A stretch of DNA of 64,000 nucleotides from Saccostrea cucullata (taxonomy: Eukaryota). Each line of letters opens with the position of its first letter. Within the stretch, counting starts at the first letter, position 1. The position numbers and the translations under genes are program-made. This document shows positions 1 to 64,000 of the stretch, piece after piece. The notes beneath the pieces were generated by a model that saw only the letters and a program-made list of their open reading frames with translations, had not been told where the DNA came from and searched no databases. The stretch is taken from the NCBI RefSeq assembly GCF_032062105.1, contig NW_026932596.1, positions 1 through 64,000 on the forward strand. The letters run 5' to 3'.

Positions 1-1012
1 GTATAATAATACGTTTTAGAAGAGAAATTACTCGGAATATAGCATCTTGCTTTGAATTTAATGTTTGATGTTTGAAATTAATAATGAATCCCGAAAGAAA
101 AAAAAACGATGCAGATGATTCGATTCCTGTTTCATAGCTGTCGGGGAATCAACCCCGGTCCGAAGCCATGGCCATTTTAACCGACCATGCGTTATGGAAA
201 AATCAAGTAGGGTTTATCTTAAAAAGATATTTATTTAGACAATAATATTCCTACTTCAGCATTTTATTCTCAAAACATCGTTTCTAAGTTTCGTTGTTAT
301 TTACCGAGAGACTGTTTTATGATTCACTTTCTTCTTTCGTTTTGCGTAGACGACTTGTAATTTGAATTACTTCCCTTTTTGTCGCCAGATTACGACAGAT
401 TTTGGTGCTGAATGTATTTTCATCATGACACTTCATTAAGAAACACACTGTATAAAAAATGTCGAATTATTAAAAATATCAAATATTTTAAAAGAAAGAA
501 ACTGAGAAGGATTCTGTCTGCAAAAAAAAGCTTTATTTTGCATTTCAATTCATGAGCAAAAAACGAAAAAAAAACGGCCTCGGTTTACAAAGTCGTAGGA
601 AAACGCATACAGGTAATACACTCAGGGGCTCAGGTAACATCCTGTGTATATAGGTAGTATACACAAGCCAACGTCGTTCCTTCTGGGCTTCTCAGCCGCT
701 TGAATTTAAGCTCCAACCCACACCAAACTTACCTGAGGAAAACCGTACGGTTGAAAACCTCGGCCTTTAAGCTTATACTGGTCTCTTACATCTAGTGGAA
801 CTGAACGCAGTACAGTTAAGGCAACATTTTCTATTAAAAACTCAGGGAATCCGATACATATAATGTTTAACATTTTTTTTTTAGCAAGACACTCTAGTTA
901 AAATAGCTATTTGTTATCTTGAAGAGTATGTCTATCGCTTTTCACATCGGTATTTTTTGACATCATGTGACCCCCTGAAGTCACGTGGACTCCGATTTTA
1001 GGCCAAAAAATG

Positions 1013-1349
1013 AGATGTCAAATTTAACCAAAAAGTGCAAGGGCAAGACAAACAAAAAATTAACTGCACAATGTTTTATGTTGTCTCTATGTATCTATAC
1101 TTTCTCAAAAGTGATGCTCATTCAGTTAGTTTTCCGATATAATTAAGTTATTTAGCTAAAACAGATAGTAATGTATGAAAAATAGGATATTTTCCTAATT
1201 TCATCGTGAATTATAAATTAACTAAAGGATTACAAAGAAATAAGCATCACTTTTTGAAAACTGTACAATAAAATAAATAATTTAAAATAAAAACCCACTT
1301 TTTAGATTGTCGCCTTGCCCTTGCACTTTTTGATTAAAAATTGAAATCT
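1013..1349. repeat. Imperfect ~340-bp inverted repeat (foldback), probably TE-internal
   Basis: AAAAGTGCAAGGGCAAG (~1031-1047) is the reverse complement of CTTGCCCTTGCACTTTT (~1314-1330). CAAAAGTGATGCT (~1106) pairs with AGCATCACTTTTTG (~1243). Confidence 0.75.
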
Positions 1350-1756
1350 TGGAAGAGTCAATCTAATTATAGTTTTTCAAATGCATCATTGACCCAGCAT
1401 GGGAGATAACTCTTGAGTACTTGATATAGTTTGTTTACCTCCTAAATTTTAAATAGATAGGCCTATACATGAGGACAGGACTGGACGCTTTTTTTTTACT
1501 AAATCAAAACGGTATGCATAAAAATCCTTAATATTTCTTTCCTTTCTGTGTATTCGTTCTCCATACATTGTATACATTTAATGTCTTTCAAACCTACCGC
1601 ATTTCCTCAAAGATGTGTATATATATACATGTAGTATTACACACAAATAGGTCTAAATATTGCCGATATATTTATGTAGAATACAAATGGTTAATGAAAA
1701 TATAGCCTTCATTAATAATTAATTAGATATCTATTCCCCTCTCTCACTACTGTACG

Positions 1757-1916
1757 CATAGGCGTCGGATCAGGGGTGGGGGGGGGGGTATTAGCCTCCC
1801 TACTTTATTGCAAATTGTATACATTTTGTAGGCATTGAAATTTACCTTTTTCTTTTGGTTTAGCCCCATTTTCCTTTCAATTAGCCCCCCTTTGCATTTT
1901 ACTTCCGACGCCTATG
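1757..1916. mobile_element. 160-bp MITE with 13-bp TIRs
   Basis: Perfect TIR CATAGGCGTCGGA...TCCGACGCCTATG with internal G/C runs. No clear TSD. Confidence 0.7.
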
Positions 1917-4900
1917 GTACACACAATTATGTTAATATTTTTTTTTTTGCTTTCTGCATACGAGATCATGTTCTACGATCGCTTTCAATCAGACCGCTTA
2001 CTGTTAATTAAGGGATATAAACTAAGTTATAAAATCTAGGAACTAATGAGAAAGAATTGGAGTATACTCCTGCATTTGATAAGGGGACATCCATTTTATT
2101 TTGAGGGTGAGGGCTGGCAGATTTTAGAAATAAATACTTGCAGATCAGTGATCTCCCCCATCCACGAATCAGAGTTTTTTTTTTACATTTTATTTTGCAT
2201 ATTAGGCTTTTCAATGAAGAGGAAAATAAATTAATAATCTGTCCTTCATATTATTGATCGGAAATAAACATTTATCTGTCCTTCATTGACATGAAAATAA
2301 TTTTAAAAAAATCTGACTTGAAAAAACTCGCCTGCCCCCTGCCTTCCCTCAGAATCAAATGGTGGTCCCCTATCCTATTTTGAATCAGTTAGGGGGATCT
2401 CCAGTCTCCTGTTTTTGGTATAATATTATTGAAAAATAAATGAACACAATGCACATTCTAGAAATAAGATTTTAAAGGACATTAGTACACTCCACACAAA
2501 ATAGTATGCAAGTTAATACTTTCAAATCTTAATGGCCTTTTTCAGCACATGTACAGTATAAATATGAAAAATTTAAGTCAAATTATTATTAATTTAGAAA
2601 GTTTATTTAATAAACATTTATTTTCAAATCCAATGACAGACTGTAGGAATGCTGGGCAGGTGCAAATTATTTCCATCACTTCATGTTCTTGTAGATAAAA
2701 TGAATTATGAAAATATGAGAAAATCAGGAAATATTATTTATTAAATATTATTGTAAGTAATCTATGTTTAAAAAAATGAAATGAAAAAATGCATTGAAAC
2801 ATTTATCATAGAATGCTTATGCATGTTTTCAATTCTTCTGTTAGTTTTATTATCAAAACTGTGTATGGTTAATAGCTAATATTGAGCATGCATACCATTT
2901 TCCTTAAATGATCATGGATTAACTTGCTGCCTGAATGAATCCATTTGTCCAGCATTTGGGAATAGCTAGGCCTACACAACACAGTATAAATGCAGTTATG
3001 CTATGAGATAACTATATATATAAATTATAGAATAAAATGGCATAACATTTGACAAAACAAATTATACTACATTGTATACTGTAGTGAATTTATGTTATTC
3101 ATATAAATGAAAAAAAAAATATGTTTCAAAACTTCTCTGGGAAAGTGAAACCTCTAACATTTACAATAATTATTGATGGAATATTTTCTTGATTTTTCTG
3201 TAATCGTGTCACAGATATATTCAAATAAGTCCGATTAACATTTAATTACTGCCGATTTTACCCTTTAAAAAATTCTGAGTTTCTCCTTTACCAAAATAAA
3301 AAAAAATGTATAGCACATGCAAACTTTAAAAAATGTGAAATGCTTTAGAAGTATTCATACCCTGTGGAGAAATGATGCACTTTTTTTTTATTTATTCATT
3401 CTTTAAGCCTGAAACTCTTGACAGCTTTAATGATAAAAGTATTCTATAGATATTTTTAATGTATATATAATCTAAACAAAAAATGTATATAATTTTTTTT
3501 TCATTAATTCAGAAATTCTAGAAAATTACAACCATTGATCTTTAGTGGGGCTTCTATGTTTTCAACACAATGATACTGATATTTTTTTTTAAATTGCGTA
3601 AGTATATTTCATTTATATGTCAAAACACATCATTGCTTGTTTAGGCCTAGTCACTAGTGAATCACTGACTGAAATAATGAAAACTCTCATTTAATTTAGT
3701 TTAAATTTGTGTTACTGATGACCTCCATTATTAGACATATTGCCTCAAAGAAAAAGAGCTAATTGACAGGAGCTTAGTATACATATTTAGTGCAATTAAT
3801 TTTTCGTAATTCTTAAATCATGTGTGCAACTTAGTATGGGGGCGGGGGTGTAACACACAAGGCACTGCATTACAGTTTTTCATTGACTGTGATAATACAT
3901 TTAAATGAACATGAACACACTTGAGTTTTTTTATGTTAAGATCTACACATGTACCTATATATGCGTATACATACCTGGCCTAGAATTACAGTGACCAGTG
4001 ATGGATCTACGGAGCTGGTGCAAATCCTCTCAGTTTTCTGCATCTTTCCGAAATAATGTCCTCATTTTCTCGTAATAGGGAGAAGCAATGCCTTTTTTCT
4101 TATTTTATCCCTATTTCCTTTAAAGATTGTGTGGTTATTGCATTTGAGTCCAGTGCAAATCTCAGCTGATGTCGCCACGTTTTTAGATGTAAACAACATT
4201 CCGTGTTACAGAGCGCAAGCGCTTGGCTGAAGCCGAATGCAGACAAACGACACATTAAAAAGAGAATTATTTTAAAGACATGCTATTTTATATACGAGAA
4301 AATCACTAATTATTTTCTATTTAAACATGAAGATATTGCTGTTTATTACAAATTCTTGCAAATATCGGTAAATAGTTATTTTTAGCACCACTTCCTTATA
4401 TGGATCAATCAGGGCGGAGCAACCGTCATGCCGTCAGACCTCATTATGACTTCATTACCATATTTTTTTTTCATGTGTTGCCTTAACTGTACTGCGAAGA
4501 TATTAAAAATTTAAATTTAGACTTAAGTCTATTCTCAGTTTATGGTTTTGGGGCCAGAGTTGGCAGTTGTTTATCTTACGAATTTCTATCTTTATGGCTA
4601 TGACAGAGGCTTGAAGAAAATAATAAAACGAAACAGGATTGAATGTTTTAAAATAAAAATTAAAAGATGGAATATTAATGAGAAATAAATATCGAGGAAA
4701 CAATCTCATGAATAAATTGCACATATCTCTATAAGAGAGGATTCGGGCCACCTATCGTATCTGTAACGCAAAAGATATATACCGAAACACGTAAGCTTTT
4801 CTGATTGTTAACGTTTTCAGGTATTATTATTAATTTACATGAACTAATTTATTCATTCACCATTTCATACCATATAATATATAGCATAGATCATACAACA

Positions 4901-5360
4901 TAAATTATGTCTGTGTTTTCCACAAATCAGAGAGTTTGCTTGATTAAGTGATTACAGGCATCAACTCTAGCTTGAGTATACAGAAATGAGAAAGAGAAGA
5001 AAGGGGAATCGTGAAAAATGACAATTATAAAAGTCGTTTTTTTTTTATTTCAACTTCCATGAGTCTACGTCTAAGCTTCTTTAGTGTATTAATCCATATA
5101 CCGTCAGTCACATATTTGTCCCAGGATGATCTGTAAAGCAACCGCTCTTAATTACTAGGTTTGTCTGTTTAGGATTGGAGTGCAGGGTCATATTACCTAC
5201 CGGTAATCATAAAGCTGCACTATCTGGGTATTAATTTTGAATTGACTTTCAATACTGCAAAAACAAACAAACAAACAAAAACCGAGGAAAATGCTGAGTC
5301 AGTGAAAAGACAAAAACATGTATATATTTTACTGTCTACTACAGTACAACCTTAAAATTA

Positions 5361-5735
5361 GGGAAAAACTGTCTCCTAATTTGGTATTTGCGACCGTTAA
5401 TGCTGATTTAACGGTCGCAAACTGAGCGACGCGTAAGCGGAGCCGGTAAAACGGATGTTTGCGACCGTTAAATCAGCATTAACGGTCGCAAATACCAAAT
5501 TAGAAGATCAGTTATTCCCATTCTAATGCAATCCATGCATTTTGTTTGTTGTTTACGTCTTATTTTGATGAATTTTGTTACATGAAATACGTCACGGAGC
5601 ATTGTGTTTTTGCGGCGCTCTATTATGACGTCACAATGAAAAAACTTTCACGCTCGTTAATGCTCGTTTTACTGCTTCAAACATCAGTGCATTAGCCAAT
5701 GAAAAAATGTTTAACAAAACAATTGCATTAGAATG
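5361..5735. mobile_element. Nested-palindrome element (Crypton-like non-autonomous, tentative)
   Basis: Perfect 47-bp inverted repeat (5376-5422 / 5457-5503), each arm itself a hairpin. A second IR, CATTCTAATGCAAT/ATTGCATTAGAATG, lies at 5519-5532 / 5722-5735. Confidence 0.55.
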
Positions 5736-5804
5736 AGATATTAATGCCTTGTGTGGTTTAAACACCTAAAGTGTGAGTCTTTATTAAACCAGAATATAAG
5801 AGTA

Positions 5805-6368
5805 ATTATTATCCTTCAGAATTATACAGTCAATCTGATTGGTTTAGAGCATGTCACGTGAGGTGAGACAATTTGTGATGCCTCCTTCACGCGCAGTTTG
5901 ACAAATGTTGTCACCCTTAAAAATCACAATGAAATAACGTAAACGAGCATGCAGGGCAACAACTGTGTTGTCGCCCTTTGAATGAAATTACAGTGGTTAA
6001 AGCGAGATGACCCTGATATATAATTACATATGTAAAATAGCTAAATATGCTGGATCGGTAAACAATAAATTCTAATAATGACGTCAAAGTTATCTGTTGA
6101 CAAATTTTGAAAGTGGAATCAGAGCAGAGTAGGAGACATAAGAGGTTTGATTACTATTTTCTACTCACTCCATCTAATTGATAATTTAGATTTTTCAAGA
6201 TAATAAAACGAATATGGACTGTGCATGTCTAGAAAAGAGACATCACCAATTAACAGGTTTGAGTAGGTTTTTCAACCTATGGCGCCAACGCCCTCGGGTG
6301 ACAACCCTACTCAGACGTCATAATTTGTGATGTCTCTCTTCTGAACAGTCCATAATTGTATATTGTTA
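5805..6368. mobile_element. Crypton-like non-autonomous element with long terminal hairpin
   Basis: Imperfect hairpin 6213-6354 (TATGGACTG...GAGACATCAC...GAGTAGG / CCTACTC...GTGATGTCTC...CAGTCCATA) with CCTCGGG near its centre. Its outer ends match the hairpin at 58418-58546. The family name is an inference. Confidence 0.5.
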
Positions 6369-6879
6369 ATGCTTTATATATATACTGACACGCAAAAGAA
6401 TCGAAACACCCTATTTTAGGGGGAAATAATTATGTAAAGTAAAGAATTTTGTATCTAAAAATCATAAATATCTTCCGTTTGGTAAACATAAGTAAATTAA
6501 CGGCTGACCGATTTCAATACCATAACCGGAAGTCGTGTTTTAGTCTGCTTTACAGAAATCAAAAATTGCATGATTAACAAAACATTTGGCAATATTATGG
6601 AGTTTTAAAGGGCTTTTTACTGTTCATCAAAAGTAATGCAGCAATATTTCAAAAAATAAACTCTACTTTCGTTTCCCGAAACAATGCTAAGGCTACTTAA
6701 AACGGCTTATTTACGCAATTCCATTGCTCTAGCTGGAACATTTCAATGTAAAGGTGATGGAGAGTTGCTGATGCGAAATTTCACTACATTTCGTCTCAAC
6801 AGGGTCTTAGGTATCATATGCATTAAGGACAGTCCTTGTACCGGAAGTCAAAGGTTGACTACAAAAAAAAATCTGTTTG

Positions 6880-7116
6880 TATCATCTGTCCTTAAGATTA
6901 ATGGTCAATGCAATGACCTTGTAAGCAAATACAATTTATCATTGAGTCAAATGCTGACTGATACTCACACGGCGGGTATGACCGGTCGGCATGGGGTGCT
7001 CATTCCTGCATGACACCTGATCCCACCTCAGATGTTTTGGTGGTTTGTGTTTGTTTTGCTCCTATTTTGTAGTTATATGTACTTTTGATCTTGAATACTA
7101 TTCGTTATCTCGATAT
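6880..7116 (+). mobile_element. 3' fragment of a Penelope-like retroelement (Naiad-like RT C-terminus plus GC-rich 3' motif)
   Basis: Encodes SSVLKINGQCNDLVSKYNLSLSQMLTD, homologous to the copy at 33005-33396. Followed by ACGGCGGGTATGACCGGTC...CACCTGATCCCACCTC. Confidence 0.65.
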
Positions 7117-8039
7117 GTATCATTCTCTATCTTTTTGCACTCTCTCCACCAACATTTTTTAACACTTGTAATTTCAAAACTGGTTAAAAATAAAATTTAT
7201 TTAAGAATAATCAGAAAAAGACAATAAATAGTAAGAGACAGTAAATTTTATAAAAATATTTATAATTAACATTACACATAAAGATCAGTAATTGAATAAC
7301 TGAAGGCAAAAATTATCTCCTAGCATTTTTTATTTTATAAAACATTATTTATTTTCACATACAAAATAGAAATGAGACATTTATAGTAAAATCCCCAAAG
7401 TCTTGAAATTCGAAAAAAAAATGAAAAACAAAAAATAAACACACACACATTAAAAAAAACCTGTTTTCAAAATTTGGAAAAAATTAACCATCTATAGCCA
7501 AGTTTTAACACGCAGAAATAAAGTTGTAAGAAACAAATTCGTGGTTGAATGGAAGAAACATTATATGTACTACTACTGTGTGTAATTCAAAAAGAACTAG
7601 TTCTAATTAAACCGGAAAAAATACATGTAACAGTAATTTCCAAAAAGCTCCTCTTATCCTTTTGTTGCATCATTTTTATAAGCTTCTTTAAATAAACAAA
7701 AGGTTTTGTATATTTGATTTACAACGTTTTTTTAAGATTGAGCAACGTAAAAGAAAAAGAGTGTAAAAAACATTAGTATGTACCTGTAAGGTCCATTTTT
7801 TGCATATTACAAATCATTTATTAGCAGGTATAAAATCATTCAAAATCCGAATATATACAATGTATCTGTGATTTATAGACAAGTTTTCAAAATATAACAT
7901 CATAGGATAATCAAAAGGTATGTTTATCTAACAAAAGCTCTTGTGCTATGTCTTTATATTAATTTTTATGACCAAAATTAAGGAACAGTAGAATAAAATT
8001 TACAGATTAAAGTGTTCAAATAAAAAGATAAAGTGTCCA

Positions 8040-8060
8040 AGTGGCACTAATACGCTTCCG
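8040..8060. mobile_element. Isolated right TIR of the family seen at 38934-40636
   Basis: GTGGCACTAATACGCTTCCG includes the reverse complement of the CGGAAGCGTATTAGTGC terminus at 39238. Confidence 0.5.
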
Positions 8061-8447
8061 TGCAAAATAAAGTATATTTATAGTAAAATTTATTGAGCTC
8101 AACTAATTTTGTTGTTGTTGAAAAATTGATATATTTTTTGAATTTAGTACTATTTTACAAAGATAAAATATAAAAATTAAGAAGCATATATCGTATAAGG
8201 AATTTAATGATAAACGTGTTTTAAACATGAATAAATTCCGTGCTGTTTTACAACTATTTTAAATGTTTTTGAATATCCCTTATCCCTAAAACAGAAAAAA
8301 CAAACAAAATAAGAATTATGTGTAAAAGATTAGTAAATGTAAATACTTATAGCAAATTTTACATACTTTTTAAAAAGTATACTATAAATAATTCAGATTT
8401 GTAATTAAAAACGTTCTGTATGATTAAAACAATTTTTTTTTATGATA

Positions 8448-9659
8448 CAGTGGCTGGAACGTTATTGTTGACAACTTACACGAACGATCACGTTACACGA
8501 ACGATTCCGCACGATTAACGCACGATTAAACCTGTTACACGAACGATCTTTCACGTTCACGATTCTACACGTTACACGATCTTACACGATTGTTAACGCA
8601 AACGCACGTTTCTTCACTCAAAATAGTTCAAAATATTTAGGAATTAATATTTTCAAAACGAAATAAAGCTAAATACTTATTTAAGATTTCAAAGAATTAT
8701 CAATATTATTTCATAGACTTTAAAAAAAAACGGGAAAATGAATTCCTGTAACTAAATATATGCAAGACTTAATATTTCAGATTAAAAATAATTATTTCTA
8801 AGGTAATTCTCCGATCAAAGAAAACGGATTTTATTCGTTCTATTAGACGATGTTCATGTATGAGGGTCGTATAATTTGATTGAATTGGCTATCAAGCAAT
8901 GCAGAAAGGGGGATACGATTCAACACAAATGCCAGCATTGAATGATTTAGATTATAATTACAAATTCTATCTTTACGTTTCCACTTATTCAATGTCTGAT
9001 ACTAGTAAACTTGCGAATTATTCAACTTTTTTATTTGCAGAAATTAAAAATTAATTCGTTACAAATAAGCTCAAAAGATAAACACAGATAACCAAAACTC
9101 CCGAAAATCATGCCGTGTGCATGTAGATTTGTCGATTAACTAGCTATGTAAGCATTGAGAAATGTTTATTTCTTTGTAAAAAAAAATATTATTTTCAGTG
9201 AATTGATTTCAAGATTATCTTGACCACAATCAGAGGTAAATAATTATTAAATCAGATTTTTCAGAAAGGCGTAAGAAATCTAAGTACGGTTTATCACAGA
9301 ATTGGTCGCGCTTTTTGACGAGAACTTAATATTGTACGACTTACTATATTGCTTGTTTACGAGCAATAATTAGTTCGTTCTGCATTCTATTATGTAAACT
9401 GCACTTTTTCATTTTATTTTGATTTTAATTAATAAATTAAGAAAACCAAACAAGGAAAATGCTTATTTTAGAAATAACATTCCAATAAAAACTAACAAAA
9501 CGAAATTTACACGATTCTAAACGCACGATCTCGCACGATTAAAAACGCACACGATTGAGTCTGATACACGAACGATCTTTCACGTTAAACTAACGATCAC
9601 TCACGATACACGAACGTTTCTACACGATTGGTTTGTCAACAATAACGTTCCAACCACTG
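8448..9659. mobile_element. Non-autonomous TA-TSD DNA transposon (CAGT...ACTG, Tc1/mariner-like) with ACACGA(ACGAT) subterminal repeats
   Basis: 27-bp TIR CAGTGG(C/T)TGGAACGTTATTGTTGACAA with 1 mismatch, TA on both flanks. Repeat clusters at ~8478-8610 and ~9508-9630. No ORF. Confidence 0.85.
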
Positions 9660-11505
9660 TACCTTTAAAAATATTAAAAATCTGATTTTATTTAAATCTT
9701 TTTAAAAAAGTATAACTATTCCAATATTTAGTTAAATGGGCATAAAAAATCGATGTTTGACCGATCAGTGAGATATTGGACCTATCGATAAGATATCGGA
9801 TCGTTAAGGTCACACAAGGCAGGATCAGCTATATCTTATTTGCACTTGTTTGTGTTTTGACATTGAAAATTCTTAACATCAGTACTTGACAAATGAAATA
9901 TAATATAATACATGTATTTATACTAGTAAACATGTTGAAATGTTTGTTAAATGCAGATTATGTATACATAAAATTCGAATGAATGACTCGCAAAAAATGG
10001 ATAATATTGCGAGAGGAAAAAAAAGTTACTCAACCAAATCAATTTACAGGACTTTCGAATAATGCCAATTTCAGATTTTATTTTACTTCAAAATACCATG
10101 TTTATCAAAGTATACTTATCTAGTTGTTTATAAAGAAAATGAAGTAACAATTCCCATTTCATATACAAGAAACATTTTATCCCTTCCCTTGCTCTAAAAA
10201 TGATATGATATAACAGTTCCTTAATTGATAATCCTTTGAATGCTACACAATTATTATAAATCACATTTGCAATTGAAATAAAATTTATTATCATGTACAC
10301 ATGCATATGAAAAGAAAAAGATCCAGAATTCAATGATTTAAGCGAAAAGTTTAGCTAAACAGTTAATTTAAAACTAAAAAACTCCACCTAGGAAAACGTA
10401 TAAAATAAAATAGTGTGGTATTATATATCGTACATTACTTCACTTATCAAAAATGAATTTCAGAATAATAAATAAGATTGTATCCATATCCGTCGGGACC
10501 AAAGTTTTGACCAAATTTAAAGTTAAACGCAAATTTATCGGACGCTTAGGCATTAATATAATTTCCATTACTAATGTAGTCCCGATTTCCTTAAACATTC
10601 CCATTGAAAGTCTATATACGTACCCTATGAAATTCCCGCCTTACTCCAAGGAACCACAATCAATTTAAATTAAACCAACTTAAATTGTCTTTGCCTCAAC
10701 TTAGTGCTTAAATGTTTTTATAATTTTAAATGACATTCCTATTTCTGAAAACAATTTTTTGTCTTCTATGAGTACATGTACACTGCTTGGAGAGTAATAA
10801 GTTAAAATGTGGCACTTCTGTTCTGTTTTTATTAAATATTCCCAACTAAAATCGCTTATTGTGACCCCACCTACCCAGTGCCGTAGTTCGACCTAACCTA
10901 TTTCTATACTTAGTTAAAACTTTCATAATAGTATTTCTAATAATGACTTCGCTCTGTTTGAGAAAATAAATATATAAATATTTTATATCTCTCAGTTTAT
11001 CTTTCATATCATTTTGCTGCCTCACCCTACGCTTGCATTAGTGGTTTATTACTCGTAACACGATTATTCATGAATTTTTTGCATTCACGATTGTTTTATC
11101 TGTCTACGCCTTAGGACTAAAGTAAATGTTCTCACTGTCTTGATTATTTTTCTAAGAAAGTAATTGAAATTTTAATCTTTCTCACACGGAATATCCTATA
11201 ATATGTAAAATATGCTTTGTTATATTTTAAGCAGAAGATATTTAATTTAGTCGAAAATGTGGAATGTTTACACATACAAGACAGACGATAGGGACTCCTC
11301 GGAAGCTCAGTTGGGACCTTTAAATTCGAATTTATACATAGAAAACTGTTTTATTCTGAAACACTTAAGCAAGTACATAAAATTATTGAAAAGACTTGTT
11401 AACTTCGTTTTTTGAATAAAAAGAAGCTACATAATTATTGGTTACACACATTCTAAGAATTGTAAGCAATTTCTTAATAAAAATAAGTTATTACAGATTC
11501 CTTAA

Positions 11506-11966
11506 AGGTGCATAAATACAGATTTGATGTTAATATTTTGTCGATTTTTTTTATTTAATATTACGACCTATAAAATATTGCAATTGCATTTCACAAGAAA
11601 ATATTTCACAATCTAATTCATCCCGAAGATATTTAAACTTTAGTGGAATATGCCGGTATCTACTCTAAATTTTCTGTATCATAGTTTTAATCTTTTTCAT
11701 CAATACACAACAAAATTGCCACTTTTTAAAGTATTTAGAATAAAATAATTATTTAGTTTTAGTATTTAAAATAATATTATTATTTGTGAAAGTGCAAGGA
11801 TGTATCAATCAAACCGGCCCAGAATTTCAATAACTTAAAAAAAAATTAATGAATTATTTTTTTCGAGTGAAATGCTATATATATATATTGTGAATTCCAT
11901 TAAATAAACCGTAATTTTACACAGAAAAATTGAGAAAATGTTCACTAAATCTATGTCTAAGTACCT
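11506..11966. mobile_element. Kolobok-type MITE (TTAA TSD)
   Basis: TTAA|AGGTGCATAAATACAGATTT ... AAATCTATGTCTAAGTACCT|TTAA; the TIR matches at 15 of 20 positions. Confidence 0.65.
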
Positions 11967-12571
11967 TTAAGAAATTATTTTTATATTTGAAAATCCATGT
12001 ATCTATTTCATTGAAAATAATAAAAACGATGTAAAGCAAAACTCTATTTACATATTATGTAACAGAATTATTTTATATCGCATGTATGAAAAACAAATCA
12101 AAGTAATGATTAGCATCAGAAAAATATACAGTGGATTTCATTTTTTAAAAGAACAATTATATGATTTTTTTAAAGACAGATGATAACAAAGACAGTTTTA
12201 TCAACATACTTGAGAAAAAAAATGTAAAAAAAAAAAAATAATTTGGTGGAAGAAGGAAAAAGTTTAACCAAATATTTATATATTCATTATTTTTATTTTA
12301 AGTTTTAAATTGATTGGATTTTAAGTTTCAAAAAATTGATAAGAATGATGCATGTGGCAAAAAATGTAGAATTTTTAACATTGTAGAAAATTGATAACTT
12401 CTTAATATTTTCTTAAACACTCTGATATTGGTTTACCTAAAGCAAAAAAGTACTTGAGGCTGGCTGCTTTTTTATTATTATTTTTATTTGATATTTTAAA
12501 GTTACTATTCTATTTTCACTGTTTTAAAAATTCTTAGTTCCTAATTCAAAATTCTTGGTAAGCAGAATTCT

Positions 12572-15500
12572 TCACTGGTCAAACTCACTGAGACTCAAAA
12601 TTGCGTTTTCTTTTTTCATCTTAACCCATTCATCAGAGACTTCTGGAAGAATTAACTTGTGGTGCCCAGCTAGGGTTTTTCCATATTTTCCGATGAACCA
12701 AGACCAATATTTTGATATCTCTGTGGAAGGAGTTATTTCCCAACCTGGCATATATGTCTTGTAGCTCTTGTATGGGTGAAATACTCCCGGATCTTTTTTA
12801 GAACAGGTACACCAGTTGCTACATTGTGTTTTCCTTTCACTGTTTATGAGAAAATTGCAAGTTTCTAATACAAGCTCTCTGTTATATATCCAATGATAAC
12901 CATTGACCCCTTGTGGACGATGTTGTATACAGCTATGGTCATGATTGTCGTCCCTGGACGCAGTTGAGCAGGGTTCCTTGCACCAAGGACATGTTTGTGG
13001 ACAGCCCCACAACTTATCAATTATGACCTGATATGGAGACGGATCTTTCCAAGATACTGATTTGATATCTCTTTTTTCATAATCTGTAGTCAGCTCGCGT
13101 TTAACTTCGTCAATTTGCTCTTTGATTAATGACGATAAATCATCAAAGTTGCTTATGCCTAGATCTTTGATAGATTGAAAGGGTTCTGCCGAAAAATGAA
13201 AACTTTGATCTTTTACATTGACGAGAAATTTCTTTATCCATTCTGCAACCGACGTCGGTGGCTGGGGTTCACAGGACGCCATACGAACAGATATTTTTAT
13301 ATCACTCATTATTTTTTCCAACACTTCAATCGCATAGCGTTTGAAAGGTGTAATTCCATTTTCAACCTGTTTACTAAAGTGATTCTTTGTAAATTCAGAA
13401 ATCCAGTTTCTTGCATACGATTCACAGCAGGTAACGTACTGCATAAACTTGTCAAAATCATCATCTTCTGCTAAATCTTTTAAGATAGCCTTGATCAAAG
13501 GATATTTTCTGAACTCAAAAAGATGATTTATTTCCCTTGAAATGTGAAGGGATAGTTCCCACTCAATTTTTTCGTGTACTAAGGGCTTCATCTCCAAACA
13601 GAAAACATTGGACACTATAACTTCATTTGCTTTTGCAGTGCAGATACCAATAAAAAGAGCCTCTGTTTCCTGCCGGCTACTCTCTATTCTTGAGTGGATA
13701 CTGTTCTTTAACTTAAAGGCTCGAATCATCTTAGTAAAGTGATATACTGAAAATCTCGCAACATGGAGAACGACTGTAATTTCTAGTTTGTGCGTAATTG
13801 TATATCCATGATTTGCAGAATCCCTAAAATGATCCTGAAATGCATCAATGCAATACTTAAGGATCTGGCTGAAAATTGTAGTGTCGTATTCGTTATCAAC
13901 CGGTAGACTTTTGATGTATGTATCAATTTTTGAGAATATAAAATAACTGATATAGTGATAGGCTTTTGCTTTGTAGTCTTCAAGCGAAAAAGCATTTTTG
14001 ATCTTTGCCCAAGCGCTGGGAATTGTTATATGGTTTGATTTGATATCATTTATCGCCATTGTTCTTGCAAGTGTATTTGATCCCCGCCAGTTTTGAATAT
14101 TCTGAGCTTTTAAGCCATCTTCTACAAGTTGGTCATATTTTCTAAATCTATCGTAGAGCAGACTGACAATATGACTTCTCATCTCCTGTACATCAAGGTC
14201 AACATCTCTCTCTGGATTATCCCGAACAATATCATCAACCCATTGTTTCCAAGCTTGATCAAACTGTTTGGATATTTCTTCCTCTGAAGGCGTTTCCTTT
14301 CTTCCCTTCAAAGTTTTTGCAAAATCTGTAGCCTTTCCTTGAATTTCTTTCTTATTTTTTAGTATGCAATTATTACTGTCCATTAAGGTTTTGCATTTTT
14401 CTTTTTCGATATTTAATTTGTGTTTTATGTCACTTATTATTGCACGGGAAGTTGATTCAAGTTCAGCATTTTTTCGACCTTTCCAATGCACCATATGCTC
14501 AGCTAAATCTGATTCTTTAAAAAAAAGTTCCAATTCCTCTGTAATCGCTTTTGTTTTGGAACTAATGGTTCTTGAAAACTCTTCATATATTTCTCTTTCA
14601 TATCTATCGAGTTCATCATATTTTATACATTTTCTAAGCTTTGGTCGAACACTGTCATTCAACCATTTTAATTTCAGCTCATCAAGTTGCCAGGTAAGTT
14701 CTTGGAATTTTTTTTCTAATAAGCTGTATGCTTTAACTTCTAATACATTTCGGAAGCTGAATACAAAGTTTTCGGACAATATGCCATTCCAAAGGCTTTG
14801 CAAATGGTCTTTTGTGTTTTCGACAGAAAGGTAATTGTGAGATTCATCACTTGTCAAATCTATAAGAATGCATTTTGCTACTTCGATAACACTTGTGCTG
14901 TATTGTGAACTAGCTGGTGCCATCGGTGGACTACCATGCCATAAATCAGGAATATATTTGACATGCCTGATTGGGTCGAAGCCGATTACATCTTGAAATG
15001 ATCTTATATTTGCCACATGTTCCTCAGTAGCTACTTCTACTGTCATTTTATCCAAATTATTGACAATTTTTTGGTTCCCTTGGATTGTTAATTTGTCTGC
15101 ATCCTGTGCTGAAACATTCTGATGAACAAAGATACAAGACTGTTTTAAAGTTATTTTTTCATTTGCTTGTTTCAACCTAATCAACGCATGAACAACTATT
15201 TGGAGAACGTCTTCCATGTCTGCAATGGTTTCTCCTTTTATGTTAATAATGGAAACATCTCCCATGCCAATTACTAGAGTTGCAAGTTCATTATCATGAT
15301 TAACCTTTTCTCCAGCCAGCTCAGGTGCACGTAAACCTTCCGTGTCAATAATCATTGCGTAGTCAAACTTTAGGGAGGATTTTGTTTTGTCAATTGGTAC
15401 GAGTTGTATATAAATTCCCCTTGTGCACCTTCCAGCACTTACGGCAAATTGAAGTCCAAACATTGTATTGAGAAGGGTCGACTTTCCAGAACTTTGGATA

Positions 15501-18500
15501 CCTAAAACTGAAATAGCAAAGAGACGTTTATTTCTTCCAATTATCCTTGAAACTTCAGTATAAACAGCATTGATCCATTTCAATGGAACATTTGCGGCAT
15601 CACCATCCATGACTTCAAGTGGTTGTCCCCAAACTAACAGTTTGGCGGCAATCTTAGGTAAAGATTGTAGAATCTCCCGACTTTTCATGGTGATTGTACA
15701 ACTCGCATCATCTTGACAGTACATAAAAGCTTCATAAATTTGGCCCATTTCCCTAAAAAAATGTTCTAATCCGAAAGAAGAATGTGCCAAGTTTCTCTCT
15801 TCTTCAGAAATTTTTGACTTGAGTTCTATCATTTTTATCTCTTTATTCGATTCTTTTTCTGAGCTTTTGTGTGATCTGATTGATTCAAATTCGTAAAAAG
15901 CTCTTCTCAATCTGTTCAAAACTTTAGGCAAAATAATTCTGGAACGACTATCCATATATTGACGCAACCATGATAAGAAAAACAATGTTGTTTCCTTATC
16001 ACAGATACACGTTACTAAAATATCGACAAACTGGGCCATTATGTCATTTATTTGATTGAAAACGCACACTTGTTTCACTCTTAATATTCGCATCCTCTCT
16101 AAGTGTGGGTCGTTAGCATTAAACTTTTCCCTTTTTCCTGACCGACGCCCTTCTTTTTGCTCGTTACTCCATTCATGCCATAAAGCTTCACCCTGAAGTG
16201 GTAGAATATCATGTTTCTGTAGTCTTGTATTCTGTTGTGTACCTTCTATTTGAGATACAATTTGGTCACACAGCTGTTTTCCTAAAAGGGATTTTGGTAG
16301 TTCCTCATCACTATAGAAGCCTGATGGTAATTGTTCACTCATTTCTTCAAGGGACATTGAAAAGGTACTATGTTGAAGTGCATCATATACATCGTTGATT
16401 AGAAACTGTTTTACCTCTATTTCATTTAGATATCGTCCCTCTGAGGTAATTGAAAGAATAGAGCATTTTTCGAAGGTAAGCTCCGTGTTTTCTTCGTATA
16501 TTTGAATAAAATGTTCCGTCTCATCCTCGTCATGTGGCAAATCTGTTACAATTATGACATGAGCCTCTGATGCATGAATTTTCTTTAGGATTGGATAGTA
16601 CGTTTCCTTTTTTATATCTTCATAGTCAATAATAACTACCAACGCACTAGCCAAATTTAGCAAAAATTGTAGTTGTTTTGGGTAGGTGAATGCATTTCCT
16701 CTAAGATTTAGTACTGTCAGAGGCCATTCAATAGTTTTTTCTTTTTCCGATTTACTTCCGGTGTCATCGGTGCTCGTTTTTGACTTTGGAATATACCAAC
16801 TTGCCTCGATTGTTCCGCTAGCAAAAACTCTTCTATGGAATCCAAGTAAACAGTCCTTGTGAAAAAAAGTACTGTGTTCATCATTTTGGCTTCTCAAAAA
16901 CTGGTTGATCAGTTTTGATTTTGAACCTTTTCTGTTATCACCAATTCCTATAAAGGCAACTGTTCTCAATTGTTTTGTAGCCACAGACTCTGAACCTCCG
17001 TCAATAAAAATTTCCCTAATAGGCCATAAAGAAAGTCTAAGAAGCTCTCGTTCATAATCCTGATATACTAAGGGAATGGCAACTTGACAAACCTGCATTT
17101 TCTGTACTACAAGTCTTTTAAGAAATGAATCAAAGCACTGAAATATTGCAAGAAAAATATCTGCTGGGTGATACTGTTCTCTTGTTTGTTTTTTTGGTTT
17201 TCTTGATGATACGAGTTTTCGAACAGGAGGTTCTTCCTTCTCTGGCTGCGATTGGGATTCAAGCTTTCGAAGCAAATCATGCAGAGTTTTTTCCCTGAAA
17301 TCAAAATTAATTGCAATAATTTTTCTGAGCATTACCCAAGGTAGCTCTGAGAACGAGTCTGGTTCTGAAAATTGATTTTCATGCATTTTCAATACTTCTT
17401 GTAGAGTCAGCTTCCCTGGGTAAAATTCAGTCATATCCATTTGGGTTAAAATCTGCCATAATGGTTTATGCTTCTCTGAAGAAGAGTGTTCCGGTATAAA
17501 ATCTTCAATGAGGGCAGATCTATCAAACCCTTTGTCTCCTTCGAAATATGACAATGAAATCTCTGAAACCTGAACCATTTTTTTCAACATGCTATCTAAA
17601 CTAAGGGTGGTAGACTGAACTATATTTTGTACATTTGTCTCAAATTTAAGTCCTCTTTCATGCATGACTTTTATTATGCTGCTGAACAACTTTGCTTTCT
17701 CTTCTTGAGAAGTATTGGAACCAGCAATGGCACAATCTTTATTAATAAGGTGAAATATTATATTCTTTAAAGCCCATGCTTGAATAACAGATGCAGAACA
17801 GCATTTCATGGCCCCAAAGAACATAAGAGTTTTCTTACATCGCCGGGAATACTCTTTTATAACGTTTATTGTCAGCGTGTTTTTGATTTCTTTTGTACTT
17901 ATATTGTATCCTAAGGTCACTGCGTCTGAAAACATAGCTAGATACCGAAGACTCTTTCCATCTGACAGCAATTTGTCAAGTGCACAAGTAACAGATGTTT
18001 GTAAAGTCGTTGTTAAAAATTGAAAAAAGTTTTCATTTTGACATATTGATCCTTGTAAAATGCTCTTTACTGCAGGAAGAAATATTGTTTCCATCGTATA
18101 ACTCGCGCTTTCAACGTCTTGAAATGGACAAGGCAAAACAACAAAATCATTCAATAAATATTTTTGCAACCATTTCGATATTTCTCCGACTAAATCATGT
18201 CTAGTGTTGCCAAGCTTCTTTCTTAAGATTAGTAGCCCATGCCAGAGCTGATGTTTTTCTTCATTTGAAGATTTAGGTTTCATTTCCATGAACCTCCTTA
18301 AAAGGGTTTCAAAAATTTTGACACCTTCCAACAAAACATTCTGAATAGGTTTGTAACCAAATCTTGACTCCCCTTCACCTAGTTGATGCAAAAGAATCCG
18401 AAGAACCGCTTCTTCTGAATCGTTTCTTTTCGCTAACGTCTCCATCTTTTTCAAAAAGTTTTCTTTCCATTTCGCAATGGAATCACAGAAATTGCGCTCA

Positions 18501-19675
18501 TCATTTTGAGTAACAAGATTCATCCAAACGTCAGCAACAAAAATTGACAATTGTTCAGCATTTTTGAAATGTTCACTTTTTTGTTCGATCAAACTCCAAA
18601 CCCCCAAAACCTCTTCATTTTCACATCTTTTATTTACGACAATCAATGATCTTATACATTTTGACAATGTCTTGTGCCAAAGAGGAAAATTAACCACCGG
18701 GAATGCGCCTCCTAATTGATAACTGTTGGTAGATATGAGCTCGAATTCCTTACACTCATTTCTGCTCAATGTACATGCACTTTCTGAACTTTCAAGCTTG
18801 CAAAGATGCCTAGTCAAAAGCACATGCTCTATAAATTTCCTTCTAATTTCTGCTGAATTACATGTATTTCTTTCTTTGAATAAAATTTCTATCTCAAAAA
18901 TGCCACCCAAATGAATCGTTTGTAGCTGAAAATGTGAGCCAAATGACTGTAAAAAAATTGAACAAATTTTTTCTGCTCTTGATTTGTCAGATGCAGCGAC
19001 CTTTTCTATCTTTTGCAAACATTTGACTGCTTTTCCTGTTAAACATATTTCTGAACTTTTTGGTTTCCATTGATATACAGGACAAAAAATAAAGACAGTA
19101 GCTCTTTTGATGTTCTGATCGCCAGATTCAATTTGAAAAAGATCTTTTTGAGATGTTTTTACAGAATATCTTCTTTCATTCATTTTTGGGATAATATCTC
19201 CTTCAACTTCCAATTGTTCTTTCAAAGTAGCGAATTCAAACAATTTCGTGTATGGTTTACTTTCACTAGATTTTATGTCAACTTTAGAAATTACATCTAC
19301 CAGTTGCTTTCGTGTCTGTAAAACATCCCTTTTTCTTCCGGTGATCAATGCACCACACAGTGCAGGTACGAAACAACAGTGATTTAAAACGTCTTTATAA
19401 GAAAAACTGAATTCCTGTAAATGTTTCAAGCAAACACCAGCATCATTCAAAAGATCTTTACTTAAATTTGAATGTACTTGAAAAGTTTCTTCAAAAGGCG
19501 TCAAGATTTCTTGAAGACCAAGACTTTTTTGCAAACTGTTGGGAATCTTTATTCTCCAGTCTGTTTCTTCACATGGTTGAAGAATTTTCCGTAGCTCTTC
19601 AATATGGTGTTTTATATCCTTAAACCAGACAAAATATTTTATTTTAATCAGAAAGTAAAAAAATACGTGCATCAT
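12572..19675 (-). CDS. GVIN1: Interferon-induced very large GTPase 1-like (VLIG/GVIN/URGCP family), main coding exon; the true exon probably starts at 19618
   Basis: Uninterrupted 2367-aa ORF. VLIG G domain: G1 GIQSSGKS (nt 15502-15479), G2 in AGRCTRG, G3 DTEG (15346-15335), then FVHQNV and LWHGSPPMAP. Upstream URGCP-like degenerate P-loop (VAFIGIGDNRKGSKSKLINQFL, HSTFFHKD, GTIEASWY, LNLRGNA). C-terminal GCPQTCPWCKEPC..H...HRPQG. The first 19 codons look intronic, with an AG acceptor at 19620-19619. Confidence 0.93.
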   Translation of the reverse strand: MMHVFFYFLIKIKYFVWFKDIKHHIEELRKILQPCEETDWRIKIPNSLQKSLGLQEILTPFEETFQVHSNLSKDLLNDAGVCLKHLQEFSFSYKDVLNHCCFVPALCGALITGRKRDVLQTRKQLVDVISKVDIKSSESKPYTKLFEFATLKEQLEVEGDIIPKMNERRYSVKTSQKDLFQIESGDQNIKRATVFIFCPVYQWKPKSSEICLTGKAVKCLQKIEKVAASDKSRAEKICSIFLQSFGSHFQLQTIHLGGIFEIEILFKERNTCNSAEIRRKFIEHVLLTRHLCKLESSESACTLSRNECKEFELISTNSYQLGGAFPVVNFPLWHKTLSKCIRSLIVVNKRCENEEVLGVWSLIEQKSEHFKNAEQLSIFVADVWMNLVTQNDERNFCDSIAKWKENFLKKMETLAKRNDSEEAVLRILLHQLGEGESRFGYKPIQNVLLEGVKIFETLLRRFMEMKPKSSNEEKHQLWHGLLILRKKLGNTRHDLVGEISKWLQKYLLNDFVVLPCPFQDVESASYTMETIFLPAVKSILQGSICQNENFFQFLTTTLQTSVTCALDKLLSDGKSLRYLAMFSDAVTLGYNISTKEIKNTLTINVIKEYSRRCKKTLMFFGAMKCCSASVIQAWALKNIIFHLINKDCAIAGSNTSQEEKAKLFSSIIKVMHERGLKFETNVQNIVQSTTLSLDSMLKKMVQVSEISLSYFEGDKGFDRSALIEDFIPEHSSSEKHKPLWQILTQMDMTEFYPGKLTLQEVLKMHENQFSEPDSFSELPWVMLRKIIAINFDFREKTLHDLLRKLESQSQPEKEEPPVRKLVSSRKPKKQTREQYHPADIFLAIFQCFDSFLKRLVVQKMQVCQVAIPLVYQDYERELLRLSLWPIREIFIDGGSESVATKQLRTVAFIGIGDNRKGSKSKLINQFLRSQNDEHSTFFHKDCLLGFHRRVFASGTIEASWYIPKSKTSTDDTGSKSEKEKTIEWPLTVLNLRGNAFTYPKQLQFLLNLASALVVIIDYEDIKKETYYPILKKIHASEAHVIIVTDLPHDEDETEHFIQIYEENTELTFEKCSILSITSEGRYLNEIEVKQFLINDVYDALQHSTFSMSLEEMSEQLPSGFYSDEELPKSLLGKQLCDQIVSQIEGTQQNTRLQKHDILPLQGEALWHEWSNEQKEGRRSGKREKFNANDPHLERMRILRVKQVCVFNQINDIMAQFVDILVTCICDKETTLFFLSWLRQYMDSRSRIILPKVLNRLRRAFYEFESIRSHKSSEKESNKEIKMIELKSKISEEERNLAHSSFGLEHFFREMGQIYEAFMYCQDDASCTITMKSREILQSLPKIAAKLLVWGQPLEVMDGDAANVPLKWINAVYTEVSRIIGRNKRLFAISVLGIQSSGKSTLLNTMFGLQFAVSAGRCTRGIYIQLVPIDKTKSSLKFDYAMIIDTEGLRAPELAGEKVNHDNELATLVIGMGDVSIINIKGETIADMEDVLQIVVHALIRLKQANEKITLKQSCIFVHQNVSAQDADKLTIQGNQKIVNNLDKMTVEVATEEHVANIRSFQDVIGFDPIRHVKYIPDLWHGSPPMAPASSQYSTSVIEVAKCILIDLTSDESHNYLSVENTKDHLQSLWNGILSENFVFSFRNVLEVKAYSLLEKKFQELTWQLDELKLKWLNDSVRPKLRKCIKYDELDRYEREIYEEFSRTISSKTKAITEELELFFKESDLAEHMVHWKGRKNAELESTSRAIISDIKHKLNIEKEKCKTLMDSNNCILKNKKEIQGKATDFAKTLKGRKETPSEEEISKQFDQAWKQWVDDIVRDNPERDVDLDVQEMRSHIVSLLYDRFRKYDQLVEDGLKAQNIQNWRGSNTLARTMAINDIKSNHITIPSAWAKIKNAFSLEDYKAKAYHYISYFIFSKIDTYIKSLPVDNEYDTTIFSQILKYCIDAFQDHFRDSANHGYTITHKLEITVVLHVARFSVYHFTKMIRAFKLKNSIHSRIESSRQETEALFIGICTAKANEVIVSNVFCLEMKPLVHEKIEWELSLHISREINHLFEFRKYPLIKAILKDLAEDDDFDKFMQYVTCCESYARNWISEFTKNHFSKQVENGITPFKRYAIEVLEKIMSDIKISVRMASCEPQPPTSVAEWIKKFLVNVKDQSFHFSAEPFQSIKDLGISNFDDLSSLIKEQIDEVKRELTTDYEKRDIKSVSWKDPSPYQVIIDKLWGCPQTCPWCKEPCSTASRDDNHDHSCIQHRPQGVNGYHWIYNRELVLETCNFLINSERKTQCSNWCTCSKKDPGVFHPYKSYKTYMPGWEITPSTEISKYWSWFIGKYGKTLAGHHKLILPEVSDEWVKMKKENAILSLSEFDQ

Positions 19676-19834
19676 AGTTATCGTTTACAGTTACTCTATA
19701 TTTTTTTTAAAATTTATTTTAGAAAATATGCGTTCATGTATGTGTGTACATGTAAGAGGGTGTGTGAGGGAGGATGTGTTTGTGTCCGAGGGGTGATAAA
19801 AAAATATGTGTTGCCTAACATGTACCCATATAAC

Positions 19835-20405
19835 CACGATTACGATAGGAAAAATGGGAATTTTCAAAGAATTAATGTATTTTCACTATATAATCAATAT
19901 AGCCCCACCCTTACACCTGAACCCCTGACCCTGCAGCCATAAAACTCGCAATTTTCAAAGAAGCATTTTTGCTCATCATAGCTATATAATTGGATAAAAC
20001 AAAAGCATGACTTTTAAAAAAAATAATGCATTTTCACTATATAATCAATAGAGCTCCACCCTAACACTACATGTAGAACCCCTGACCCTGGGGCCATGAA
20101 TTTCACAATTTTGGTAGAGGACTCATTGCTGATTACATTCATGCAAACAGTTTGACTGCTTGATGTCCAGGAGTAAAAAAGAAGATTTTTTAAAGATTGC
20201 ACTAACCCTCAGGCTCCAGGGGGGCGGGGATTATGAAATTCACAATTTTTGTTCATCTTCATCCATAGATGATTTATCTATAACTTGGTGAAAATTGGTT
20301 GAGGGGTTGCAGAGAAGAAGCTGAAAATTTTCTTATGTTAACGCACGACGACGGACGAAAACGGATAATAATATGTCACCTAAATTTACTCAGGTGATCT
20401 AAAAA
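19835..20405 (-). mobile_element. Helitron/Helentron-type non-autonomous element carrying Cg170-like satellite monomers
   Basis: About 2.5 diverged ~165-bp monomers (TTTTCACTATATAATCAAT...ACCCCTGACCCTG...CACAATTTT), a GACG microsatellite and a terminal hairpin TCACCTAAAT..CTCAGGTGA followed by AAAAA. Confidence 0.65.
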
Positions 20406-21132
20406 TACATATAAAATCTAATTTTTCTCAATAAACAAAATAGTAAATACATGTACGTATGTATGGTATATTATATTGTTTTATCATTGACTTGCAGAAC
20501 AAGTAGGTCGACTATTTATCAGATCATTGATGAGGGAGAATATTGTATTTGATTATAAATCGATTTTGAATGGGGGGAGGGGGGGGCAGCCACATATATT
20601 ATTTTCACTTACCTGAACAAGTTGACAAGCAATAAAAAAGGAAAAGTTGTCCAAAGACAAAAATTCTATTTCGTGGGGGGAGACGAAATTCCTATTTCGG
20701 GGGTGGGAGGTGGTGTGAAGGCCAACAAAAAGAGGGGGGGGGGAGAACTAGCCTTTCAGTGGGCTTTCCTATAGTTTAAGTAAGGTTGGTGAAAAAAGTG
20801 GGGGGAGGCCCCCTGCTTGATAATGCCTGTTTATAAAGGGGTACATCTGAGCAGTGAGACATGGCTGCTGAATAGAACAGTAGCATTATAAGGTTTAGTC
20901 TTCGGCCATAACGATATGGTCAGAGACGAAAATATAAACCATAACGCATTCTGCATCTAATTTAGACTAATCTACGTTTTGATATAAGATAAAATAAATG
21001 CCGCATTTATTTAAATTCATTTTACCAACTGTATTGTATACATAATTTTTAATTAATTCAAGACATCAAAGCCTTAGATGAAGATGAGTAATTAAATACT
21101 TAATTTCTATGTATTTTCTCTATCCGAAAAAA

Positions 21133-21478
21133 CATTCACGGTAGCTCAGTCGGTAGAGCGCTCACTCCGTGATCGGGAGGTCGTGAGTTCGTATCACGGC
21201 CGCGACTGACCTAGTCGTTAAAATTAGTAGCAACTGTTCCTTCACCATGCGCTCGGCACTTTGAAGTGAAAGTTGCGGGTCCTTCGGATGAGACCTTAAA
21301 ACCGAGGCCCCGTGTCAGCGGCAGGCGTTGGCACGATAAAGATCCCTCACTGCTCAATGGCCCTGAGTGCCGAGTAAAGGTCAAAATTTGAAGCCTTTCA
21401 CCGGCATACAGTGACGTCTCCATATGAGTGAAAAATTCTCAAGAGGGACGTTAAACAATATACAATCAATCAATCAAT
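21133..21478 (+). mobile_element. tRNA-derived SINE with Meta-like and Deu/Nin-like central domains (BivaMD-SINE-like)
   Basis: A box TAGCTCAGTCGG (21142), B box GTTCGTATC (21187), Deu-like CGGATGAGACC..AACCGAGGCCCCGTGTC..AAAGATCCC, (CAAT)n tail, degenerate TSD CTATC(C/A)GAAA. Confidence 0.85.
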
Positions 21479-23472
21479 CTATCAGAAACACGAACACGAT
21501 TTTTGTGTTTATCAATACTACACTGTACGTTGCCTTAAAGTTTTACAAAATAACATTTTCAGTGTGTTTGGAAAAACACGGGTTGGGTAGGAGTGGAGTT
21601 ATTGTTAATCTTTAGACATTTGAAACTTATTTAAAACTTTATTTATATGTAATCAACCCCCTAAACAAAGTAGACAATACAAAATATATATACTCCTGAT
21701 ATATGATATATGTATTCTATAATATTTAAGAAGCCATAATATCAATTGAAGTCTATCTTGCTGATCAAAAATCCAATGATTATTTAAATTTCTTTGTAAT
21801 ATATATATAACACTCTTTCTTGCATTGTAGTTTAATCAAATGACTCATTTGATATCAATATGTTAAACGATTTCTTGATAGTAAAATCATTATAAAGAGG
21901 AGTAATTAAATGTTGAACTCGCTTTTAATTGGTTAGTTTGGATCTTGAATCTCGAAACTCGAATCTCGAATGAGCCTTCTCGGCTTTCGTAGAAATGTGC
22001 CATTATTTAACATGTCTGTAATTTTTCTTTTTCTGCATTTCTATACTAAAGTCCCTGAAACGTTCTACTTTCCCATTTTTCCGTTCGCTCACCGTTCGTT
22101 CATCGTTCTTTCACCGTTCGTTCAGCGTGCGTTCACCGTTCGCTCTCCGTTCACAGTTTTGCGTTCACCGTTCACCGTGCGCTCGAGTTCACCGTTCACA
22201 AAACACGTTCACCGTTCGCTCTTCGTTCCGTTTACTTTGCGTTAACGTTCACTTATCGTTCAGTCTTCATTGGCATTCGGTACTCCGAAGTGAAAGGACC
22301 TATCTTTTTGATGGTAAGGATTTACACGTTTTTTAATTAGATAACTAAAATATCGTGTTTGAAGAATAATTATTTCATTCCAAAAATTATCTACGATATT
22401 TATATTTCTATAATTATAACTCAGCTGTTACTTTATCCGTGAAATTTCCCCTGAAAAAATACATTAAGTACCTACATGTATGTGGAACGATGCAAAAATA
22501 TTAAATAAAAAAGGGCAATGTACAAAGGCTTCACGCACGGCATCATCTTGTTGTAATGTAAAAGACGACAAATCATAAATGGATGGATAATAATCCAAGT
22601 AAGACAAGAATACACAAAAAATTATTTCTAACGCGTGTAAAAAAAATGTACGAAAACATTTATGAGAACTACACATAGGTCTGAGAATTATGAACAGTAC
22701 AGTAGATATTCAGTTAATTAAATATCTCTATACACTGTAACTAATGAAATTTATAAGACTGATTTTAAATTTTAGAAAAGTCCAACTGTTTAAAATGTTA
22801 TACATTAGATCTTTTTGTACACTAAGTTAAGTCTAATATTAAAGAGGGAACATTCCTTCATTCACCGTACCTAAATATATGTTTGCCATTCAATATAATT
22901 AAGAGCCCCCCCCCCCCCGGGCCCCTCCGTGCCTTATCTCCCGATATCGAATACTTAGTAAGTATATCCAGAATATTTTTAAAGTAATATTTAATGTGTA
23001 TTGTAACACAAAAAAATCATTCTTAAAACGAACGTCAAACAGTCATTAAACAATAGTATTTCAAAATATACATGTAGTATTTTAAATTGGCAGGGAATAT
23101 GTTTCAAATTCAATTTCGAACTTAATCCTTAAAAGTGTAAATTTCCATTATTTATATTTTTTTCTGCAGGAATGCAAAAATAAGATCTAGAAATGAAATG
23201 TAAAAATATTAAAACTTCTTGGAAATACTACGTGACTCTGCCTTCGGCATTCTCGGTGAAACGAGATTTCCACACCTCCGCTGTGTAGAATGATTTTGAT
23301 TGGCAGGCCAAGCACGTGAACGGTGTGAAGTTGAAGATGGTAAATGAAAGCCGATGATTACTGTTAAATGGATTTGTTAATCTTAAAACTTTGATTACTT
23401 TTATTGCTTGATAATTTCGGAAAAATAATAAGAATTTTTATTTGATACAACAAATATCTGAGAATAAGGGGA

Positions 23473-23490
23473 TCTCTCTCTGCCTCTTTC

Positions 23491-23526
<36 letters not shown>
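23473..23526. repeat. (CT)n microsatellite
   Basis: Read directly from the sequence. Confidence 0.9.
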
Positions 23527-23530
<4 letters not shown>

Positions 23531-24078
23531 ATTTTTCTGTTTAATAAAAACTATGACAGCACATTACTTATTTAGTTTTTAGTTTTGAAAATTTAATCTA
23601 TTACAAATAAATTTAATGCCTCATTCCATCATCTTGTCCGAGTATAATCACGGCCGGGAAATGTCTACAGATACATGTTAGGTAAAATAATCATCATAAA
23701 AGAATTAAAATGACACATAAATATAGGATATTTTGCATTAGAATTTTAAAATACGCGTATTTTTATGCAGTACGTCAACAGACAATTGTGAATTTCAAAG
23801 AAAAAAATCCGTTATTTTACTCAGAATCGCGTTGGCACGAAAATACGTTAAATTGTTTCAACCGCGTACAATGTAGTTAATTCATTCTATAAGTAGTAGT
23901 TTTATCTTCTAAAGTCCACATTATTTTATCAGTTAAAAGAATAAGCATAATTATTTACTATAAAATTAGATTTATTTATTTTTTAGCTACACGCGGTAAC
24001 AAATACACGTTTTACGGCGATTAAAATCATATTATTAAAATATCGATTTAAACATAGGTACATGTATGTGCAGAAAAT

Positions 24079-24083
<5 letters not shown>

Positions 24084-24114
<31 letters not shown>

Positions 24115-26941
24115 CTACTGATTCTGTTGGTAAAGATTATTATTAAGGTCTTCCGTCTTCACGGAAGACCTTATAGTGATTCTATTGTTTCTTATTATTA
24201 TTCTTTTTTTTTAGACAAAATTTTGTGCAGGCGATTTCTCGTATACTATTCGGTGGATTTCAATGAAAATTTCAGGAATTATAGGTCATTATATGAATTT
24301 TATATAAAATTCCGTTTGTTGGAGAATTCGCTACCAGTGCCAAGTTATGGGCAATTTCCTGATTTTAAAATGCAATTTTGTCTTCGAATGTTCTCGAAAA
24401 CGGCTCAAGATATTAACTGGAGACTTGTTATAGATGATGGACCATGAGTTATAGATGTGCAATTTTGCCTTCGTTTGCGTCGTCGGTACTTCCGGTCGCT
24501 ACAGGAAGTGAATTCAAAATATGCCCTTTTTCAACTTTTTTTGTTTTTCAATATTTTTCTTTGATATAATCAATGGTAATTAAGATCCTACTGGAAAGGC
24601 AAAATATATAATTTATTTAAGAATTGATCAATCCACACACTAGATATTCGCATTTAAAAATCTGAAGCGTGTCCAAGATGGCGGCGGTCTCCGTAAACTC
24701 CGCCATTAAGCAAGTCGGGTTCTAGAAGGTCAGCTGAGCGTTTAGATGAATGAAACTTCCACCATAAAGATTTATGAAATGTAAAGGATTCTTTAGATTG
24801 CTACATCGCAATTACGTTGCATTGAGTATTGTTTTAATAGGAGGTTTCCTCAAACTTCTATTGAAATTGCTTTTGTCTGCATCTCATAGTAGAATACAAC
24901 ATGACTACAAGTGGAAATACGATGACTACAGTCTTTTGTTTTGCACCAGGGAAAACTTATCCTAAACCATGGTTATAAGTAATAGCTTTTCAAGAAACTT
25001 GCCTGACTTGATATTCACTATGTTTCTGAAGTATTACTTGACTTCTGTTTATTTTACCTCGCACCCTTATGACATATTAAATGAATAGAAAAGACAAAAA
25101 TAAGAAAAAAACATTTTTATAAAGATTGTTTATTAAAGGTTATATAAATATTCTTGTAACAAATGCAAGTTATTGAACATAAAGAGTATCAGATTCCTTG
25201 ACCGCTGGAGGGCGAGTGATTTTTTTTTCCAGTGAAACATTCCAGTCTTTTCATGAACGTGTAACTCATCTCCACTTTGGGGGTAAACAGGATACAAAAT
25301 TCATGGAAAATCTTACCGAGTTCACAGCTTTAGTTTTACTTGTCCGTATACTATATTATATTTGTATAATGTGATAAATATACTTTCTAACGCTCGAAAT
25401 TCCGGTTATAAGAACATTCATTTCTAATTTTCATTGAAGCTATCAGATCCATTAAATAGATCAAACATTTCAAAAGAATAGCGTTAAGAACTACTTGTGA
25501 CGTTTGGCACGAAATAATGTATCATGACCAATCTTAAGTAGTAGACAAATGGCGACAATAGTGCAGAAATATATAACATTGGCATGCCTGTATATGGAAT
25601 TGCATGGAATTAAAAGTTGAATACATATCGAATAAAGGAAAGAAAACAGTATCATCTGTTCATCACTAAAAGATTATATATCCAAAAAATTACTGTTAAA
25701 ACTCAAGTAACAAACTCCGATGTGATCATCTTGAGCAAGTTTGGCGCGAAGATTTACTCGTGGCGTTTGACGCAAAATTATGAATAGTGACCGCCTTTCG
25801 TTATTCTAAGACAGATGTACCGTTTCAAAAGTATATACAAGTAGATTTAGAGATGTGGTCCCAATAGCATAACAGTAAGCGCTTTGTATTTTCATGCTGG
25901 CGACCCGGCTTTAATCCCCTTTTTCCATAAAACGCGTTTTATCACTTTTTCTGCTCGATTTTGCAGGGTTTTTTTTTCAGAATCGGACGGAAGACCTCTC
26001 GTTGCTCGCAACGAGTTTCTTTTCTAGTTCTTTTTTTTTTTCTTCTACTTCCTAGACGCCAACTTTGAGGCCTCATATCTCACTCATTTCTCAACGGATT
26101 TCGCTCAAATTTTCAGAGGTTATAGACGTTTATAAACTCTATCAGAATAATGACTCAAATTTCAAAAGGTCACTTCTGGTTTTGAGTTATTCCCCTTTAA
26201 GCAAAAATCATAGGCTTTCGTTTTCGGATAAAGTCGCAGAGACCACAAAAGCTGGAGCAGAAATTTTACTTGATTTCGATAACAGAAGGATTGAAGTTGT
26301 GCACATCGGTTTTTGTTATTCGATTTCTGCATTCAAAATGGCGCTATACTGGGGTCAAAATATTAGAACGCCTAAAAGAGCGAAAATTTACAGATATTTT
26401 CCTTTTTATCTTGAAAACTAAAAATATTTTGTTAAGACATGTTGAATAAAAGTTGTGCATAATTACAAGCGCTTTCATTTGAAATCATTAAAAAGGGGCT
26501 GGCCCCTAAAATTAGGGATCTAGGGCCCTTGAAAGTTTTTGTTTAATATCTCAAAAAGTATTGAGAATTTATAATACATCAAATAAGCGAAGTTGTTCAA
26601 AATGTCAAGCTTTATCTAATGAGGTTGTCAAAATACGTCCGGGGACGTCACTTCCGGTCAAACCGGAAGTAGTCAAAAATTGCAATTTTTGTTGTTCTTG
26701 ACAGGTTTTTTGATATCATATGTCACTGGAAGCTTAAATCTTAATTTTCCGTCCGTTGACGGTACTTCCGGTCAAACCGGAAGTTGCCAAAAATGGCTTG
26801 ATTTTGCAAAAATGAACATAGATTTGGAGGATTAAACCATTTTTCGACTTCATTATTTATTTTTTTTTTCAAATGAAAGTAACTTCCGGTCAAACATGAC
26901 GGAAGACCTACTCGTTGCTTTGCAACGAGCTCGGCTCTAGT
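24084..26941 (+). mobile_element. Helentron/HINE-type non-autonomous rolling-circle element (outer)
   Basis: 5' hairpin AAGGTCTTCCGTT-TCC-AACGGAAGACCTT (24086-24114). 3' subTIR ACGGAAGACCT (26899), hairpin CTCGTTGC/GCAACGAG, then CTAG (26937). Inserted in T-rich sequence. Confidence 0.8.
24143..26028 (+). mobile_element. Helentron/HINE-type element (inner, nested in a relative)
   Basis: Second 5' hairpin at 24145-24172 and second 3' end ACGGAAGACCT-CTCGTTGC-TC-GCAACGAG..CTAGT (25987-26028). Confidence 0.8.
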
Positions 26942-27939
26942 TATTATTATTTATTCATTTATTAATCTATTTATTTATCTATTGTTTATCTAAGTAGTAG
27001 TTTTATCGTCTTAAGTCCACATTATTTTATTAGTGAAAAGAATAAGCATACTTATTTACTATATAAGTAGATTAATTTATTTTTAACTTCATGCGGTAAC
27101 AAATACACGTTTTACGGCGATAAAAATCTTGTTATTAAAATATCGATTTAAACATAGGTACATGTAGCTGCAGAAAATCTTTCTTTTTTTTAATTTATTT
27201 ATTCATTTATCTATTTATTTATCTTTTGTTTATCTTTGTGTATTTATATTTATTCATGACATTGGAATTATAGAATAAAAGAATAATAGCAATGCAAGGA
27301 AAAGATCAAAGGCTTTTCGAATAAATCGTTCATCTTGCGTTCACCGTTCCTTCACCGTTCACTTTGCTCTCGCTTTCGCGCTCCGTTCGCGTTCTGCGTT
27401 CACTTACCGTTCACCGTTCACACATCGTTCACCAAGTTGCGTTCAGCGATTGCACATCGTTTATTCAGCGTTCGTTCAGCGTTCGTTCAGCGTTCAGGTG
27501 GGAAAGTAGAACGTTTAAGGGACTGTACTAGATCAGTTTATTTATATTCTACGAAAGGGTTAAATCGCTCTTTTCGTGCCAAATGTCAATAGTAAGCTAT
27601 CGTCGCGCCTTTTCCTTGGATTGCTCTATTGTATGAATGAGTGTGCTTGCTAACTTTCGTTGAATTAAATAAAGTTTGTCCTTGTAACTTACCTCTTATG
27701 CTTCAGAAACTATATCTAAAAGTTTTAGTAACAGCATTCTTTAAAACAACATTTTGCATACGGGCATGCAACACTAATGATTTTTCTAATTTGAAAAACC
27801 GCCCTTTGTGGTATATAAAAATATCTTAAACGCGTATATTATTGACATAGTCTGGAGAAAATGCATTTAGCTACTGATTTTCCAATAGCATAAGGAATTT
27901 AAGTATAATAAAACTTCCATGGACGTTGATTAAATGTGT

Positions 27940-28445
27940 GATCGTCTTTTGGAGGCTCTCTTTTAAGTGTTTATTCCCGCAAGACAAATTAAAAGAGTTA
28001 ATGGACGTTGTCGGCTGACGTACTGTTCTAGACATTCCTACTAAAATGGGATCATCATATGGAAAGATTTTGAAATACGAGTGAAAATGAAGATAAGTCG
28101 GTGCGAGAAATTACCCAGGCTTTTCTTGGGGAAAAAGGAGAATAGGGAAGCTTTTGTATTTTAGTTCGAATGTGACATAGGATGAGATGCTTCTACAACG
28201 TGACGTGATAAACAATGTACTGTCTAACCTGACGTAACGTTACGTACAAATTCCCCCATTGTTTCACAACTATCCATTTTCAGAAAGGTCGTGTGACCTT
28301 ATTCGTAATTGGAGAGTGGTGAAATTTTCCAGAACTGTTGCTATATGACTCTATATTATGAATATGCTTGTTGGTTGCGTTTGCTTTCATTAAATCATGA
28401 TAAAATTTTAAAAAGAAATTCCACGAACTTTTGGATCAACCCTCG
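27940..28445. mobile_element. Degenerate mariner remnant with right TIR
   Basis: Ends CCACGAACTTTTGGATCAACCCTCG|TA, the same TIR family as 37061-38127 and 55761. Left boundary uncertain. Confidence 0.5.
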
Positions 28446-29441
28446 TATCTATCTTATAAATTAATTCATTTTCATGCTTTTTTTTAAAATCTTATCCCCC
28501 CGTTTGCATATTATAAAGTTCAATTCCAATGAAAATTTCGTCCCACCAGCATATACATCTCTTGATAGAAAGAAAAAAAAATCAGTTTTCTTAAGTCAAA
28601 GAAGTATAATTTAAATTAGAAGAAGGTACGGCTTGGGCTTTCTTGTACCCAATACGTTTATGTTCTTAAAAAGTTATGAAATTGACTAATATGATTAATC
28701 ATGAAAAGATATGGCATGAAGGAGGACCATTCTGGAAATATGTCATTATTTATTTGGTACATTCTAAGTTTAATGCAGTAAAGCTTCAAAACGACTCATT
28801 TCTGTGCCTATTTTCCTATGGAAAACTGTGTCCGCCGCCTTCGCCTTCATTTGTTTGGATATACATGTATCATATAAACTGCTTTGAAAAATCTCATATC
28901 TGAAATTATTTGTGGACGATGCATACAGAATACGTTTTCTTGAAGAAAATTCGGCTAAATCTGATGACTTCTGCAACTTTTAAAGAAAATACGGGAATAT
29001 CAACAGGTTTATTGCGTCACATTTAGTATGAAGGGGTTCATATGAGAAAAAAGCATTTGTGTTTTCTTATTGCATGGAATTCATTTGAATCCGAAAAAAC
29101 GAATTTTATACCTCATATCAGTTTCACATATCAGAAAAATACCGAGACCAGTTTCACAAAGCTGTTTTATGAATAAGATCTGTTTTAAGACCGAAAATTA
29201 TCTTAAGATTGCACCATAGCTGTTCTACAAAACTGTCATGTCTTATAATAATCTAAACAACCATAAAAATCTTAAGACAACTATATACATTCTTAAGTCT
29301 GTTGACAGCATATATTTTGGACATAAACGGTTTTTAATGATACACAATCCTTTGGACTATATTAGGCAAGACGGAAAAATACCCCCCCCCCCCCTCACCC
29401 TCTGCAAAAAATCACTTGTGTATCAGGTTAGCTTTACGGCC

Positions 29442-31635
29442 TGTAACAATGATTTCCAATAGTTCTTTGTCGTTGCAAAAGTCACGTGATTTAAATTGGC
29501 TGGGACAATTCCAGGGTGAGCTGTCGTGTGAGTAACACGTGTATTAGAAGGCAGTCGAGTTTACTGCAGGGGCAATATGTTTTCCAGTATGCAACGTACA
29601 GAAACTAAGTATTAACAAAAGGCACGGAGAGCCTGTATGTATATGAGGTATGTATATTTTGTATTTTTTAAATTATTCTTAGAGTGTATTTTGTAAGTAC
29701 ATGTATTCTTGCTAATCGAGTGACCTAATTATAAACTTGGCTTACATTCACTTGTCTAACTTATACCTCTAACCTGTGTGAGCAGTCAAGTGTATCGGTA
29801 GCGAGAGTTTAAGGTGGCTCATTAAATCCAGTTTATTTTAGATTTCATTACAGCACCACTTATAATGTATATGTCAAATATCCAAAACGAGGTATTGATA
29901 TCATAAATATTTTTTAGATAATTTTTTTTAGCTTTTGTCTAAATTTTTGTGAAATGTTTTGTTTCAAGTTTATTATTACTAGAATTTGAGAACTTTCAGT
30001 GTCAAATGATGGGCATCTTCTTAAGACAAGTACACACAGTGAAAATACCTCATAATACCTAATTTTAATTTAATTAGAAAAAATAATTTTCTCTCAAAAA
30101 ATAATTTATGTCATTATCTTTTTAATCTGTGCACAAAACATTCAGAAAATGAGTTCTGAAGAGACAAGGCATGTATTTCAATGAATTACATGTGACAAAT
30201 TGAATGAAGAATGTTTAAACGAAATGAAAATTTCAATTTAAAAATATTTGGTATAAAAAGTCCACTTTCAAGAGTTATCTTTCCTAATTAGCCAAGACTC
30301 AAAACACTAAGGAACGTTTGAACATTACATCTAAAATTCAGAAAAAAAGCTTAAAATTCCCAGAGTATATATTTAAATCAATAAAGCAAATTATAAATTA
30401 ATACCAACACAGTAAATATTTTGCAAGTAAATAACTTTTTTAATTTCAATAAGGTTGTAGATTTTAACTCGAATTTCCTCCATACAAACATGTCGATCAT
30501 TGATAGATCTCACTGCATGCATCGCTATGAAATTACACAATACTTGTTTAGCGAAGATTTGGCTGTTGTTTTCTCTTGTTTCTGCTTAAAAGCAATCCTT
30601 CTTGGACTATGCATAATGAATCCGTTACATTGTTTTCACTGTTTATATCACCGCATCTTTCATCTATTTTTAAAGCGTTTTAAAGGTCAGGGTCATATTA
30701 TAGAGGTACCTGTACAATTCGTCCCCAAAGGAAAACGGTCGAAACAATGGAGGTTTATTTTTTTTGTGTAGTACGTCATCAAGAAGTGGTGTAACGAGCC
30801 TCCTAAAATACCCAGTTCTTTTACTGTCGATATAATATTGTATGACTATATTTATGTCACTTTTGAGTGCTTCTGTAGGTGTGTTTGTGTGCTTGATATC
30901 AATTTGGTGAATTCTTACAGTGTATTAGGCGGAAGTGAGCAGCCGGAAGTGGTCGCCATATTGTTTTGAGTTTACAAAACAATGTATGTATGCTTTATAT
31001 CATAACTTGTTGAGGTATTTAGACAGACATATTTCATTTAAACTTTATCTAAATATTATATAATTAAGTGTTGCCATTATATTATGTTGCCTTATTGGAA
31101 AACTTATGAGTCCTGTAAATTTTAGCGTTATGACATTGGTGAAGTACGAGGACATAGATGAGTGAGCTTACGATCCAGATGGGACAAAGACAGTCAAGGT
31201 TTCTGGGGATTATCATCGCCTTCCTACAAGTTCCGAGACTACAGCCCAAAAAGCGATCGGACGATTGATGAAGCTAAGCTGAAACTTTTGGTGTTGAGAT
31301 TCAGTTAAGTCGATCTTAAAGGAACTAGAACTTAGAGCTCGTGAATGTGGCAAACCTAGATATAAAGAACTGTGCAAGTGAACATTTACAGGGCAACAAA
31401 ATAAATCACGATCTGAGATAATTTATATAGAAACATTAAATCTGTCTCTCTGTCAAGTTATAAGGTTTGTTGATTTTTTTCGTACAAGTTTATATGGAGG
31501 AGAGACGTGCAAGTGAGTGTGTGAGTGTAAGTGTGATTACGTAAACATATTGTACTTTCATTTTTGTAAATAAATTTCTTTATTTGGAACTGTCTTGAGT
31601 GTTATTTGGAGATGGCCTGGCTCAACCACGTTACG
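29442..31635 (+). mobile_element. Solo LTR (TGTAAC...GTTAC) interrupted by a Kolobok-type MITE
   Basis: TGTAAC at 29442 and GTTAC(g) at 31630-31635, AATAAA ~65 bp before the end, ~1.2 kb once the MITE is removed. No matching short TSD. Confidence 0.55.
29813..30803. mobile_element. Kolobok-type MITE
   Basis: TTAA|GGTGGCTCATTAAATCCA ... TGGTGTAACGAGCCTCC|TAAA; TIR and TSD both degenerate. Confidence 0.55.
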
Positions 31636-32214
31636 TAGAACAATATTTGGACTATATTAGGCAAGACAGAACGATAACCTTCCCCCCTCACCCTCTGCAA
31701 AAAAATATTTTTGCCAATAAATAAACGATAGAAATCCTAAAATGTACCTACTTTATGTTTTACCACTGTATTCATTTCAATGCATTCTTTCTTTGCTTGT
31801 GTCCCTCCCAACTGAAATTGCATCCCCCAAAATGATTCTTAAGGCAATATATGTACATTTATGTAAAATCCATATATCATATATAACTTTATTCAAAATC
31901 ATTTCATATTAATTCCATACGCCGCAAAAATATCACGATAACTATGACCAAACATTGCTAATTTAAGCAATTTTAAAATGACTTAAGTGATTCCAGATTT
32001 ATGTAGTTTATTTATTGATAGGGTACATTAATATTTTTTTTATAAACTGAAATACGAAGTATATGCATTTTTAGGGATTAGATAAGTTAGATAAGTCCAC
32101 GAAAGTAAAAACAAAATACTTATATGTAGCTACACTTCATTTTTTATACGTTTTACTTTATTTTGTTACATTATGGTGGTTTTTTTTCAGAAATTAGAAA
32201 GTAAACATTTCTTT

Positions 32215-32430
32215 CAGTCGTGCAAAATTAGATATAGACACTGAGACGTGCTACTACCCCAAAAAAGCGTGTGACTTTCGTGCGCTTTCAGTTTCGTGCA
32301 AACTGCCGTGTAGCGTTTCGTGTAAACCGTGCAGCGTTTCTTGTAAGCTCCAAAGCGTTTCGTGCAAACCGTGTAGCGAACGTGCGAGAAGCGTGTGAGA
32401 AAAGTGCGACTTTCGTGTAAGAATCGAGTT
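32215..32430. repeat. (TTTCGTG/CCGTG) short-repeat cluster after CAGTCGTG, probably one end of a TIR element
   Basis: Same architecture (CAGT start, then short CG-containing repeats) as the 8448 and 22049 elements. Partner end not found. Confidence 0.4.
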
Positions 32431-33004
32431 AGATTCATTCGGAATTCATTTCATTTTAGATATGGCTATTGATGGGTCAGGATGTCAAATTGTATTAGTA
32501 TTTTTTTTATTGAATTGGATATGCATGCTATATTTTAGGAGAAAAAATAATGGAGCAACAAAATGAAATTACACTGTAATGTATAATATATAATTATTTG
32601 TTTCTATTTTCTCTTCCTTCTAAAGAAAATGCGTTCAAATTAATCAAATATGTACAACAATTTTAAGGGCATGGAATTCAATATACTATCAAGGCGACCA
32701 TTTAAAGCAAAAATATATCAGGACTTCATGCAGTCTTGTCTTTACATTTAAAGTACGCGAAAGAAAATTTTGAAACGTTGTGTCATTTAATACCTTTTAA
32801 TACATAACATTTGTTGCTCATTATTGTCAAATAATAAATTGATTATAATTTTAATTCACATGCATTGACGTTTCAATAAAGCAAGTATACGCTTATACAT
32901 GGTACATTGCATTTCCTTTGTATTGCAGTATTTTCGAAAAGGCGTGTGTCTTTCATTATCTTTTGCTACTCTGATATGTTATTCTTCTCTTCTATAATTG
33001 TAAC

Positions 33005-33396
33005 AAGAAGGATATGGAGATAACGAACAGCATTCAATCTCAAAGTCCATAAAACAATACAAAACAAGAGCAGAGCAAACACGGACCTCCGAAACATCAG
33101 AGGTGGGATCAGGTGCCATGGAGGAGTGAGCATCCCCTGCTGATCGGTCACACTCGCCGTGTGCTCATTGTCATTTTCGTGAAATAACGGTAAAATCCGT
33201 CGTCAATTCAGTGTATAAATAATGGACTAACAATTGGTATGGAAAACGTCAGTCAGCATTTGATTCAATGATAAATTGTATTTGCTGACAAGGTCATTGT
33301 ATCGACCATAGAACTTACGAAATGATGACTTTAGACGAGACTTCTGATATTCTTGTTTCATCAACTTGCTTGTCAATAATTTACCTCACAGCAAGT
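33005..33396 (-). mobile_element. 3' fragment of a Naiad-like Penelope-like retroelement
   Basis: The minus strand encodes LTSKLMKQEYQKSRLKSSFRKFYGRYNDLVSKYNLSLNQMLTDVFHT (RT thumb C-terminus with no C-terminal endonuclease). The GC-rich motif follows at 33160-33081. Confidence 0.7.
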
Positions 33397-33486
33397 GTTT
33401 TCTTCCTTTCACGCATAAGGTTTTGCATAAATTTTGCTTCATATGAATATAATAATAGGTCTGCTAATTACAAGCTTTCTGTTTAC

Positions 33487-33525
33487 CTGGATTTCTTTTT
33501 CCATATTCTTTTCTTAATCTTTTCT
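33487..33525 (-). CDS. Candidate first coding micro-exon of the GVIN1-like gene (MEKEIQ)
   Basis: TTTTTTATTTGCAG| 39-nt exon |GTAAAC. ATG at 33504 in AATATGG context with an in-frame TAA upstream. The phase-0 donor fits the phase-0 acceptor at 19618 (DIKHH...). Confidence 0.55.
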
Positions 33526-34949
33526 CTGCAAATAAAAAAAAACAAAACAATTTTGAGTACATTGTACTTTTAGGCTATAATTCATAACTATGTATTGCAT
33601 TTGTTGGTATTTCTAGTGCTTATCTTCGAGCTACCAGCATTTCAGTGAACCTATCTCTCACCAAAGGGAGCCCCGTAGCAACCTCTTATATGCAGCTTAA
33701 TGATACAAATATATAAAAAAAAATATGATGAATCGTTGCAAGTGCATAAATTATTACATTAATAGTTGACATTCTCAACCGCTAATGCTTAACCACTCCA
33801 CAAGCTTCAGTTTGTGAGAGATCTTCACTGAACAGTATTTGAATACGAGATCTAAAAAGGTCTTCTGGAAAATAAGAAAAAAAAATCTAGCATATTTAAA
33901 AATCGTTACATTCTATATTTTCATAAAGATGAAAGATTAAACATCTACAAAGCTGATAAATTTAATCATTAAAATAGAGCGCAATAGTTTATTTATTTAC
34001 AGTAAATTACAAGTTTTCGCCCAGTTACGATAAGTGTGTGAGCGGAGTCCGTTTTAGTGTTTAGTGTTAAGCTATGTGTAACAGATTTGTCACTGATATA
34101 TTATTGTTTAGGGAAGTTAAATCTAATCATGATACCTAATTATATCTTGCCTTTTAGCTTATCAGTTATTGAAAACTCAAGACAACTTTGAATACTAACA
34201 AGCAAATCCGAAATATTCTGCAGCAAGGTATACAAGTATGTCATGTTGTTCTATAGTTAGGTGTGATTTCTTTTGTTAAAATTAAAGATTATCTTTTCAA
34301 AACAAAGACTTTCCTGTAACTCCGCCCATAGAGTCGGGACAATAGAATTATAAAAATATGCACAATTTAATTTGAAACAAGCACTCTGAGAGTATTGCAT
34401 AAGCAACATATGTCCCGTACCGGGTTCCCCTTTTCTCTTTAGGATGCCATTTTATTAAATTCTGTCTTTGAAAAAAGTGTCCTCTTCAAAATGTGGAAAT
34501 TTCAATAATTGTTTGCTTTTAAATGAAATGTCTTGGAATTAAGTTGATTTGTTGAACAAACAAAGACGTGTATGTACAATGTCATTAAAACAGCTCATTT
34601 TACATGGTTAAAAATAACAATTCAATAAAAAATCAAACTTTATCTATGGTTTGTCACTTAGTTAGAATTATCTGTGTCTTTGTACTCTAACCAAGGTTAG
34701 AATGCATCCCATACACTCGTAATGTAGCAAAAAATTGCAGAATTAGAATTGCTTTGAAGAATACGAAAGGATTTGCAAAATGACTCAATTATTTAAAACA
34801 AACCTTTTAAGATTGCACATGCATTGAACCTAAAGTAAATAATCCATTTGATATATTGTCAATAAAATCAAAGCGACTTTTAAGTCCGTACGTGACAAAG
34901 TTTCGACTTTTACGTGTAGATACAATTTTGAAAAGTTTAAATTAAAAAA

Positions 34950-35405
34950 AAAAACTGCAGTTTGATAGGATTCTGAATTCATCATGTCAAGATAAGATTG
35001 GGGGTAACAAATGATCTAATCAATTATCTATTGTGATGTCTTTTGGCATATTTCAAGTTTTTGCTTTAATTTTGACAGTTTCCAAAATATTCCAAAAAAA
35101 ATACTGCAGTTTGATTGGATTCTGAATTCATCATGTCAAGATAACATTGGGGTAACAAATTATCATATTTCTAATCCATTATCTATTGTGATGTCTTTTG
35201 GCATATTTCAAGTTTTTGCTTGAATTTTGACAGTTTCCAAAATATTAAAAAAAAATAATGCAGTTTAATTGGATTCTGAATTCATCATGTCAAGATAAGA
35301 TTGGGGGTAACAAATTATTATATTTTTAATCCATTATCTATTGTGATGTCTTTTGGAATATTTCAAGTTTTTGCTTTAATTTTGACAGTTTCCAAAGTAT
35401 TCAAA
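34950..35405. repeat. Three ~150-bp tandem repeats, probably inside a Helitron-type element starting near 34375
   Basis: Unit TGCAGTTT..GGATTCTGAATTCATCATGTCAAGATAA..TTTGACAGTTTCCAAA occurs three times. Confidence 0.85.
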
Positions 35406-36339
35406 ATGGGAAAAAGGTAAATCATACCACACGCAAAATGGCGACGCTTGATGATATAAGGGCGCACCAAAGAGTAGTTTAGTTCGATTTAGATAGGAGT
35501 AATGACGTCCTTAGAGATCTTAATTCAATGAATGCAAAAGATAAAAATGAAATGTAAATATCACTTGATATACAAATTAAATGGAAGTGTTTTTGTTTTT
35601 TTAGGGAGCCCCGGGGTAGGAAAAACATATGGAAAAACTGCTTTGTTAAATATAGAGACAAACACAGTCAATGTAGACCGTCGTTCTAAGACTGCTTATT
35701 CAGTTGAATGATATTGGGAATACCGTCAATAACTTACATATGGACGAATAAATATTCAAAAGGTCCGTTTGTTTGCGAGATTGGTTCCACGACTATTCTC
35801 GTACGAATGGTAAACTCAAGTGTGTGTACCAATGAAATTGTTCATTTAAGTGAGATCTTCAGACACTTAGACGTTATCATCAGTGCACTGTAGGGACGTG
35901 AAAGCATATTTTTTATGCATTGTAGTTAAGCGTTGAAATTGCATGTTAAATGCTATAAATAATTGTATAAATAGCTGACATTCTCAAACGCTAGGCTAAA
36001 TCACCGCTTAATGATAGAATTATATCATCTAGCGTCAAATATGCAGAGAAACACTGACACTTAACTAAACAAGCTAATATTACGGAATGCCATCACTGCT
36101 TAATATAAGAACACTGCAATTGCATTGCGACAACCTTCTATTACAATATGTCAACTCTTTATTACATTTACAAACACTACTATACATGTATATCTACTGT
36201 ATCTTTACTCATATGGTCTTCAAAATTTCATATCAAAATGTTGTAAATTGATATCCATTTTGTGAGTTATCAGGACATATCATTAAGTCACGGAGCAGCA
36301 AAATCTTTGATGTCAGGGCATTATAAAAAAATATATTAC

Positions 36340-36435
36340 CTTTCATTTTCTCAACATTTTCCTTAGATTTCCTGTTAAGCTTGAGTTACCTTATCTACTT
36401 ATTATCCATGCACTATTTCTCCTCAATCTTAAAAT
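36340..36435 (-). other. Candidate 5'-UTR exon of the GVIN1-like gene
   Basis: TTTACTTGTTTCATAG| 96 nt |GTAATA on the minus strand, in non-repetitive DNA. No transcript evidence. Confidence 0.3.
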
Positions 36436-37060
36436 CTATGAAACAAGTAAAGCATATTCTTTTTTTGTTTTGTTCCAATACATTTGTACCAAAAACTGCA
36501 AAACAGGTACGTATTTAATTTTGAAATATAATGTGACATTGGTCACTCTAATTTTTCAGTCCGAAAAAAAGATTTCGCACAGGCGCCTAAAGTATGGATC
36601 GATACCCCCCCCTCTTTTTTTAATAAAAAAATAAGAGCGTAAAATATCTCAAATATATACAGTGTATATATAAATAAATCCCCGTCAAGCACATCTATAT
36701 GTCGTTCTATGCAAGAAGATGCGTTTTTTCACGTAAATAAAGAATGGTCTTATACGGCATAATTTTATTGCTTGTGGGTATTCCCACCAGTATACTAGTC
36801 CTGCTGAGGAAGGAGTACTGAAAATGGGGGGGACGATCGTCGCCAAACCTTACAGTCCCTGACAGGTTCTACTTTGCCATTTTTCCGTTTGCTCACCGAT
36901 CGTTCAGCTTTCGTTCACCGTTTGTTCTGCTTGCGTTCACCGTTCGCTCTCCGTTCACAGTTTTGCGTTCACAGTTAACCGTGCACCCGAGTTTACCGTT
37001 CACAAATCGTTCACCGTTCGCTCTTCGTTCCGTTTACTTTGCATTCACCGTTCACTTATA

Positions 37061-38127
37061 CGAGGGTTGATCCAAAAGTATTGTCACAACGTCGATAAAA
37101 TCGCTATCCGTCTACGTAAAACAACAAAATTATAAATAATGAGAGCTACACTTATTTCAAATCAGACCTGAAGATTTCAATTCAACATGATTTATACTTT
37201 TTAAAATATCGGATTATATACAACGTGCGATTATGGTAGTCGCCGCACCAAAATAACGTCATATGACGGATACGCGCCGTCATACATTTAAACGCTTCAC
37301 ATCGTTTCATTAGAAAATATTTGAAATTTGATATCCACGTACACGTTCACAAATTTCACTTTTTTTTGCCCTTAGTATCCATCGTACACTCACTTTTTCC
37401 ATAACTAATTCTGTCAAAATTCATTGAACAGCGGTAAATGACCAATTTAAAATTTCACATATCGCTCTCTCCGTCTGTCTTTCTGACAACGTCACGTGCC
37501 ATTGAACATTTCCTTATGCCCTACCATCTTTCGGTTTTCTTGTCATCTGCTGAACATTTAATGACCCATTACCCACCAAAAATCGCTGAAACCATCTAAA
37601 CAAGTCTCTTATTTACATTCTTTCCTCCGAAAGTCTGGTGAATCAACGTAACTGTCTCTACTGGCGATTTCTTCATTTTGAAGCAAAAATACTTTACAGT
37701 TTGTTTTGGCTTTTTTGTCCATTTTGACATTTCCTTTTTTCGATGCACCGGAATAAATCAACGATGTTTTCATAATAATAGCAGTAATGTCATATAATTT
37801 TCAATCTAAGACTAGAAAATGATGTAAATTTTTGTCTTTTACAGTATTTTGCGTTTAGGCGCTTTTAAAAGATGATTTTTTAGTGTTTGTCTTTTTTATG
37901 CTAAAAAAAGTACACTTTAATTTGAGACGTTCGGTTTTGACGCGGCGACACCCCCTATCTTATATGTTTAAACATCTATAAAATAAATTCAGTTAAACAT
38001 TATTGAATGAAAAATTAAAATTTAATTAAATTTATATTTGTGCATCTTTTGGTATATAACATTTTATAATATGACGCCAAATATAAAAGATATAGACACT
38101 GTGACATTACTTTTGGATCAACCCTCG
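37061..38127 (-). mobile_element. Internally deleted mariner element
   Basis: TA|CGAGGGTTGATCCAAAAGTATTGTCACA ... TGTGACATTACTTTTGGATCAACCCTCG|TA. Minus-strand remnant ILTELVMEKVSVRWILR resembles the mariner KVSARWVP linker. The paralogous site (~22255) is empty. Confidence 0.9.
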
Positions 38128-38933
38128 TAGTAAGTCTTTATTATCATTCGGAACTCCGAAGTGAAAGGACTTATCTTTTTCATGGTAAGAATTTACACTT
38201 TTTTAATGAAATAACTAAGATATTGTGTTTGAAGAATAATTATTTCATTGCATGAAGTACATGTATCTACGATATTTAAGGTCTTCCGTTTCCGACGGAA
38301 GACCTTCTACTGATTCTGTTCTTGTTTCTTTTCCATTAATATTATTTTTTTTCTTACCGTTTTTTTGCAGAAGATTTCTCGAGAATGCCTCAACAGATTT
38401 TCATGAAACTTTCAGCAATGATGGAAAACTATATGAACTTTATTTTTTTTTATTTTGCCGTCATCACATATGGTCGCGAGATATGGCCAATTTTCTATTT
38501 TTGAAGTGTCATTTTGTCCAAGAGTGTTCTCGAAAACGGTTGGATATTGAGCCCTGAATCTTTCAGGGATGATAGATTGTAACTAAAGTAGAAATAAAAA
38601 GGATATAAAGATTTTGCTGCCGACACGTACTTTGTCCACCGGAAGTAGTTTAAAAATATGCAAAATGTTATTATTTTTTCTTTTTTAAATGTTTTTATGG
38701 AGCTAAAAAAAGTGTATCGAGTAATATTATGTCCACCGGAAGCTATTTTTTTCCAAACTGGAAGTTGTCCAAAAAAAAGAGCATTTTTCCACGAAATTAT
38801 CAGGGATGATACCTTCACACTCGAGAAGGAGTTATAGGCCATTTTAAGTTCTTCTGGTCACATCGAAAGTGAATTATAAAGACCGGCAGTTGTTTAAAAT
38901 TTATATATTTCATTCTTAAATGTGTTCTCATTA

Positions 38934-40636
38934 CGGAAGCGTGTCGCCCGCGTGGTGCAGTGGTTAGAGCGTCTGCTCTAAAGTCTCAAGGAAAAGAGTT
39001 GATCCTTACTTTGTGGGTTCGAATTCCACTGTAAGACGTGGAGATCCTTGATAAGACCGTAGGTCCGAGGCCCCGTGTCGCAGTAGGTGTTGGCACGAAA
39101 AAGATCCCTCACTGCTCAAAGACCCTGAGTGCCGAGCATAGGACAAAATTTGTAGCCCTCGACCGGCAAGTGGTGGCGTCTCCATATGAGTGAAAAATTT
39201 TCGAGAGAGACGTTAAACAACATACAATCAATCACTACGGAAGCGTATTAGTGCTGCGCAATATTTTTTTTTTAAGTTGGTAATTCCAACTTTAAAAATG
39301 GTAAATCCAACTTTAATATGGTAAATCCAACTTTAATATGGTAATTCCAACTTTAAAGTTGGTAATTCCAACTTTAAAGTTTGCAGTTCCAACTTTAAAA
39401 TTGGTGATTCCAACTTTCATCTTGGCTTTTCCACTTTTTTAGTTGGTAATTCCAACTTTCAAGTTGGTAATTCCAATTTAAATCCTTGCTTTTCCAACTT
39501 TAAAGTTGGTAATTCCAACTTTTAAGTTGGTAATTCCAACTTTTAAGTTGGAAATTCCAACTTTAATCTTGGCTTTTCCAACTTTAAAGTTGGAAATTCC
39601 AACTTTAAAGTTGGAAATTCCAACTTTAATCTTGGCTTTTCTAACTTTAAAGTTGGTAATTCCAACTTTAATCCTGGCTTTTCCAACTTTAAAGTTGGTA
39701 ATTCCAACTTTAATCTTGGCTTTTCCCATTTTGCCTTTTAAAGTTTAAGAAAGGATTTTATAGTTTATTTACTTATGAATTTTCTGCTTGTTAACACAAA
39801 AAATCCTGTATCCGCACCAGTACGGAATTGATACATTTAGTTATGTTGTATAAGTAGCAGAAAATGTTTCGTTTGATTAAATAAAATTTGATTACATTAA
39901 GTATTTAATTGCGGCCTAATTCTTTCATACAATACATAATAAATGGCTAATATCTGTTATTGGTTAAGTTGAAATCCTGTCATGTACGGAATACTGTGTA
40001 CATAATTCATATGAAGTCATTCTCAATAGAATTTACACAAGAGGTCTAAGAGGAATTATAAGGATTTCTAAGTAAAAATTGGAAGTTTCATATAAGGTCA
40101 TAAGGAAAATGTTTGTTTTAATTTTTTTACCTTTACCTTGTAAAGGTAAAAAAATTAAAAGAAACACAGATAAAAAGAAGTCAACAATTTATTTTAATGT
40201 GCTAGTATTTATTTTCCATTGTAAAAGTACCATATTATAAATCCCATAATCCCGTCCGCTCCCCCCCCCCCCCCCTATTTCGACCCGTTCCCCTAGATCG
40301 AAATGATAAATTGCTAACAAATCTATTTCAGTATGTTATTTTCACTTAAAAAAGGTTATGATACTTACAACAAAAGACAAAATAAGAAAAGCGGGTAGAA
40401 GAGCTCGAATAAAAGTTTGAAAAGCCAAGATTAAAGTTGGGAAAGCCTAGATTAAAGTTGGAATTACCAACTTTAAAGTTCGAAAAGCCAAGATTAAAGT
40501 TGGAATTACCAACTTTAAAGTTGGAAAAGCCAAGATTAAAGTTTGAATTACCAACTTTCAAGTTGGAATTACCAATTTAAGAGTTGGAATTACCAACTTT
40601 AAAAAAAAAGTATTGTGTGGTTCTAATACGCATCCG
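38934..40636. mobile_element. TA-TSD DNA transposon with inverted 21-bp minisatellite subterminal arrays
   Basis: TA|CGGAAGCGTATTAG ... CTAATACGCATCCG|TA. Arrays of TTCCAACTTTAAAGTTGGTAA / TTCCAACTTTAATCTTGGCTT at 39275-39725, inverted at 40415-40600. Confidence 0.8.
38943..39235 (+). mobile_element. tRNA-derived SINE with Deu/Nin-like domain, lacking the Meta-like segment
   Basis: A box TGGTGCAGTGG, B box GTTCGAATTCC. Body and tail closely match the 21133 SINE. 11-bp TSD TACGGAAGCGT (38932-38942 / 39236-39246). Confidence 0.9.
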
Positions 40637-42391
40637 TATCTAACGTATTTTTAAGAATTGCTATGGAACTTTTTTTTCATTTAATTTTTTTTTATGATCT
40701 TATCAAAAATCGAACTGTTGATCTACTCATTGCTCGCAACGGGATCTCATCTAATTATATTTCTATTATTATAACTTTGTTGTTACTTAATCCATGAAAT
40801 TTCCCTGGAAAATAATACATTAAGTACATACATGTACATGTATGTAGAACGATGCTACATGTAAAATATTAAATTTAAATAAGTGCACCATCAAATACTT
40901 CAAGCTCTGCAACATTTTGTTGGAATGTAAAAGACGAAAAATTGTTAATGGATGGATAATTATACAAGTCTCTTAAACGACAAAAAAATACACACACACA
41001 CAAATTATTTCTAACACGTTTTTTTTAAAAAAATGCACAAAAACATGTTAGAACTATATATAGGTTTGAGAATTATGAGCAGTGCTGCAGCTATTCAGGT
41101 AATTAAATACCTTTAGAACGAGTTTAATTGATTGTGTGATTTTAAATTTAAAAAATTACCAACTGTGTAAAATGTAAAAAATATACATTCAATTTTTTTT
41201 TAATTTTACGTGTACATGTATAAAGTCTATTATTAGAGAGGGAAAAATCCTTCCTTCGCCGTAACTAAATATATGTTTGCCATTCAGTATGATTAAGAGC
41301 CCCCCCCCCCCCTCCCCGCGCCTTTTCTCCCGAAATCAAATTCTTTGTTTTCAGTATGTTTTAATTAATATCTAATGTGTATTGTAAAACAAGAAAATCA
41401 GTCTTAAAACGAACATCAAACAGTCATTAAGCAATAATATTTCAAAATATACAGTAGATAAAGTAGTATTTTGAATTGACAGGGAGTACATGTATGTTTC
41501 AAATTCAAAATTAATCCTTTCGGGTATATTATCCCATTATTTTTTTTTCTACAGAAATGCGAAAATCATATGTAGAAATTATAGGGAAAATGTTAAAACT
41601 TCTTGGAAATACTAAGTGATTGTTTGTCTTCGGCAAGTTCGGTGAAACGAGTTTTTCTCACCTCCGCCGTGTCGAATGATTTTGATTGACAGGACAAACA
41701 GGTGGAGTTCGTGTGAACCGTGTGAACTTGATGAAAGAAAATAAAATCCGATGGTTACTGTCAAATGGATTTGCTTATCTTCAAAAACAGTTATGTTTCT
41801 GCGCTTAAATATGCAACTACTAAATGATATAGCAGTTTCTGAGAATTACAAGACATGTTTTATTTTTAGATCTTCACTAAAAGTAGTCAAAAATACTTGT
41901 GTTCATAAAATTTCAGTAACATTGCAATGCCATAAAGCCTTTTTTCTAAGATCTGGAATTTAAGGGGAAAGTTTAATAGGAAATGGAAGTAAAAGTTTCG
42001 TCTTTAATTTGATGTTTAACATGGATCATAAAGTGTAAGTCAATAAATTGGTATATATCTACAGGGCCGTTTTTTGCATAAAGAGAACCGTCAGCTCTTT
42101 GGCAAATTTTTCCATAGACATTAACGATAAATTTACTATAATTGCCAAGTATGATGATAGAATTCATGAAAATTAATGTATTTATAATTAAGGACCAACA
42201 TAGAATATTTCACTGCACAAAATCACTCTGTGTACAATTCTTTCGGTATCGAATTAAACATGGGGTTTTAACTGGATGTAGTTTGATTAGCATTATGGAA
42301 TCAAAATTTATTGTAAGACCTTAAACATTATTTAAAATACTTAAATATCGATCAAGACAAAAGAAAAAGGAGCTTAGGTGCGAATGTATAA

Positions 42392-42401
42392 GGGAATTCC
42401 C
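42392..42401. promoter_or_regulatory. Perfect NF-kB/Rel-type kB site GGGAATTCCC
   Basis: Exact palindromic kB consensus in non-repetitive DNA upstream of the GVIN1-like gene. Function not shown. Confidence 0.25.
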
Positions 42402-42624
42402 ATCGACAGTGAATTACAGAAATTCTCATTTCTCCATAAATTCCGTCAAACACTTTTTTCCTTAATGGTATTAGTTTTAAAGTCTCATTTATCTCGTGCA
42501 AACATTTGTGTGGAACATAGCTAATTATATATATATAAAAGGTGGTCATATGACACGCCTTCCTTCAAATATTGTTGTGAAAATTAGCGACATCAATCAA
42601 CCAAACTAGTAAGAGATTTATTAG

Positions 42625-42750
42625 GATTCGACACTCCAAACCACACTTCTAGTAGATATGATTTTTTTGCATAGAGCAGATTAATATTTCATCTGAATTA
42701 TGCAAGTAGTTGTAGAGTGTGTCGGTTATTAAGAAGCCTCGTCAGGGGCC
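42625..42750 (-). ncRNA. Degenerate hammerhead ribozyme (probably inactive)
   Basis: GGCCC-CUGACGA-GGCU..AACC-GACA-CACU...AGUGUC-GAAUC. The GAAA core is mutated to GACA and stems I and II are disrupted. Confidence 0.6.
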
Positions 42751-42901
42751 ACGGACATAAATCATGGTGTTTGTTTTAGGTGAGACCGGATTATTTCGTC
42801 ACCTATATTCTTGTGTTTGCTGTAAGCTATGGTTGGATGAGAATTAAATAAAGTTCTGCATTCTCGATTTCTAAGAATGGTGTCCCAGTATTTCAGAATT
42901 C

Positions 42902-45583
42902 CCCTTGCGAGGTGAAATTCAAAATTTCAGGAACTTTTATGAATCGTTCATTAACATTCATGATGTGTTCATTAAGATGGTTCATGACTGGTTCATTAAG
43001 ATGGTTCATGAACTTTATTCATGAATATATTGATAAAATGTAGTTCATGAACAAATGATGAAAATATATATGAATATTGGTAATTTTGATTTTAAAGATA
43101 GAAAAAATGTAGAGTTCAAGGTATTATGAATGTAAATGAATTTTCATTAAGACTAAAATAATTGACAAAAATTTTTGACAGAAAAACACTCAATACTCTC
43201 ATAATACAACGTTTACATGCAGATGCAATTGTTGAACAAGCCCCTGGTATAATTCATATTTAATAACATTCTTTCACCCTCTATCTGAAAAATAAATAAT
43301 GATATCTCTAAACATTTCGTGTTTTTATTTGATTTTAATTAAACAAACACTGCAGCATCATTGACAACATTTTTTTTTCAAATTGATTACTTATGCTTCT
43401 TCATAATGTAAATAAAACAATTATATTTATCATAATGTGCTTTAAATAATGTCATTTTTCCTCACACAACTTTGTTCGACCGAATTGTCTCTAACATCAA
43501 ACTTTTAACAAGTTGTTGGTAGATGAAACATTCTGGAAAAGGAACTTTGTGAGCTTCGTAAAAAACGTTTTATATATTCATTAACAACTAAAAATTAAAT
43601 CGCTTGTCTGTACTGTACCGCATTATTCCTGGATCGAAACGCTATATACATTTCAATTTTGGTGCAGTAAAAATGTAAAAAGTTTCCCTTGCCTCGTGTA
43701 TAAATGATAGAGCACAGACTGCATGGTTGTAAAATATCTTTGACATAATCCACATTCGTATTTTGTAGTTTAATTCTCCTATGCGTCTTCACAGTTCAGA
43801 ATATTCAGTCTGAGGGCGAGAGATTGTTATTATCATGTCATTTGTCCTCTGTTAATGGGGGCCTCCATACTTGCAATACGAAACAAAAAGTCTATACATG
43901 TATAATTGATGACGTAAAAAATTCGAATTCTTCATTGATAAAACTTACTTTGATATTAAAAATTGTATTTTGAGTGAAAAATTATCCAGATAGTGTTTGT
44001 TATTTTTTATATTAAAAAAAAAATCTTGGAAATTCGAAACTAACGTATTTTTAGCTCAATCGTACATTTTTGAATAGGCGCAAACTTGAAAACGCGCGAG
44101 ACGTTGGAAATTGGAATTTGTAGAGTGGAAGGATCGGCAGGCATATTTGTGATCTATAATTTGCATTGTCACTGATCTTTGTCAACTTTTTAAGAAAACA
44201 GAATATGAAGAAGAAAGACTATATATAGCCGTAATATGATCGATCTACTTCATAGCTGGTGAGTGACAAAAAATGGAGGCAATCACTGAGTCAGAAATCT
44301 GTCTGTAAATATTACTTTCTATTTGTAAAATAAAGTAATGTCTTTTTTTAATGAAAGTTTTGTCTAACTCTGCTTTGAGTTTGGATCCAGCCATATAACA
44401 TACATTAATTATAGACTGAGACTCAAAACATTCATAGGCCTGATTGATCTTCAAAATGGCGGTCAAAGAAAATAGGCTCAAATTACACTCAGAATATTTT
44501 AATTTGGAAGTGCCTCTGATGTAAAATTAAATTAAACTAAAATGCAAGAAAATACAAAAATGTCTTATGTTTTACAATCATGGGTATTTTCAGAAAATCT
44601 TTCTTTTTGAAGGAAGAAGAGAAGCAGTTCACAAATGTTTATGAGTAGCAGACAAAAAACTCTATCTGCAGAAAAACTGAGCTCTTGAAAAAGAAAGAAA
44701 AACAGAAATGAAAATACGAATGATATTCAATCAAAGGATCCAAGTGATGAAATTCTGGAAGTTCCACATGGAGAGACAATAAGGATTTTTGAATTGACCA
44801 TCTCAGCTCGAAATGCTTGAAAGTGCTTAAAACTGTTACCCTGGTGCTGTACAAACTTTTCTCCTAGACTGGAATTAAACACTGTTCAATTTCTGGCTTT
44901 TAAACACACTTTGAAACATGCTGAGGAAGGACCCACCTCTCCTCTTGACCAAGTTAAGTTAAACATTCTGCGCAGAGTTGCGTTTGAATTGAAATTTTTT
45001 ATACTTTTACCAAGAATGAACTACATTACTCATTTACTATGGTTTAATATGTCAAAATTGTCTATTTTAATTTTTTAACAAAGATTTTGTTGCAATGGTT
45101 GGAAAACAAACAACATTTTTTTGAAATCTCTCAAGATGCTATATTATAAAACATATACTTTACTTTTTTAGCAAGACTTCATGCATTTTCATGAATAAAC
45201 ATGACTAATAATATTGCAATTTTTGTTTGCAAATAAGCAAGAATATTCATGAATGCTAATGGTTCATGAATTTTATTCATTCATAAACATTCCTGAAAAA
45301 GATTATCAAATTATTCATGAACAGTTCATGAAGATCAAATGAACTTATTATTGGACATACTTGAGACGATGAATCTTCATGAATCTGACTCTTCATGAAT
45401 TATTCATGAAAAAAATATTCATGAATATTCATCAGTTTTCTTTCATGAATGAAAATTCATGATTTGAAAATGTCGAATAATAAGTTCATAAGATCTTCAC
45501 GAACATTTCATGAACATTTCATGAATAAAATACATGAAAAATTCAAGGAAATTCATGAATTATTCATTATCGTCTCGCAGGGG
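42902..45583. mobile_element. EnSpm/CACTA-like (CCC-terminal) non-autonomous DNA transposon
   Basis: TC|CCCTTGCGAG ... CTCGCAGGGG|TC, a 2-bp TSD confirmed by the uninterrupted paralog at ~50445. Dense TTCATGAA subterminal repeats at both ends. Confidence 0.75.
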
Positions 45584-48500
45584 TCGTTTTTTCAGTCCTT
45601 TAACGCAAGGGTTAAATTTAGTAACCAGTACTGTAGGGTTACGTAATGAATGTTCTTTAGTCTTTTTGATGATGAGTTTTGATCGGTTTGTGTTGACCTT
45701 TCCTTGATAATAGGATCAATTTCCGAAATAGTGTAACCTCGCTTTGATAGGTGTGTCTTAAAGTCATTAATTGTAGCATGTAATATTTCAGGGTCAGTAC
45801 TATTTCTAACTTGTCTAATGCATTCTTCTTTAATGAATCCTTGAAACACAGCTGGGCTTTGACGGCTCTGTCTGTGTAGATACTGAAAGTTATTTGTTGA
45901 TTTGATAAACGACTTGATATCAAGTTTGTTTACATTTTGAAATTTCTGCCCCTTATCAACTAGTATCAAAGAAGTTAACAGCAGATGGAGAAATTTCAAA
46001 TGTGAATCTAAGATGCTTGTGACAATGATTGCCAATATTGAAGAATTCTTCTATCTCTGGTTGCGTTCCGTTGAATATTATGAAACCGTCATCACGGTAT
46101 CTGCCGTGGAAGACAATTTTGCTAGCATGACGAAATTGTGCCATTATATGCTTTGTGATATGATATATTCTGATGTTACAGATCTCTGGACTGGGGACGC
46201 CCGCATACTTGCTCTTATTATTTGTTTGTAATGTTTTCAATAATAAATAAATGTTTTCGAAGACGCATTTCAGCAAGAAGTTGAGATCCTCAGGGTCAGG
46301 ATATGGAATGTCTAATTGCGTTTTATTTGCCTGTGTGTAAGCCTTATTTACTGATAAGAGAAGTTCGTTGAATTCCATGTTTGTGTACATGCTAGTCACA
46401 TCATAGGTAATTAATAATGCGTTTGTTGGCAATGTGAGGCCTTCGATTTTGGTGATAAAGTCCGTAGTAAGTGTATAATATAAGTTGATTGTTTCTGTAC
46501 AATGGGTACAAGAAAATAATCGCAATATCGTCCTATTTTCCTCGTTGGCGTATCGCATTGCGAGATAATTGGTCTACCAGGTGGTAATTTCCTAATGCTG
46601 CACTGACCGTTTATTAGAGCATTGTAAATGTTTGCTGGTATTTTGTGGGTTTAAGGTAAAAGGTGTAAAGGCCCACATTTGACATGTTTGATGAAGGTTT
46701 TTTTTGTCTTTAAGAAATTTGTAAGTTTCTTTGTCCAGTGAGCCATTTGAATGCATTTTGACAAGTTTATTTTGAATGTTTTCATGCAGTTTGAGCATGT
46801 AGTATTCAGATACTTGGATATGGTGTTTAGATTGCAGTTGGCTTTGTGCGTCTAAGACAAACTGGTCCTTGTTCATGATGACAATTGTGTTGCTTTTACT
46901 GCTTTTTTAATAACAATGTCGTTGTTATTTTTAAGAGATAAAATAGCTTCTCTTTCAGCATTTGAGATGATTGATCTCTTTTTTTACAATTTCCAAGGAG
47001 AAAAAGTTCCAGTTTTGTTTTATCTTTATATCCCTCGAGTTCGCTGCATGTCAATGGCGGTTTGACGCCAGATTTTGTTTTAAAGGGGTGAATGGCAATG
47101 TCGTCACCGGTATCAAAGTGGAATTTGCATCTGAGTTTTCTGACAAAATCTTCAAAATCTTTGCTTAGAACTGAGAGTTCATGTTGGGATAAGTTGTATC
47201 TTGATATTTTTAAAACAAACTTTTCCCCTTTGGCCGTAGTTTCCTTGCAGTGAGCTTTAACTCCCTAATCAAACTCATCAACTTGTTCTAGTATGCTGAC
47301 ATGCACAAGTGCCCTTTATTCTGTTACTATGTACCAACGTTTAAACAAGCTATCTCTCAAAAAGAATTCGACAACTATGTCAAACTGCGAATACATGGAT
47401 ATAATGAAGGACCAAGTCCCTTCTAACCAGGAACCAGTCATACACGATCTGGATATGTCCATCAACTGCCAGAGTCCGACAGAGTAGTGGCCACAAACAT
47501 CAAAATCGTGGTAAAAATCGAAGGAATCTCAACCAGCCGACTACTGTATGCCAAGCGTAAAAAAAGTATTTCCCATGGACTAAGCTCGGGCAGGTTTCCG
47601 TCTTGGTTTGGAGCCAAGCTCCATTGCAAACTCAGCCTCCCTAAAGAGGAAAACACAAAGTTTGCCAAATTCTTAAATGAATTGCAGCAGGAAACCATCA
47701 GTTCTTTTGGCAATTCTGTGATCAAATTCCTGGAACGTTCAATCGAAGAAAAAAAGAAGCAGAAAGCAACAGGCTTAGGTCAAATAAACTAAGACAAAGG
47801 CAAAAAGAATTGGACGGCTACACCTTTGCCACGGAAAAATCTAAGCTGGACGAGGTTTTCAAGGCCATCACTAAAACATACCTCAGAATTGCATGACCAC
47901 AGAGTCAAACTGCAGACTTTGCCAAGTCACCCGTCCAGACCTCGCCACGCAACCAACAAATCGGCAAGTAACAAATTTCACGACTGATCAAGGAATGAAA
48001 GCCATTACCAATACCGTGGTCACCACTATATGCAGAGAAAAAGGCAAAACTAACGCATCCTAATTAACTGGCGCTGAGTTTTAAACATCGAGCATATTAT
48101 GGACTTGCTTTACGAAACCTTTATACGATGTACAATGTACATAATGACGGACTTTTATTCACTATCATGCCTTTGGAGTACATTACCATGATTACTATTC
48201 AACAGACTTGCATTTATGTCTCTGTATATGATTTTACAATTAAATTATTCATGTAAACATCAATGCTAAGTTTCGCATCGATATGTTTGGTTTGAAATCG
48301 TATATTATTTGTGTCATTTTTGACAATCTTTTAACAAATAGTAATCCTCTTATTATCATCATACGATATTAAGATGCTCTTTGCCGCCTCTTTTATATGT
48401 CACTACGTATATCAGACGGATAATACATCTTCAAGAAATAATTACAATAAAACCATTTCACAAAACAGCCATCTATTGGCCACGCTCGTAAACAAAGAAA

Positions 48501-48789
48501 GCCCCCCCCCCCCAACTGACCATAACAATCACCAAAATGTGACTATCAGTTTCCTACAGCCACACCCTCTCGCCGTCCTCTAATCTATCAACACATTGAT
48601 AATTAGACGGATCTGCAATTTTATCAAAAATACTAATCGGTGTTCTATATCGCCTCTATACAAATATCTACCACCTTCTGCTTCTCTATATGAATGGCTC
48701 GACGACTAAATAGACGGAGAAAACAAAGTAAAAGTGCTAAACGCACCTGTAATTATCTACGGGGAGTTAAAGCTCATTGCAAAAAAAAC

Positions 48790-50586
48790 AATGACCACAG
48801 GGGAAAAGTTTGTTCGAAATCTATCAAGATACAACTTATCCGAACATGAACTTTTTTTTACTGAGCAGAGGCTTGAAATTCATTCAAACGCTTAAAAGCA
48901 ACTATGCTAAAAGCATACTTCTCAATGATATTGAAGAATTTGCTAGAAAACTCAGATGCAAATTCCACTTTGATACCGGAGACAACACTACAATTCACCC
49001 CTTTAAACCAAATCTGGCTACAAACCGCCATTTACATGCAGGGAACTCGAGAAATATATAGATAAAACAAAACTGGAAATTTCCTCAATGGAAATTATAA
49101 AAAAGAAATCGAACATCTCAGAGTCTGAAAAAGCAGCTATTTTATCTCTTAAAAATAACAACGACATTGTTATCAATAAAGCAGATAAAAGCAACACAAG
49201 GCCAACTGCAATCTAAAACTATATGCAAGAATCTGAACCCAACATGCTTAAACTGCATGACAGTATTCATAATAAACTTGCCGAAATGCATACTAATGGA
49301 TCACTGGCCAAAGACACATAAGTTCTTCAATGACAAAAAAAACCTTCACTCAAATGTGGGCACTTACACCTTTTTACCTAAAACCCACAAAATACCAGCA
49401 AACATTTTCAATGCTCTAATTAATGCTCTAATAAACGGTCAGTGCAGCTTTAGGAAATTACCACCTGGTAGACCTGGTAGACCAATTATCTCGCAATGCG
49501 ATACGCCAACGAGGAAAATAAGACAATATTTCGATTACTTTCCTGTACCCATTGTACAAAAACAATCATTTTATACTGAAGGCACCACGGACTTTATCAC
49601 CAAAATCGAAAGCCTTACACTGCCAACCAACGCATTATTAATTACTTATGATGTGACGAGCATGTACACAAACATGGAATTTAACGAACTTCTTTCTTCA
49701 GTGAATGAGGCTTACACACAGGCCAAAAAAACGCAATTAGACATTCCATATCCTAGCCCCGAGGATTCAAACTTTTTCCTGAAATGCGTCTTGGAAAACA
49801 ATTACTTTGAGTTTGATGGAAAATACTACAAACAAATGGGGGCAGTCCCCAGTCCAGAGATTTGTGACATCAGAATGTATCAAATCACACAGCATATATT
49901 GGCACAATTTCGTCATTCTCGCAAAATTGTCTTCCACGGTAGATACCGTGATGACGGTTTCATAATATTCAATGGAACGCAACCAGAGATAGAAGAATTT
50001 TTCAATATCGGCAATCACTGTCACAAGCATCTAAGTTTAACATTTGAAATGTTTCCATCTTCCGTTAACTTCCTTGATACTACAGTTTACAAGGGACCGA
50101 AATTTCAAAATCTTAACAAACTTGATATCAAATCGTTTATCAAACCAACAAATAACTTTGAGTATTTACACAGAAAGAGCGATCATAGCCCAGCTGTGTT
50201 TAAAGGATTCATTAAAGGAGAATGCATTGGAAATGCAAGAAATACTACAGACCATGAAATATTACATGCAACACTCAATGACTTCAAGGCTCACTTATCA
50301 AAGCGAGGCTATCTACTTCGGAAATTGATCCTACTGTCGAAGAAACGATCAACACAAACCGATCAAACACAATACAGAACAGCCATTACGTAACCCTATA
50401 GTACTGGTTACTAAATTTAACCCTTGCATTAAAGGATTGAAAAAACGAATTCTATAATATTGGAACACCATTCTTAGAAATCCAGAATGCAAAACTTTAT
50501 GTAACTCTCAACCAATCATTGCTTACAGCAAACACAAGAATAGAGGTGACGAGATAATCCGATCTCACCTAGAACAAACACCATGA
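48790..50586 (+). pseudogene. PLE reverse transcriptase, frameshifted
   Basis: ORFs 48810-49061 and 49167-50393 plus a frameshifted tail. RT motifs present, motif B partly deleted. Confidence 0.85.
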
Positions 50587-50597
50587 TTTATGTCCGT

Positions 50598-63114: not shown

Positions 63115-64000
63115 CGATTTTTTTTTTTGAAAATTGAAACAAAGAAGATCCACTGCACTTTTTAGACTCTTTTCTGATCCATCAAGAAAAAGAACTACAT
63201 GTATGTCATCTGCATATTGTATAAAACAAACTTTTTTCTTCCCTATTTTAATGCCTTTGAAGTTTCTATTTTGTCGAATCATGTGACCTAAAATTTCTAC
63301 ACAAAGATTAAAGGGTAAGGAGATGCTGGGTCACCTCGACGACAACTCCTACCAATTAAAAAAAAAATACCATTCTGAATAACACAAATATTAGCTTTAT
63401 TATATAATGCTGAAACCCATTTATGAGATAAGGAACAAAATTAAAGAATTTAAAAATATTATACATAAATTTCCATGATAAAGAATCAAATGCTTTCTCA
63501 AGTTCAAAAAGTAATATCATACCAGGAATATGTTTTTCATGTACAGTTTTATTTACATTATAAATTATATTCGTGTATTCTCTCAACCTTTTTATTTGTT
63601 ATTGATTACACAGCCAAAGACCTTTTTAAGTCTATTTGCAATGCACGCAGATGCGATTTTTTATGTTTCATTTATAAAAGATATTAGACGAAAATTTTCT
63701 AGTTTAATCTCCCTTTTGTAAAATTTATATAATTCTTTTTGTCTGCATAATTTATAGTTCTCCTTTTCAAAAACCTAAGTTTATTGATCTTATTAAAATG
63801 CTTTCTAAATCGTTCTAGAAATATTTGAAAAAATCTGTTGTGAAACCATGGCTTTTTTCATATCTTTAAAAGCAGAGAGGGCTTCCTCTCGAGTTATGAT
63901 ATCTTCCAAGCTATTAGACAAATGTTCATCCAAAGCAAATATATCTTCTTTATTGATGATGGTTTTACGTTTACATCAGTAAGCTTGTTGTCACAACAGG
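63110..64000 (-). mobile_element. Old L1/Tx1 element, upstream part of degraded ORF2 (continues beyond the window)
   Basis: ORFs 63356-63586 (PGMILLFELEKAFDSLSW) and 63061-63282 (QYADD..LFLDGSEKSL). Joins 58887 across the young element. Confidence 0.85.

Follow-up and report, generated by a model that had tools for sequence, protein, structure and literature searches.

Organization of the locus

The window analyzed here, a stretch of 64,000 nucleotides (positions 1 to 64,000 of the forward strand of contig NW_026932596.1) from the rock oyster Saccostrea cucullata, contains on its minus strand (12572..19675) a single uninterrupted ORF of 2,367 codons including the stop, which, going by the sequence, is one giant coding exon. 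Its translation comprises, in this order, a MACPF domain, a helical region, a URGCP domain, a URGCP/GVIN-type GTPase domain and a C-terminal region, and the 7.1-kb frame runs without stops through DNA of roughly 34% G+C. Close to its 5' end lies a candidate 3' splice acceptor (19619..19620, minus strand), read from the sequence as a pyrimidine-rich tract followed by tttaag/GAT, and the real start of the exon is probably at nt 19618, corresponding to codon 20 in phase 0. Similarity to the paralogs sets in at about nt 19629, near this predicted acceptor. The stretch of the ORF translation from codon 20 to the MACPF core is free of methionine, and neither blastn with the upstream regions of paralogs nor tblastn with N-termini taken from relatives, run over 12 kb and then over the whole window, brought up an upstream exon. 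The sole weak match from these searches is on the wrong strand. The database gene model at this locus (P0001; 1,957 aa) spans aa 411-2367 only; it opens at Met411 (18443..18445, minus strand) and misses the MACPF domain entirely, which constitutes an annotation gap.

The body of the protein is that of a very large GTPase. A URGCP-like domain (aa 836-1137; 16265..17170, minus strand; Pfam PF25496, 4.2e-50) is positioned upstream of a URGCP/GVIN-type GTPase domain (aa 1190-1593; 14897..16108, minus strand; Pfam PF25683, 1.1e-116), as expected of the GVIN/VLIG very large GTPases. Sequence comparison indicates that the nucleotide-binding motifs G1 and G3 are intact, the former being the P-loop GIQSSGKS (aa 1392-1399; nt 15479-15502, minus strand) and the latter DTEG (aa 1444-1447); a canonical [NT]KxD G4 motif was not found in a motif search of this protein. 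A Cys/His-rich segment of the form CPxxCPWC...HxHxC... near the C-terminus (aa 2225-2297; 12785..13003, minus strand) is probably part of the region named GVIN1_C in newer versions of Pfam. The original prediction that a MACPF-like domain is fused N-terminally to a very large GTPase is borne out, as the MACPF domain is in frame with the GVIN/URGCP-type GTPase recognized by Pfam. By analogy with the rest of the family, which includes the bacteria-coating human GVIN1, and from the nature of the GTPase part, we infer that the oyster protein is cytosolic.

The N-terminal region adopts a predicted MACPF fold

Structure prediction, profile searches and Pfam matches to relatives define a MACPF-fold domain at aa 88-390 (18506..19414, minus strand), a region that fully contains the span first proposed for it (18521-19393, equivalent to aa 95-385). 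The AlphaFold2 model of the oyster domain (pLDDT 83.5, pTM 0.80) displays the bent four-stranded sheet and the flanking helical clusters that the structure-prediction check was meant to look for, and the best 50 Foldseek matches with this model are all MACPF domains (best 2.9e-9). VIA comparisons place the MACPF domain of C8-alpha (238 aa, rmsd 4.8) and MPEG-1 at the top with a Z of 13.5 over 238-255 residues, with perforin lower (Z 10.8) and the CDCs further below (about 6.5). These alignments begin at about model residue 37, just after a helical lead-in ahead of the MACPF core (aa 52-87; 19415..19522, minus strand), which the model renders as a helix at 11-36 in domain numbering. In the same numbering, the two helices at 163-176 and 180-194 are followed by a strand at 197-217, with the signature motif at 194-207. 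The model thus places the signature where a helix-turn-helix (aa 214-245; 18941..19036, minus strand) ends and the third core strand begins, its GG falling in the bend of that strand.

The searches with sequence profiles converge on the same assignment. Against the PDB, the A1 profile returned five matches at E<10, all of them MACPF proteins, and the A2 profile recovered pleurotolysin B (2.4e-5) and C8-alpha (4.9e-5), along with C8-beta, C9, TgPLP1 and Plu-MACPF. The latter profile also matched engineered gp41 helical constructs (about 4e-6), which we rejected as a composition/coiled-coil artefact: these matches run through columns of the N-terminal flank (SGG..L.GI in a coiled coil), outside the domain. 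Among neighbors in the ESM Atlas, 20 of 30 are MACPF domains, with a score of 0.95. Pfam MACPF (PF01823) is matched by 21 of the 46 aligned relatives (best 4.7e-10). It is also matched by the intact same-genome paralog P0003, identical (100%) to C9432 of the same genome, which combines URGCP_GTPase with a MACPF match at 3.7e-8 (34.2 bits, cut-off 21.5), and by the relative P0012 (25.2 bits). The copy in the window itself gave no match to Pfam MACPF even at E<=1; its N-terminus alone gave none against the PDB with phmmer, and in a word-indexed protein search it returned solely the shorter gene model of its own locus. The homology becomes visible with profiles built from paralogs of the same genome and not in single-sequence searches. 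Together, the Pfam matches of homologs, the profile-to-PDB matches, the ESM Atlas neighbors and the modeled structure show aa 88-390 to be a true MACPF homolog with the predicted bent four-stranded sheet, a helix-turn-helix leading into G-S-H...GG, and two flanking helical clusters.

The signature and its conservation

The translation and the family alignment locate a MACPF signature-like motif, FGSHFQLQTIHLGG, at aa 245-258 (18902..18943, minus strand). It is directly followed by IFEIEIL and, further downstream, by YQLGG...FPLWHKTL...LIVV...VLGVWSLI, the translation confirming both these blocks and the motif just as they had been described. A second conserved block, GG...W...L, comes after strand beta-4 (aa 322-337; 18665..18712, minus strand), with G271, G272, W282 and L286 conserved at 92-99% across 123 domains. 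The equation of the motif with the textbook signature (Y/W)-G-(T/S)-H-(F/Y)-x6-G-G holds for the pattern of G, S/T, H and GG and fails for the literal form: the window copy reads F-G-S-H-F-x7-G-G, with F instead of Y/W as the first residue and a spacing one residue longer. The spacing of 7 rather than 6 between H[FY] and GG is family-wide, being common to 132 of the 141 motif-bearing sequences among the best 150 family representatives. Those 141, drawn from 454 HMMER matches, carry [FY]G[ST]H-x8-GG, so that the check proposed with the motif, namely its conservation in aligned relatives, came out in its favor. More broadly, the 46-sequence family alignment shows little or no variation at the G, H, GG, second GG, W and L, which are 92-100% conserved in the 123 aligned family domains; because of this near-invariance the match of the motif is not a product of chance.

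An ancient and under-annotated fusion

The same HMMER search yielded 454 relatives, 323 of them at <=1e-10, many about 2,400 aa long. Where names are attached, they are those of GVIN1/VLIG proteins from oyster, sea urchin, fish, frog and birds, and sequence comparisons across this set show the MACPF-GVIN fusion to be ancient and family-wide in mollusc, echinoderm, fish, frog and birds. The vertebrate proteins GVIN1/VLIG-1, interferon-induced very large GTPase 1, resemble the oyster protein in overall architecture, size and possession of the URGCP and URGCP_GTPase domains. They also share with it an N-terminal MACPF-type domain with [FY]GSH-x8-GG, found in sturgeon, tarpon, frog and many birds; a similar motif had been proposed for vertebrate GVIN1, correctly as it turns out. 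A model of the bird GVIN1 domain aligns with perforin-2 at a Z of 14.6 in VIA. The suspicion of under-annotation is likewise justified, as the copy in the window, the sturgeon protein and most of the bird proteins all have a domain that the Pfam MACPF model does not recognize. In the full-text literature searched, the MACPF-GVIN fusion is not described, and GVIN/VLIG and MACPF/perforin are co-mentioned only in transcriptome lists.

Bird GVIN1 differs from the oyster protein in having an extra region of ~160 aa, GVIN1_N (PF26771), ahead of the MACPF part. We considered whether PF26771 might itself be the MACPF region; this is ruled out by a bird protein that starts at residue 160 and has the MACPF region without PF26771. 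A tblastn search of the window outside the ORF did not find this region; the queries were N-terminal sequences of relatives, among them L017 and L018 from the same oyster genome, which carry GVIN1_N. For the copy in the window, GVIN1_N could be encoded by an exon beyond the window.

The membrane-inserting regions

Canonical MACPF domains feature two TMH regions, each ~50-60 residues long, in which polar and apolar positions alternate and which can form hairpins that span the membrane. In most members of the family, TMH1 and TMH2 are 56 and 52 aa long (medians) and have an alternating, almost charge-free strand-turn-strand core. Column-shuffle tests of this alternation on the mean family profile gave 243/2000 for TMH1 and 64/2000 for TMH2, with 464/2000 in a further test, and the per-sequence hydrophobic-moment z-scores of these regions are weak (medians 0.4 and 0.7). 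Hence, the evidence that the hairpins are amphipathic across the family is no more than suggestive.

The copy in the window departs from the canonical form. Its TMH1/CH1 region (aa 149-188; 19112..19231, minus strand) has 40 aa, against a family median of 56; 35% of them are charged, and the longest run free of charge is 4 residues (family median 11). Its TMH2/CH2 region (aa 269-310; 18746..18871, minus strand) has 42 aa, against a median of 52, and is 33% charged, the longest such run being 6 residues (median 13). In this it is unlike the vertebrate GVIN1 proteins, whose TMHs of 56/52-55 aa carry uncharged hairpins, and unlike a full-hairpin paralog in its own genome, of the XP_062612200 type (C9432). 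In this copy as in its close paralogs, deletion has removed about 16 and 10 residues from the cores of TMH1 and TMH2, and the remainder is about 34% charged. The short state is common to three paralogs at 52-65% identity, and members with short TMHs occur in other lineages too (e.g., P0133). Its derived status was read from the tree, according to which the short TMHs are a truncation of a sub-clade and not a family trait. The caveat attached to the original prediction, that the hairpin-forming segments look short and lack clear amphipathicity, is accurate for this copy, and the possible non-lytic nature drawn from it can be upheld as probable: since its TMH cores are truncated and about one third charged, this copy is probably non-lytic.

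Interpretation and alternatives

We therefore favor, at a probability of about 0.72, the reading of this protein as a GVIN/VLIG-type GTPase with a true N-terminal MACPF domain, arising from an ancient fusion, in which the head of this particular copy is most likely non-lytic.

A different account of the trimmed hairpins is that they reflect loss of function, the copy belonging to a fast-turnover family and being itself in decay or not expressed, with its MACPF domain a relic. The clade may indeed be decaying, as several close paralogs are frame-broken: frameshifts or stops are present in near-copies on C15262 and C1992 and in paralogs on C14720 and C21372. The absence of a start codon in the exon past the predicted acceptor and of a detected upstream exon in the whole window points the same way, as do a look-up of RNA runs for nt 18400-19700, which listed none, and a dN/dS in the MACPF domain (0.39-0.51) about three times that of the GTPase (0.13-0.17). 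These values show, in sequence terms, that the MACPF domain evolves faster than the GTPase and is still under constraint, since a dN/dS of 0.4-0.5 leaves constraint in place. Further, a 7.1-kb stop-free frame at such a low G+C content is unexpected in a long-dead gene, and the short-TMH state has persisted through the divergence of the three paralogs and recurs elsewhere, as in P0133. On balance, we regard decay as an unlikely explanation.

We hold it to be more improbable still that this copy is itself a GTP-gated cytosolic pore former, whose 40- and 42-residue TMHs would unfurl in the manner of the CDCs after GTPase-driven assembly on a membrane. In favor of this reading, the scaffold of the MACPF domain is intact, as are its hinge glycines and its helix-turn-helix; dN/dS is below 1 within the TMH segments; and TMH1 ranks at the 66th percentile within the family for its best-hairpin alternation score. 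Moreover, CDC hairpins have only about 30 residues, which those of the oyster protein exceed, so that length alone does not exclude insertion. Against this, the charge of TMH1 and TMH2 lies at the 97th and 91st percentiles and their longest uncharged runs at the 0th and 5th, the hairpin score of TMH2 is at the 8th percentile, and the residues lost coincide with the uncharged strand-turn-strand core of the family profile. Finally, the notion that the motif is a chance resemblance in a region of some other fold, which could draw on the spacing one residue off the textbook pattern and on the failure of this copy to match Pfam MACPF or, as a single sequence, the PDB, runs against all the independent lines of evidence and has a vanishingly small probability, being already refuted at the level of the tools used here.

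Comparison with known systems

Returning to the reading of a true MACPF domain on a GVIN-type GTPase, the closest structural counterpart is MPEG1/perforin-2, the best or joint-best match of the models (Z 13.5 for oyster and 14.6 for bird, with about 250-260 residues aligned). MPEG1, an antibacterial MACPF protein of ancient metazoan origin, has a signal peptide, a membrane anchor, a lumenal location and a P2 domain; in contrast, the oyster domain heads a presumably cytosolic nucleotide-dependent GTPase and has shortened TMHs. Stonustoxin-type MACPF domains (MACPF_SNTX), which have no classical signal peptide and are fused to intracellular-type domains, are among the ESM Atlas neighbors and match the bird model at a Z of 6.7, but they are structurally far more distant than MPEG1, C8 and PlyB and are not coupled to a GTPase. 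Precedents for a MACPF scaffold that does not form a full beta-barrel on its own are astrotactin-2 (Z 9.2 to the oyster model) and C6 (Z 11.5); astrotactin-2 and components of the C6/C8-beta type are extracellular or lumenal and lack a GTPase.

Functionally, the GBP1 coatomer offers an analog, being a GTP-driven polymer of a dynamin-superfamily GTPase that forms a coat on the outer membranes of cytosolic Gram-negative bacteria. A MACPF domain is missing from GBP1, whose binding relies on a farnesyl tail and LPS contacts, and the Pfam GBP match on the oyster protein is below threshold. To our knowledge, the GVINs are the least understood of the interferon-inducible GTPases, with the study of the coat formed by human GVIN1 being the only functional one and the first report of a GVIN function. 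In that study, from 2025, human GVIN1 (a 1,808-aa ORF) was reported, in parallel with GBP1, to coat cytosolic Burkholderia, and the coat to disturb the bacterial outer membrane; a MACPF domain is not mentioned (bioRxiv 10.1101/2025.03.24.645074).

Functional implications

For the family at large, we infer that the MACPF head would be the membrane-engaging or oligomerizing end of a GTP-driven coat. In the copy studied here, the head has most likely lost the ability to form a beta-barrel pore and, by analogy with other non-pore-forming MACPF proteins, would more likely serve as a non-lytic module for target binding or self-assembly. A bolder proposal, which we consider rather doubtful, is that the GVIN/VLIG family as a whole comprises cytosolic GTP-gated MACPF pore formers: the coat would position the heads on cytosolic bacteria or pathogen vacuoles, the full-length hairpins of most vertebrate and many invertebrate copies would insert, and the short-hairpin oyster clade would act as a non-lytic regulator, decoy or sensor. 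If this were true, the GVINs would be a previously unrecognized intracellular perforin system conserved across Bilateria.

MACPF proteins are classic extracellular or lumenal membrane-attack machines, such as complement, perforin and perforin-2. The MACPF head of the GVINs would be a rare instance of a cytosolic MACPF domain under nucleotide control, and its presence from oysters to birds would furnish a concrete mechanism by which the coats could engage or damage membranes. The occurrence of full-hairpin and trimmed-hairpin paralogs within one genome provides a natural contrast and, with it, a ready-made experiment.

The GTPase gene and its surroundings

The gene is a single minus-strand ORF of 2,367 codons (window 12572-19675), with a G+C content of ~33-36% across the GTPase gene and 27-39% in the surrounding DNA. 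The original prediction joined a MACPF-like domain to a very large GTPase, and the latter half of this fusion is borne out by Pfam, which places a URGCP domain (aa 836-1137, 4.2e-50) and a URGCP-like GTPase domain (aa 1190-1593, 1.1e-116) in the same frame as the N-terminal peptide. The protein keeps an intact P-loop (GIQSSGKS) and G3 motif (DTEG), and by its sequence it is a very large GTPase of the GVIN/VLIG type. Translation also recovers the signature-like peptide FGSHFQLQTIHLGG on the minus strand, where it had been placed (aa 245-258, nt 18943-18902); after it come IFEIEIL and a YQLGG...W..TL block. Near the C-terminus, a Cys/His-rich segment (aa 2225-2297, window 12785-13003, minus strand; CPxxCPWC...HDHSC...C..C.C) looks like a metal-binding module and probably lies within the region that newer Pfam releases call GVIN1_C.

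Just upstream of the gene, a ~100-bp unit is repeated twice (window 19858-19955 and 20009-20112); it shows 79% identity to a copy in the paralog loci and carries a recurring ...ggtcaggggttc...tattgattatatagtgaaaat... block. Pfam domains further delineate a LINE-type retrotransposon on the plus strand (window 59170-61821 and 61818-62936), whose 883-aa ORF combines an endonuclease/exonuclease/phosphatase domain with a reverse transcriptase (RVT_1, 6.8e-36) and whose downstream 372-aa ORF bears a zf-RVT. A 408-aa plus-strand ORF (window 49167-50393) has a weak reverse-transcriptase match below the cut-off (RVT_1, 2.9e-4).

The N-terminal head is a MACPF domain

As a single sequence, the N-terminal region yielded no Pfam match at E<=1 and no phmmer match in the PDB, and a word-indexed protein search returned solely its own shortened gene model. 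Its own-genome paralogs show 65%, 52% and about 20% identity. A profile of six such paralog sequences (A1) gave five matches below E=10 against the PDB, all of them MACPF proteins, namely C8-alpha and Toxoplasma PLP1; a full HMMER scan of 1.84 billion representatives with A1 recovered 454 matches at E<=1e-3 (323 at E<=1e-10), many of them ~2,400 aa in length. Joining 40 short relatives to A1 gave a profile of 46 aligned members (A2), which matched pleurotolysin B (2.4e-5) and C8-alpha (4.9e-5) in the PDB, along with C8-beta, C9, PLP1 and Photorhabdus Plu-MACPF. Individually, 21 of the 46 members match Pfam PF01823 MACPF (best 4.7e-10). Two full-length relatives, P0003 and P0012, combine a MACPF match above the gathering cut-off with URGCP_GTPase; P0003, an S. 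cucullata 'interferon-induced very large GTPase 1-like' protein, matches own-genome contig C9432 with 100% identity across 901 residues, which makes it a same-genome paralog and places the window in that rock oyster or the same assembly. An ESM Atlas feature search, an independent line, identified 20 of its 30 neighbours as MACPF (score 0.95); clusters of CDC and SNTX type ranked lower.

An AlphaFold2 model of the window domain, computed without templates from A2 with that domain as the first row, reached a mean pLDDT of 83.5 and a pTM of 0.80. Its elements follow the MACPF order: a strand (aa 142-148), a first helical cluster (aa 149-188), a long strand (aa 189-203), a helix-turn-helix with the G-S-H motif at its end (aa 214-245), a long bent strand bearing the GG (aa 248-268), a second helical cluster (aa 269-310), and a fourth strand (aa 311-321) followed by the GG...W...L block. 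All top 50 Foldseek matches in the PDB are MACPF proteins, the best being MPEG-1 (2.9e-9), followed by C9, Plu-MACPF, C8, perforin, pleurotolysin B, PLP1 and GNIP1Aa. VIA-align gave Z 13.5 both to the C8-alpha MACPF domain (238 residues, rmsd 4.8) and to MPEG-1, with lower scores for perforin (10.8), astrotactin-2 (9.2) and the cholesterol-dependent cytolysins (~6.5). Because this alignment covers model residues 37-339, we take the domain to span aa 88-390 (nt 18506-19414, minus strand). The predicted model thus has the bent strand and flanking helical clusters expected of the fold, and, with profiles, Pfam matches of relatives and ESM Atlas all pointing to MACPF, we hold the fold and homology, taken alone, with very high confidence. 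One frame therefore joins a head of MACPF fold to a helical linker, a URGCP domain and an intact GTPase.

Integrity of the locus

It is possible, though rather unlikely, that the window copy is a decaying gene. The first 19 codons of the ORF look like a translated polypyrimidine tract preceding a good predicted splice acceptor (tttaag|GAT, 19620-19619, minus strand); there is no Met in the ORF between this acceptor and the MACPF core, and no exon upstream of 19620 was found within the window. The sole database gene model at the locus (P0001, 1,957 aa) begins at Met411 (window 18443-18445) and omits the whole MACPF domain. The frame itself is open from 19675; the late start is a misannotation that probably stems from the lack of a start codon. 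Among related copies, four have broken frames. The Met-less start, the missing upstream exon, the broken relatives and the short gene model together count against full confidence in the locus. On the other side stand the dN/dS values obtained when the window copy is compared with the paralogs on contigs C14720 and C21372 (aligned after dropping the stop that separates the two C21372 ORFs, with no residue substituted): the MACPF domain shows 0.39-0.51, the helical region 0.19-0.30 and the GTPase 0.13-0.17. The head, having the highest values yet remaining below neutral, is thus the fastest-evolving part but not a neutral one.

Two copies, on C15262 and C1992, are 87-89% identical in DNA to window 17463-21098, a stretch that takes in the MACPF exon together with 1.4 kb of non-coding sequence upstream of it. 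Each has a broken frame, the former directly after the signature motif, and the pair represents either recent duplication or divergent haplotigs.

Trimmed and charged hairpin regions

Across the family, the two regions that normally form membrane-inserting hairpins, TMH1 and TMH2, have median lengths between conserved strands of 56 and 52 residues, which fall in the range canonical for MACPF domains. When hydrophobicity is averaged over the 65 members whose TMH1 has 56 residues, an amphipathic helix appears first, then 11 alternating residues, a G-rich turn of four residues and 8 further alternating residues; the alternating stretches and turn are nearly charge-free, and the TMH2 profile is similar. 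A bird protein is a clear instance of this charge-poor alternating pattern, for which shuffle statistics in the family are only suggestive.

The window copy, as read from its sequence, departs from its family here. As the original prediction had cautioned, its hairpin segments are short, with TMH1 and TMH2 at 40 and 42 aa against the medians of 56 and 52; their charged fractions (35% and 33%) lie at the 97th and 91st family percentiles, and their longest uncharged runs are 4 and 6 residues against medians of 11 and 13. The missing residues coincide with the charge-poor strand-turn-strand core of the family profile. That the window copy is still lytic hence appears improbable. In a tree of the domain core, the window copy, two close paralogs and a distant database protein (P0133) nest among members with 56/56-residue TMHs, which indicates that truncation is derived; since in about a fifth of the family TMH1, TMH2 or both measure <=46 residues, trimming has probably occurred more than once.

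A conserved but under-annotated family

The motif [FY]G[ST]H-x8-GG is present in 141 of 150 best representatives, 132 of them with the spacing of the window copy, and among 123 near-complete domains conservation is 92-100% at the positions of the G, H, GG, second GG, W and L. The proposed MACPF signature thus holds among relatives, while its exact spacing does not, the family motif exceeding the textbook (Y/W)G(T/S)H(F/Y)x6GG by one residue: a literal miss and a structural hit. With such conservation, a chance resemblance of the motif, for which the literal mismatch might speak, can be dismissed.

Among the named members are proteins of oyster, the sea urchin Lytechinus pictus, tarpon, sturgeon, the frog Pyxicephalus and many birds, under the names interferon-induced very large GTPase 1(-like) or VLIG-type G domain protein, so the original prediction was right that vertebrate GVIN1 has a similar motif. 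A model of a bird domain (locus L037, profile A3) reached pLDDT 83.6 and aligned with 260 residues of murine perforin-2 at Z 14.6; the ESM Atlas neighbours of this domain are likewise MACPF, at 0.96. A Pfam scan of the sturgeon and bird proteins examined missed the domain, and a precomputed PF01823 match exists for only 4 of the 120 bird GVIN1 clusters listed. Newer Pfam families on these proteins are GVIN1_N, URGCP_N, GVIN1 and GVIN1_C. GVIN1_N (PF26771) seems confined to the ~160 N-terminal residues of vertebrate GVIN1, outside the MACPF part, since a bird protein starting at residue 160 retains the MACPF region without it. Residues ~160-505 of vertebrate GVIN1, the MACPF domain, would accordingly have no Pfam family in most entries (bird locus L037; proteins P0101 and P0256).

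The oyster genome also holds ORFs of 561 aa (L017, C15354:423644-424978) and 514 aa (L018, C6796:224463-225851), in which a GVIN1_N-like lead-in, GLD..(F/Y)W....D(I/V)GIT..KQLKH, precedes a full-hairpin MACPF domain; the 9.6 kb downstream of L017 on C15354 lack any ORF reaching 200 aa. The two ORFs may represent free-standing members of the family with a MACPF domain, or else genes with small exons.

Implications for GVIN function

Both parts are of known kinds, and automated Pfam matches already sit on some entries, such as P0003. A full-text search returned no paper tying GVIN/VLIG to a MACPF domain, and we could not find described, in the literature searched, either the conservation across Bilateria of a cytosolic giant GTPase that begins with a MACPF domain or the contrast between full- and trimmed-hairpin paralogs. 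Human GVIN1 coats cytosolic Burkholderia, and the study reporting this describes a 1,808-aa ORF with 'an N-terminal domain' and never names MACPF (bioRxiv 10.1101/2025.03.24.645074).

By analogy with the cytosolic GTPase family and with the action of the human member on cytosolic bacteria, the oyster protein would be cytosolic. The MACPF head is conserved family-wide and, across the family, may be the end by which a GTP-driven coat engages membranes or assembles itself. In the window clade its hairpin regions are trimmed and charged, and the head of the window copy would no longer make a beta-barrel, serving instead in target binding or assembly, much like the non-lytic MACPF proteins. To this combined reading, of a cytosolic protein with a coat-end head that has given up the barrel for binding or assembly, we assign a probability of about 0.72.
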